DNA of 52,931 nucleotides, the filler included, from Bipalium vagum (Eukaryota), in the NCBI GenBank assembly GCA_037834085.1. It is 3 parts of 3 records of this genome, joined end to end, with 100 filler letters (N's around TTAATTAATTAA, not from the genome) between each part and the next. Parts side by side here need not be neighbours in the genome. Positions count along the whole stretch, not along the records: positions 33,731 to 52,931 come from JBBMKC010007725.1; 2 more parts are not named here. The stretch is one strand, 5' to 3'. The notes beneath the pieces are model-generated. The model was not told the origin of the DNA, made no database searches, and worked only from the letters and a program-made list of their open reading frames with translations. Positions 1 to 52,931 of this stretch are shown here, in pieces (within the stretch, counting starts at the first letter, position 1; each line of letters starts with the position of its first letter). The position numbers were made by a program, and so were the translations under genes.

Positions 1-71
<71 letters not shown>
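1..71. repeat. (AAT)n microsatellite
   Basis: Perfect AAT run from position 1; may be the (ATT)n 3' tail of the minus-strand remnant next to it. Confidence 0.97.
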
Positions 72-73
<2 letters not shown>

Positions 74-830
74 GTATCATTTAATGAAAATCAAATGAAA
101 ATCTAATTAAAAATTAATTCAAAATATAGTGAAATATTTGTATCAAAATTTGAAAGTAAATTATGCAAATAGTTGAACTAAATCCCTCCATATAAATTGG
201 TATTTAATATTTATAAACAATGGGGAATGAAGGCAATTTGGGCTTTGGTAATTAATCAAATTAGGGAAGAAAACGCAGTACAAAACAGAAAATGCCATTG
301 ATGGTTAATTGATAGACTCTGCTCAGTGTTGGGAAACATTTAACAACAGTCCGTGGAAGGGGATTTGTTTTTAGATAATTATATTGCAAACAATGACATC
401 GGCTTTGAAGATTTTATATGAAAACAATTAATTAAAATATTAACAAAAATAATACCAAGATATTTCCAAAAGAACACTAATGCCATTTGGATAAAAGTGA
501 AATACATTTCTGAATGGAATTCCTTTAATCAATGATGATAGGGTTTCGGAAACAAAGGGTCAGGTCCTTCAATATGTGCAATTCTTTTTATCGTTATTCT
601 TTTGCAGACAGATTTACTAATACTTTTTCCATACTTCAGCCAACCCACTTTGTTTTTGTCTTTCCTGGAAACATTTTATATTTATATCTGTTTGTCCGAT
701 TAAGTTGTTGGATAAATAATTATAAAGGTTCAAAGCAATCAAGGTTTTATTTATTTCTCTCTTATATTTTAATTTAAAGTTGAGCAGTTTTAAGTTTTCA
801 AAAGACACTGAGACCTGTTCAATCTTCAAC
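72..830 (-). mobile_element. Possible 3' remnant of a non-LTR retrotransposon (LINE)
   Basis: Broken minus-strand frames give ...VWKK... and ...EQSLSINHQWHFLFCTAF..., loosely like a LINE ORF2 C-terminal Cys/His region, ending in an (ATT)n tail. Weak. Confidence 0.3.
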
Positions 831-1430
831 TTTAGAAAAATATGATATCAAAATATTTAATAAAATTTTAAAAATATAAAGTTCAATTTCAAAGAACAAA
901 AAAGAGCGAGAAAAAACAGATCCATTGAAATGCTTGACCAAAAGGTCGTGTCGACATAATTAAATAGGTTTACTTCTTAACTTTATCATTATTCCATAAT
1001 AAAAAGTCAAATCTTTTCTAATAAAATGATACTCATGAAGCATTAATACAAAATAATTATAAATTGGGTTGGTGAATAAATTCTGCATTATTTTTATCTA
1101 ATAAAATCAAAATCAATTATTTTATTTGAAGAATCATCAATCGAACTTTGTTTAAATAATATTTATTAAATATTGCGGTAATTTAATTGTGTAACATAAA
1201 CATTTTCTATTAATTGTATTTTCAGAATGGATAAGTCTGATTAAACTAAGGGCGAAAATCTGGCGCATAAATTGGTACTGATAAAATTATGTGATTAGAA
1301 ATAAAAATTAAACAATAACTATTTTTTATTCATTTTGTCATCTTCCAAAATCTCCTGCTTAGAGGACGTTTAAGGTTGAAGATTTTGTAGTTTATCTTTT
1401 CCAGCAACTAAACTTTTGCAACATAAGTTA

Positions 1431-1916
1431 CATGGTTCTCTCAAAAAGTTTCTGGACAAGCCTAATAAGCATGTTAATTTTTAAAAGATTTTTATATCAT
1501 TTAAAGCCACCAGTTTGTGATAGTTACTATACAGAAATTTATTCGTGTGTGTTTATTTTATTGACGTCTCCATTTAAAAGTATCTTTGTCTGACTTTGCC
1601 TCACTGACTACAAATGGACGATGCTCCGGTTCACACAAGCCGTATCACTCAAGAAGCAATCGACAAGGAAGAATTAATGCTCTTACTTCACTCACCGTAC
1701 AGTCCTGATTTGGTCCCTTCTGATTACTGTCTTTTTTGAAAATGGATAAACCGCCTTCGTGGAATGATGTTTGAGTCATCATATGACTTAGAGGAGACTG
1801 CTCGCTCTTTCTTTGATGAGCTTCCTATGGATATTTACCATGATGCGTTTAATGACCTTCCGGTTGTCTGGACAACATATATTGATGCTGATAGGAACTG
1901 GTTTGAAAATGTATGA
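1431..1916 (+). mobile_element. Internally deleted mariner (DD34D) relic, transposase C-terminus
   Basis: TA then TIR-like CATGGTTCTCTCAAAAAGTTTCTGGAC. From ~1608 it reads LQMDDAPVHTSRITQEAI..LLLHSPYSPDLVPSDYCLF*..RGMMF..DRNWFENV* (YSPDLAPSD motif). Confidence 0.9.
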
Positions 1917-2475
1917 TGTTGTACTTGTAAAATGTTAGAGAATGGCAGTGATAGGATTGATAGAGAATCACCTAAGAGAAAGGTTTCCACTTTCATGGTT
2001 TGCATTTAAATATTTATGAATTTTCTTATTTTGTCAATAGAGATTGTATGATTATTTTCAATAAAGTTTTGTTTGAAAATTTTTATAATAATTAATAAAA
2101 CATATTTTGTTTTAATATTTTAAAAAATGTTTCATTTTATATAAATATATCGATTATAATTTTCAAAATTCTTTTCATAAATATAAGTTTCAGAAAAATA
2201 AAAAAGTATCGAAATAGTTTAAAATTTTATGCAAAATATATTTTTTAAATAATTTATTTTAAATAAAGTTAGCCTTTATTTAATAAAAAAAAATAAAAAA
2301 AAGACCTGATAAATTTTTGTTTGATTTTATAAATCATAAAAAAAATAATATTAACAAATTTGATATCTTATCATTGAATAAAGGCATTCTTATTTTGCTT
2401 TTTAAAAAACACATTTCAAAAATAAAATTAATACTCCTTAAGTTTTTAAATTAATTTTTTAATTTCATAAATTTA

Positions 2476-3190
2476 CAGGGGTTTTAATCTCATTTCAAAT
2501 ACATATCTTCTTATGCCTTATATGATGAATCCAAATTGTTCTTCGTCATGAGGTAGGCTTCAATATATCCATGCGCTCAAGAAAAGGAAGATCATTTTGT
2601 GGAAAGAGAACAATTTATGTTGTACGTGTGTTGCGGTCACGTAACATCTCCGCCTGTTGCCCAATGAATAAAAATGGAATTGTCCATTATCACGCACAGA
2701 CGACTGCATTTAACACGATTACATTTCAGGCGTTTATAACCGAATTAATAGCAAAAGATTTAATTCGAGAACATGAATCTGTAGTAATTATAATGGACAA
2801 TGTTCCATTCCACAAATCGACAGTCATACGTGAAATGGTAGAAGAATGGGATCATAGGGTATTGTTTTTGCCTCCTTATTCTCCGTTTCTAAATCATATT
2901 GAGAACGTATTCTCAAAATGGAAACAAAGCATCAGAAAAGCTCGTCCTGAAAAAGAAAAAAAAGGAAATTTAATAAGCGCTGATGATTGTAATTCTTATT
3001 ACAGACACATGTTTAAATTCCTAACAAAATGTATTAATAAGGAGCCCACCTATGATGATTAAATGTTTATATGTAAAGACATGCAATACATCTTCTTATT
3101 TTTATTCTTTGAAATTGATTTATTTTTGAAATTGATTTACAAAAATTTGAAATGAAGTTACAAATAGTTGAAATGAGGTTATAAACCCTG
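2476..3190 (+). mobile_element. Internally deleted IS630/Tc1-type DD34E element with both TIRs and TA target duplication
   Basis: TA|CAGGGGTTTTAATCTCATTTCAA ... TTGAAATGAGGTTATAAACCCTG|TA. ORF 2571-3062 has IIMDNVPFH-(34 aa D to E)-LPPYSPFLNHIENVFSKWK. Subterminal TTGAAAT(T/G)A repeats at 3109-3175. Confidence 0.93.
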
Positions 3191-4349
3191 TATATACCTT
3201 CTATTTGTTTTAACGAACTTCGCAGATTTTAACTTAATTAGATTTCGTATCTCATTTTTAATATTTCTTAATTTTTATTAATTTCTAAGTTTTATATTAA
3301 TAAATTTTATATATTAATAGAAATAATGCTAAATAAGTTATTTATTTTCTCATGTTATCAGTATTGATAATAATAATAATAAAAATAAAACAAATTTTAT
3401 AAATAATAACGATATCATTTTAACGGTAATTAGAACTTAACGAGCTATAAACCATTAAAGTCGTCAATTTGAAGAAATCAAATTATTAATAAATCTTATT
3501 CTAATTGATTTAATTTCACCATTCGATCAATGATTTACTGAAGATCAGGTTTTCTCTTCAAATAATTGAGTTGGCAATTCCATTTCCTGTTGTACATGAA
3601 TGAAGGAAGAATCTGCTAATTCTCAACCCATGTAACTGATGATTTATTGGATCCAAGACTCAAAGAGAACGATGTACTGAAAAGGAGAAAGATGAATGTT
3701 TGAGTTGCTGAAATGGAAATAAATGAAAATTATTAAAAGAAAATAAATTTAGAAAAATAAAATAATTATAAAAAGTTTTTCTATGAAATAGTTTTTATAT
3801 AAAATTATATTTTTATAAATAATCAATAAAATGGTAAAAATTAAATTATTATAAATAAAAAAATAAAATTTAATAATAAAAATAATAATATTATTTTACT
3901 TTTAATTTAATAATTTTATGAAAAAACAAAAATACTAAAAACAAGTAAATAATAAAAAGATTTGGAAATATCACATTTATCAAAATAAATAAATGTTAAA
4001 AATTAGAAAAAAATTTTTAAAAAAAATTTTATATATAAATATATTATTTTAAGTAAATAAAAATGATTTCCATTTTTGTAAATAATTAAAATTCTCAATT
4101 TTAGAATAGAAAATTAATTATAACTGCATATTTTACCTTCGGGTATTTTTATTATTGATTAATTTATTTTTATTTGAAATAAAATAATTTTAAAGTGATT
4201 TCAAAACGGATATAATGACAAAAAAGAGTTACTCTTTTTTGAATTATATTAAAGTTTAATATTAAAAAAGTATTATAATAATATTTCCACAATAAAAAAT
4301 TATAATATTAATTTTATAATTTATTTAATTTTTTTATTATCGAATAATT

Positions 4350-4403
4350 AATAAGAAATATTAATTAATATTAATTAATACTAATTAATATTAATTAATA
4401 TTA

Positions 4404-4446
<43 letters not shown>

Positions 4447-4480
4447 TTAATATTAATTAATAATAATTAATAAGAAATAT
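4350..4480. repeat. AT-only low-complexity tract, (TTAATTAATA)n plus (AAT)n
   Basis: Tandem 10-mers followed by an AAT run. Confidence 0.85.
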
Positions 4481-5078
4481 TATATATTATTATTGTTAAA
4501 CAGAAATATTATTACAAAACTATGAAAAAGTTTTCCATTTAATAAATCATTTTTTATCATTTTCGCACTTTTATTTTACAGAAATTACTTTTCAAGTATA
4601 AAGTAAATAATTATTTTTACATAATAATTTTTAATTATATAAACACGTTGGGATATTTGATACAAAACAAACTTTTCATCGTCTTGCAACACTTCATAAA
4701 AAGAATTAATTTATATTAGTTATATTTTATTTTTTTAGAATTATATTTACATTAAATCAATTAGATAATATAATGTACATGAAAAAATTTATTATTTATT
4801 TAATTATTATTTAAAAATATTTACATGTTTTTCTTTGGTAATAAATAAAGATTTGTACAATCAAATAATAATAATTTTTTAAAAACTTCACTTTTGTTTG
4901 ATTTTTTATTAACGATTAAGTTTTGGTTGTAAATAAAGATTAATTAAATTAAAAATATTTAAAATTTATTATACATAATACAAAGATTATTTAAAATTTT
5001 TTGCCAGCTTACAACTAATTTAATAAAAAATATTTTTAATTATATACTAAATTAACTTAAAAATGATTTTATAAAATA

Positions 5079-5900
5079 TTAGGTCATCCAAAAGTAATAT
5101 CCGCTTTTTGACAAATTCATTAAAAGTTTAAATAAATTAATCAATAAACTAATATTGAGTGCCAAATGAAATTGATCAATGTAATATATCAGCAGAGGTC
5201 ATGGAGAAATTTAATTCTGTTTATAAAGAAGCGTTGAATCAGAGGAAGATACAAAGAAGATTTTCAAATTTTCAATCTGGAAGCTTTGATTTAGAAGATG
5301 CTTAAAAATCAGGAAAACCACCGGCAATAGTGACCATTTTCTTTGCGATTTGATAGATGAAGGTCTTCAGGTGAACATGGATGAAACCTCAGAAACTTTT
5401 GAGGCACTTGGATTAACAATATCAACCTCAAATCAATTAATAAAAATTTTCTTGAAGAAAGCCACATCTATTACAGTCCCCGCCAAAAGCCTTTGGCCAC
5501 CATGTATAAAAGCCTAGTTTATCTTTTAGTTATTTATTCTTTAGTTATTTATTTTTTTATTGATAAATTTTGATTAATGATTTAATAATATTTTCTAATG
5601 TCGTTAACGTTCTTTAAATTTGTAGTTAATAAATATTAATGACTAGAATCATATAAATCTTTTTTTCCAGAATTTTGAGAGTGGCCAAAGATTTTTGGCG
5701 GGGATTGTAATTGAAACGTAAAAATATAACGAATATCAATCTGCAATTCATTGCTTACTAAACTAAAAAAATCATCTTTTTCTCAATCAAACCAAAAATC
5801 CATGAATGGCTGTTGAACGTTTATCAAAATGCAACAAATGAAATAAGTTTTTATAATATGATTGAAAAAATCTAAAAGTAAAACCCGTAAAATATCTTTT
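5079..5900 (+). mobile_element. Degenerate mariner 5' half, interrupted by a MITE
   Basis: TIR-like TATTAGGTCATCCAAAAGTAATATCCG; translation SAEVMEKFNSVYKEALNQRKIQRRFSNFQSGSFDLEDA*KSGKP matches the mariner HTH motif WF..F.SG.F.LED..RSGRP. Confidence 0.8.
5474..5707. mobile_element. Tc1/mariner-type MITE (~234 bp)
   Basis: TA|CAGTCCCCGCCAAAAGCCTTTGGCCAC ... GTGGCCAAAGATTTTTGGCGGGGATTG|TA; ~27 bp TIRs, non-coding AT-rich core. Confidence 0.92.
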
Positions 5901-6099
5901 ATTTTTTGGATTTGAAAAATACTTTTTTAATTGATTTTCTGAAAAAATCCCATTGACATAGATTAAATATTAAACATTAGTCAAACTTAATAGAATATTG
6001 AAAGATATAGGAAAATATTAAAGGATTTCCAAAATTAGTAGGGTTTCATGATCTTGTACACTATATTTAGAAATCTAAAGAAAGATATTTTGATAAGAT

Positions 6100-6790
6100 T
6101 TCCTTAATGTACGAAGACAATGCACGAAAACAAGAATAATTGGATAAATCACCCAGTGTAACACAACAAGCTGTTTCAAACTGGTTATATGGTCTGATGA
6201 CTGTAGGTAAGGAAAGTGGGTATCTTATGGATTAAACTAAAGAAACTAATAACAGAGAAAAGCACTTCAGAAAAAGTCTTCCATCTTATTGTCGCTAGAA
6301 ATGAAAAAAATAATTTGTTTTAACAATCCAGGTCACCCTACTATTTCAACCGCAAAACGCAACTTTCATTTACAAGAGGTATTATTGTGTGTTTGGAAGA
6401 ATCAAAAAGATATTATTTACTATGCTGTATTTAAAAAAGAAGAAACTGTTGTTATGGAAATCAAATTTAAATGAGGAACTCACAGTAAAACGACCAAAAG
6501 AGTCTACATGGGACAGTGATATTGCTAAATGACAACATTCTGGCTTCATGTTGCCAAAATTGTGAAAGACATGTATTACCACACACAATGTACTCACCGG
6601 ACATTGATCCGTGGGATTATCACCTGTTGCGGTACATTGCAGAAGGTTTTTCTAAGCAGAAATTCAAGAATTATGAAGATGTTCAAAAAAGGCTAAATCA
6701 TTGGATTTCGTCAAAACACCATCATAACAAAATTCACAAATTGCTCAGTGTTGGAAAACGTTGACAGGAACGATAGAAAGTATTTGTAAT
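6100..6790 (+). pseudogene. Mariner (DD34D) transposase pseudogene
   Basis: VTQQAVSNWL, GHPTISTAKRNFH..VLLCVWKNQKDIIYY, ILLNDN..VLPHTMYSPDIDPWDYHLLR in frameshifted ORFs 6289-6474 and 6516-6764. Confidence 0.9.
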
Positions 6791-8558
6791 AAAAATTTCA
6801 TTTGGTTTTCCCCTTTGTCATTGATTTTAATAACTTTCTATAAAATTTATATTATGATCATTAAAACAAAATTAAATTCAAAGATAATATTTTATATTTT
6901 TTTTACAATAAATACCAAATTATCACCAACTTTGATAAATTTTATGACTTGTAATTCACATATCCCCTATTCCTATTCCTAAAATAAGTGGAAATAAAAT
7001 TTTCTTTTTCAGGTTTGATGAGGATTATGACATATAAAAGCAAGAGAACTGTCAGGCAAAAAATTCATTTTATATATTTATTTAATTTTTAATATATTAA
7101 TAATATAAATTATGAAATTTTCTTACATACCGGTTGTAATTTTTTTGTTTATATTTCTATAATAACCAAATGGTAAATATCGATATTTTATCAAATTATG
7201 TGTGATACTTTTATTTAATTGATTAAAATGTATATTATCAAATATTAATAACTGAAGAACTTATAAACTTATCGATCAGTTTTCTTTTCAGTAAAATGGT
7301 TTTGCATTATGCAGTCCACATGTTGAATAGTTTTCAATGTTTTAGCATTCGTTATATCCTTTCGCTACCCTGACTTGATTTGATAGATTAACTGAGATAT
7401 TAGAATAAGACAAAAATAATGATAAAAGCCAAATTAACTTCAATCTCAAAAATGTCACAAAACTTGAATAATAATAAGTTTATGATAAATGAATCTAAAA
7501 ATTAAACAAGTCTGTGCAAAAGGCATTTCAGTAAAACCTTTTTTACAAAAATAGTCACTTCATTTACTTTCGTTTTATTATATTTAAGAATTTATTAAAA
7601 TTCGTAATGTCCGTTACATAATACTTTTTTCTGTCACTAAAAATATTTGTAATCACTAATTTTTCGTTATAACCGAAAAAATAATGTAATTCTTCCTCCA
7701 GGTGCTACTGCCAGTAATGTGTTTTACGTAATAATCGATTTAATAATCGATCCGGAATATTTAAAAATATAAAATATCAAAAATATTTTCATTATTATAT
7801 ATAATTGAATCATAAAGAAAATATTAAATAAAATCAACAATATTTCAATCATTTTGAGACTAGAAATTTGTTAAAACTAATTTTTCTGACAGGTCTATTA
7901 ACTTTATCGTGTCAAAATCTTGTCAACAGTTTGACAGTACCTTCCATTCTTCTTCAAATTAATTAAAATGTTATACTATATTTTTATGTTGTATGAAAAA
8001 TATAATATAATATTTAAATTCTAAATTTTCAAAAGAGAGTAGTCAATATAAACTGTGTTTTGTCTGTGTTATTGGTAAATGTATCAATATTTTCCAATCA
8101 TAATTTTGGAATAAAAGTATTATTAATATTTAATTTTTTCATGAAAGAAATTACAGAGTACCAACAGTATTATAATTTGTTTAATAAAATTTGACTATTT
8201 TTTTTATTAATATTTTAAATTTTCATTAATAATGACTGGGCTAAGTTTGCTTTCATTATTGGGAAAGGATGTTTCAGTTTTCAGAATTGTTGAATTTGAC
8301 TTAGTCAAAGTTGATAATTTAAATAAAGCCTGGAATTTTATTAATAAATAATAATTCACTTAACCCTCTTATTGGGTCTACCAGATGAGTAGTCTTCATA
8401 AGTGGGATGGAATTATGTTGAAAATAACAATTAAAACAAATGTATGGAAGCATTCATCGATTTTCTTTTGAGTCACATTTCCCTTACATTGCCGTAACAT
8501 CATCGTGAAATGCTCAAAATAATCAATGTCAAGGTTTTCACAATTTTTCCCTGAAATA

Positions 8559-9487
8559 CAGGGTACCCATAAAAGAATCGTACGAAAAAAATCAATATTT
8601 TACGTGCTAAAGGATTGATCTTAAGCTTAATGCTCAATTGGAATTTATCATTGAAAGTTATTATTAAACTCCATACTTGAGTTATTTTCATACACGTTTT
8701 CTATATTTTATTTACGATCATAATAATTGTTCAAGAGAAAGCGCAATGTGTATGGTAGTTTGCAGAACTTAAGTCTGTTGTTGAAGTGAAGAAAACATTT
8801 AGAAGCACTTATGGAAAAGAACTATGGAAAATTGAACTACTATCGTGAATCAATTTATCTATCAAAAGCTCTGTTTCTGGTAAATGGAAGTGTAGAGAAA
8901 GAAAAAAGTATTGGAAGACTGAGTATTTCTAAGAAAAAGATTGATCGCATTCGTCAGAAATATTCCAATAATCCCAAGCAATCATTGTGATATGCAAGCA
9001 GGGAATTACAAATACCTCGTTCTACAGTGCACAAAGTAATTCGTAAGCGCCTTTACCTTTATTAGTACAAAATTCATCGTTTTCATAAGTTGTATGCGAA
9101 GGACAAGATTAATCGCTCTAATTTTGCTGTGAATATGCCGGAACAATTAGGAAACGATCCGCATTTCCTTGAAAAATTCCTGCTTACCGATGAGGCAACC
9201 TTTCATTTATCAGGGATTGTAAATAGACATAATTGCAGAATATGGGGTTCTGAGAGCTCATATGTTAATTCAGAGCATGAAAGAGATACTCCAAAATTAA
9301 ATGTGTGATGTGGCCTTTTTCATAATCAAATTATAGGTCATTTCTTCTTTAAGGAGAAAACTATAACAGCTACAAGTTACCTTTCTATGATCCAACAAAA
9401 TATCCTCAAAAAGCTCCAAGGAAATTACACTTTTATTCTTCAACAAGATCCGCCGCCACACGGTAAGGTTCTTTTATGAACACCCTG
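8559..9487 (+). mobile_element. rosa/DD41D-like Tc1/mariner element, 3'-deleted, both TIRs
   Basis: TA|CAGGGTACCCATAAAAGAATCGTACG ... CGGTAAGGTTCTTTTATGAACACCCTG|TA. Protein: QEKAQCVW*FAELKSVVEV..RELQIPRSTVHKVIRKRL..LTDEATFHLSGIVNRHNCRIWGSE..LNV*CGL..ILQQDPPPH, then truncated. Confidence 0.92.
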
Positions 9488-9799
9488 TATAATATTTTAA
9501 GTATTTCAAGACGGATGTTAGGTAACTTGATAGTTATTTATTCAGTAATCTTACCCTTATTATCATCTTTAATTGTTCCGTATGAAATGCAACTGTGGTC
9601 ATTTTCTCATACGACAAAATTAATTATATTTAGTTATATATCTATATCTGGATTATTTATAACGGGTGATAACTGGAAATCTGGACTAATTTAATCTTTA
9701 CCAACAAAGTACCAAACAGCAATTTTTAAAATAAAATTATTTTAAAAATTTTGGGTTTTTTAAATTAGTCTCGATTTCTGTTCCTCATGCGTCCTCACA

Positions 9800-10180
9800 T
9801 AATAAATTTCACCAAGACATTTCTCATAAGGAAAAACGGTACCAAGGAAAGTGGAATGATTGCAGACTACTGTAGGAGTATTCAGCGGGGAACAGATGAT
9901 TCGAATTAAACAAGGCGATCCAAAAGCACTTCCTTCCAGTCAGACGCTTGAGTTTATATTGATTGTCTTTTATGTCTAATTTTAGTAATGTTATTTATCA
10001 TTTATAAGTATACATTTGTGGTTATGGTCTCCATAAATTTTTATTGTATGAAAAATTATCTCAAAATCTAAATGTGATATGAAAATTCCAATGACAGATT
10101 TGGAACCAGCATGAGGAAATGTATAGGAAACCAAACGTTTTTTATTGGCCCAGAAAAAAGTTAAAAAATGTTGCTCAGTG
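9800..10180 (+). mobile_element. Chapaev3-like (CMC superfamily) DNA transposon, 3' end
   Basis: FHQDISHKEKRYQGKW..MIADYCRSIQR matches the ERFHQDI..MEKRYQG.W..MLADYCW motif; terminus ...AAAAAATGTTGCTCAGTG|TTA (CACTG-type TIR, TWA target). Confidence 0.8.
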
Positions 10181-10615
10181 TTATAAATGTATTACAAGAT
10201 CACTCTTTTTTCTCTCATGCAAAAATATCCTTTATAAAGATTATTCTAGGGCCTGAAATACGTTGTTCAAAAATAGATAACGAACTGCTACAATGATTCA
10301 ATGAAAAATAAATAAAGTCTGTTTATTTTTATTCAAACAAAGTAATATAAAAAAACAATTCGTTTTTTATTTCAGACCCACTCGGGTCAAACCCTAATAT
10401 AGGTCGATGAAAACAGAAAAAATATATTTGTGATAAACGCCGCTGGAAATACTTCTCCTTAAAGATGGAGCAATTACCTTAAGATATTATTAAAAATTAT
10501 TTTAACAAAGTAAATATTGGAAAAAAAATTAACATTTCACCCGTCATATAAAATTTCATCAATAAAAGATATCCTTCCCATTAAGAATGTGAAAAGAAAT
10601 ATTATTTCTCAACTG

Positions 10616-10646
<31 letters not shown>

Positions 10647-11619
10647 AAATAATACAAAAAAAATAAATCGAGTCGAGACATTATTAAAACAAGACTTTAC
10701 GAGAAATATTATTGCGGGTAAATAATCTTTTATTTGATAATGAAATGAATTACTGAAGAAAAATAATTGTCGAATAAAAAAACAAAAAAAAGTAATCTGG
10801 ATTTAGATAAATACTTTCCATCTACACATTTCACTCTGAAAGTGACATTTAGAAGTCTTGATTTTCAAGAATCTCACAAGGCTTCATACGTTATTTACAC
10901 GCCCATCAAAATATATTTATTTCATGGTTGATTAACGGAGCTTTATCAAATATATACCCATAAGGAAAATAGGAGAGAAAAATAATAATTTGTCAATTAT
11001 TAAAATTCCAATTATTTCTCTTCACAGAACAAGTGATGGTTGAAGCGGTTGGAAAACCAAATTGCCATGAAATTTTCAATTTTTATTTGTAATATCACAT
11101 CATAATTCAATAAAAAGTTTGCAGCTCTCTCTAAATTCAAATTAATTCTAAATAAAATTTATTAAAATATTGTGTAAATTAAATTTTTTTCTAATCTGAA
11201 ATTTGTTTTAATAAAGTCAAATTTTATGGAGAAAATATTTTTCAAAAAAATTATCTTGTAAACGATTATTGAATTAATTAGCGCTCAATGTGAAACCCTT
11301 AATGGGGCTGGAATATTAGGAAGAATAAAATATGAGTGATCCATTATAATATTTTGATTTATTAAAACAATAAATAGTTTAATTTAATTAAAAAATATTT
11401 TTGTCGGTTTTTTACGTGTCATAAACCAAAATTTTAAATAAAACAATTTTTTCCTTATTAATATTACCTGTTGAAGTGTAAATCATGCTTTGTTTGACTG
11501 AGGTTTATTTTTTATGGCATTATTAAAACAAATCTTGACTACATTGATTATGAGATTATTATAATATTATATAAAAATCGAACGAACTTATCTGACAACC
11601 TAAAATATTATATTACTGC

Positions 11620-12297
11620 AGAATCTCATGGACAATCGATTACGAAAATCAATTATCAGGTCTGATGAAAATTGGATTTACTTGATAAATCAAAACAAAC
11701 AAAGCCAATGGGTGAAGGCAAAATCGGTTTTGTAAGAAAGTAATGATCTGTGTTTGGTTGAATTTCGAAGGTGTCCTTCATTTCAAACGTATTCCAGATG
11801 GAAGTAAAAATAATTCAAATCTATACTGTGAACAACTAAACCGAGTCTTCGAAAAGCTTAAATAAAAATATCCCATACTTTTTCGTCGAAAAAGGGCTCT
11901 CTTTCACCATGATAATGCAAATCACACAGAGCAAAGAAGAGGCGAAAAACAAGTTCACAGAATTCGAAGGGCATCGAAGTTCTTCCACATTAACGATACA
12001 GTCCTGATGCCGCACCATCTGACAATCCACTTTTTTGGCTCAATGCAGCACTACCTGCTTGGCCTGGGATTCAAGTCAGTGGATGAAGTTGAAGAAGCAT
12101 GCAATGATTTCTTTCAATCAAAGAAAGGAATGGAATTTCAATCAGATTCGGATGCTTACAGATCGGTGGGAGAGCATTGTAAGGAATGGCGGACTTTACT
12201 TTGAAAATTAGATCAAACTGTTTTCGTTTTGTTTAATAAATTTTTATTATAATTTTTATTTTTCTGTCAGTGCTGCAGAACGTATTCCCCAATCTAA
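11620..12297 (+). mobile_element. Mariner (DD34D) 3' half with right TIR
   Basis: IIRSDENWIY, KVMICVWLNFEGVLHF, LFHHDNA, YSPDAAPSD..HFFGSMQHYL..RNGGLYFEN*; right TIR CTGCAGAACGTATTCCCCAATCTAA|TA. Confidence 0.9.
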
Positions 12298-12399
12298 TAA
12301 TATAATTCAGGTTAGAGCTGTAAAATTTCCATTTTTTAGCAAATAGTTTTTCATTAACATTACTAAAAATTACAACCGACTTAATAAAAATACTTTCCA

Positions 12400-13100
12400 T
12401 CTTTCAGACAAAAGATGGATATCAAGATGAAAAGGTCTTTGGAGTGATAAAATCTCAAAATATAATGCCATTAAGATGTCTCAGATTCCCAATAAGGCAT
12501 GAAGCCTGGGTTTTCTGTGGTGAAAAATCTCTATTTGTTTTGTTTTTCGCTTGTAATAACTGTTTCTTAACAAACTCTTGATTCAGGTGAATGAATTGTT
12601 GACTGTAAATTTCCCAGTGATAGTTTCAAATGATTTTAATACTTCTTAATAAAACACTTTCGGCATATCCCACCAGATACAAAAAGGAACCCTTTGACAC
12701 GAATATGTCGTCTTGATGGCATCTAGATGTACATTGAATATATCATGGCATATTATCATTACTTTCTCTAGTCACAATTTAGAACAAAAAAGAAATGTTT
12801 TTGTCTCTATCGGAGAGAGTTGACAGATACTGAGGTGGCTGGCTGTCAGATAATTCATTATGAGTCCATTTTGTTTCCCTTTGACTTATCCTAACTAGTG
12901 CAAGGTCGAAGTGCAACTGTTCGACATGTAACCCTCTTGTCATTTCTAACTCAACTGATTCGAATCGTTTTCCAATAATTCTTTCAAGTGTTTAAATCAT
13001 TGAAAGAAATCACAGGTTTCGTTATTTAAATTATCGGTGGCTATGACCAGTCATTTTATAAATTATTCAGAATTCTTTTAGAAACTGTTTTTAAGCTTGA
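12400..13100 (-). pseudogene. Degenerate mariner transposase
   Basis: Minus strand gives KWTHNELS and FCIWWDMPKVFY*EVLKSFETITG..SQQFIHL. Confidence 0.75.
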
Positions 13101-13199
13101 TTGAATGAAATTAGCATAAATAAAATTAAAAATTTTCATCCTTTTTTAATGACCCTTATACTCATATTTAGTAAAAATCAAAACTTATTAAATCTTTAA

Positions 13200-13760
13200 A
13201 TGACTTCAGGCAAATGGTTTTTTGATTTTTGAGAGGTACAAACAAGACTCTTTCTCGATCGAATGACCCAATGGTGATAAGACGTGAATTAAACCCGATA
13301 ATGTGATAGGTAAACAAAATTGAAGGTTTACCTGATTTAGTGCTACTGTCTTTTCCAAAGCTCATTATTATGTGAAAACATCAATCCTATGCAAGTCATG
13401 AAACAAACAAAGTTTGCTTCATTATGAGTTACTTTCTAAAGATGAAACCATTACAGATGATGTCTATTATGCCCTGTTGTATCCGATTAAATCAAAAAAT
13501 CATAGTCACGGATCAAATAATAGGTAAAAGTTATTCAGCAAAAAGATAATGACTTTTCAATGATTAAACAAAAGTGTTGTCACATCCATGGTTTTGTTTT
13601 TAGTTTTCCAACAATTTCGATAGCTATAACAATTTATGAATGAAAAACAATTTCCTGCAAAGGTTCGGTTCAAAAAAAAGAAATTTAATCCAAGGGGACT
13701 GATTTACTACATGAAAGATGAGTATTGTTATGGATACTTGTAAAAATTATTTCACTGAAT
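13200..13760 (+). pseudogene. Highly degenerate mariner transposase
   Basis: LFLDRMT..GDKT*IKPDNV and YELLSKDETITDDVYY match FL.RI.TGDEKWI.YDN and YELL...TI....Y motifs. Confidence 0.65.
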
Positions 13761-14508
13761 AAAAAGATATTCGAAATTTTTATAAACGAATCCAACATAA
13801 AATACGACATTACCTTCTTTTTCTTTTTGTTTATCGATAATAATCAGAACAAAAAATAATATATTAAAAGCAAAGCTTCACAGAAAAGAGACATACTAAA
13901 TTGGAAATATCAAATAATAACTTCTGTAGAGACAAACATGGAATGGCCTGTAAGTATTACTTAATGATTGAACATTAATTATTAAAAAAAACGACATTAC
14001 TTATGCGTCGACCTAATAGATTTATTAAAGAAATCCAAAGGAAGTTGAGAAGAATTCTTCTTCAGGTTGTACAATTTAAAAGAATTCAACATAACGAAAA
14101 AAGAATTATTAATAAAAAATATAATTAAAATTCCTTTTTCATAAGAATAACACAAAGGCTGATATCGTTTACAAATTCCAATGTATAATGTTGGAAAGAA
14201 AGTCTTGACGGAATTTCGACATACAAATTCAATCAATTCATTTTGTTTAAAATTAGTGATTTTTTAAATTTGTTTATGGATTTTTTTTAATTATTTGGTT
14301 AAAGTTTTGCTAAATTCATTCGTTTACATTTTCCATCCATGTCAACTGATGATATAACATATACCGGGTGTTCAAGTTAAAAGTTCATAAATAAAAGATT
14401 GTTCAAACTTCCTACAGGTAATGAATTCATGAAAATTTTAAATTTTCATAAAGATCAAAAATGCGGATTTATTTTTTAACTAAGTTGAATTACAAGATAT
14501 GTTGTATT

Positions 14509-15564
14509 TGTTAAGTTTCCCTAAAAGTGACAAAAATCGATAAGGGCTTATAGGTCACTTAACATAAACGAATATGACTCGCAGAAAGATTTATGGCCTG
14601 TAATTCGGAACAAATTAGGACAAAATAAAAACAACTAAAATCAAATACAAATATTTTTATTTGTAAAAATGTGAATTTATAAAGGTATTTTAAACAAGAA
14701 GCCTTAAATCCTTACACAGTTATCCTGTAACTTGTGGTAAGGTCCTGAGATGATTTGCCAACCCTAACTGTTGTGCAAATGACAAACAAAAAGAGAAAAA
14801 TGGAGAATGAGAACACAAAATAAAGATAATCCTATAAAATAGTGATTATCCGAAGAATAAATGAATTTATGATAAATTTAAATAGTCTGTGTAAACCGTA
14901 ATAGTTTACCAGAGATAATGAATTAAATAATAATAATAATAATAATAATTAAAATATTAATAATAAAAGTTACTGTTTAAAAATGGCATAAACTGTGAAT
15001 GAATTGACTGGAGACTGAAATGATGCTTTACTGTGAAAGATTTTGCAATTGAATTGTCTGGTAACGGACTGTTTGTTTTTGTAATGTCTGATTATCTGAA
15101 CTGTTTTTGTCACTCGCCTTTAAATATCTCAAAGTTGTTGACAAGGATTATTATCGTTCTGATGTCTGCTGACGTCTTGTGATAAACGGTGTATTTGAAT
15201 ATTTTGTCGGGTCCAACTATTTTGTTCTAATAATTTTCTGTTTTTTTCCGTCTTGACCGTGTCTCGTTTTTGATGTCTTTATTTTTGTCTAATATTTTTC
15301 TGTGTTTTTGGTCTTTGAATTGATGAATTTTTTAATGCCAATTTTATTTTTGTATTTAAATAATTTCCCTTTTTAATTTTCTGTTTTAAATTATTTCTAT
15401 ATTTAGATTTATATAATATCTTTTTGGTAGGTTTCTATTTTTAGAAACCTGGTATTTTCTAATTTTGGTTTTCTGTATAATTGCTTTTTTTATATATTTT
15501 CTTTGTGTAATAATTAATTAATAATAGTAATAATATTGATAATAATAATAATTGTTAGGTTTCA
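14509..15564 (-). mobile_element. Probable solo LTR (~1.05 kb) inserted in the DD41D-like element
   Basis: Plus-strand ends TGTTAAGTTTC...TTTCA. Minus strand has TATA-like TATTTAAAGG (~15126), an internal (ATT)n and AATAAA (~14660). The 3' end GAAACTTAACA is identical to the PBS-flanked LTR end at 33515. Target duplication (ATTT) is imperfect. Confidence 0.55.
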
Positions 15565-15750
15565 ATTTAATTTTTTAGGAATTCTTGTTTTTAAAAATGA
15601 CAAAGATAAAAACACTTTTAATATTTTTATTAAAATCAAATTAAAATAAAAAGATTCAAGATAAAAAATTGTCAAATAGTTCAGTTTTTCTTGAGTCTCC
15701 ACATATTTTATCAAAATAGTTACAAATATGATATGTACATAAATCATTTT

Positions 15751-16790
15751 TTATTCGAAGTGTCCACCTTCATTTTCTAAGCATGCTTCCAGCCTATGAG
15801 TGACATATTCCACGGCTTCTTGAAGGTTAATTTCTGTCACAATCTGTACAGCTTGGATGATACGTTCCTTCAGTATTTCACGACTATTTGGGCGATTGCC
15901 GCCTGGATAAACTTTTTCTTTCAAGAATGACCATAACCAGAAATCCAGGGGTGTTAGATCAGGGCTTTGGGCAGGCCATTCGTTAGGAAATCCTCTTGAA
16001 ATTATTTTTCCAGAACCGAAAGTGTTTTCCAAGAATACTCTTGCTTGTTTGGCAATATGGGGAGCAGCACCATCTTGTTGGAAAATTAAACGGTTAAATC
16101 TCGGCATTGATTTGAGACTCGGAATAAGATAGTGAATAAGCATATCCAAATATCGTTCCGAATTTATAGTCTGACTATTGCCATTATCCTCAAAGAAATA
16201 TGGTCCAATAAGAAAGGAAGACGACATCGCAATGAATACGTTGACCTTTGCCGAGAATGTTGAGTATTCAACCACATTATTTGGATTTTGCGTCACCCAA
16301 AATCGAAGATTTTATCTGTTCACCCATCCATTGAGATTGAATGAGCATTCATTACTCCATATAATTCGGTATATAAATGTATCATCCTTAGATATATCTG
16401 ACAGCATCCCTTTGCAAAAGGCATAACGATTTGCCTTATGTTTGTCTGAAAGAGACTGCCCAATTATGACTTTATAGAGAAATAATTTCAATTCACGTCT
16501 GAGATACGTGTGAACTAATCCAATAGAGGAACCTGAATCAGAACTCAGTTTCCTTATGCTCGTAGAAGTTCCCTCTGCTTTCATCTGGTGTAAAACCGTA
16601 TCAATATCATTTCGATTCTCTTCTGAAGCACGAGGAGATCGCACATTGTGATCTTTATTAATGCAACTAGTTTGCTGGAATTTAAAAATAATCTTTCTTA
16701 TTTGCTGTACTGAGGCGTGTCACTCTTTCGTTTTATTTTTTTCGGTTGAAAATTTTCTCTGAGTTTCAGCGAACTCTAAGTTTTAAAAAA
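15751..16790 (-). pseudogene. DD41D-like transposase, frameshifted (ORFs 16312-16644 and 15751-16296)
   Basis: IIWSNECSFNLNGWVNR, KVNVFIAMSSSFLIGPYFFE, IFQQDGAAPH-(42 aa D to D)-WPAQSPDLTPLDFWLWSFLKEKVY, RLEACLENEGGHFE. The first catalytic D appears as N. Confidence 0.93.
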
Positions 16791-16881
16791 TAATAATTTA
16801 TTTTTTGTCATTATTTATGCATTTAAACAACATAAGTTTATATATAAAGCAGGATTTACTAAATCCGCAATAAAGGTTATT

Positions 16882-16981
16882 NNNNNNNNNNNNNNNNNNN
16901 NNNNNNNNNNNNNNNNNNNNNNNNNTTAATTAATTAANNNNNNNNNNNNNNNNNNNNNNNNNNNNNNNNNNNNNNNNNNNN
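16882..16981. other. Assembly gap with synthetic six-frame-stop linker
   Basis: 44 N + TTAATTAATTAA + 44 N = exactly 100 bp. Confidence 0.97.
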
Positions 16982-18250
16982 ATTATTAGTACCAAAATTA
17001 ATGAATTACATGCATTTCTTTAAGTGCGCTTAAACGAATGTTTACTAGTGTATATTATCGGAATACACACTAAACATATATATCAATTTATCAGACTTTC
17101 AAATAAGATCTATATAAAAATAATGGTTTTAAAATAATATGTGGTAAATCAAGGATAACATATAAAAAATACTCAAATAACTTATTACTTAATATATGTA
17201 TAATTTCACAATTTGAAACAAAAAAATAGAAAACAATCCATATCTAAATAAATGTTATAAAAATAACTTTATTTTAAACTACATTGACTTGATCAATATC
17301 CAGAAATAAACAAATTGAAAAATATATATTTATAAAGAAAAATTTCAATTGGATTTCTGGTAAATTCCATATAAGCTACTTTTCATGACGTGGATTTTTT
17401 CACTTACCTTAATAAAAGATCAAATTCTGATAATAAGAAAAATTAACTAACCTATAAAAATTCAACTTACTGCAAGGATTTATAGCGTTGCACTTCGAAT
17501 ATTATAAAAAAATTTTATAGCTGAACTCTAATAAACTTAACCTGTCCCCAAAACGAATAACAACATAATAAAAAGAATTAGTTGTGACTTAACACCAACA
17601 AATTTTAAAATCTGATTCTTAACTGAAAATCATGCCTTTTGGTGTAAAAAATAAAAATGTTCATTGATTTATCGTTTAAATTTAAATTTCTATCTTTATA
17701 ACACATCGTGAAAAAATCAAAATGTAGTACTAAGTAAATTTTAAATAATTATTGTTTAATATTTCTGTATAAATATTTATTAATAAATAAATTTAAATAA
17801 TACACCATATGATTACAAAAGCATTCATATTTCTTAGTGCACTTTTAAAAAATAATTTTTACAAAGTTACAAATATAAATACTAAAGTATAAATATATAC
17901 CCAAATTAAATTTAAACTTTACATTTCATTACTATATGGCTAAAAGTTTTTTGCAATACTCAATTTTAAATTAAAACAAAAAGGTGGTAGGTTAAATAGA
18001 AAAATAACAATAACAAATACATATAGTCCTTTAATATTTCCTAATTGAAACTAGTAGATAAGAAATGGTAAAGAATTGAATTCTTATATTTTTAAGCTAA
18101 AATGTGTTATGATGATCTTGTTTGATTCATAAATGATCAGATAGATCTATTAATTTGTGGATCAATTGATTTCAAAAACCAGTTTATGTAAGATTACATT
18201 CAAAAATACGTAACCTTATATTACGGGAAATCCTATAGTCAAAATATAAA

Positions 18251-21121
18251 CTATTTGATTCTGAGGATAATATAATTTATTCACAAAAAATGATTTATAA
18301 CATGTATAAGTTAGGTTTTAGATATTTAAACTTACAGAAATTTAGAAGAATCTGTCTTTTCGGGAATATATGGTTTTTGAAGATTGGTAACTGAAAACCA
18401 TATAATATATTCTGAGGTTTTCAAATATAACTAAACGGGCTAGTTCATTAAACTTAAAGGTGAAAGAAATCAACATGTTCAATTAATTTAATTTTAAAAC
18501 TGTTTAGAAACTTACTGAAATTGAAAAAAAACAGTTTATTAGCAATTACTTTTTTTGGAAATCTATTTTTTGTTTCACAAAAAGCATTATTCGCTAATAA
18601 ATCATCAAAAACACAACTAATCAAATAATGCGCAGAACTGTCCATACTGTCCTTTTTAGATACTCCAGTGCTTAGTGTTAACGAAACTAAATTGTATTTT
18701 CAAGATGACTGGAATAATCGATCACAAAAGCAAAAATTTTTTAGACATAAGTAGTGGTAATAGTTTAAAATTGTAAATCAAAATCATCCAAATTCATTCC
18801 CATAAAAATAATAAGTGAAATGTTAAATTTTATTTTAAATTTACTTCAATACAGCAATTTGTACAATTGAAAATATTGAATATGGTTTTAACTATTTTAA
18901 GAATTCAATTTGTATTACTACATTTGCAAAATAAAACTTTTTTAAAACGTTATTCTATAAGATGACAGAAAATCACGTCGACAAAATAAAATACATCCCA
19001 CCATTCTAAAAATAGAATTATATAAAAAAGATTATTAATATTCTTAAAGTACATTTTTTATTACTTCAATATAACATATTTAATATTATTGATTATTATT
19101 TTCATAGAAGTCAGATCTACAATTATATCCATACATCTGGTGGGAAAATGGCAATGTGAGAAATCAATTAATGCATAGAAGACAGTCAAACGATCCAAGA
19201 GCTTGACCATTATGGCTACCGCACAGGAAGAGGAAGAAAACGAAAAGTAAACATTACCAGAACCTATAAAATCATCAGAAAGCACAAAGATAAATCCCAG
19301 GCTTTCCATGAAAAAAATAGCATAAAAATTGAATATAAACAGGAAATCTATATGTTGTATAGCAAAACAGGAGTTTGGACTCAGGCCATACGAATACCAC
19401 AAATTCAAACTATAAAAAAGGCTTGCTCGATGCCGGTTACTTATGGGTCGCGCCGTAGAGTTGTAGAGAAAATTCTCTTCTTTGATGAGAAAATGTTTAC
19501 AATTAAAGAAAGTCAAAATAGCCAAAATGACAGAAGGTGGTCTCAAGAATCTCCTAAGGCTAAAATTATAGAATATATGCAAAATTCAAAATCTGTTATG
19601 GTATGGGAGGGATTTGTTTAACGCACAAAATACCCTTCGTTTATAGAAAAAGGAATCAAGTCAATGCAGGATTCTACAAACAAAATATTTTACAATCCAT
19701 AGAGAAGCCTTGCGCCCAACAGTATTGTGGGGAACAACATATTCCAATAGGACTCAGCCACGGCGCATAGAACTAATTCAACACAGCAGTTCTGAAAGAA
19801 GAATTTCCCGGATTTTATCTCTTCACCTCCATATTCCGCAGATATTAAAGCCTATGGATTACAGTTTTTGGCCTATTTTAGAGACAAGAGCGTATTCTAT
19901 GAACTACAGAAGTGTAACTTCACCCAAGGCCTCAGCATTTCCAGAATGGAACAAAATAAAAACAGAAGACCTGTGGTGAATTTTTATTTTCAAAAACGCT
20001 TACAGCTCTGTATACATGCCAAAGGTGGCATTTTTGAATATTTTTTATATTAAAGACTTTTTTTGCTGTTAATTAACCTTTTGTGTTCGCAAAATTTTAA
20101 AAATATAGCTAATTGTGCTTGTCAACGTGATTTTCTGTCACCCTGTGTTATTATAACGAAAGATTTTATTAAAGAATCTTACTATAAATTTATGATATTT
20201 TTATTGGTTATGGTCACCATATTATTGATTTTTGTTAATACTATTATTTGATATTTTTTCTGTTACAAAATAGTTTAAGGAAAACTTAATTATAAAGCAA
20301 AATTAATATATCCAATAATTTAATTTTTTCCGGTGAGACTGAAAAATAATTTTGTACTTTTAAATTCCCTTTATTATTAATAATTAAATCCCCTACCTTA
20401 CTTTTCCTACATATATTTGTATTTGAAAAGAAATACTTTTGACATTCCGCAAATTAACGAATCTGGTCAGTCCACCATAAAAATTTAAATCGCAATAAAT
20501 ATCTAAAAACTTGCGACTCTCACTTTAAATTAATGTTTTAATATTTTACCAAATACCTTGAAACATCTTTCTCGTTTGTAATGCGCTATATAGTGTTAAA
20601 CTTTAATAAAAGTAATCAGTCATTATTAATGAATTTAAAAAATTAAAGGGAACCTTGAGATGAGTAAAAATTATAAATAAGTCTCATTTAAATAAGCATT
20701 AATAAGTTAAAAAATTTAAAACCACATTTAACAAGGTTGAAAAGTTAAATAAATTTAAAAAAAGTTATTAAAAAATAAGAACTTTAAAAATGTTAAGTTT
20801 TTATACCATTTAAAGGATTAAACTGATTAACTAACAAAAATAGATCATTAGAACTTTTCGTGACAAATTAAATAGATCTTTATTTGTCTTTAAAAATCTA
20901 AAATAAATACAAATTTGAGACTGAATAGTAAAGCAAACATAAGTTCATTAAAACTATAAGAATTACCAAAAATGAAAGAAATTATCAATAAATAAACATA
21001 TTATTTTCTGTTTTACAAAGGGTTTTTGAAGATAGATTTTGATAAAATCATAAACTATTGATGTTTATATATACTTACTTTGATTAAAAGTTAACAATAG
21101 ATGAAAAAGACCTATCCTCAG
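18251..21121 (-). CDS. Candidate multi-exon gene, 3' portion, unknown product
   Basis: AG/GT-bounded, phase-compatible exons 21121-21079, 20585-20550, 20502-20437, 18686-18516, 18390-18336 and 18260-18251 join into one open frame (LRIGLFHLLLTFNQTHYKRERCFKVFDIYCDLNFYGGLTRFVNLRNVKISLTLSTGVSKKDSMDSSAHYLISCVF...TNLQKPYIPEKTDSSKFLIK*). Three donors are GTAAGT. No recognisable domain and no start exon found. Confidence 0.4.
18958..20145 (+). mobile_element. maT/DD37D-like element, near full length, degenerate
   Basis: TIRs TAAGATGACAGAAAATCACGTCGACAA / TTGTCAACGTGATTTTCTGTCACCCTG; ILFFDEKMFTIKESQNSQNDRRW, SVMVWEG, FQ*DSATAH, PMDYSFWPILE, KRLQLCIHAKGGIFE. Confidence 0.92.
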
Positions 21122-21779
21122 CTATGAAATAAATACATTGAAATAAACTAAATTAATACATGAATAGCTACTTATTATATTATTATTATTATTATTAAGG
21201 GTCATTATTCAACCTAACAGTTATAAATAAATAAGAATATTAATTTTAAAAGTTGTCATTTCTTATCACAAATCAAATATGGAAATTTTTCCAAAAAATA
21301 GTGTATAATGAGTGTATCATACACTACGAAGTTAAAAGTAAAAGTTTTAATAAATAATAAAAATAACTTAATGCTAGAATTTTGAAACTTAAGTGATTTA
21401 AATATATCGATTAAATTAAATAAATTAATTAAAAAAAAATATGAAATAGAAATCTATAATTCATATATTCAATTAAAAATATACAGAAAATAGATTAGGT
21501 ATTCAGTAGAATAAAAAATAAATTTAAGAAATATTTAATCCACACAAAATACTATAACATTAAATTCAATTTCAAGAATGAATAAAGGTTATAAATAAGA
21601 GATAAAGATCTTTTAAGAATCTTGATGTATTTAAAAAATACCAATTTCAAAAACGAATAAAATTATTCTGAAATATTTACAATAAATTTTTTACCGAATT
21701 AAAGTTTTAAATTTTATTCATTATTCAAGCATTAATTAGTTAGATAATAGTCATTGCTTTAAATAATCATCTTTAGTCA

Positions 21780-22440
21780 ATGAGGTAGAGCTTCATAATT
21801 CTGTAAACCTAAACAGTTTAGGATAAAAAATTAATATCAACCGAAGTCCTTCAATTTACAAACTCAGAACAAACTATTGTAGTCTTACATTGTCCTGGTT
21901 AAATATCACCTTATTTCTATTGACCAAACTTGACCATTCTCTTCAAGGGCTGCTTCAAGGCTAATCAATTTTGCACAGTAAGATTCAAAATTTATTGTTT
22001 TGTTTCTTGATAGAAGATTCATGATAAATTATTCCAACTAATCCAACAAAACATCTACTTTTAACTACTGTAAAAATTCGTTTAAATTGATTCATTTTTG
22101 TTTCTATTCCACAAAATTTTGTCAAATATTTTTTTCTGATAATACATACGGAAGCAAATATCGTGCTTATTTATCAATCCAAGTGATTTTAAATTCCTTC
22201 CGACCAGAGTACGGTTTGCGTTTAACAAAACTCTAATTTATTTGGTTTGCTAAATGAGTATTTTTTTTTCAACCAGTTCATTGATTTTGTCATTATGAAC
22301 TGTATATGGCTATCTGAAAGGGTTTACTATAGCTAGCTTCAAATTTTGTAAACCATACACAAGACATCTTGATCTTTAACTGTATGAGGTCTGTGAGAAT
22401 TGCACCTTTTTCTTTATGTAAAATGAAGTTCCAATATATC
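21780..22440 (-). pseudogene. Degenerate mariner transposase
   Basis: Minus strand INFESYCAKLISLEAALEE..SSLVNRNKVIFNQDNVRL..NYEALPH. Confidence 0.75.
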
Positions 22441-23059
22441 AAAAATTTATGCTTCTAATAACTAACTGTTGATGTCAAAAACAAATATTATAGAATAAAA
22501 ATTATTCTATTAAATAAAAATATTATTCGATCTACTTGTTTTTTTAATTATCGTTTTAATTAGGAATAATATCATAGGAAAAAAACGAATTCTAATAATA
22601 TAAAGTAAAAATATGAAATTTGAAAACTAAATATTATTCTGATATAGATTTTTAGAATTTAAATATTTAAAAATTGTTTAACAGAAAGAAATTTTTATGT
22701 AAAACAATTAATGTAAATAATTTAATAAACATGGAAAATACACCAGTGTGTTTTATTAATACTGAAAATATTTATTTTAAATATAAAATCAAGAATAAAT
22801 TTTTTATTAACATTTCAAAAACTTTTAAATATATTAAATAGAATTATAAAATATCTCTCAAAAATTTTCATTTTAAAGCTTAAACTCAAAACAACTTTAG
22901 TTACATTAAACGCTTAAGTTCAAAGTTATAATAAAAATCCCTTTTAATCTTTTTTAGGATAAAAGAAAATAGTAATACTATTAGGTTTCCTTTTAAAGTT
23001 CGCGGAAAGATGAAATAAAAAATTATTGAAAATTTTATTATTAAGGAATGTATAAATAT

Positions 23060-23345
23060 TAGTTTTGCTCGACTTTGAACTTTTCCAGATAGCAATCTGC
23101 AAAGAGATACATTTGTCAATCACTTCTGAATTTTTCGGATGCCAGAGACAAATTCTGTTGCGGATTTTTCATTCCATCGAGATTTTGAAAATGTTTACCA
23201 AAGTAGGATTTTTTCAATTCATTGAAAAGGTGAATATCACTAAGTGTTAAATCAGAAGAGTGTGGCAAATGAAGAATTAGAGTCCATCCGATCTCTCGAA
23301 TAGCGTTAATTGAGCAATTTGAAGGTACGTCATTTTTCGCGAACT
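23060..23345 (-). pseudogene. Mariner transposase C-terminal fragment
   Basis: Minus strand INAIREIGWTLILHLPHSSDLTLSDIHLFNELKN (cf. GWE.LPHPPYSPDLAPSD.HLF). Confidence 0.8.
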
Positions 23346-23846
23346 TTAAAAACGCCCATTATTTAAAATTTGAAATTTTTACATAAAAAATTTTTAGAAT
23401 ATCATATTATTTTGTTATTAATTTCTTAATTTTAAAGGTTCTATTTTGATTATTTGAAAATTTTTATTTCTTATTTATTTGTTCCCGTTTTTAGTGAAAT
23501 TTTTTAAATTTCTGGTCTTACCCCAGGTTTTGTGATTTCTTTTTATTTCTTCAATTAGTTATATTTATCAGCCTGAATCACTATACTAATCAACAATCTT
23601 ATTAGGGACATCAACATGAAATTTATATATAATTTTTTTTCTATATTCATTAATATCGAATAAACTTTCAAAGAGAAATTCGATAAGTCTAAATTCAACT
23701 ATCTCTCTATTAATATTTTCAGCACTTATGTAGTAAAAATCTTTTAAGATAACCACACATTATAAACATAAATTTATATTTTATCGCTTTCCAAATGTTG
23801 ATCATAGTCCACAATAACAGTTATGTTTTATAATCATATAGAATCT

Positions 23847-24976
23847 GATAGACTGTCCCATAAGCAAGTGTTCTTATTTAATCATTCAATATTTTGTTGT
23901 TTTTTTGCTATTCGTTTGATTTAATTATTGATCTGTGTTTTCAGAATCAAAATTATCTGTTTATGTTTCAGATATTTCAACTAATGGAAGAAATATTAGC
24001 ATTAGATCGACACATATTGCAAGCATATATACTTTATCAATTTCTGCAAGGACGAAAAGCTAGTGAAGCTCATCGAAACTTATTCAACGTGATGTGTCCT
24101 GGTGCCGTGCAATACAATAGTACCAAAAATCATTTCAAAAGATTCAAAGAGAATGATTTTGCTCTTTGAGAAAAACAAAAAGTATTATGAAATCTTCACT
24201 TGGCGTGTAGCCCGTCCGTGGCAAATTTCTACAATACTCAATCTTCCACAATGTATTATTCATCGTTATCTGAGAAACTCATGAAGAAGACCAACGTTGT
24301 TCAAGCTATACTTCATGAACTGACAAATCAACAAAAGTTTAACCGTTGGAAAATATCGATCTCATCCGGTAGAAGTGCATATTTTACTTGGATCAACCAA
24401 TACTACGAAGAAACGACAAAAAAACCAAAAATGATTTTAAAAATTGAAATCCTCGACAAAAAGATTCTGTCATTTTAGTTGGACTTGAAGCGAATAATTT
24501 ATCGTGAGCTGCTTCCTGATAATACTACAGTTACTACTGATATCTACTGTGAACAATTTCAGTAGATGATAGCAGTTTATCAAATTTTAAGTGTCAAAAC
24601 CGATTGAATCCTAGTGTTGAATGATAACTCCCACCCTCATTGTGCAAAGCTGACTTTAACAAAAATAAGAGAATTTAATATTCCAGACTTACCATATACT
24701 GCCTTTATAGTCACCAGCTGGCTTCAAAAAGTTTTATTTGTTCAGGACGTTGCAACATTGTTTGGAAGGTAGGCAGCATTATAAAAATCGTAAAAATCTT
24801 TTTTTCACTGACCTTCATGCCTTCTTTAGTAACCAACCTCCAAAATTCTACGAGTGTTGATTCACCCAATTAACCGAACAGAAGTTATCAAACATAAATG
24901 TTAATATATTGATTTATTAAATTGTGTTTTTGATAAATTTTTATTTAAAAGTGCAATTACTTATGGGACAACCTGA
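23847..24976 (+). mobile_element. Near full-length degenerate mariner with both TIRs
   Basis: TIRs TAGACTGTCCCATAAGCAAGTG / TGCAATTACTTATGGGACAACCTGA|TA; MEEILALDRHILQAYILYQFLQGRKASEAHRNL, ILHELTNQQK, IIYRELLPDNTTVTTDIYCEQ, VLNDNSHPH. Confidence 0.9.
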
Positions 24977-25149
24977 TAATCAGACCACGAGTTAATTAAT
25001 ATTGATATAGATTTTAAAGGCTTAATTTGATATATATTATATGACATTTTTAAGATAATGAATGTATCAAAAAAATTTTGAGTTTTAAAATTGTCTAAAC
25101 TGTATGAAATTGTAAATACAAGCTATTCCAATTCTATTCTATATTTAGT

Positions 25150-25890
25150 ACATACACAGATTAATCTGGTATTTTCTATTCTCAAATGCCCAAAGTACTC
25201 TATTTAAGAATTATCAAACTTTCTCCGTCGAATAACTTGAAAAATATATTGGAGAATGGCTGTCAAACATGAATCTCATTAATATTTCTATGAAATGTAG
25301 AAATCAAAAGCATTTGAATCTGTAGAACATGAAAATTGTGATCAGATGTATAAATCGGTCTCTTGAAGTTTCTAGTTTTCCTTGGTATTACATAACCATC
25401 CACTATCAGTTTTTAAATAACCCAATTGTATTTTTTCGAAAAGCAGCAACAAGCTGCTACAACTGCGAAGTTTGAAACTCTATTGATTCTTTTCTGAATA
25501 ATTGCAAATAATAATAAATTTTCTCCAAGATCCTTGAAAAACCCGTGAAATAAGATTTCATGTATTGTTAATAACTGTCCAAAATAGTCAAATTAATGTC
25601 TTTTAATTCATAGCATTTTCTTTTTCGAATACAAATTTGGGGAGAAAATAGTGTTAACAATTGACCAGATTATTATATATTTATTTTCTTAACCTTTAGT
25701 TGCAGAAATACATGTCCTGTATTTTTCATCTTCCTTAAACTCTATCTTCGACATCAAATTTATTGATATTGAATTACAAAACTCATCAATACCGTGGAAA
25801 CTCAGAGGTAGTTTTGCTGTCAAGTGTTGAATTCAACTCTGTTACAATTAGCGGAAATCCAAGTTTATATATCCAAGAGTAGTGAAACCA
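25150..25890 (-). mobile_element. Possible hAT (ZMYM1/Tip100-like) transposase remnant
   Basis: Minus strand HLTAKLPLSFHGIDEFCNS resembles the LA.Q.LAFRGHDES..S motif; otherwise heavily decayed. Confidence 0.45.
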
Positions 25891-26869
25891 ACTTTTGAAT
25901 ATCAACTTGATTAAAATTTAAGAAAAGTTAATACATTTTCTAAAAAATTTTGATCGTATGCAAAGATAATAATATCAACTAATATATTTTTAGTAATTTT
26001 TTGTTACATAAGCAAGTTAAGTAAAATTATTTATTAAAATTTTATATTTTAAAAGATCTGATATATTTTGATAATTATAGTTCATAATTTATATCTCTAT
26101 TTACTAATTGAAGTGCATAAGATTATTTAATCTCCAATTAACTGAAATTTACTATATTATTTCATAGTAAATTCTTTTTTTTATTTACAAATATTTTTTT
26201 TACAAAATGTCATCATTGTTACTATAGACAAATCTCATGTTATTTTTAAAAATTTATTCTTATTCTTTTGAGGTGTCTATAAATTTATTTCTAAAAATTT
26301 AAACAAAAAATTGAAAAGAAAATATCGGACTTTAAAATATTAATTTTATTGAAATACAAATAAGAAGTATTCGAAGCATTGTATAAAAAATCATGTTTAA
26401 TATTGCTTGTAAAAATTTAACGCTTTCATATATCTTTAATAATTAACCATTTTTTAGTTTAAAAAATATTCAAATATTTTCACTAATAATCTTTAAAAAT
26501 TTTCTGATATTTCTATTTTTTAGACTTTAAATGAAGTTATTTATTGTTATATTATTAAGAAAAATATTCTTATTCCATTTTACATCCATAGTTTTTAATC
26601 CTAGTAACCATTACATTATAAGCACTAGGTTTTTGAAAATAAATATTAAAAAAGATGTAACTTGATCCATTTTTTACATATTTCCAATATTACATTATTA
26701 AGATTTCATATAATAACTAATATTTTATTTATTTCATAATTCAACAGAACTCAACATTTATAATTTATAGAATCTATTCAAAAAATTAAACTTTTAAATA
26801 ATTATTTCTACGATTTAAACTTTCTCATTTTCAAAATGAATGAATTTATAATATAATCTTTATTTAATA

Positions 26870-27110
26870 CCAATGTCTGAAAAGCTCAATTTTAGAGAAA
26901 GTGAACCATGTTGCAATACTGAAAGAGATGTTATCTTCAAAATAAAACTTAGATTGCTTACAAACTCGACAAACTTTAAACCAACCCAAACATCAAATTG
27001 TTCAAGATTTTAGTCTTAAAAAATATTCTTCTTTCACAGAACCAACGACTCATTAACACGATGAAATTTAGAATAAATCACTTGTTTTGCGAATTAACTA
27101 CAAAAAGGTG
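26870..27110 (-). pseudogene. Possible DD41D-like transposase scrap
   Basis: Minus strand EQFDVWVGL and FYFEDN resemble EK..VWCGL and PFFFED. Confidence 0.3.
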
Positions 27111-29293
27111 TTAATCTTTGAAATTAATTTTAAATATTGTTTTTTATTAAAGCTTTATTTTTATCCCAAAAAATTTAAGCTTAGTCACAACCAATAAATA
27201 ATTTGCTTTTCAAGGAGTTCAAAATTTAAAATTTCTGAGGAAATGAAACCTCGACTGTATATTAAATTCATTCATATATATACCTCTTGTGAAGTTAACC
27301 AAGTCTATACAAATCGACTAAAATCATAAGTATTTCAGTGTTATAATTACCACTATTTTTAGCAGACTTCAATAATCAGGTTACAGTTTAATTCCCATGA
27401 TATTTAAGCAGGGAACATTTTTTAAAGATTTCAAGTGATCGCTTACAACGATTCTTGAAAAAATTCCAATGATTTTTATTCATGAAGCAATGATTTTATA
27501 AGCTACAACTAAGTACGACTGATTCCCAATTTCTTTCTGGTAGTATCTTTCTTTTCTGAAATCAAAATTTTCGGATTTATCAAGATTAATTTTTTAGTGC
27601 TGATTGATTGCCTTACTAACAAACAATATGAAAAGATAAAAACTGGTAGCCAATAGATTGCAGAATTTCTGAAATTAGGCATCAGTCAAAATATCTCTTA
27701 AGATGTTCATATTTGATTTGGAAAACCCCATCATGTTGTTACACAACTTCATTAGAAACAGAATCAGATAGAAGAGTGAATCGGACTCTAATATTTCTTA
27801 GTAGTTTTAACTTTAAATATTTTCATTAAAATCTTAAATAGTGCTTCAATAATCAATTTTAATTTAATATCGCTTAAAAATTACACGTTAATGTTTATTT
27901 CCTGTATTAAGTAACTTCATATGATAAAAGATCATTACGGTATACGTTGATTAGAGAAAATTCTTTCACATTTACAGTACAAATATGGCGTTCAGCACCT
28001 TTCATCTTCTACAAGCTAGATTTTGAGTTAGGAGGAGTTAATGTTCGTAGACTTGATGTTTTTGATTTCTTCTTAACATTTGCATGTGACTGACTATACA
28101 TCGATTCTTTTACAAGACCCGGTTGTCATATTTTCCATAAAGTTATTTAACATGTAAGCAAATTGATAACCACTTACATTAGATTCGAAGTTTGAAAAGA
28201 TATATACTACATTTCGATATTTGAATATTAATTTGAAATTAATTCTATGATTAGTTTTTTATCAAAACTATTTTTCCAAGATTTCCATAAGATATTCTTA
28301 TGTATAACAAGAAAATGAAAAAGTTGACTTCTGCTGGACCCGTTTATTTTTACCTGTTAAAGTTTCACCTGTACCCTAATTACTAAATTATACACAAAAT
28401 TTTGGAATTGGAATTGTTTAATAATGCGGAATGGAAATATTTTATCAAATGTTAACATCCATTTGAATAAGAAATTTTCAGTATTTTTTTTCAACGTTAG
28501 AAATAAACAATATATACCGGCTGGGCTAATTTTGCAATCAGCGAAGATAAGTAAAAAATCAATATTAGAATATACATTAGGATAAGTAAATAAAAACTTA
28601 TCTTAAATGAAAAAATTATAGGCTGAAATTAATTCCTTATAACCACCAATCCTTTCTAGAAATGCCTTTCAAATTGAAATCATGTTAAGAAGTAAATATA
28701 TTTTAAGTATTTTCTTAAATATTTAAGCCAGATAACAAGACTGTCAATTTCGAAGAATACAACATATACTTATAGGGGCACTAAATAATTAAACAGAAAC
28801 GACCAGGAAAAATAAGATATTAAATGCTGTAAAAGATCTTCATGAGAAGTACTTCTGAATGTTTTTTAAACATTTTAATGAATCATTTAAGCCAATCTCT
28901 ACTCAAAAGTTAAATATATGCAAGGGTACTTAATTACGTTAATTAATATTTTATAAAATTTCATTGTAAAATTTGAATTTATCAATTAATAAATGTTAAG
29001 TTAATAGGCAGTGATTAAAATTAATTTTTTCAGTACCCATAGGTTATTTTAATAAAATAAGAATAAATCTAGTAAATTATTCACTCAAAGCCAATCTTTA
29101 TTTAAAAATGTTTAATAAGATTACATAAAACTAAATCATTTTAAGTGTCAAGTGAAAAAAGTTTTGAACTTTTTAGGAAATAAAAAAATCTGACACCTTT
29201 TATCAGAAAAACACTTCAAAATTAAATTTAACAAATATTCTTAATATATTAAAAAAGTTTGATTTTTTTAAAATAACATGGTATGAAACTTAA

Positions 29294-30169
29294 CACTACC
29301 CGACATGGGAAAAATCACTTACATGAAAGAATAATATAGGTGAAAATAATACGCTGATTACGAATCTGCAGTCCTCTCTTTCATATCGGTTCTAATTTAC
29401 TAGATACAGACCAAAGTTAACAAAATCACCATATTAGTCAAATGCATACTCCTTCATAAACCGCACTATAAGATTGTTTAAGTTTGTTTAACTACTATAA
29501 TTAATTTAACTAACAGTGAGTAACACTTTAATCCTAGATGTCTTAAATGCATTTAACTATTATAAAAATCTTTTGTATTGCAGATTCTAATTCAAAACGG
29601 TCATGCAATAAAAGCGCAAATTTTTTCTATTATATATGCGGCTTGTTCACTCCCAAGAAATATAGCAGCATTAGGGAAAGATTAAAGATTTAAAGTCAAA
29701 ATACATGATCAATCAAAGAAATGGACACCGCATATTCTTGTGAAAGTTCTATCAAGCATAATTATTAAAAAATGTCCGAATGTCGTTGAAGTTGCATTTC
29801 ATGAATACTCATTTGGATTTCTTCCATTATGATTCCAGAAATGTTTTGGACGAACATAGTGAGCAATTCAGCCAGGCGTTTCTTACCAAAGAAAAAAGGT
29901 ATTGCGATCGTGCAAATCCAGAATGATGTGAGATTTTTGTTGACTTTTAGTTAGGAATTAAATATATATCGACTTTATTAATTTATTGTATTACGTTTGT
30001 TATGTCATTGACTAGATAAAGATAATCATTGACATTCATTTCTTACCACGTAAAAATAAAACTAGAACTGATATGAAAAATTAACTTCATATTCGATTTC
30101 CTCGTCCAAAAATAACCTAGAAAGCATAAATGAGTGTTAAGTAAAAAAATTTTTGTATGTCGAGTAGTT
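29294..30169 (+). mobile_element. Internally deleted Chapaev3-like element with TIRs and TAA target duplication
   Basis: TAA|CACTACCCGACAT ... ATGTCGAGTAGTT|TAA; N-terminal FFYYICGLFT and HDQSKKWTPHI joined to C-terminal MSLKLHFMNTHLDFLP..VLDEHSEQFSQAFLTKEKRY. Confidence 0.85.
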
Positions 30170-31519
30170 TAATTTGAAAATTTAAGTTTCTAGAAAAAAA
30201 ATTAATTTAAATTATCAAGATTAATTGTAAATGCAAAAAATTATTAAAAGTTTAAGAAACTAAAAACTTTTCAATATAAATTAAAATAATTGTAAAATAA
30301 TAATAAATAATGCATATAAAGATAATATAAATAATATAATATTAACTGATATGAAATTTTAAATGTAGCACAATTAGTCAAAATTTAGATAAAAATGCCT
30401 TTAGACAGTTATTTAAATATTCTAAACCCTATCAAATCCTGAATTTATGTAAGAGTTTAATCATCATTATTTGATGCGTGTTTTAACTTTTTAATATTTT
30501 AAATTTATCAAGTGTTGACTCATAAAATAAATTAAACAATGATTTGAACTTTTTACTAGATTTATATTTCTTATTTTTCACGGTTGAGGCATTTTTGTTT
30601 GAATCAGAATAGATTAAGAATGTAATAAACTTAACACGTTACATAAACTTCAGAAAATAATATTAATGCGACCCACCGTATTTTCTAGAAAATCCAGAAT
30701 GAAAACCGATGGAAAGCCTTTTTTAATATTTTATGAAGAATTTTGAAATAGCTTGACAAGAGCATTTAAGTTAGATTTTACAAACTAGAATATTTTCAAC
30801 ACCATTAAAAGTTCAATTCAAAATTTCTGGATAAATTATGACATGGATTAAAGTAGATTGATAATACAACATAATATCATACAAGGTTATTGAAATAAAA
30901 CTCTAAAGCTAACAAAAACTATACTTATAAACTAGATTTTTGTGTGAATGAAACCCCTCCCGTTCTCAATGAACATGTGATGTTTACACATTGTTCAAAC
31001 TGAATATGTAAATATTCCGAAGATTTCATTCAAAGTTTTTTCATAGAATTTTAAGATAGATTTCGAAAACACCCTTAATATAAATATAATAAACCGCAAT
31101 ATACACACATTAAGTTTACACTTGAAAGAAAACCCAAATAAATTTAACACCTCCCTGTTTAACAAAAATTTTTTAATCGAATGATTTTATTTAATGAAAG
31201 ATAAAGATCAGAATCTGTGATGTTTTAAAGAACTTTTAAAAATTTTTTTGTTAAAATTCCAGAAAATAACACTTTAGTTATGCAATAAAAGAATTAAATA
31301 AACAATGCTAATTATATTTTTGATGTTTGTGGAAATAAATCGTAGACACCAAAAGACATGATTTTTTGTATACCTTACCAAATCAGAATGGTTGAATGAA
31401 CCGAAAATAACTACAACAACCGTCAAAAATTGAAACAAAAGATCACGTTGAATGATAGAACACTAAAAGCGAACAAGGAATTTATATTTACAAGATAACA
31501 TATATAGTACACTTTGATT

Positions 31520-32691
31520 TCAATTTTCAGTCAAGATGCTAAAAAATTGAGTTAAATTCAATGAATAATTAATTATCGAAGAAAATACCGTATTTTGACC
31601 AGAGTTAGATTACCTCTTAAGATTAAAATCATCGAGAAACACTTTACGTGAAGGAGTTATGTGAGAAGATGGTTTTGGAAGATGTAAAATTGATTTATTA
31701 TAATCCCCATCAAAAAAGTCTAATTGTTTTTTCAACTGTTTGGAAAATTTCGTTTTGTTTTTCTTTATGGCCCCAAGTCTTTCGGAAAGAGGTTTTTTAA
31801 TATTATCGTTATTTTGGAAAGTATCAGTATTTTCGATTTTTATTTTAATCGGCAATGGATTATCACTCAAATTATTTTGTTTTTCCAAAGAAACACAATT
31901 TTGATCTACTGAACGTTGTAGCATTAATGTTTCATTATAAAATTTCTATAAGAATATCGATGTGTAAAAATGGACTTTAATTACTTAAACTTACAATGTA
32001 ATTTTCATAGTGTAATTTCGTTGTACAATGTTCTTGATATGCTTTGTCGTGTGTATCAAAAAATGATTCACAAATACGACAAAAAAAGCCTTGGATAGGT
32101 AACAACATCTCCTCCCCTAAAAAATGATAAATAACCAATAATCAGATAAGGGAATCGAACCATAAATTTTGTTAGCCAAGTAAACAGGTGGAGAAGGTAT
32201 TCGAATAGAAGAAACAACAGAATTTGTCTGAGTTATAACATAACTGAGCATTGTTAGTGAAATACTTACGGATTCGTTTATAAAATCATTTGTTTTTACA
32301 TTTTCTAGAATTCGATTTTTTTCAAATGGTAAAGTGTCTTCATTAACATTTTCAATATTATTGCGATTTTGTCTATCAGAATTTAAATCGTTGATTATTA
32401 TCAAATATAATTGTGAATAAATTAAACACATTATAGACTAATTTAATTTAAAGCTTAACAGTAAAAAAAGTTAATTTTACCTTTTTACAGTTTGAATTGA
32501 TTTTAATACCTGTTTTGAAAATTATAAAAAATAATTATAATGAAAAACTACTAACCGGTACAACAGGCTCCCCAATCTTACAACGCACATAACTGTTCTA
32601 AAAATTAAAATATAATGCATCTAATTAAATATTTTTTAAGTAATACTTGAAAATTTAAAGTTGAACTCGTCATTGATTTATGGGCTGACAT
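31520..32691 (-). CDS. Matrin/U1-C-type zinc finger protein (Matrin-3/CIZ1/ZNF638-like finger), ~247-252 aa, 7-8 exons
   Basis: Exons 32691-32647, 32597-32556, 32509-32481, 32372-32270, 32227-32161, 32116-31995, then either 31945-31610 (stop) or 31945-31614 plus 31538-31520. All introns are GT-AG (49, 46, 108, 42, 44, 49, 75 nt). One frame from ATG: MSAHKSMTSSTLNFQNSYVRCKIGEPVVPVLKSIQTVKRQNRNN...PPVYLANKIYGEEMLLPIQGFFCRICESFFDTHDKAYQEHCTTKLHYENYIKFYNETLM... Confidence 0.88.
31995..32116 (-). CDS. Zinc-finger exon of the Matrin-type gene (missed by the ORF track)
   Basis: GEEMLLPIQGFFCRICESFFDTHDKAYQEHCTTKLHYENYI fits G....P..GF.C..C..F......A...HC....HY as in the Matrin-3 C-terminal finger; flanked by ttttag| and |gtaagt. 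Confidence 0.92.
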
Positions 32692-33179
32692 ATTACTTTT
32701 ACATAAACAATAAATAATATCAAATTTTAAACAAAGCTTAATCTAAAAGTTATAAACAATATTTATAATAATTAAATTACATTAATAAACTGTAATTACA
32801 TTGAATTATAATATATCGAAGTATTGTTAAATACATAATTTAAATTCTTTTCAGTTTTACTTTAATCTAAAGTTCTACTAAATAGTAATAGAAATATATC
32901 TTATTTCACGATTTTAAGAATATAAAAATTGAATGACTTAGTTATACTAAGAAAATAATGATATTTATAAATATTATAAATAATAATCAGTTAAAATTAA
33001 TTTTCATTAATCTTATTGAGAATATTATTTCATCACATGAGATTGAAGCCAAATATAAGTCATGAAATATGATGTCTAATGAAATATAATTACAATATAA
33101 TGTCCAAGGGGCTGCAATAAGTAATATTAAAATATTATGATTACTCGTTGCTAAAATATGATTAAAGTTCATCTTTAAC

Positions 33180-33630
33180 TTTGGTGGTTTTTTTGGAAAG
33201 CATGTTCACAATACGTCCACTTAGACCTAGAGTGTATCGGGTATCTGCGTCAATATCGATTTTTAAAAGGATTTTCTAATTCTTCGAAAAATGACCATGA
33301 AGACTTAAAATTAACACATACTACAAATCCTTTCATGTCTGATTGTATGTAAGATAGTATGCAACCTGGTTATATAAATGGTTAATTGTCGGTTAAGATT
33401 AAGATCCTCAATTATTCTTGCTTTTAATTCCTCTTTGTTTAAATTATTTTCTTCTTGATTTATTTTATATTATTTAAAGAACTCCGAACTTTTGATCACG
33501 TTGGGCTCACCAAATGTTAAGTTTCTTGGATACAAAGAGACTTATTTGAGTTGTTATTCTTCCAAAACTTAACGAAGCTCGAAATTTAATCAGAAGGGTT
33601 TATAGTGTGTAACGTTCAGATGATTAATAA
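33180..33630 (-). mobile_element. LTR retrotransposon 5' remnant: LTR end, tRNA-Trp-type PBS, decayed internal sequence
   Basis: Minus strand ...GAAACTTAACA (LTR end 33515), TT, TGGTGAGCCCAACGTGAT (33512-33495; 16/18 to the usual tRNA-Trp PBS TGGTGACCCCGACGTGAT). The LTR runs into the gap. Confidence 0.7.
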
Positions 33631-33730
33631 NNNNNNNNNNNNNNNNNNNNNNNNNNNNNNNNNNNNNNNNNNNNTTAATTAATTAANNNNNNNNNNNNNN
33701 NNNNNNNNNNNNNNNNNNNNNNNNNNNNNN
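33631..33730. other. Assembly gap with synthetic six-frame-stop linker
   Basis: 44 N + TTAATTAATTAA + 44 N, identical to 16882-16981. Confidence 0.97.
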
Positions 33731-35559
33731 AAAAAAGCTCATTAGAAAAGTATAGGCTTTTTTGAATATTCGAAAAAAAGTGAAAAAAGTCAACACCTTA
33801 ATATATAAAAATTATATAAATTAAAATTCAAATTTTATAAACTACATATTATTTAGTTATATAAGGATATAATTATGAAACAAATAAATGTAAAAATATT
33901 AATAATTTTGTTAGGAATGAGAAATGAGTAGCAAAATAAATTTTAATCCTAAGCTGCGAGATGTGAATTTGGCTAAAAAATATACCTCAAACCGTAGACC
34001 AAGAATTTTTCAAAATGAAATAAAAAAGTTCTATAATCAAATATCGATAATATAGAGTACATATTATGCACCATTATCATCTAAAGTTAACAGTGGATAT
34101 ATGATCTTTATTATCAGTTCTGACTTCAAAGAATATTTCGTTTTACAAATATTTTTAATCAATAAAACAATAAGTTCTGGAATTTTACTTTTATAATTAT
34201 TATTAATTTTTACGGAACCTTATTTCTATAACTATTAATTTTTCCTTTCAAAATTTGTATGGTCCCTTTATTAAAATCTCTGATTTTTAATTTTAAATAT
34301 ATCTTTACAATTAATATATAATAATTTAACAAATATAAAATTATTATCAAAAATTATATATTGAATAGGAAATATTTGATGATCCATCTCCGTTGGTAAA
34401 TAACGAAGTGAACTATTTCTTTTTATATAAAAATATTCTTAATTAATATTCTTAATTGTTATGAGAGAATTTTTAAATAGACAATTTCTTAATTAAATTA
34501 TATTTTTTCTAAAACAACTTAATTGGTATTCTTTGTGATAAGGAAGTTAGTTACTTATGAAGTTGTCTAAGTACGCTAAAACTTTACTTTTCCATACATT
34601 GAAATGTATTTCCTATTAAACTGAAATCTTTTTTGATAATATTATTATTAAAAATAAATATAGACATTTTTATTTTTCATTAACAAAGTTTATTTATTTT
34701 TCTATAATTTTTTAAAATTATATATTATTTGTTTAGAATAATAAAAAAACATTATTTAAAATTGAGTTAATTAGTGTAAATAGTAAAAGATTAATTAGTA
34801 GTCTAATTATATAAATTATATTTTAATAAAAAGCGTGGAAAAATCTTTTGTTAAGGAAACGGAAATTTTTACAACAAATATTGAATGGAGTAAGATAACC
34901 AAAAATATTTTGAAAATAAATTTATGTACTACAAAAAAAGAGTAAAAATATTTTTATCTAGATCTAGAAACGTAAATATTTAAAAAATAATTAATAATAT
35001 TCGTGTCACATTATCAATTATTATCACAATATGAAGGATTCATTGAACCAATAATCATCATTCTAAGGTAATGTCAAAAAGAAAAACAATTTCCCCTTTA
35101 CGTTTTTATAAGTCTCAATAAATTATTCTGATCTTTTTATGCACTTATTTATTATTTTGTTAATAATTTCAATTTTTGACGATTTTTCCGATTCACTTCC
35201 CGCTAGGTTAATTATTGCTCTGAGATAATCCAAAATCAAATATCAAATAGTGATTCAAGCATCCACAAAAATATAAATATAAACTCTACAGGAAAAGAGA
35301 TTCATATAATTAGATTTATTTAATCTTTGTCTAAATCTAAGGCAATAAGTCTACTCTCATTTTCTTTAAATTTTCGAAATTATTCTTCTGTTTATTATCT
35401 CGATCAGTTTTACAGGAAATCCTTTTTGCTTTTGTCATACCTACGTACCATCTTAGCATTAACTGTTCATCACTGATAATTATAAGATTATAATATGTCC
35501 GTAATTTTTCTTTTATTCTGAATTTTTCATTTTCCATTTTTAAAGAGGTTCTACTTATT

Positions 35560-36888
35560 TTGTTAAATAGAAAAAGATCAACATTATCATGTTTTCATTT
35601 CCTCAATTTTATTATTAAATACTTGTGTTTTTTGAGTTTCGTTCGATCAATGAGAGTCAAACAATTAATTGACATGACATATAGATGCTCCAATTTAAAG
35701 AAAAACAAATATATTTCACCGCCCTACTTAGCGTGTGAAATACAAAAAAAATAGAAGGTAGCTAAGAGAAAGAGCTTAAAAAATTATTTGATTCTCAGAT
35801 CCTGGTCTGAGTATTTAATTAATATTAATTTCTACAAACTGTGTCTTGTCTAACAGGACACACTTGGCTAGTTAGATATGAATATATGTGCAATACTAAT
35901 ATTATTATTATTGATCGGGACCAGTCCTAAAATCTTTGATCTTAAGACGGTTTATATTATATTATATATATAAACTGATGATAGATATAATCGTACTCTA
36001 TTACTGCAATATAATTCAAGTATGTGTAATTATTATTTAGATAAAGTATAAACGTAATTATAAACTTTAAACGACTATTATCCAACACCAAATATTAAAC
36101 TAAAAAAATATAAAAAAAAAATACGTTTAAATAAATAAATATATTAAACTTTGACACTATTCAGTATCAAGTCCGAATGAGAGATAATTACTTTTTTTAT
36201 AAAAAAGCGTAAAATTCAATGGTTGGTAGTTCGTCTGTAGTTCGTGATGGATGCTGTTAGAATCCTCTGGTTTGAAGACTGCGGGGCTTTTGGTTTAATT
36301 TAGTATCGAATTGGAATGTTGGAATATCGAATTAGAATATCAAGTTGGATTATTTGAATTGTAGGAAATACTCGATATAGTTGACCGATTATTCTGGCTG
36401 TCCTTCGTTAAGTTTCGCAGTCCTTTTTATATGATGCTGAATTTTATTATCGCTGATTTCTTCCTGTAATTTCAACTTGATCTTCGCTGTGTCCTTCCGG
36501 CAATTTGCTGTGGTTGCTTTCTCTGAAATGAATCCTGGTCGATGTTAATAATTGTCGAATAATTGCTTAATTGCTGAAGGGTTCGTCGTATAATTGTCAA
36601 ATGATTGGTATTGTAAAATTACTGAGAGATTGTTGTCAAATAGTTTTTTTACGATTGTTTTTACAATTCTAATATTTATAATATTTTTTTTGTGTGTCAC
36701 TTTAGAATTTTTTACCGTCTTTTATACAATTATTTTCTCCTTCTTTTTATTTTTAGTAAGTGTCTTTTCCCTTAATTAATTTGCTTTTCCCTCTTACTTT
36801 CCAATTTTACCATTTGCCTATGAAATTTCTTTTTAAATTTTTATTTTTAGTAACTTAATGTTACTTTAAAATTTTCTTATATAAATCT
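35560..36888 (-). mobile_element. LTR-like segment, truncated by the gap
   Basis: Same layout as 14509-15564: skewed A-rich U3-like part, TATAAAAAGG at ~36431, GC-richer R-like part, AT-rich spacer, hairpin-rich U5-like part, possible ...TTAACA end at 35561. No PBS or TSD confirmed. Confidence 0.45.
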
Positions 36889-37020
36889 NNNNNNNNNNNN
36901 NNNNNNNNNNNNNNNNNNNNNNNNNNNNNNNNNNNNNNNNNNNNNNNNNNNNNNNNNNNNNNNNNNNNNNNNNNNNNNNNNNNNNNNNNNNNNNNNNNNN
37001 NNNNNNNNNNNNNNNNNNNN
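36889..37020. other. Assembly gap (132 N)
   Basis: Run of N. Confidence 0.98.
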
Positions 37021-37323
37021 TAATGATAATTCCCACATATTAATCTACTACTTTATACTATATCTTGTTTATTATATGATCTACTTTTAATTTATTATTA
37101 TTCGTTTATCGTTTATTATTATTTAAATTTAATTATTACTTAATTATTTTTTGGTCAGAATTGGTTTACATTATTTCCACAACACATTCAATAGGTATTG
37201 TAATGGAAATAATTAAATTTATTAATGATTATTGTTTAAATAATCATAACAGGACCGATATCATTGTTTTTGAAATATACTTTGGTACTATGGATTTTCT
37301 TGATAATACTGAACAGATTAACA

Positions 37324-37341
37324 TGGCGACCACACCAGGAC
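37324..37341 (+). promoter_or_regulatory. Primer-binding site, tRNA-Arg type
   Basis: TGGCGACCAC... directly follows the CA terminus and is complementary to a tRNA 3' end ...GTGGTCGCCA; a near-identical motif precedes the Gypsy gag at 48198. Confidence 0.7.
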
Positions 37342-37481
37342 ACCAACCAGCGGACGAGGTCTCGGAAGTAAAAAATGAAAAGGAATTGAATGGAAATAGA
37401 AGTAAAAGAGACTCGGGGCGGTTAAGGATATGAATGTGAGGTTTAAAAGAGGGGGATGTGAGATAAATTGAAAATTAGTCG

Positions 37482-37524
37482 GGGGATGTAGCTCAGCGGT
37501 CAGAGCATTGCATGCGCATGTGAA
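37482..37524 (+). pseudogene. tRNA-Ala-derived 5' half (acceptor strand, D arm/A box, CGC anticodon region); not a functional tRNA
   Basis: GGGGATGTAGCTCAGCGGTCAGAGCATTGCATGCGCATGTGAA versus metazoan tRNA-Ala GGGGATGTAGCTCAGTGGTAGAGCGCATGCTTCGCATGT; T arm, B box and 3' acceptor strand are absent. Confidence 0.8.
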
Positions 37525-37706
37525 TAATGCGATAAACACGATTGGAAGTTCACACAATTATTATAGAGAGTTTTTTCGTGCAAAGAGAAAACAAAAGAAC
37601 AATTTGATAAACACGATTAAAAGTTCACACTATTAGATTGTCATGCACCAATAATCATAAAGTTTTTTAGGATGAGTTTTTCTGGTTGTCCGAATTTATT
37701 GGTGCT

Positions 37707-37710
<4 letters not shown>

Positions 37711-37741
<31 letters not shown>

Positions 37742-37760
37742 TATATATATACTATATATA
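37711..37760. repeat. (TA)n microsatellite next to a Tc1-like terminus
   Basis: TA run preceded by GTCCGAATTTATTGGTGCTGTAC, which resembles a Tc1 right TIR. Confidence 0.85.
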
Positions 37761-38963
37761 TCCTCGTTGTCTCCATATATATATAAACAAATAATTAATA
37801 TATACTGTATAAAAATGTATAAAATGTATAAAATTTTTACTATTTTATTGAACACCCTAAAAAGGTTTAATAAATTTTAAAATATTTTTTATTTTGAAAT
37901 TTTCATTGAGAATAATGAAGTTATATTTTTATTATTAATGAGAGAGTAGTAATAAATTCATATAAATGCCTTATTGTACCTCATTGTAACCGTAATCAGA
38001 AAACCAAGGTTTTCTAAATTTCATATTAAAACTCCTTTTTTATTGTAACAAATTAATAAATTATATGGAAGTAATTAATACTATTTTTGTTTAATGTAAA
38101 ACAAAGTAAACTGATATTTGAAAATTTTAAGCGAAGAAAAGATTTTTATTATAATTAATAAAACAAAAAATATGGATCAAGGATGAGAAGAAATAATATA
38201 TATATTTATTCAATCTTCAAACCGAAAAACAGTTATAAGTGAAAACATAAAGTGAAATGAAACGATCTCTATCTCCATTAACTACCTAGATATTTATCTT
38301 GGAAGTTTTATCAATATTAGAAAAATCTGAAAAATGATTTATAGTCTAAAATATAATCTATGAAAATCCTTATTTTAGAATTTCAATAAATAACAATTAT
38401 GTTCTTAGGATTTACAGAAAATTGATGGCTACAAAATATCATATTTTATAATCGACAATTTATTATTAAGTTCTTTTACATTTCCATTAGAGAAGCATTA
38501 AAAATTAATATCGAACACATTCATTATAAAATATTATTAATATTAAAAATCGTTATTTATCCAAAAATGTCCATTGTTTACTGATTTCTCATTGTTCTCA
38601 ACTCCATTGTAAGTTTATTTTATATTTCCCTTTCATTTTTTAAAGAAATATGTTATATACTTAATTTTGATATCAAATAAACTGACTATGTTACTGATGT
38701 TCTGGATAATTTAGTGGTTGTTTCGTTATATTGTTCTCGAAATTTAGTGAGCTTAATCTCAGTTGGTATTTCATTAACAATAGGAAGTGTATAAATTTAC
38801 AATAAAAAGTGAAAATCTAATTCTTTTCATTGTAAAATTGTCATCCATCGATAGTATAAATTAGTGAAGATCTTTACATTTAATTGTCTGATCGTTATTA
38901 CGAATAATATCGGTCTTTTACTGTATTAACTGTCACTTTTATGTTAGACCCGATTTGTAAATA

Positions 38964-39503
38964 ATGGGTGGCCAATAAAGAATGATAAATTGTTTCAATA
39001 CATTTTTTTAAACTAAAAAAATTAAATTTGAATTATTAATTGATTTAATTTATCCTAAGGTTTTTAATATCTTGCAAAATAAACATAGCTGTCACAGAAG
39101 CAAAGAAACAATTGCGACATTCAAAAAGACTGGTATTTCAATAATAGCTCTAAATCATTGGCCACCAAATTCACTAGATCTTAGTCCTTTTGATTATTTC
39201 TTTTGGGATGAAGCATCAAAGAGACTGAAAACAAAAAAATTTGAAAATCGTACAAAACTGATTGAAAAAATTAAAGAAACAATTGCAGAAATTCCATTAA
39301 ATATGATCCGCCAAGCCATCGATTTCTTTCGACAAAGAGTTTTGGCCATAGACAGGCACAAAGGAAGTTTAATAATAAACTGTTTTAATTAAATAAATTT
39401 TGATTTTATTCTTTATTAAATACTTTTAATTGAGTTAATTTAACATTATGTTGTCTATTTCAAACGTCATTCAAAGAATTATCATTCTTTATTGGCCACC
39501 ACT
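38964..39503 (+). mobile_element. Internally deleted DD37D element (540 bp) with both TIRs
   Basis: TIRs GGTGGCCAATAAAGAATGATAA / TTATCATTCTTTATTGGCCACC; ORF 39072-39392 has QN(D)KHSCH-(37 aa)-WPPNSLDLSPFDYFFW. Confidence 0.92.
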
Positions 39504-39869
39504 TAATACTTCTGGTGATATTTCCGGTGATGAAAAATGGTGTATATTAATGAATTATTTAAAATCTATGTTCAACAATAAAAATTTATTTCTGTTTTAA
39601 TTTACGTTGTGGTGTGATTTATGATTTTTGATCTATGCATATTTTGAATAATATTCGATTCAAGGATAATAGTAATGCGAGATGAGATATAAGTTACTTT
39701 CCTATTTAAAAATTGAAAAAAATTGTTTGTTAATGAACTACTTTATTATTCCTAATGAAATAAATAGTCAAAAATGGAATTTTATTTTAGCTATTTAATG
39801 ATGTCGCATTAAAAAATCTCATTATTCGTTTTGGAAGTGGAGACTTTAAGAAATTTTCTATGAGAGGTC

Positions 39870-40240
39870 TTAAAACGTCTAAATACAGTTTCTGATTTTC
39901 TTCTTAAATGTCTTCTTGAACTGTTGGATAGCTCTAGCTGTGTTACAAACACTTACTCTTTCATGTAGCCCCAAAGGAAAAATTCTAGAGTTGTTTCATC
40001 AATTGAAAATCTGAAGTTCGCAAAATTATGTGCTTCTAATTCATCTGCCTTAGGACCTACATTGCTGCTCTAGCAGTGTGAGCAGTTGTCCCATCTTGTT
40101 GCCAACATATTTCAGACATGTCATCTATTTCTGAGCATACACGACTTTCCAAAATGTTTCAAAAATGAAATACTGTGATTGTAACTGCATTTCTTTTTTT
40201 GTCCTCAGATATTACGCCCCACAAAACTGTTTTTTTATTT
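39870..40240 (-). pseudogene. DD41D-like transposase fragment
   Basis: Minus strand ICWQQDGTTAHTARAAM and LEFFLWGYMKE*VFV. Confidence 0.85.
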
Positions 40241-43200
40241 TCTAGTCATATCTTGAATTGAAATCACATATTTTAACCACTGTTTATAATCTATTGGTAG
40301 TAAACTTTAAACAATTTGAATTTTGTAGGGGTACATATTTAAATCTTTTAGTTTTTGTTGAAAATACGTTCTTGAAACTCAATTTTGTCGAAAATGTCTT
40401 CGATAATCGAGACTTTTAGAATACAGTACTGTACACAAACAACTATTTTTTTGAAAACGTACTTAAATTTGTCTCATAAGTCGTTCTAATTTTCTAACAT
40501 AACCATTTTGTTAGAAGCACTTTTTTGGTGGTTTTTTGATTTTGAAATATTTTATATATTCTCATTATGGTAAAAATAATAGATCACTAATACTAATAGA
40601 ATTTGATAATTTTATCCGTTGCTCTAACATATATTTTTCAAAAATAAATCACCAAGATCTAAAGTTTTATAAATCTCTTAAAAATACCACTTCTTCAATA
40701 AAACTATTTTTTTAAATTAAAATTTTATTTTAGACCATAATGAGAGTTAAATTAACTTTGGTAAAAAATTCCTTTATAAAAAAGAACAAAAAGAATTAAC
40801 ACTTTAATATTCTTAACAATTAAATGCATTAGATATATATAATATAATATTATATATTATAAATATAAGTCTACTATTAATTAAAAAAATATAGCAACAA
40901 GATTATATTTATTTTATATTAAAACAATAATATTGTAACTAATATATAATGTTATAGCTAAATATAATAGCCATAGTTAAAATAAAATAAGATCTGCCAA
41001 TACCAATAATAATCTTAGTTATATTAATTTTTCTTTTAGTATAAAAATAAACATTCTAACCCACACAAATAAATAAATTAATAATTAAGTTAGTGTTAAT
41101 AGTTTTACTTATTTTAATTCCTTTTTTGTACGATTGATAAGTATATATTAAGTCATTCCATATTAATTAAATCTTTCAAACCAAACAATGTAGATAATAG
41201 CACCTTACACACGTGAAAATTGTTTTAGCCATGAATTCATGTTCCCCCTTTACACATTGACTACGACCGCTATTTGACATTTGTAAATATTTCCGTTTTG
41301 CTCTTCACGGGAGACCGAAAAGAATAACACATTAACTCTGAGATGAAGAAACTGCTAATGCATATTGTTACAAATATCATTCAACCGGATTGAATAAAGA
41401 AATAGTTATAAAACATTCATTCAATAACGATAAAATGATCTAGTAAAGCTGCCTTTTAACAAAACTAAGTCCCACATTTGTTTTTGGGTGAATAAATCAT
41501 GATTGAGTTTTGGAACCACCGGTAAATAGTCCAATTATATTTTCATTGAAAAATTCTTTTTTTAGACTAATCGTAGATTTTTGATTAATACATTCAAACA
41601 TTTAAAAAAGTTTTAAAGGATATATAGTTGAACCCATTAGATAAAAAGAATAACGTTCTTATCAGTTTGAATCAAAAATTATTCATATTTTTAAGCAAAC
41701 ACTTTATCTATAATTATTTTAACACAGATCACATAAATCCTCGAAATATAGTCCATCAGTTTCTATAACTCGATATTTCACCAGAATTTATAGACGTAGA
41801 AAAATAAAATCAGGTCACATCTATATTATCTATTTATGTCAATAATACGATACGAATTTTGTATTTATTTTAATAATTAAAGACGTTCACTCCTGTTATT
41901 TGATATTTCGAAAATTTGATTGGTCGACAGTATATAAATATTAATTAAACAATGGTAAAAATGAAATTACTTATTCCTAGACCTGATAGGTAACACGAAA
42001 TATTAATAATGATAAAATGTTTATTTTTCTCAAATTGATGTTTAATTTTAGAAATATCAATTAAGACCTTTTTTTAATATTGTAATTTTATTAAATAAAT
42101 AATTAATGTTATTAGTGAATTCCACTAATATAATTAATAGTTTATAGATGTTTGAAAAATAAGATAAATTATTATTTTAAATGAAAAATTATTAATGAAA
42201 TAGAAAGTAATTATTTAAATCAAACCTGTCAAGTCATGCAAAAGCCTAAAGAAAAAATTAACATAAAAATAGAAAATATTCAGTTAATTGTAAAAATAAA
42301 TGATTTTTAATTGATTAAAACAAATAACATTTTCTATTAAGTAAATTATTATTAATTATTTATTTTATTATTTAATATGAAAAATTTTCATTAAAAAATC
42401 TAATTGGATTCAATGCCTATTTTTATTTTTATTATTCAAAATAGAATGTCTCAAAAAGTTGAATTTAGGAAGTTTTTAATGTATGATGATAAAAAATAAC
42501 TTGGTCTTAATGTACTAGACATTCTATTTTCATAGATAAAATTCACAAAAAAATCAAAAATTTCATATTTTAAGTATTTTATAATAAATTTATTTGTTCA
42601 TTTAAAAATCTTATAAAAATATATTTCCAAATATATAATTTATTTTTAATAGTTTAATTAAATATAAAAATATAATTTACTGAGATTAAAATGGGATTTA
42701 TTTGCTTATGTATATGTATGTTAAGCTTGTTAAAATATATTTAAAAAAAATTTAAATTAATTTTTTTATAAAATTTTTTATATTTTTTTACAGTTTAACT
42801 CAAAGTAAATATGGAATTATTTATTTATTTACGTCACGTAAAAGTAGATTCATAGAACTCAAATGAATATTGGAAATTCCTTTTTCATATTTCTGATTAA
42901 TATTAAAATAGAAATAAAAGCAACACCAATATTTTAATATAACATGAATATAAAATATAAAATTGTTTCATAAATTTTATTTTTTAGAAAGAAAATAATT
43001 GATATTAATATTATTTATTTTAGTTATGATATTTATGTTAATTCATAAAATTATTCCTAACATTATACCTTGGGATATTTTATTGATATTTAAGTAATGT
43101 ATTTTATAAAAAATATTATTTAACTCTTAAAATGTATAAATTTAAGAAATAAAATTTTGTTTGTTTTCATGGTTAACGTTTAAATAAATTGTTGAATAAA

Positions 43201-44243
43201 CCCGAACCAGCCAGAAATCCCAAAGAAATTATATTTCATTCACCACAAAACAAAAATTAATGTAATATCAAACGAGTGCCAATTTCGTGACAATTTTATA
43301 AAATGTAATTTCTTTGGATTTTAGTAAAATGTAAAATAACTTATTATGGTTATTATTGTCGTATTCGGTACAATAAAAACGTGATGTCTCGTGGAAAGGT
43401 TTGGTAAAACATAGATATTATAACCAAAACAGACATTTAGTTTTTAAAATGTTTTTCTTTTCTCAATATTTCATATGCTTAAAATGAAAGAAGTAAAACA
43501 TATAATAAAATTTTTAAAATATAAAAATTATATATATTTTTATGCAATTTTATATTATAGAAATTATTAAAATATATTTGAAAATATCTCTTTAAATTTT
43601 TCCGTGAAAATTTAATTTTTTAATGAAAATCTTAAGAATAAATTGAGTGTTTAAAGTAGTACCTCGCCAATGTATTTTATTGTTTTCCTTGAAAATTTAG
43701 AATATTAAAAAATAAGAATAAATATAATAATTATTAAATTTATGAAAAATTGTGAAATAGGAAGTAAATGTTTAAATATGGAGCTGTAAGTGAAAATTAA
43801 TAAAATTATCAGACATAACAAATTATAATTTATACATAATAAATAATAAATGATTATGAATAATGAAAACACAAAACAATATTTCTTTATTTCTATTTCA
43901 TATAACCGTTCATTTTGAAATTGAATGATTCGTGAAATTCATTGGAAACTAAAGTAACTTTTCTTTTTGGATATATTTATCTTCAATTCATAATAAGAAA
44001 ATTTGAATTAAAACGGTTTGTTTTAATTGTTCATTTTTATGATTGACTAGTGATTAAACAATGGATAATTAAATTAGAATTAAAAGATAATATTTGAAAA
44101 AATGATTTAAATTTATTACATTTAATATTATCAATATTATATTTAATTATTATTATTTGAAAAAATGATTATTATATTTTTTAAAATTTTATATTTATTT
44201 GTGCCAAATAATCATCACATATTCTCAAATTTACAACTATTAT

Positions 44244-44930
44244 GGTGTCCCATAAAAATGATCGTTTTTGTATAATGACAAATTAAAGAAAACCCGATAT
44301 AGTGTTAATATATATATATATATCGTTAATATATATAAAAATAAATTATTGGTTATTTTTTATAATTTGCCACATATTCTGATTAAATTGAAAGTTTATT
44401 GTTGGCATACACATAAATGAATATTATTAAAACAATAGCAATAGCTATCTCCAAACGATTTAACTGTTTCTTATCCTAAAGTCAACAGATTTGAAATAAA
44501 GGATTTCCATTTTCTGTAACTGTGATGATATTATTTTTTTCGAAGTTTTGCCACTTATGCACCACAACTTGAAAAACTTTACAAACTTATAAGAGCAAAA
44601 ATATTCTCATTTAATCATCCGAAGGAAAGTTTTGCTACAAGCAAACAATGTTAAATCACATACATAACGGAAATCAATGGAAACTTGTAAAGGTAATAAT
44701 GGAATTGAACTGTTATCGCATTCGCCTTCTCGATAGACTTTACAGCTTCTGACTTTTATGTGATTCGATCCAACGAATATTTTCTTCGAGGGTAAAGATT
44801 TGAAAATAAAAAAACCTTCAGATTAACCTCCTATTGTTCTTCCACTTTAAATCTACGGATTGATAAAAAAGTTGGATAAAAAATTGTCAAACGTTAGGCC
44901 CTTTTTGTTAATATTAAAAGGGTAATTTCT
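44244..44930 (+). mobile_element. Degenerate mariner relic
   Basis: TIR-like TATGGTGTCCCATAAAAATGATCG; KYSHLIIRRKVLLQANNVKSHT..GIELLSHSPS..ASDFYV..FLRG. Confidence 0.75.
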
Positions 44931-45161
44931 TTTACAAAATTTTAAAGATAAAATAAGTTGAAACAGTTTATTAAACATAAAAACTTAAATTAAATAAAAA
45001 AAAACCTCTGGTTTTTTGATCAAGATCATTGGTATCAAACCTCTTGGGGTTAAGATGATAATTAAATCATTAAATCGGATTGGCTCATTTGTTTTAAATA
45101 TTTTAATACTATTCTAAAAATAATTTTATTATTAAACTGTTGTACGTTATTAAGCTTAATA

Positions 45162-45545
45162 TTAAGTTGTAATGAAAAAAATTGCGGTTTTTAACACTGA
45201 ATCTTAAACAAATTTTATTCATCAAAATAGAAACAATTACACTGCACCCATTTCTCCCAACGACTCACAAGCTTATTTATCCCGATTCGATAAAAATCTG
45301 GGTTCTAGATGTTACAAAATCTTCAAAGGCTCTAATGACATCATTAAGGAAGCTTCTCTCGTTGAAGAACTTGTTCAATTTTTTGAAGAAATAATAATCA
45401 GTAGGCGAGATATCTCGTCGGTAGGCTGGGTGAGGCAGAATTTCAAAATCAAGTTGGTTCAATTCTTGTACTATAGATTGGATGACTTGTGGTCTAGCGT
45501 TATCATGGAGAAGTATCTGATCTCTTTTCAAATGCCTAAAAAATT
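45162..45545 (-). mobile_element. Mariner 3' fragment with TIR
   Basis: ORF 45277-45531 has ILLHDNARPQ..FEILPHPAYRRDISPTDYYFFKKL (DD34D); TIR TATTAAGTTGTAATGAAAAAATTGCGG. Confidence 0.9.
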
Positions 45546-45839
45546 TTAGATAACTTTTTTATTAAAGTTTTTTATTGATTTATCTTTTCAAAAGATTTCG
45601 CTTTAAGATATAAGCAAATTTATATTAATAAAAAAATTTCATTTAACAATTCATAAAATCAAGTCATAAAAACCGTCAATAATTTCTTTACAAGCTAATA
45701 ATTATTAAAATTAAACATTCTCACATTATGATGATAATTGGTTGTAAAAATATTTATCGATTTTAAAAATACAATTTTAAACAATAATATAAATTTATGA
45801 AGATTAATTTACAAATACCAAAAAATAATATTTATTTCT

Positions 45840-46065
45840 TGTACGATTGGTAAATGGTGTTCTCATGTCTCGCATTTTCAATGACCACTTCACTGTTTGT
45901 TGTCCGACAGAATGTTCCAGTTCTGCGATTCTCCAACGGAGAATGAATATCTTTTTCCAAGCCAAATATTCTAAAAGCAAACTTGAAATATTATGGTTTT
46001 CTGTAAATAGAAAGTCAAAAAAAATATTTCCGCAATTCAGATTTGACTCTCCCCAGTCTCACTAT
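45840..46065 (-). mobile_element. Possible pogo/Tigger-like 5' fragment (CENP-B-type HTH)
   Basis: Terminus-like TAGTGAGACTGGGGAGAG; minus frame QQTVKWSLKMRDMRTPFT resembles L..W...MR..G.P.T. Confidence 0.35.
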
Positions 46066-48197
46066 TTTGTTACTTAAAATTAAAAATTGAGAATAAATAA
46101 ATTTGTCTTCAAATCAAAAATTTTCTATAAGAAGAAATTTTAAAGGTACTTAAAGAAATTTTCTTTCTTGGTTGTATCCTTACATCGATTGGTTCTTCAA
46201 TTTAATTAATTTAATTAATATTAATTAATAGATATCATTCTAAGGTAATGGACCACTATAGTCATTGGTCATTTAATTTAATTATTTTGTCTTTTAAATT
46301 TTTAAAGAAAAATTTTATTTTATACCAAATGCAATATCTGCTTAAGCATTTAAGGAAAGAAATTGATATTGAATAATAGAAAAGTGAATAAAAGATATAA
46401 AATTGAATTTTTTTATTAATCTAATGAAAGCTAGTAGTAATAATTAATTATTATTTCTTTAAAATAAATATAATAATATTATAAAATTATAATATAATAA
46501 TATAATAATAATTTAATTTTAATTTTACTGATATTTCATTTAACTAACAAATTTTAAAGGATTAAGAATATTAAGATTGTTTTTAGTGCCAATACATAAT
46601 GACAATAGTGTAAATAGCACTTGTATACTGTATATACGTCTCTTTTGGATTTGTGTACTTAACATTTAAAAAACCGGTTTTATAAAAATCACAGTCGAAC
46701 AAAATTGGTTTTAATATTGTGAAAAGTAAAAAATCAATTGTGAAAGGTTTTGGAAGAATAATGATATTTAATTAAACAAAAATTTCTTTTTATGGAATAA
46801 TTAATAATTTATTTTTGTTCTAATTTAAATTAAGATACCAAAATATTTTTTTATTTTTGAGTAATTTTTTCAAAAGATTTTACTTTGTTCTTTGGTTTAG
46901 AATGTAATGGGTAAGCTATTTTAGTTCTATTTATTATTTTTTATTTATTTATCCTTTTTTATCAAGTTCTTGTGCTATTTTAAATGCAGAAACAATGATA
47001 AATCACATTTTCTAACATATTTTCTAATATAATGTTTGTTTTTCTAACCATCCTAACCATTTAATCTACGTAGGATTCTATATTTACAAATTGTAAATTT
47101 TCTCCATTAATATTAATAGATTAAAATTGTATTTGGAGATGTAACATCAGTTATTCCTTATCACAGATATATTTTTGAAACTTAATCTTAGAATTGGGCC
47201 ATTATGTATTGCAAATGATCTCAAAAGAAAATTAGTAAAACAAACAAAAAAGTCAGACATAATAATAATTATTATATTCTTATCACTGGTGCCAATAATT
47301 ATTATAATTATGATGTTGCAATTATCAATATAATATATTACTTGTATAGATAGATAATTTATTAATAATCATATAAAATAATAAAACAATTTTCATTTTA
47401 TAAAGTTTGGCTTTCACTTCCTTACTTTATTAAATATTACTGAATGATACACAAAGCCTAACTGCCAAATAAATTCTTGTGATTTCGAAAGATTGTCATT
47501 GTAAAACCGAGACTTGATGACTGATTTTTATCATTTTTATCAAATAATTTTTAGCATCTGTTTCCGTAGTAATAAATGTGTAATAAATTTTAATTAAATT
47601 TATTTTCTCACAATTTAATTCTTTTTATAAAAATTAAGAGAAATATACTTTATTTATTTTTTTATATTTAACATCAATATATATGTTACATTTAATATCA
47701 AAAGTTTAAATTCATAAATATTATATTTAATTACAATTTTAATAAAATGTGTTATTACATTTAATAATTTTAATTAAGGCTATTTGGATTTTAATTTTAA
47801 AATCATAATATAACGTAAATTAAAATGCAAACTTTCTAATAATAGGAACATTTAAAATAATAATTTGAATAAAAATTAAAGTGTTTTTTAAATAATTTCA
47901 TAATTTAATGTATTATTGTAAATTAAGTGTGGCAGTTAATTTTGCGGATTTTTAAGAAATCAAAACAAATTTACTTTGAAAACATAGTATTAAATTTCAA
48001 TTAACATTTCTCATCTTTTTAAAAAGCCTTCTTTTAATGAATATCGACCTTGCAATGGAATTTAGTGGTTGTTCCGGATAAATCAACTTTGTGTTTATGG
48101 TTATCAAAATAAATCTATCTGTTGACGCTTGTAATTATTGTAATTATATTTTTGAACTCGACTTCGTTTTATTAATTAATATGAAAGAAAATCTGAC

Positions 48198-49923
48198 TGG
48201 CGACTACACCGAAAATATTAGCGTCGTAACGAGAAGACAAGAAAGAAAGAACACAGTAATTAGTAAATTTCCAGATCCGTACATTTAATGAACGGAGCTC
48301 GGCAGAAGCAGAGGGATGAATAAAAATAAATCGACAAGTGGCTTAACATAAATGATTTATGTTTGATCGGAGTTTTTCATTTTTTACTCTCGGAAGAAAA
48401 AGGAAACTCTTCGAAAGAAGAAGCGAGAAATTGGTTAAAGGAAACTTTTATAGTGGAAAAATCATTTCTAGAGATTCTAATGGAGCGAGCAAAACGCGGA
48501 TTAGAGGTTTGCATCATTTGAGATTCGGATCCGTAATCTTTCAGGCAACCTAATGGATTCTGAATTATCAAGAGATGAAATGGTTACAGATTTCCAGCTA
48601 AAAAGAACAAGAAGCAATAGACACAAAGAAACACTCATGACGAAATCATATATTAAAGTAGAAAATACCAGACGTTTGGCAAAGGGAACAGAAAAGGGAA
48701 AAGTGCAAGATAACACAATACGATCAAAGTTACATAAAGATAGTTTAGGGTGAACAATATCAAAGACGAACGAGGCCTTTGAATACCTGGACTCAAAACT
48801 AATCAGACCAGCATGGCGTTATCATTATAGCAAGTTGAATGAGAGAATCTCATGATGCTAAGCGCCGTGATACCCGAGATGTAATACCAATTAGACATGA
48901 AAAATTTTTTGTTGATCGAAGAGACCCTCCGAATCTATAATAGATGTAGATGCTTACAACCATCAAGAGACGAACAGGTTCGACCAGGTCAGTGTTTTTA
49001 AGAATGCACTGTCCATTGAAGAATGTATGCTTAATATGTGAAAAGGACGAACATCGTTTTCTCCGTCTTGTCCGAAGAGAGTCCGAAGATGAAACGTAAA
49101 TCAGTATGGAATATTAATGAAAGGTGAAAGTTTACAAGACGGACCATGGTATAACAAAAGCATTCCAGTCAAAAACCCTGAATAGAAATTTAAGTGTACC
49201 GTTGTTTAAGACGGTGGACTTAGGTGAAGATGGATGGACAGATATTTGAAATTTTATGGGATTCTGGTGCTTTGGTTACCGTGTTGAGTGAAGCATGCTG
49301 GAAGAAGATAGGAATACAGAGAATCTCTAATTGTCTTTAAAAATACGTCCGAGTTTCATTGGTGGTGTCGACATGATTAAGAAGTTTGATATCCAATTAT
49401 GTGAGATCAACAACATTAAAGCAAGTGATGTGGTAAAAAATATCTCAGATGAACATCGAATAAATTACACATTGGATTATTTTAAAAATGAACGAAGTAT
49501 ACAGTTATGTAACATATTGTATCAATTTTGACATTGGACAAACATCGTTGGTTCATCACGCCCATCTTGTAACAACCAAGAAGACAACCGATGGATCTAA
49601 AAGAAAAAATTAATGAAACGGTTTCCCAACTAATTTCAGGTGGAATAATTTCGAGATGTAAAAGCCCTTGGTATTCTCCACTAATTGTACCGTTGTAGTC
49701 GGAAAGAAGGATGATTCAATTTGGATGTGCCTGGATTTCAGGAGAGTGAATACCATCACGAAGAAATTCAATTTTCTGATACCCGATATGAAGATGTTGT
49801 TAGACAGCCTAGCTGATTAAAAATATTTTTGTCCATGGACTTGAGACAGGCATACTACAAAGTTCCGTTTTCAGTGGAACCAAGGTTGATAACAACTTTT
49901 AGAACTAAGCAGGGACAGTGGGT
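48198..49923 (+). mobile_element. Degenerate Ty3/Gypsy retrotransposon: PBS, gag with CCHC knuckle, protease, RT N-terminal half
   Basis: PBS TGGCGACTACACCG (48198); VCLICEKDEHRF (~49025); ILWDSGALVTVLSEACWKKIG (~49255); GIISRCKSPWYSPLI..KKDDSIWMCLDFRRVNTITKK..LSMDLRQAYYKVP..TTFRTKQGQW. Many stops and frameshifts; cut off by a mariner. Confidence 0.93.
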
Positions 49924-49925
49924 TA

Positions 49926-51165
49926 CGTGGTGCGCTCATTAAGTACTTAGATTTGATAGGAAATAATTACTTTATAAAAAATATTGAAAGTGATTAATTC
50001 TAATATATATAGGTAATGAAAAGGTAGTTTTGTTCTTCTAAAAAATTTTTGTTTTTATAATAATTGCAATATTTTAAAAAATGATAGACAATGTTGAATT
50101 TTGTAGTGTAATCAAATTTCTGCTATTGAAGCAAACAAATAGCCAAGAAATTATTAATCAACTGCAGAGCGAGTGCCATTGTAAAGCAACTATTTATAAT
50201 TGGATTAGGTAATTCAAAAGTGGCCGAACTAGTGCTTTTAGGTCTGAGAAATCTGGCAGACCTGTTGACGTTGAAGATGCGAAGAAGGAAATCCTGTTGC
50301 AAATCAGCATTAAAGACCGTCGTATTCTAACAAAAGACCTCGCGTAATGTCTAAACATCTCAAAAGGTACGTTGCATGAAATTAGCATTAGAAGGCTGTG
50401 TTCACAATTTCTCGCAGGTGATATGCAACAACGTCCACTAAAGTGTTGTCAGAAAAATTTGGAGAAAAAAAAACTAGAAGATGCTTTTATCAATAACATA
50501 ATCATGGAAGATGAGACACCTTTGAGCTTGTATATACCGGAAAGTAAACGCGAATCTACTGAATGGAAGATGTCAGGGTAGAAACCAACACTAAAAATGA
50601 GAACTGGGACATCTCATAAAAAATGTTTGATGTTGACAATCTTTTAGGATATGAAAGGTATTTTCAAAGTCGATTTTGTGCATCTGTTGTCAAATTCATT
50701 TCAGAATATTATGCAAAACTTATAAAGGAAGTAAGAGGAAAACGACAAAAAGGAGGAAAGACTGGACTGCGGCTCTTGCATGATAATGTCCCAATCCACA
50801 AATACAATCTGACAAAAGCCTACAATTGATTCGTGTGGATTGTCACTCGTTCCTCACCCATGATACATTCCCGATCTAGTTCCCATTGACTTTCACTTCT
50901 TCCAACAGCTGAAGAAGGATATGTGAGGAAAACGATTTGATTGTGCCTTTGATTTGCAGCACTATGTCACGGATTTATTGAAATCATACTTCAAAATCTT
51001 TTATGAAAAAGGTATTTTGAATTTAGTGTCTCGTTGGCAAAAATGTGTGGAAGTTGGTGGAGGTTATTTTGAAAAATAAATATAGACTTGCTACTTGTTT
51101 ATTATTGAAAGTTTAAATAAAATCAGTTGTATATTTCAGTCTAAGTACTTAATGGGCGCACTACT
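49926..51165 (+). mobile_element. Full-length degenerate mariner (DD34D, irritans-like) inserted into the Gypsy RT
   Basis: TA|CGTGGTGCGCTCATTAAGTACTTAGA ... TCTAAGTACTTAATGGGCGCACTACT|TA; TIYNWIR*FKSGRTS..SGRP, IIMEDETPLSLYIPESKRESTEW, LLHDNVPIH, PHP*YIPDLVPIDFHFF, RWQKCVEVGGGYFEK*. Confidence 0.95.
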
Positions 51166-52931
51166 TATATGGTGGATGTGGCAAGATACAGCTCTCTTAA
51201 TTTCTTTTGTGTCATTTTATATGCATTAGGTTTAGGATTATCATGTTGAAGAATAACGTCTTTTTACTAACCAAACTGGATATTATTTTTTGAAAAGCGC
51301 AATGAAAACTGTTTAATTGTTGACAGTAACGTTCAGAATCAATACTTTCACTATTTTTCAAGAGTTCCCAAATAATGACTCCTAAGCAGTCCCACTAAAA
51401 AGAGAATTGAAATTTTTTTGGGAATATATCTGATTTTGAGGTTTTAAGTGGATGTTGTCCAGTCCATAATCATTACCTACGATGTTAGGTAATAGAGTGT
51501 GGAAGTAATAAGACAAGAAATGGATAAGGTATTTAGTTGAAGAAATGTTACTAAAATATCAAAATATAGATAATTCATCAACTTTATAAATGGGAGTTGT
51601 CAAAAAATTAATACTGATTATATTCATCTATTATTCCATACCGTTTTCATTTCTTTTGTCTGTTCTTATGTCATATTTTTTGTTAATTTATTTAAATAAT
51701 TAATTAATCTGATTAGAAATTTTAAATCAAAAATATTAATAAAAACGCCGACAATGCTTTGATTTCGTTTTAGTGTCAAGATTAATTGCAATTATATTTA
51801 TAAAGAAAAACTGACATTTTAGCTTAAGAAATAAAGAGAACAAACCGAAAACCACATGGTCAAAATATTAATTAAGTTAATTATAAATTATTCAAATCAA
51901 GTGATAATATATTGAAGAATAATAGATTCTTCTCGCCATAACATTTTATCGAATTTTCTTCTTTCCACCATGAGTGTCAAAATCTTCCAAAGAATATTTA
52001 TATAAATATATAATAATTAATTGTCAATAATTATTTTTTTAAATAATTTAAAAAAACAGCTTAGCACTGACATCATCATAGAATTTCCGTTCATTCTTTT
52101 AAAATAAAATAAATAAAAAGAATTTTATTCCCTTAGTACAATTAGGAAATGATAAATTTTTCTAAACGTTAATATTGTTATATGTAAATTAGTTTTAATA
52201 ATACTGAAAAATCTCAGCTCTCAAAATATGCCTAATGGTTAACACTCGTTTATTTTGTGTAACTGAAAAAATAGATTTAATAACTCAATGGTAATATTTC
52301 CTTTTGATAAACTTAAAAGGTTAAGTGCAAAATTTTTTTTTCAAGTAGAATTACCTAATCGACCCTTATTTTTAAATTTGTGCTTGAAATAAGTTTGCTC
52401 CAGAAAGACAATTAGGTAATCAGAAATTACAGATCACAGCTATGAAATCTTTATCAATTTAATAAAAATGTGACAAATTCTCTGGGAAAATGAAATTTCG
52501 CCAAAATTCAAATTACCCGACAAAAAATGTTTGACATGATTTGACAAACAAAACTTTAAAACAGAAGACATTATACTTGATCACAGGTGAAAGCGGAAAA
52601 TGAAGTGAAACCAAATAGCAGATTATGTAAGATTGCCATCCTTCACTGAAAAAATAATACAGCTTGAAAAGTTATTAGAAATAACAATAATAATAATTAT
52701 TATTTATTATAGAGATCAACGCTTATTGATTGATATTAAGTAATCAAGAATGTTTGTGCCATTTTAAAATTTCGCACGTATTACAAATCAAATAACAATA
52801 CTAATAAACGTAACTATTGGGTTGTAAAGTTCAAAATCCAACTAATACAATTTATTTAAAAAAAATGAATTTTTACATAGATAAAATAAGAAACTTAACA
52901 AAAGTAATTTCCATTGTTATCTATGATCTTT

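What the first reader, a model, noticed from the sequence alone, without database searches (positions are those of the whole stretch)
37021..37660. Miniature LTR retroelement whose LTR carries a tRNA-Ala-derived half gene (possible Pol III-driven TRIM)
Seen: in order, an LTR-like end (..TTAACA), an 18-nt tRNA-Arg-type PBS, only 133 bp of internal DNA, a polypurine tract AAAAGAGGGGGA, then TGTGAG..; 25 nt into this second LTR sits a tRNA-Ala 5' half with an intact A box (TAGCTCAGCGG). Known: TRIMs have this LTR-PBS-PPT-LTR layout; Cassandra carries 5S rRNA and, as I recall, Helenus carries tRNA-like sequence in the LTRs. Inference: this may be an undescribed small-RNA-gene-derived TRIM family in this lineage that borrows Gypsy enzymes. 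Caveats: the 5' LTR start is lost in the gap, the 3' LTR is cut near 37660, and no canonical B box is visible.
Basis: partly seen in the sequence, partly recalled or inferred. Interest (0 to 1): 0.72.

Follow-up and report, generated by a model that had tools for sequence, protein, structure and literature searches.

The report
Helenus mini-retrotransposon with mismatched LTRs
This is a broken hybrid copy of a repeated, gene-less jumping element whose end repeats carry a tRNA look-alike (a kind described in 2024 as Helenus); its left end comes from a second, tRNA-free repeat joined at their shared primer site, likely a trace of the two being copied in the same particle.

Summary
The motifs are real, but the boundaries need correcting. 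Contigs from four public runs show a repeated family with a ~115-bp LTR ('B'). B holds a whole tRNA-Ala-like unit with A and B boxes and is followed by a tRNA-Arg-type primer site, a short internal part and a polypurine tract. That is a Helenus-type TRIM (Kojima 2024). In the window, B is cut at 37524, not 37660, which explains the missing B box. The 5' LTR is not lost in the gap: it is 37199-37323, a separate tRNA-free repeat ('A') unrelated to B. The copy is therefore an A-internal-B hybrid, joined in a 20-nt block around the shared primer site. The same junction stands in contigs of two runs, so misassembly is unlikely. A decayed Gypsy 11 kb away has a like primer site. Co-packaging with plus-strand transfer is the likely, untested origin. 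TSDs, Pol III transcription and the host phylum were not established. This scan already noted solo LTRs of apparently this family in the same genome, and primer-site hybrids in fungi. Verdict: new member of a known kind.

The parts
37021..37198 (+). Host repeat into which the element inserted; not part of its LTR
   Evidence: Summed depth about 150-3,300; one contig joins 37176 to 37601 across the element with 33 letters between
37195..37198 (+). GTAT, candidate left copy of a 4-bp target duplication; the right copy is lost
   Evidence: A related element-free copy of the host repeat reads ATAT here (table 5c). Not a TSD test.
37199..37323 (+). LTR 'A': 125 bp, TG...CA, 22% GC, no A or B box; a separate repeated family
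   Evidence: A-led contigs in X2, X3 and X4 leave the window sequence at 37338 (records 14, 22, 28).
37319..37338 (+). 20-nt block (TAACA plus the first 15 nt of the PBS) shared by A-led and B-led copies; the hybrid junction lies here
   Evidence: Loose ends before 37319 (B end, 67 contigs) and behind 37338 (another internal part, 3 contigs)
37324..37341 (+). Primer-binding site, tRNA-Arg type
   Evidence: 14 of 18 letters match the human tRNA-Arg PBS quoted in PMC11905727. The host's own tRNA was not seen.
37324..37456 (+). Non-coding internal part, 133 bp, 71% purine, with a middle of variable length among copies
   Evidence: joints; loose ends at 37374 and 37406
37445..37456 (+). Polypurine tract directly before LTR B
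37457..37524 (+). 5' 68 bp of LTR 'B', the tRNA-bearing LTR (about 114-115 bp in other copies); cut at 37524
   Evidence: 305 contigs with unrelated flanks before 37457; 261 contigs continuing after 37524
37468..37482 (+). Leader arm complementary (14 of 15) to the motif that follows the tRNA-like unit in other copies; would extend the acceptor stem
   Evidence: output read against table 7 and table 7; the fold itself was not computed
37482..37524 (+). tRNA-Ala(CGC)-like 5' part with A box at 37489-37499 and a poorly paired anticodon arm
   Evidence: Of 122 viral loci holding its first 15 letters, 37 had an ARAGORN tRNA starting there and 21 of the 37 were Ala. No tRNA call in the window; no Rfam tRNA hit.
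37522..37690 (+). Host repeat resumes; 37522-37560 repeats at 37597-37635 (85%), with a 3-nt GAA overlap at the break in LTR B
   Evidence: summed depth 185-190
48198..49924 (+). Decayed Gypsy-type element whose PBS matches the TRIM PBS in 12 of its first 13 letters; frameshifted protease and RT pieces. Candidate helper lineage.
   Evidence: tblastn of P0042 hits 49343-49924 in four pieces, E 2e-35; P0042 has RT-RNaseH-integrase order.

Best explanation
A repeated, non-coding Helenus-type TRIM family (tRNA-bearing LTR B, primer site, short internal part, polypurine tract, LTR B) lives in this genome, likely transcribed by Pol III and likely copied by Gypsy enzymes, and the window holds a truncated hybrid of it whose 5' LTR comes from a second, tRNA-free repeat (A), likely joined during reverse transcription at the shared primer site. 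Shown by contigs: B has a sharp 5' end with varied flanks; it carries A and B boxes; its 3' end is followed by the PBS; A has its own sharp 5' end and another internal part; the A-PBS-internal junction recurs. Inferred: Pol III starts near the tRNA-like unit of the 5' LTR, reads through the short T run after it, and stops at that run in the 3' LTR. A Gypsy that uses the same tRNA-Arg primer packages both RNAs. The plus-strand strong-stop DNA of an A element (LTR A + PBS) pairs with the minus strand of a B element through the PBS alone, giving A-internal-B, which integrase inserts by its TG...CA ends. A later deletion at a 3-nt overlap removed the 3' half of LTR B. Such hybrids would be dead ends, since their two LTRs share no R region. 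Odds: Helenus-type family about 0.9; hybrid real about 0.85; particle-borne origin about 0.5.
For: Family: 305 contigs with varied flanks before 37457, and 261 continuing behind 37524 with a B-box consensus. 56 and 67 contigs carry the tRNA 3' half and LTR end before 37319. Go-back joints run from 37495-37525 to 37319-37322 in single contigs. Sizes fit Kojima's Table S1, and the leader-tRNA-T run-ACA layout matches the bivalve, brachiopod and nemertean LTRs shown. Hybrid: A and B share nothing. A 276-nt X1 contig runs from 37212 to 37486 with 47 differences (record 3; record 2, taken as the same record from equal length, depth and start). In X2, an A-led record (depth 3.76) and a B-led record (5.34) both overlap the internal+B record (8.9) by 30 nt (records 13, 15, 16). 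The shared block is 20 nt, shorter than the 31-letter words that these overlaps imply. X1 lacks the window's own letters at 36482, 36517, 37051 and 37600, so it is probably not the assembly's source. Helper: a Gypsy remnant in the window has a like PBS; animal Helenus share PBS types only with Gypsy. The second strand transfer relies on PBS homology (PMC6894440).
Against: No whole element, TSD or long read was seen: there is no genome, and Logan contigs are short. Depth sums are not copy numbers (tool warning). X2 record 13 has only 22 letters beyond the shared block, under the tool's 31-letter bridging rule, and X2-X4 are low-depth and could hold carry-over DNA. What follows the PPT in A-type elements is unknown: none of the 14 joints returns to 37199. 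LTR A does not match the 5' end of the window's Gypsy (50 of 1000 shuffles score as well), so A is not shown to be a helper LTR. The review passages describe the second transfer as within one molecule, giving identical LTRs; intermolecular plus-strand transfer in Ty1 is recalled, and that paper was not held. DNA-level recombination also makes chimeric TRIMs (PMC13570524). The lack of T runs in the internal part is no evidence for Pol III: 1922 of 2000 shuffles also lack TTTT.
Confidence: 0.7

Rival explanations
1. The hybrid arose after integration, by DNA recombination, conversion or deletion between an A element and a nearby B element that share the primer block.
For: Chimeric and tandem TRIMs made by recombination are common in sugar beet (PMC13570524 passages). 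This copy has also suffered a later deletion at 37524.
Against: Only 20 nt of homology is available. The same junction recurs in a diverged X1 contig and in X2, which suits a repeated enzymatic route better than chance deletions.
Confidence: 0.15
2. The unit is a replicating three-LTR composite (A-internal-B-other internal-A) that carries the tRNA LTR inside an A-type element; the deletion at 37524 removed its right half.
For: In X2 the A-led junction holds about 40% of the depth entering the internal part (3.76 against 5.34), high for dead-end accidents. A B end followed by the other internal part would share only 20 nt with the window and so could not be seen.
Against: The depths are very low. 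B-led copies with the same internal part exist on their own (67 contigs). No right-hand LTR A was seen.
Confidence: 0.1
3. The join is an assembly error at the shared primer block, next to a scaffold gap.
For: A 132-N gap lies 180 bp upstream, both parts are highly repeated, and no laid contig spans the whole element.
Against: The junction is present in contigs of two other runs, one with 47 differences in 276 nt, and a related host copy without the insert joins the two flanks (table 5c).
Confidence: 0.03
4. B is a tRNA-derived SINE or tRNA pseudogene that landed beside a polypurine tract.
For: B copies with unrelated flanks outnumber those seen before the PBS (305 against 56 contigs).
Against: B starts with TG right after the PPT and ends in CA right before the PBS in many contigs; solo LTRs in excess are usual for Helenus (Table S3).
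Confidence: 0.02

Closest known systems
Animal Helenus (tRNA-bearing TRIMs, 'TRIMp3'), Kojima 2024, PMC10886601; closest in layout: bivalve, brachiopod and nemertean families such as Helenus-2_TeGr and Helenus-1_NGe
   Same: Short TG...CA LTR with leader, tRNA-like unit (A box TRGCY..YGG, B box GGTTC), T run and short tail; PBS for a tRNA 3' end; PPT; total near 360 bp, within the 311-1263 range.
   Different: No listed family matches: 0 hits for five motifs and for an 8-letter PBS motif, though motifs broken by line ends would be missed. The PBS type is not in Fig. S2, whose Arg PBS is another type. The tRNA-like unit still looks like Ala and sits in a ~15-bp inverted repeat. The window copy has two unrelated LTRs, which the parts of the paper read do not describe.
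Cassandra and Ajax (5S rRNA-bearing TRIMs)
   Same: TRIM with a Pol III-type promoter in the LTR.
   Different: The promoter here is tRNA-like; no 5S match.
ta-TRIM of taeniid cestodes and its candidate helper lennie, Koziol 2015, PMC4558846 (passages)
   Same: Non-coding TRIM sharing PBS and LTR ends with an autonomous element; mostly 4-bp TSDs.
   Different: 198-bp LTRs, ~590-bp internal part, tRNA-Leu primer; no tRNA in the LTR mentioned in the passages seen.
Chimeric TRIMs with donated LTRs in sugar beet, PMC13570524 (passages)
   Same: Elements carrying LTRs from two TRIM families; LTRs and internal parts reshuffled.
   Different: Plant families, described as tandem or recombination products; no junction fixed at the PBS in the passages seen.

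Membership tests
Helenus (family B as a whole) | TRIM under 1000 bp without coding capacity | tested here: met
   LTR about 114-115 bp by arithmetic on loose ends plus a 133-bp internal part gives about 360 bp; the one ORF over it has no Pfam hit.
Helenus (family B as a whole) | The same TG...CA LTR on both sides of the internal part | tested here: met
   B follows the PPT and B's end precedes the PBS in 56-67 contigs, with go-back joints in single contigs. Shown from contig pieces; LTR-pair identity not measured.
Helenus (the window copy) | The same LTR on both sides | tested here: not met
   A and B are unrelated; this copy is a hybrid, not a canonical member.
Helenus | tRNA-like sequence in the LTR with A box and B box | tested here: met
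   A box in the window; B box in other copies (tables 5c and 7).
Helenus | PBS directly after the 5' LTR | tested here: met
   37324-37341; 14 of 18 to a published tRNA-Arg PBS. The host tRNA was not available.
Helenus | PPT directly before the 3' LTR | tested here: met
   37445-37456.
Animal Helenus | 4-bp target site duplication | not testable with these tools
   The right end of this copy is lost and no genome is held; only the left 4-mer is seen.
TRIMp3 | Transcription by RNA polymerase III | not testable with these tools
   No RNA data were available; also unvalidated for published Helenus.
Cassandra / Ajax | 5S rRNA-derived segment in the LTR | tested here: not met
   No 5S hit in Rfam at E up to 10 over 37021-37900.
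tRNA-derived SINE | tRNA head at the 5' end with a LINE-like or simple-repeat tail, no PBS or PPT | tested here: not met
   25-nt TG leader, CA end, PBS and PPT context.
Functional tRNA-Ala gene | Complete cloverleaf with a paired anticodon stem | tested here: not met
   For the window copy: no ARAGORN call, truncated, anticodon arm poorly paired. Intact B copies were not tested.

The most novel reading that the evidence does not exclude
A tRNA-free TRIM (LTR A) and a tRNA-promoter TRIM (LTR B) share one primer site and one internal module and exchange whole LTRs routinely, with unlike-LTR elements making up a large share of copies. That would be a live snapshot of how Pol III-driven TRIMs arise or swap promoters, and a sequence footprint that names the co-packaged partner, in a host group (flatworm by earlier unchecked notes) absent from the Helenus list.
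Probability: 0.2. Interest if true: 0.62.

Novelty: new member of a known kind. Interest (0 to 1): 0.38.

Why it matters
It gives the internal part, primer site and full layout of a Helenus-type family that this scan had seen only as solo LTRs in this genome, and it may extend Helenus to a new animal group. Kojima leaves open how these TRIMs depend on a helper whose LTRs they do not resemble. Hybrids joined at the primer site would identify co-packaged partners from sequence alone. In practice, the many tRNA-Ala-like LTRs would inflate tRNA gene and SINE counts in this genome.

Tried and rejected
No whole genome held. No RNA holder listed. The metagenome scan with a 16-mer gave 116 loci (DNA beside the match fetched for 80); none matched beyond 22-39 chance letters or held the PBS. 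The PBS motif gave 0 viral loci and 8 prokaryotic loci matching only 18-23 letters. Rfam found only simple-repeat chance hits. Folding of A, the internal part and the B half gave z-scores between -0.85 and 0.41. The 117-aa ORF at 37080-37430 has no Pfam hit and crosses three unrelated parts, so it was rejected as a gene. The Gypsy RT piece alone gave weak PDB hits (Ty3 RT, E 0.19; none for the second piece) and no indexed homologue before the full search found 106. Absence of T runs as a Pol III argument was rejected. Look-ups of earlier findings by sequence and in relatives were empty.

Full report
Setting. The window is AT-rich eukaryotic DNA, about 25% GC, full of decayed transposase frames. 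No whole genome is held. Family evidence therefore comes from contigs of four coded public runs found with 37021-37690, laid on 36000-38200 and, for X1 alone, on 37130-37472. X1 holds a 1107-nt contig that matches the neighbouring 37884-38200 without a difference, but it lacks the window's letters at several places in the host repeat. It is probably the same or a very close species and not the source of the assembly. I did not establish the host. Earlier notes call it a flatworm, and my attempts to check failed.

Observation. All quoted motifs are in place: an LTR-like end at 37323, PBS 37324-37341, PPT 37445-37456, TGTGAG at 37457 and an A box at 37489-37499. They are not chance. The PBS matches a published tRNA-Arg PBS in 14 of 18 letters. 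The tRNA-like start is mostly Ala where ARAGORN calls a gene on it: 21 of 37 calls among 122 viral loci. The anticodon position reads CGC, but the arm is poorly paired. Letters in other copies would give a G3-U70 pair, the alanine identity mark (recalled knowledge, read).

The family. Summed depth over 37184-37553 is 23,000-155,000, against 4-380 in the flank to the right. These sums show high repetition but are not copy numbers. 305 contigs have unrelated flanks before 37457, so this is a true element end. 261 contigs continue behind 37524 with a B box and the tRNA 3' half, and 56 (67) carry that 3' half and a short T run directly before the PBS. Single contigs go back from 37495-37525 to 37319-37322. 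The normal element is therefore LTR B, PBS, internal part, PPT, LTR B, with B about 114-115 bp by letter count and the whole about 360 bp. The middle of the internal part varies in length. The leader at 37468-37482 is complementary in 14 of 15 letters to the motif after the tRNA-like unit in other copies. Related pieces occur at low depth in X2, X3 and X4; X2 and X3 carry letters that are rare in X1, which argues for related organisms, although carry-over is not excluded.

The window copy. It differs in two ways. First, B is cut at 37524, at a 3-nt overlap with the host repeat; this explains the 'half gene'. Second, the sequence before the PBS is not B. It is a 125-bp TG...CA repeat, A (37199-37323), with its own sharp start (18 contigs with unrelated flanks), no A or B box and no similarity to B. 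A-led contigs in three runs leave the window sequence at 37338 into another internal part (records 14, 22, 28). A and B share only a 20-nt block, 37319-37338. The A-PBS-internal junction also stands in a diverged 276-nt X1 contig and in an 89-nt X2 contig; the X2 contig falls short of the tool's 31-letter bridging rule on one side. A related host copy without the insert joins 37176 to 37601. The copy is best read as a real insertion of a hybrid, later truncated. 37021-37198 is host repeat.

Mechanism. By analogy with Helenus and Cassandra (PMC10886601), Pol III likely transcribes from the tRNA-like promoter and a Gypsy supplies RT and integrase; neither is shown. A decayed Gypsy at 48198-49924 has 12 of the first 13 PBS letters in common, and its best relative has RT-RNaseH-integrase order. 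So Gypsy elements with this primer type exist in the genome, though its 5' end does not match A. Normal replication yields identical LTRs, and the second strand transfer relies on PBS homology (PMC6894440). If that transfer occurs between two co-packaged elements, the product has unlike LTRs joined at the PBS, as seen here. This step is my inference; the Ty1 precedent is recalled and the paper was not held. Post-integration recombination and a three-LTR composite remain open.

Comparison and novelty. Family B meets the testable Helenus features; TSD and Pol III use are untested. The window copy fails the identical-LTR feature and is filed as a hybrid. No published family matched, and Kojima's host table lists six animal phyla and no flatworm. 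Literature searches: Helenus+TRIM+tRNA+LTR retrotransposons gave 4 papers, 3 listed; flatworm+Helenus+retrotransposon gave 0; TRIMp3+tRNA+LTR gave only Kojima; three planarian searches listed no title on such an element; one search for chimeras by intermolecular plus-strand transfer gave 1 unrelated paper. Repbase and most subscription journals were not searchable. Papers seen: PMC10886601 main text parts 1-4 and 6 of 6, supplement parts 1, 10 and 11 of 11 and two motif searches; passages only of PMC11905727, PMC6894440, PMC13570524 (12 of 18) and PMC4558846 (12 of 13); the rest as search listings.

Earlier notes. This scan had already reported tRNA-Ala solo LTRs in this genome and primer-site hybrids of Helenus with Copia in fungi. 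My note of a possible chimera at the PBS came before I saw the fungal reports; they encouraged the helper reading but are unchecked and are not counted as support.

Verdict. A real element and a new member of a known kind. The hybrid junction is the most interesting part and is directly testable with long reads. Interest 0.38.

Noticed in passing
window 47929-49930: Decayed Gypsy-type element with a PBS at 48198 like the TRIM's, a possible LTR from about 47929, and frameshifted protease and RT pieces.
   Followed up: partly
window 36040-37198 and 37601-37690: Host repeat of low to medium copy, containing a very highly repeated AT-rich piece at 36823-36875 (summed depth 42,755 in that bin). A motif at about 37152 resembles the Leu-type PBS of Gypsy-28_NVi in Kojima's Fig. 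S2, so the host may itself be an LTR element.
   Followed up: no
window 37482-37490: The tRNA-Ala-like 5' end itself reads like a polypurine tract followed by TGTA, echoing the element's real PPT-LTR junction; this may have eased capture of the tRNA.
   Followed up: no
window 32598-31610 (- strand): Likely host gene with short introns and a zinc-finger-like exon at 32118-31995; no homologue or Pfam family found.
   Followed up: partly
window 38962-39505: Small Tc1/mariner-like element with 44-nt inverted ends and a transposase remnant at 39012-39392.
   Followed up: no
window 16882-16981 and 33631-33730: Assembly spacers of 44 N, a 12-letter TTAA repeat and 44 N; artefacts that produce false repeats.
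   Followed up: yes
window 2529-3062, 11866-12204, 15751-16719, 19172-19979, 45277-45558: Several decayed DDE transposase frames of Tc1/mariner type; only 2529-3059 has a strong Pfam DDE_3 hit among those scanned.
   Followed up: no
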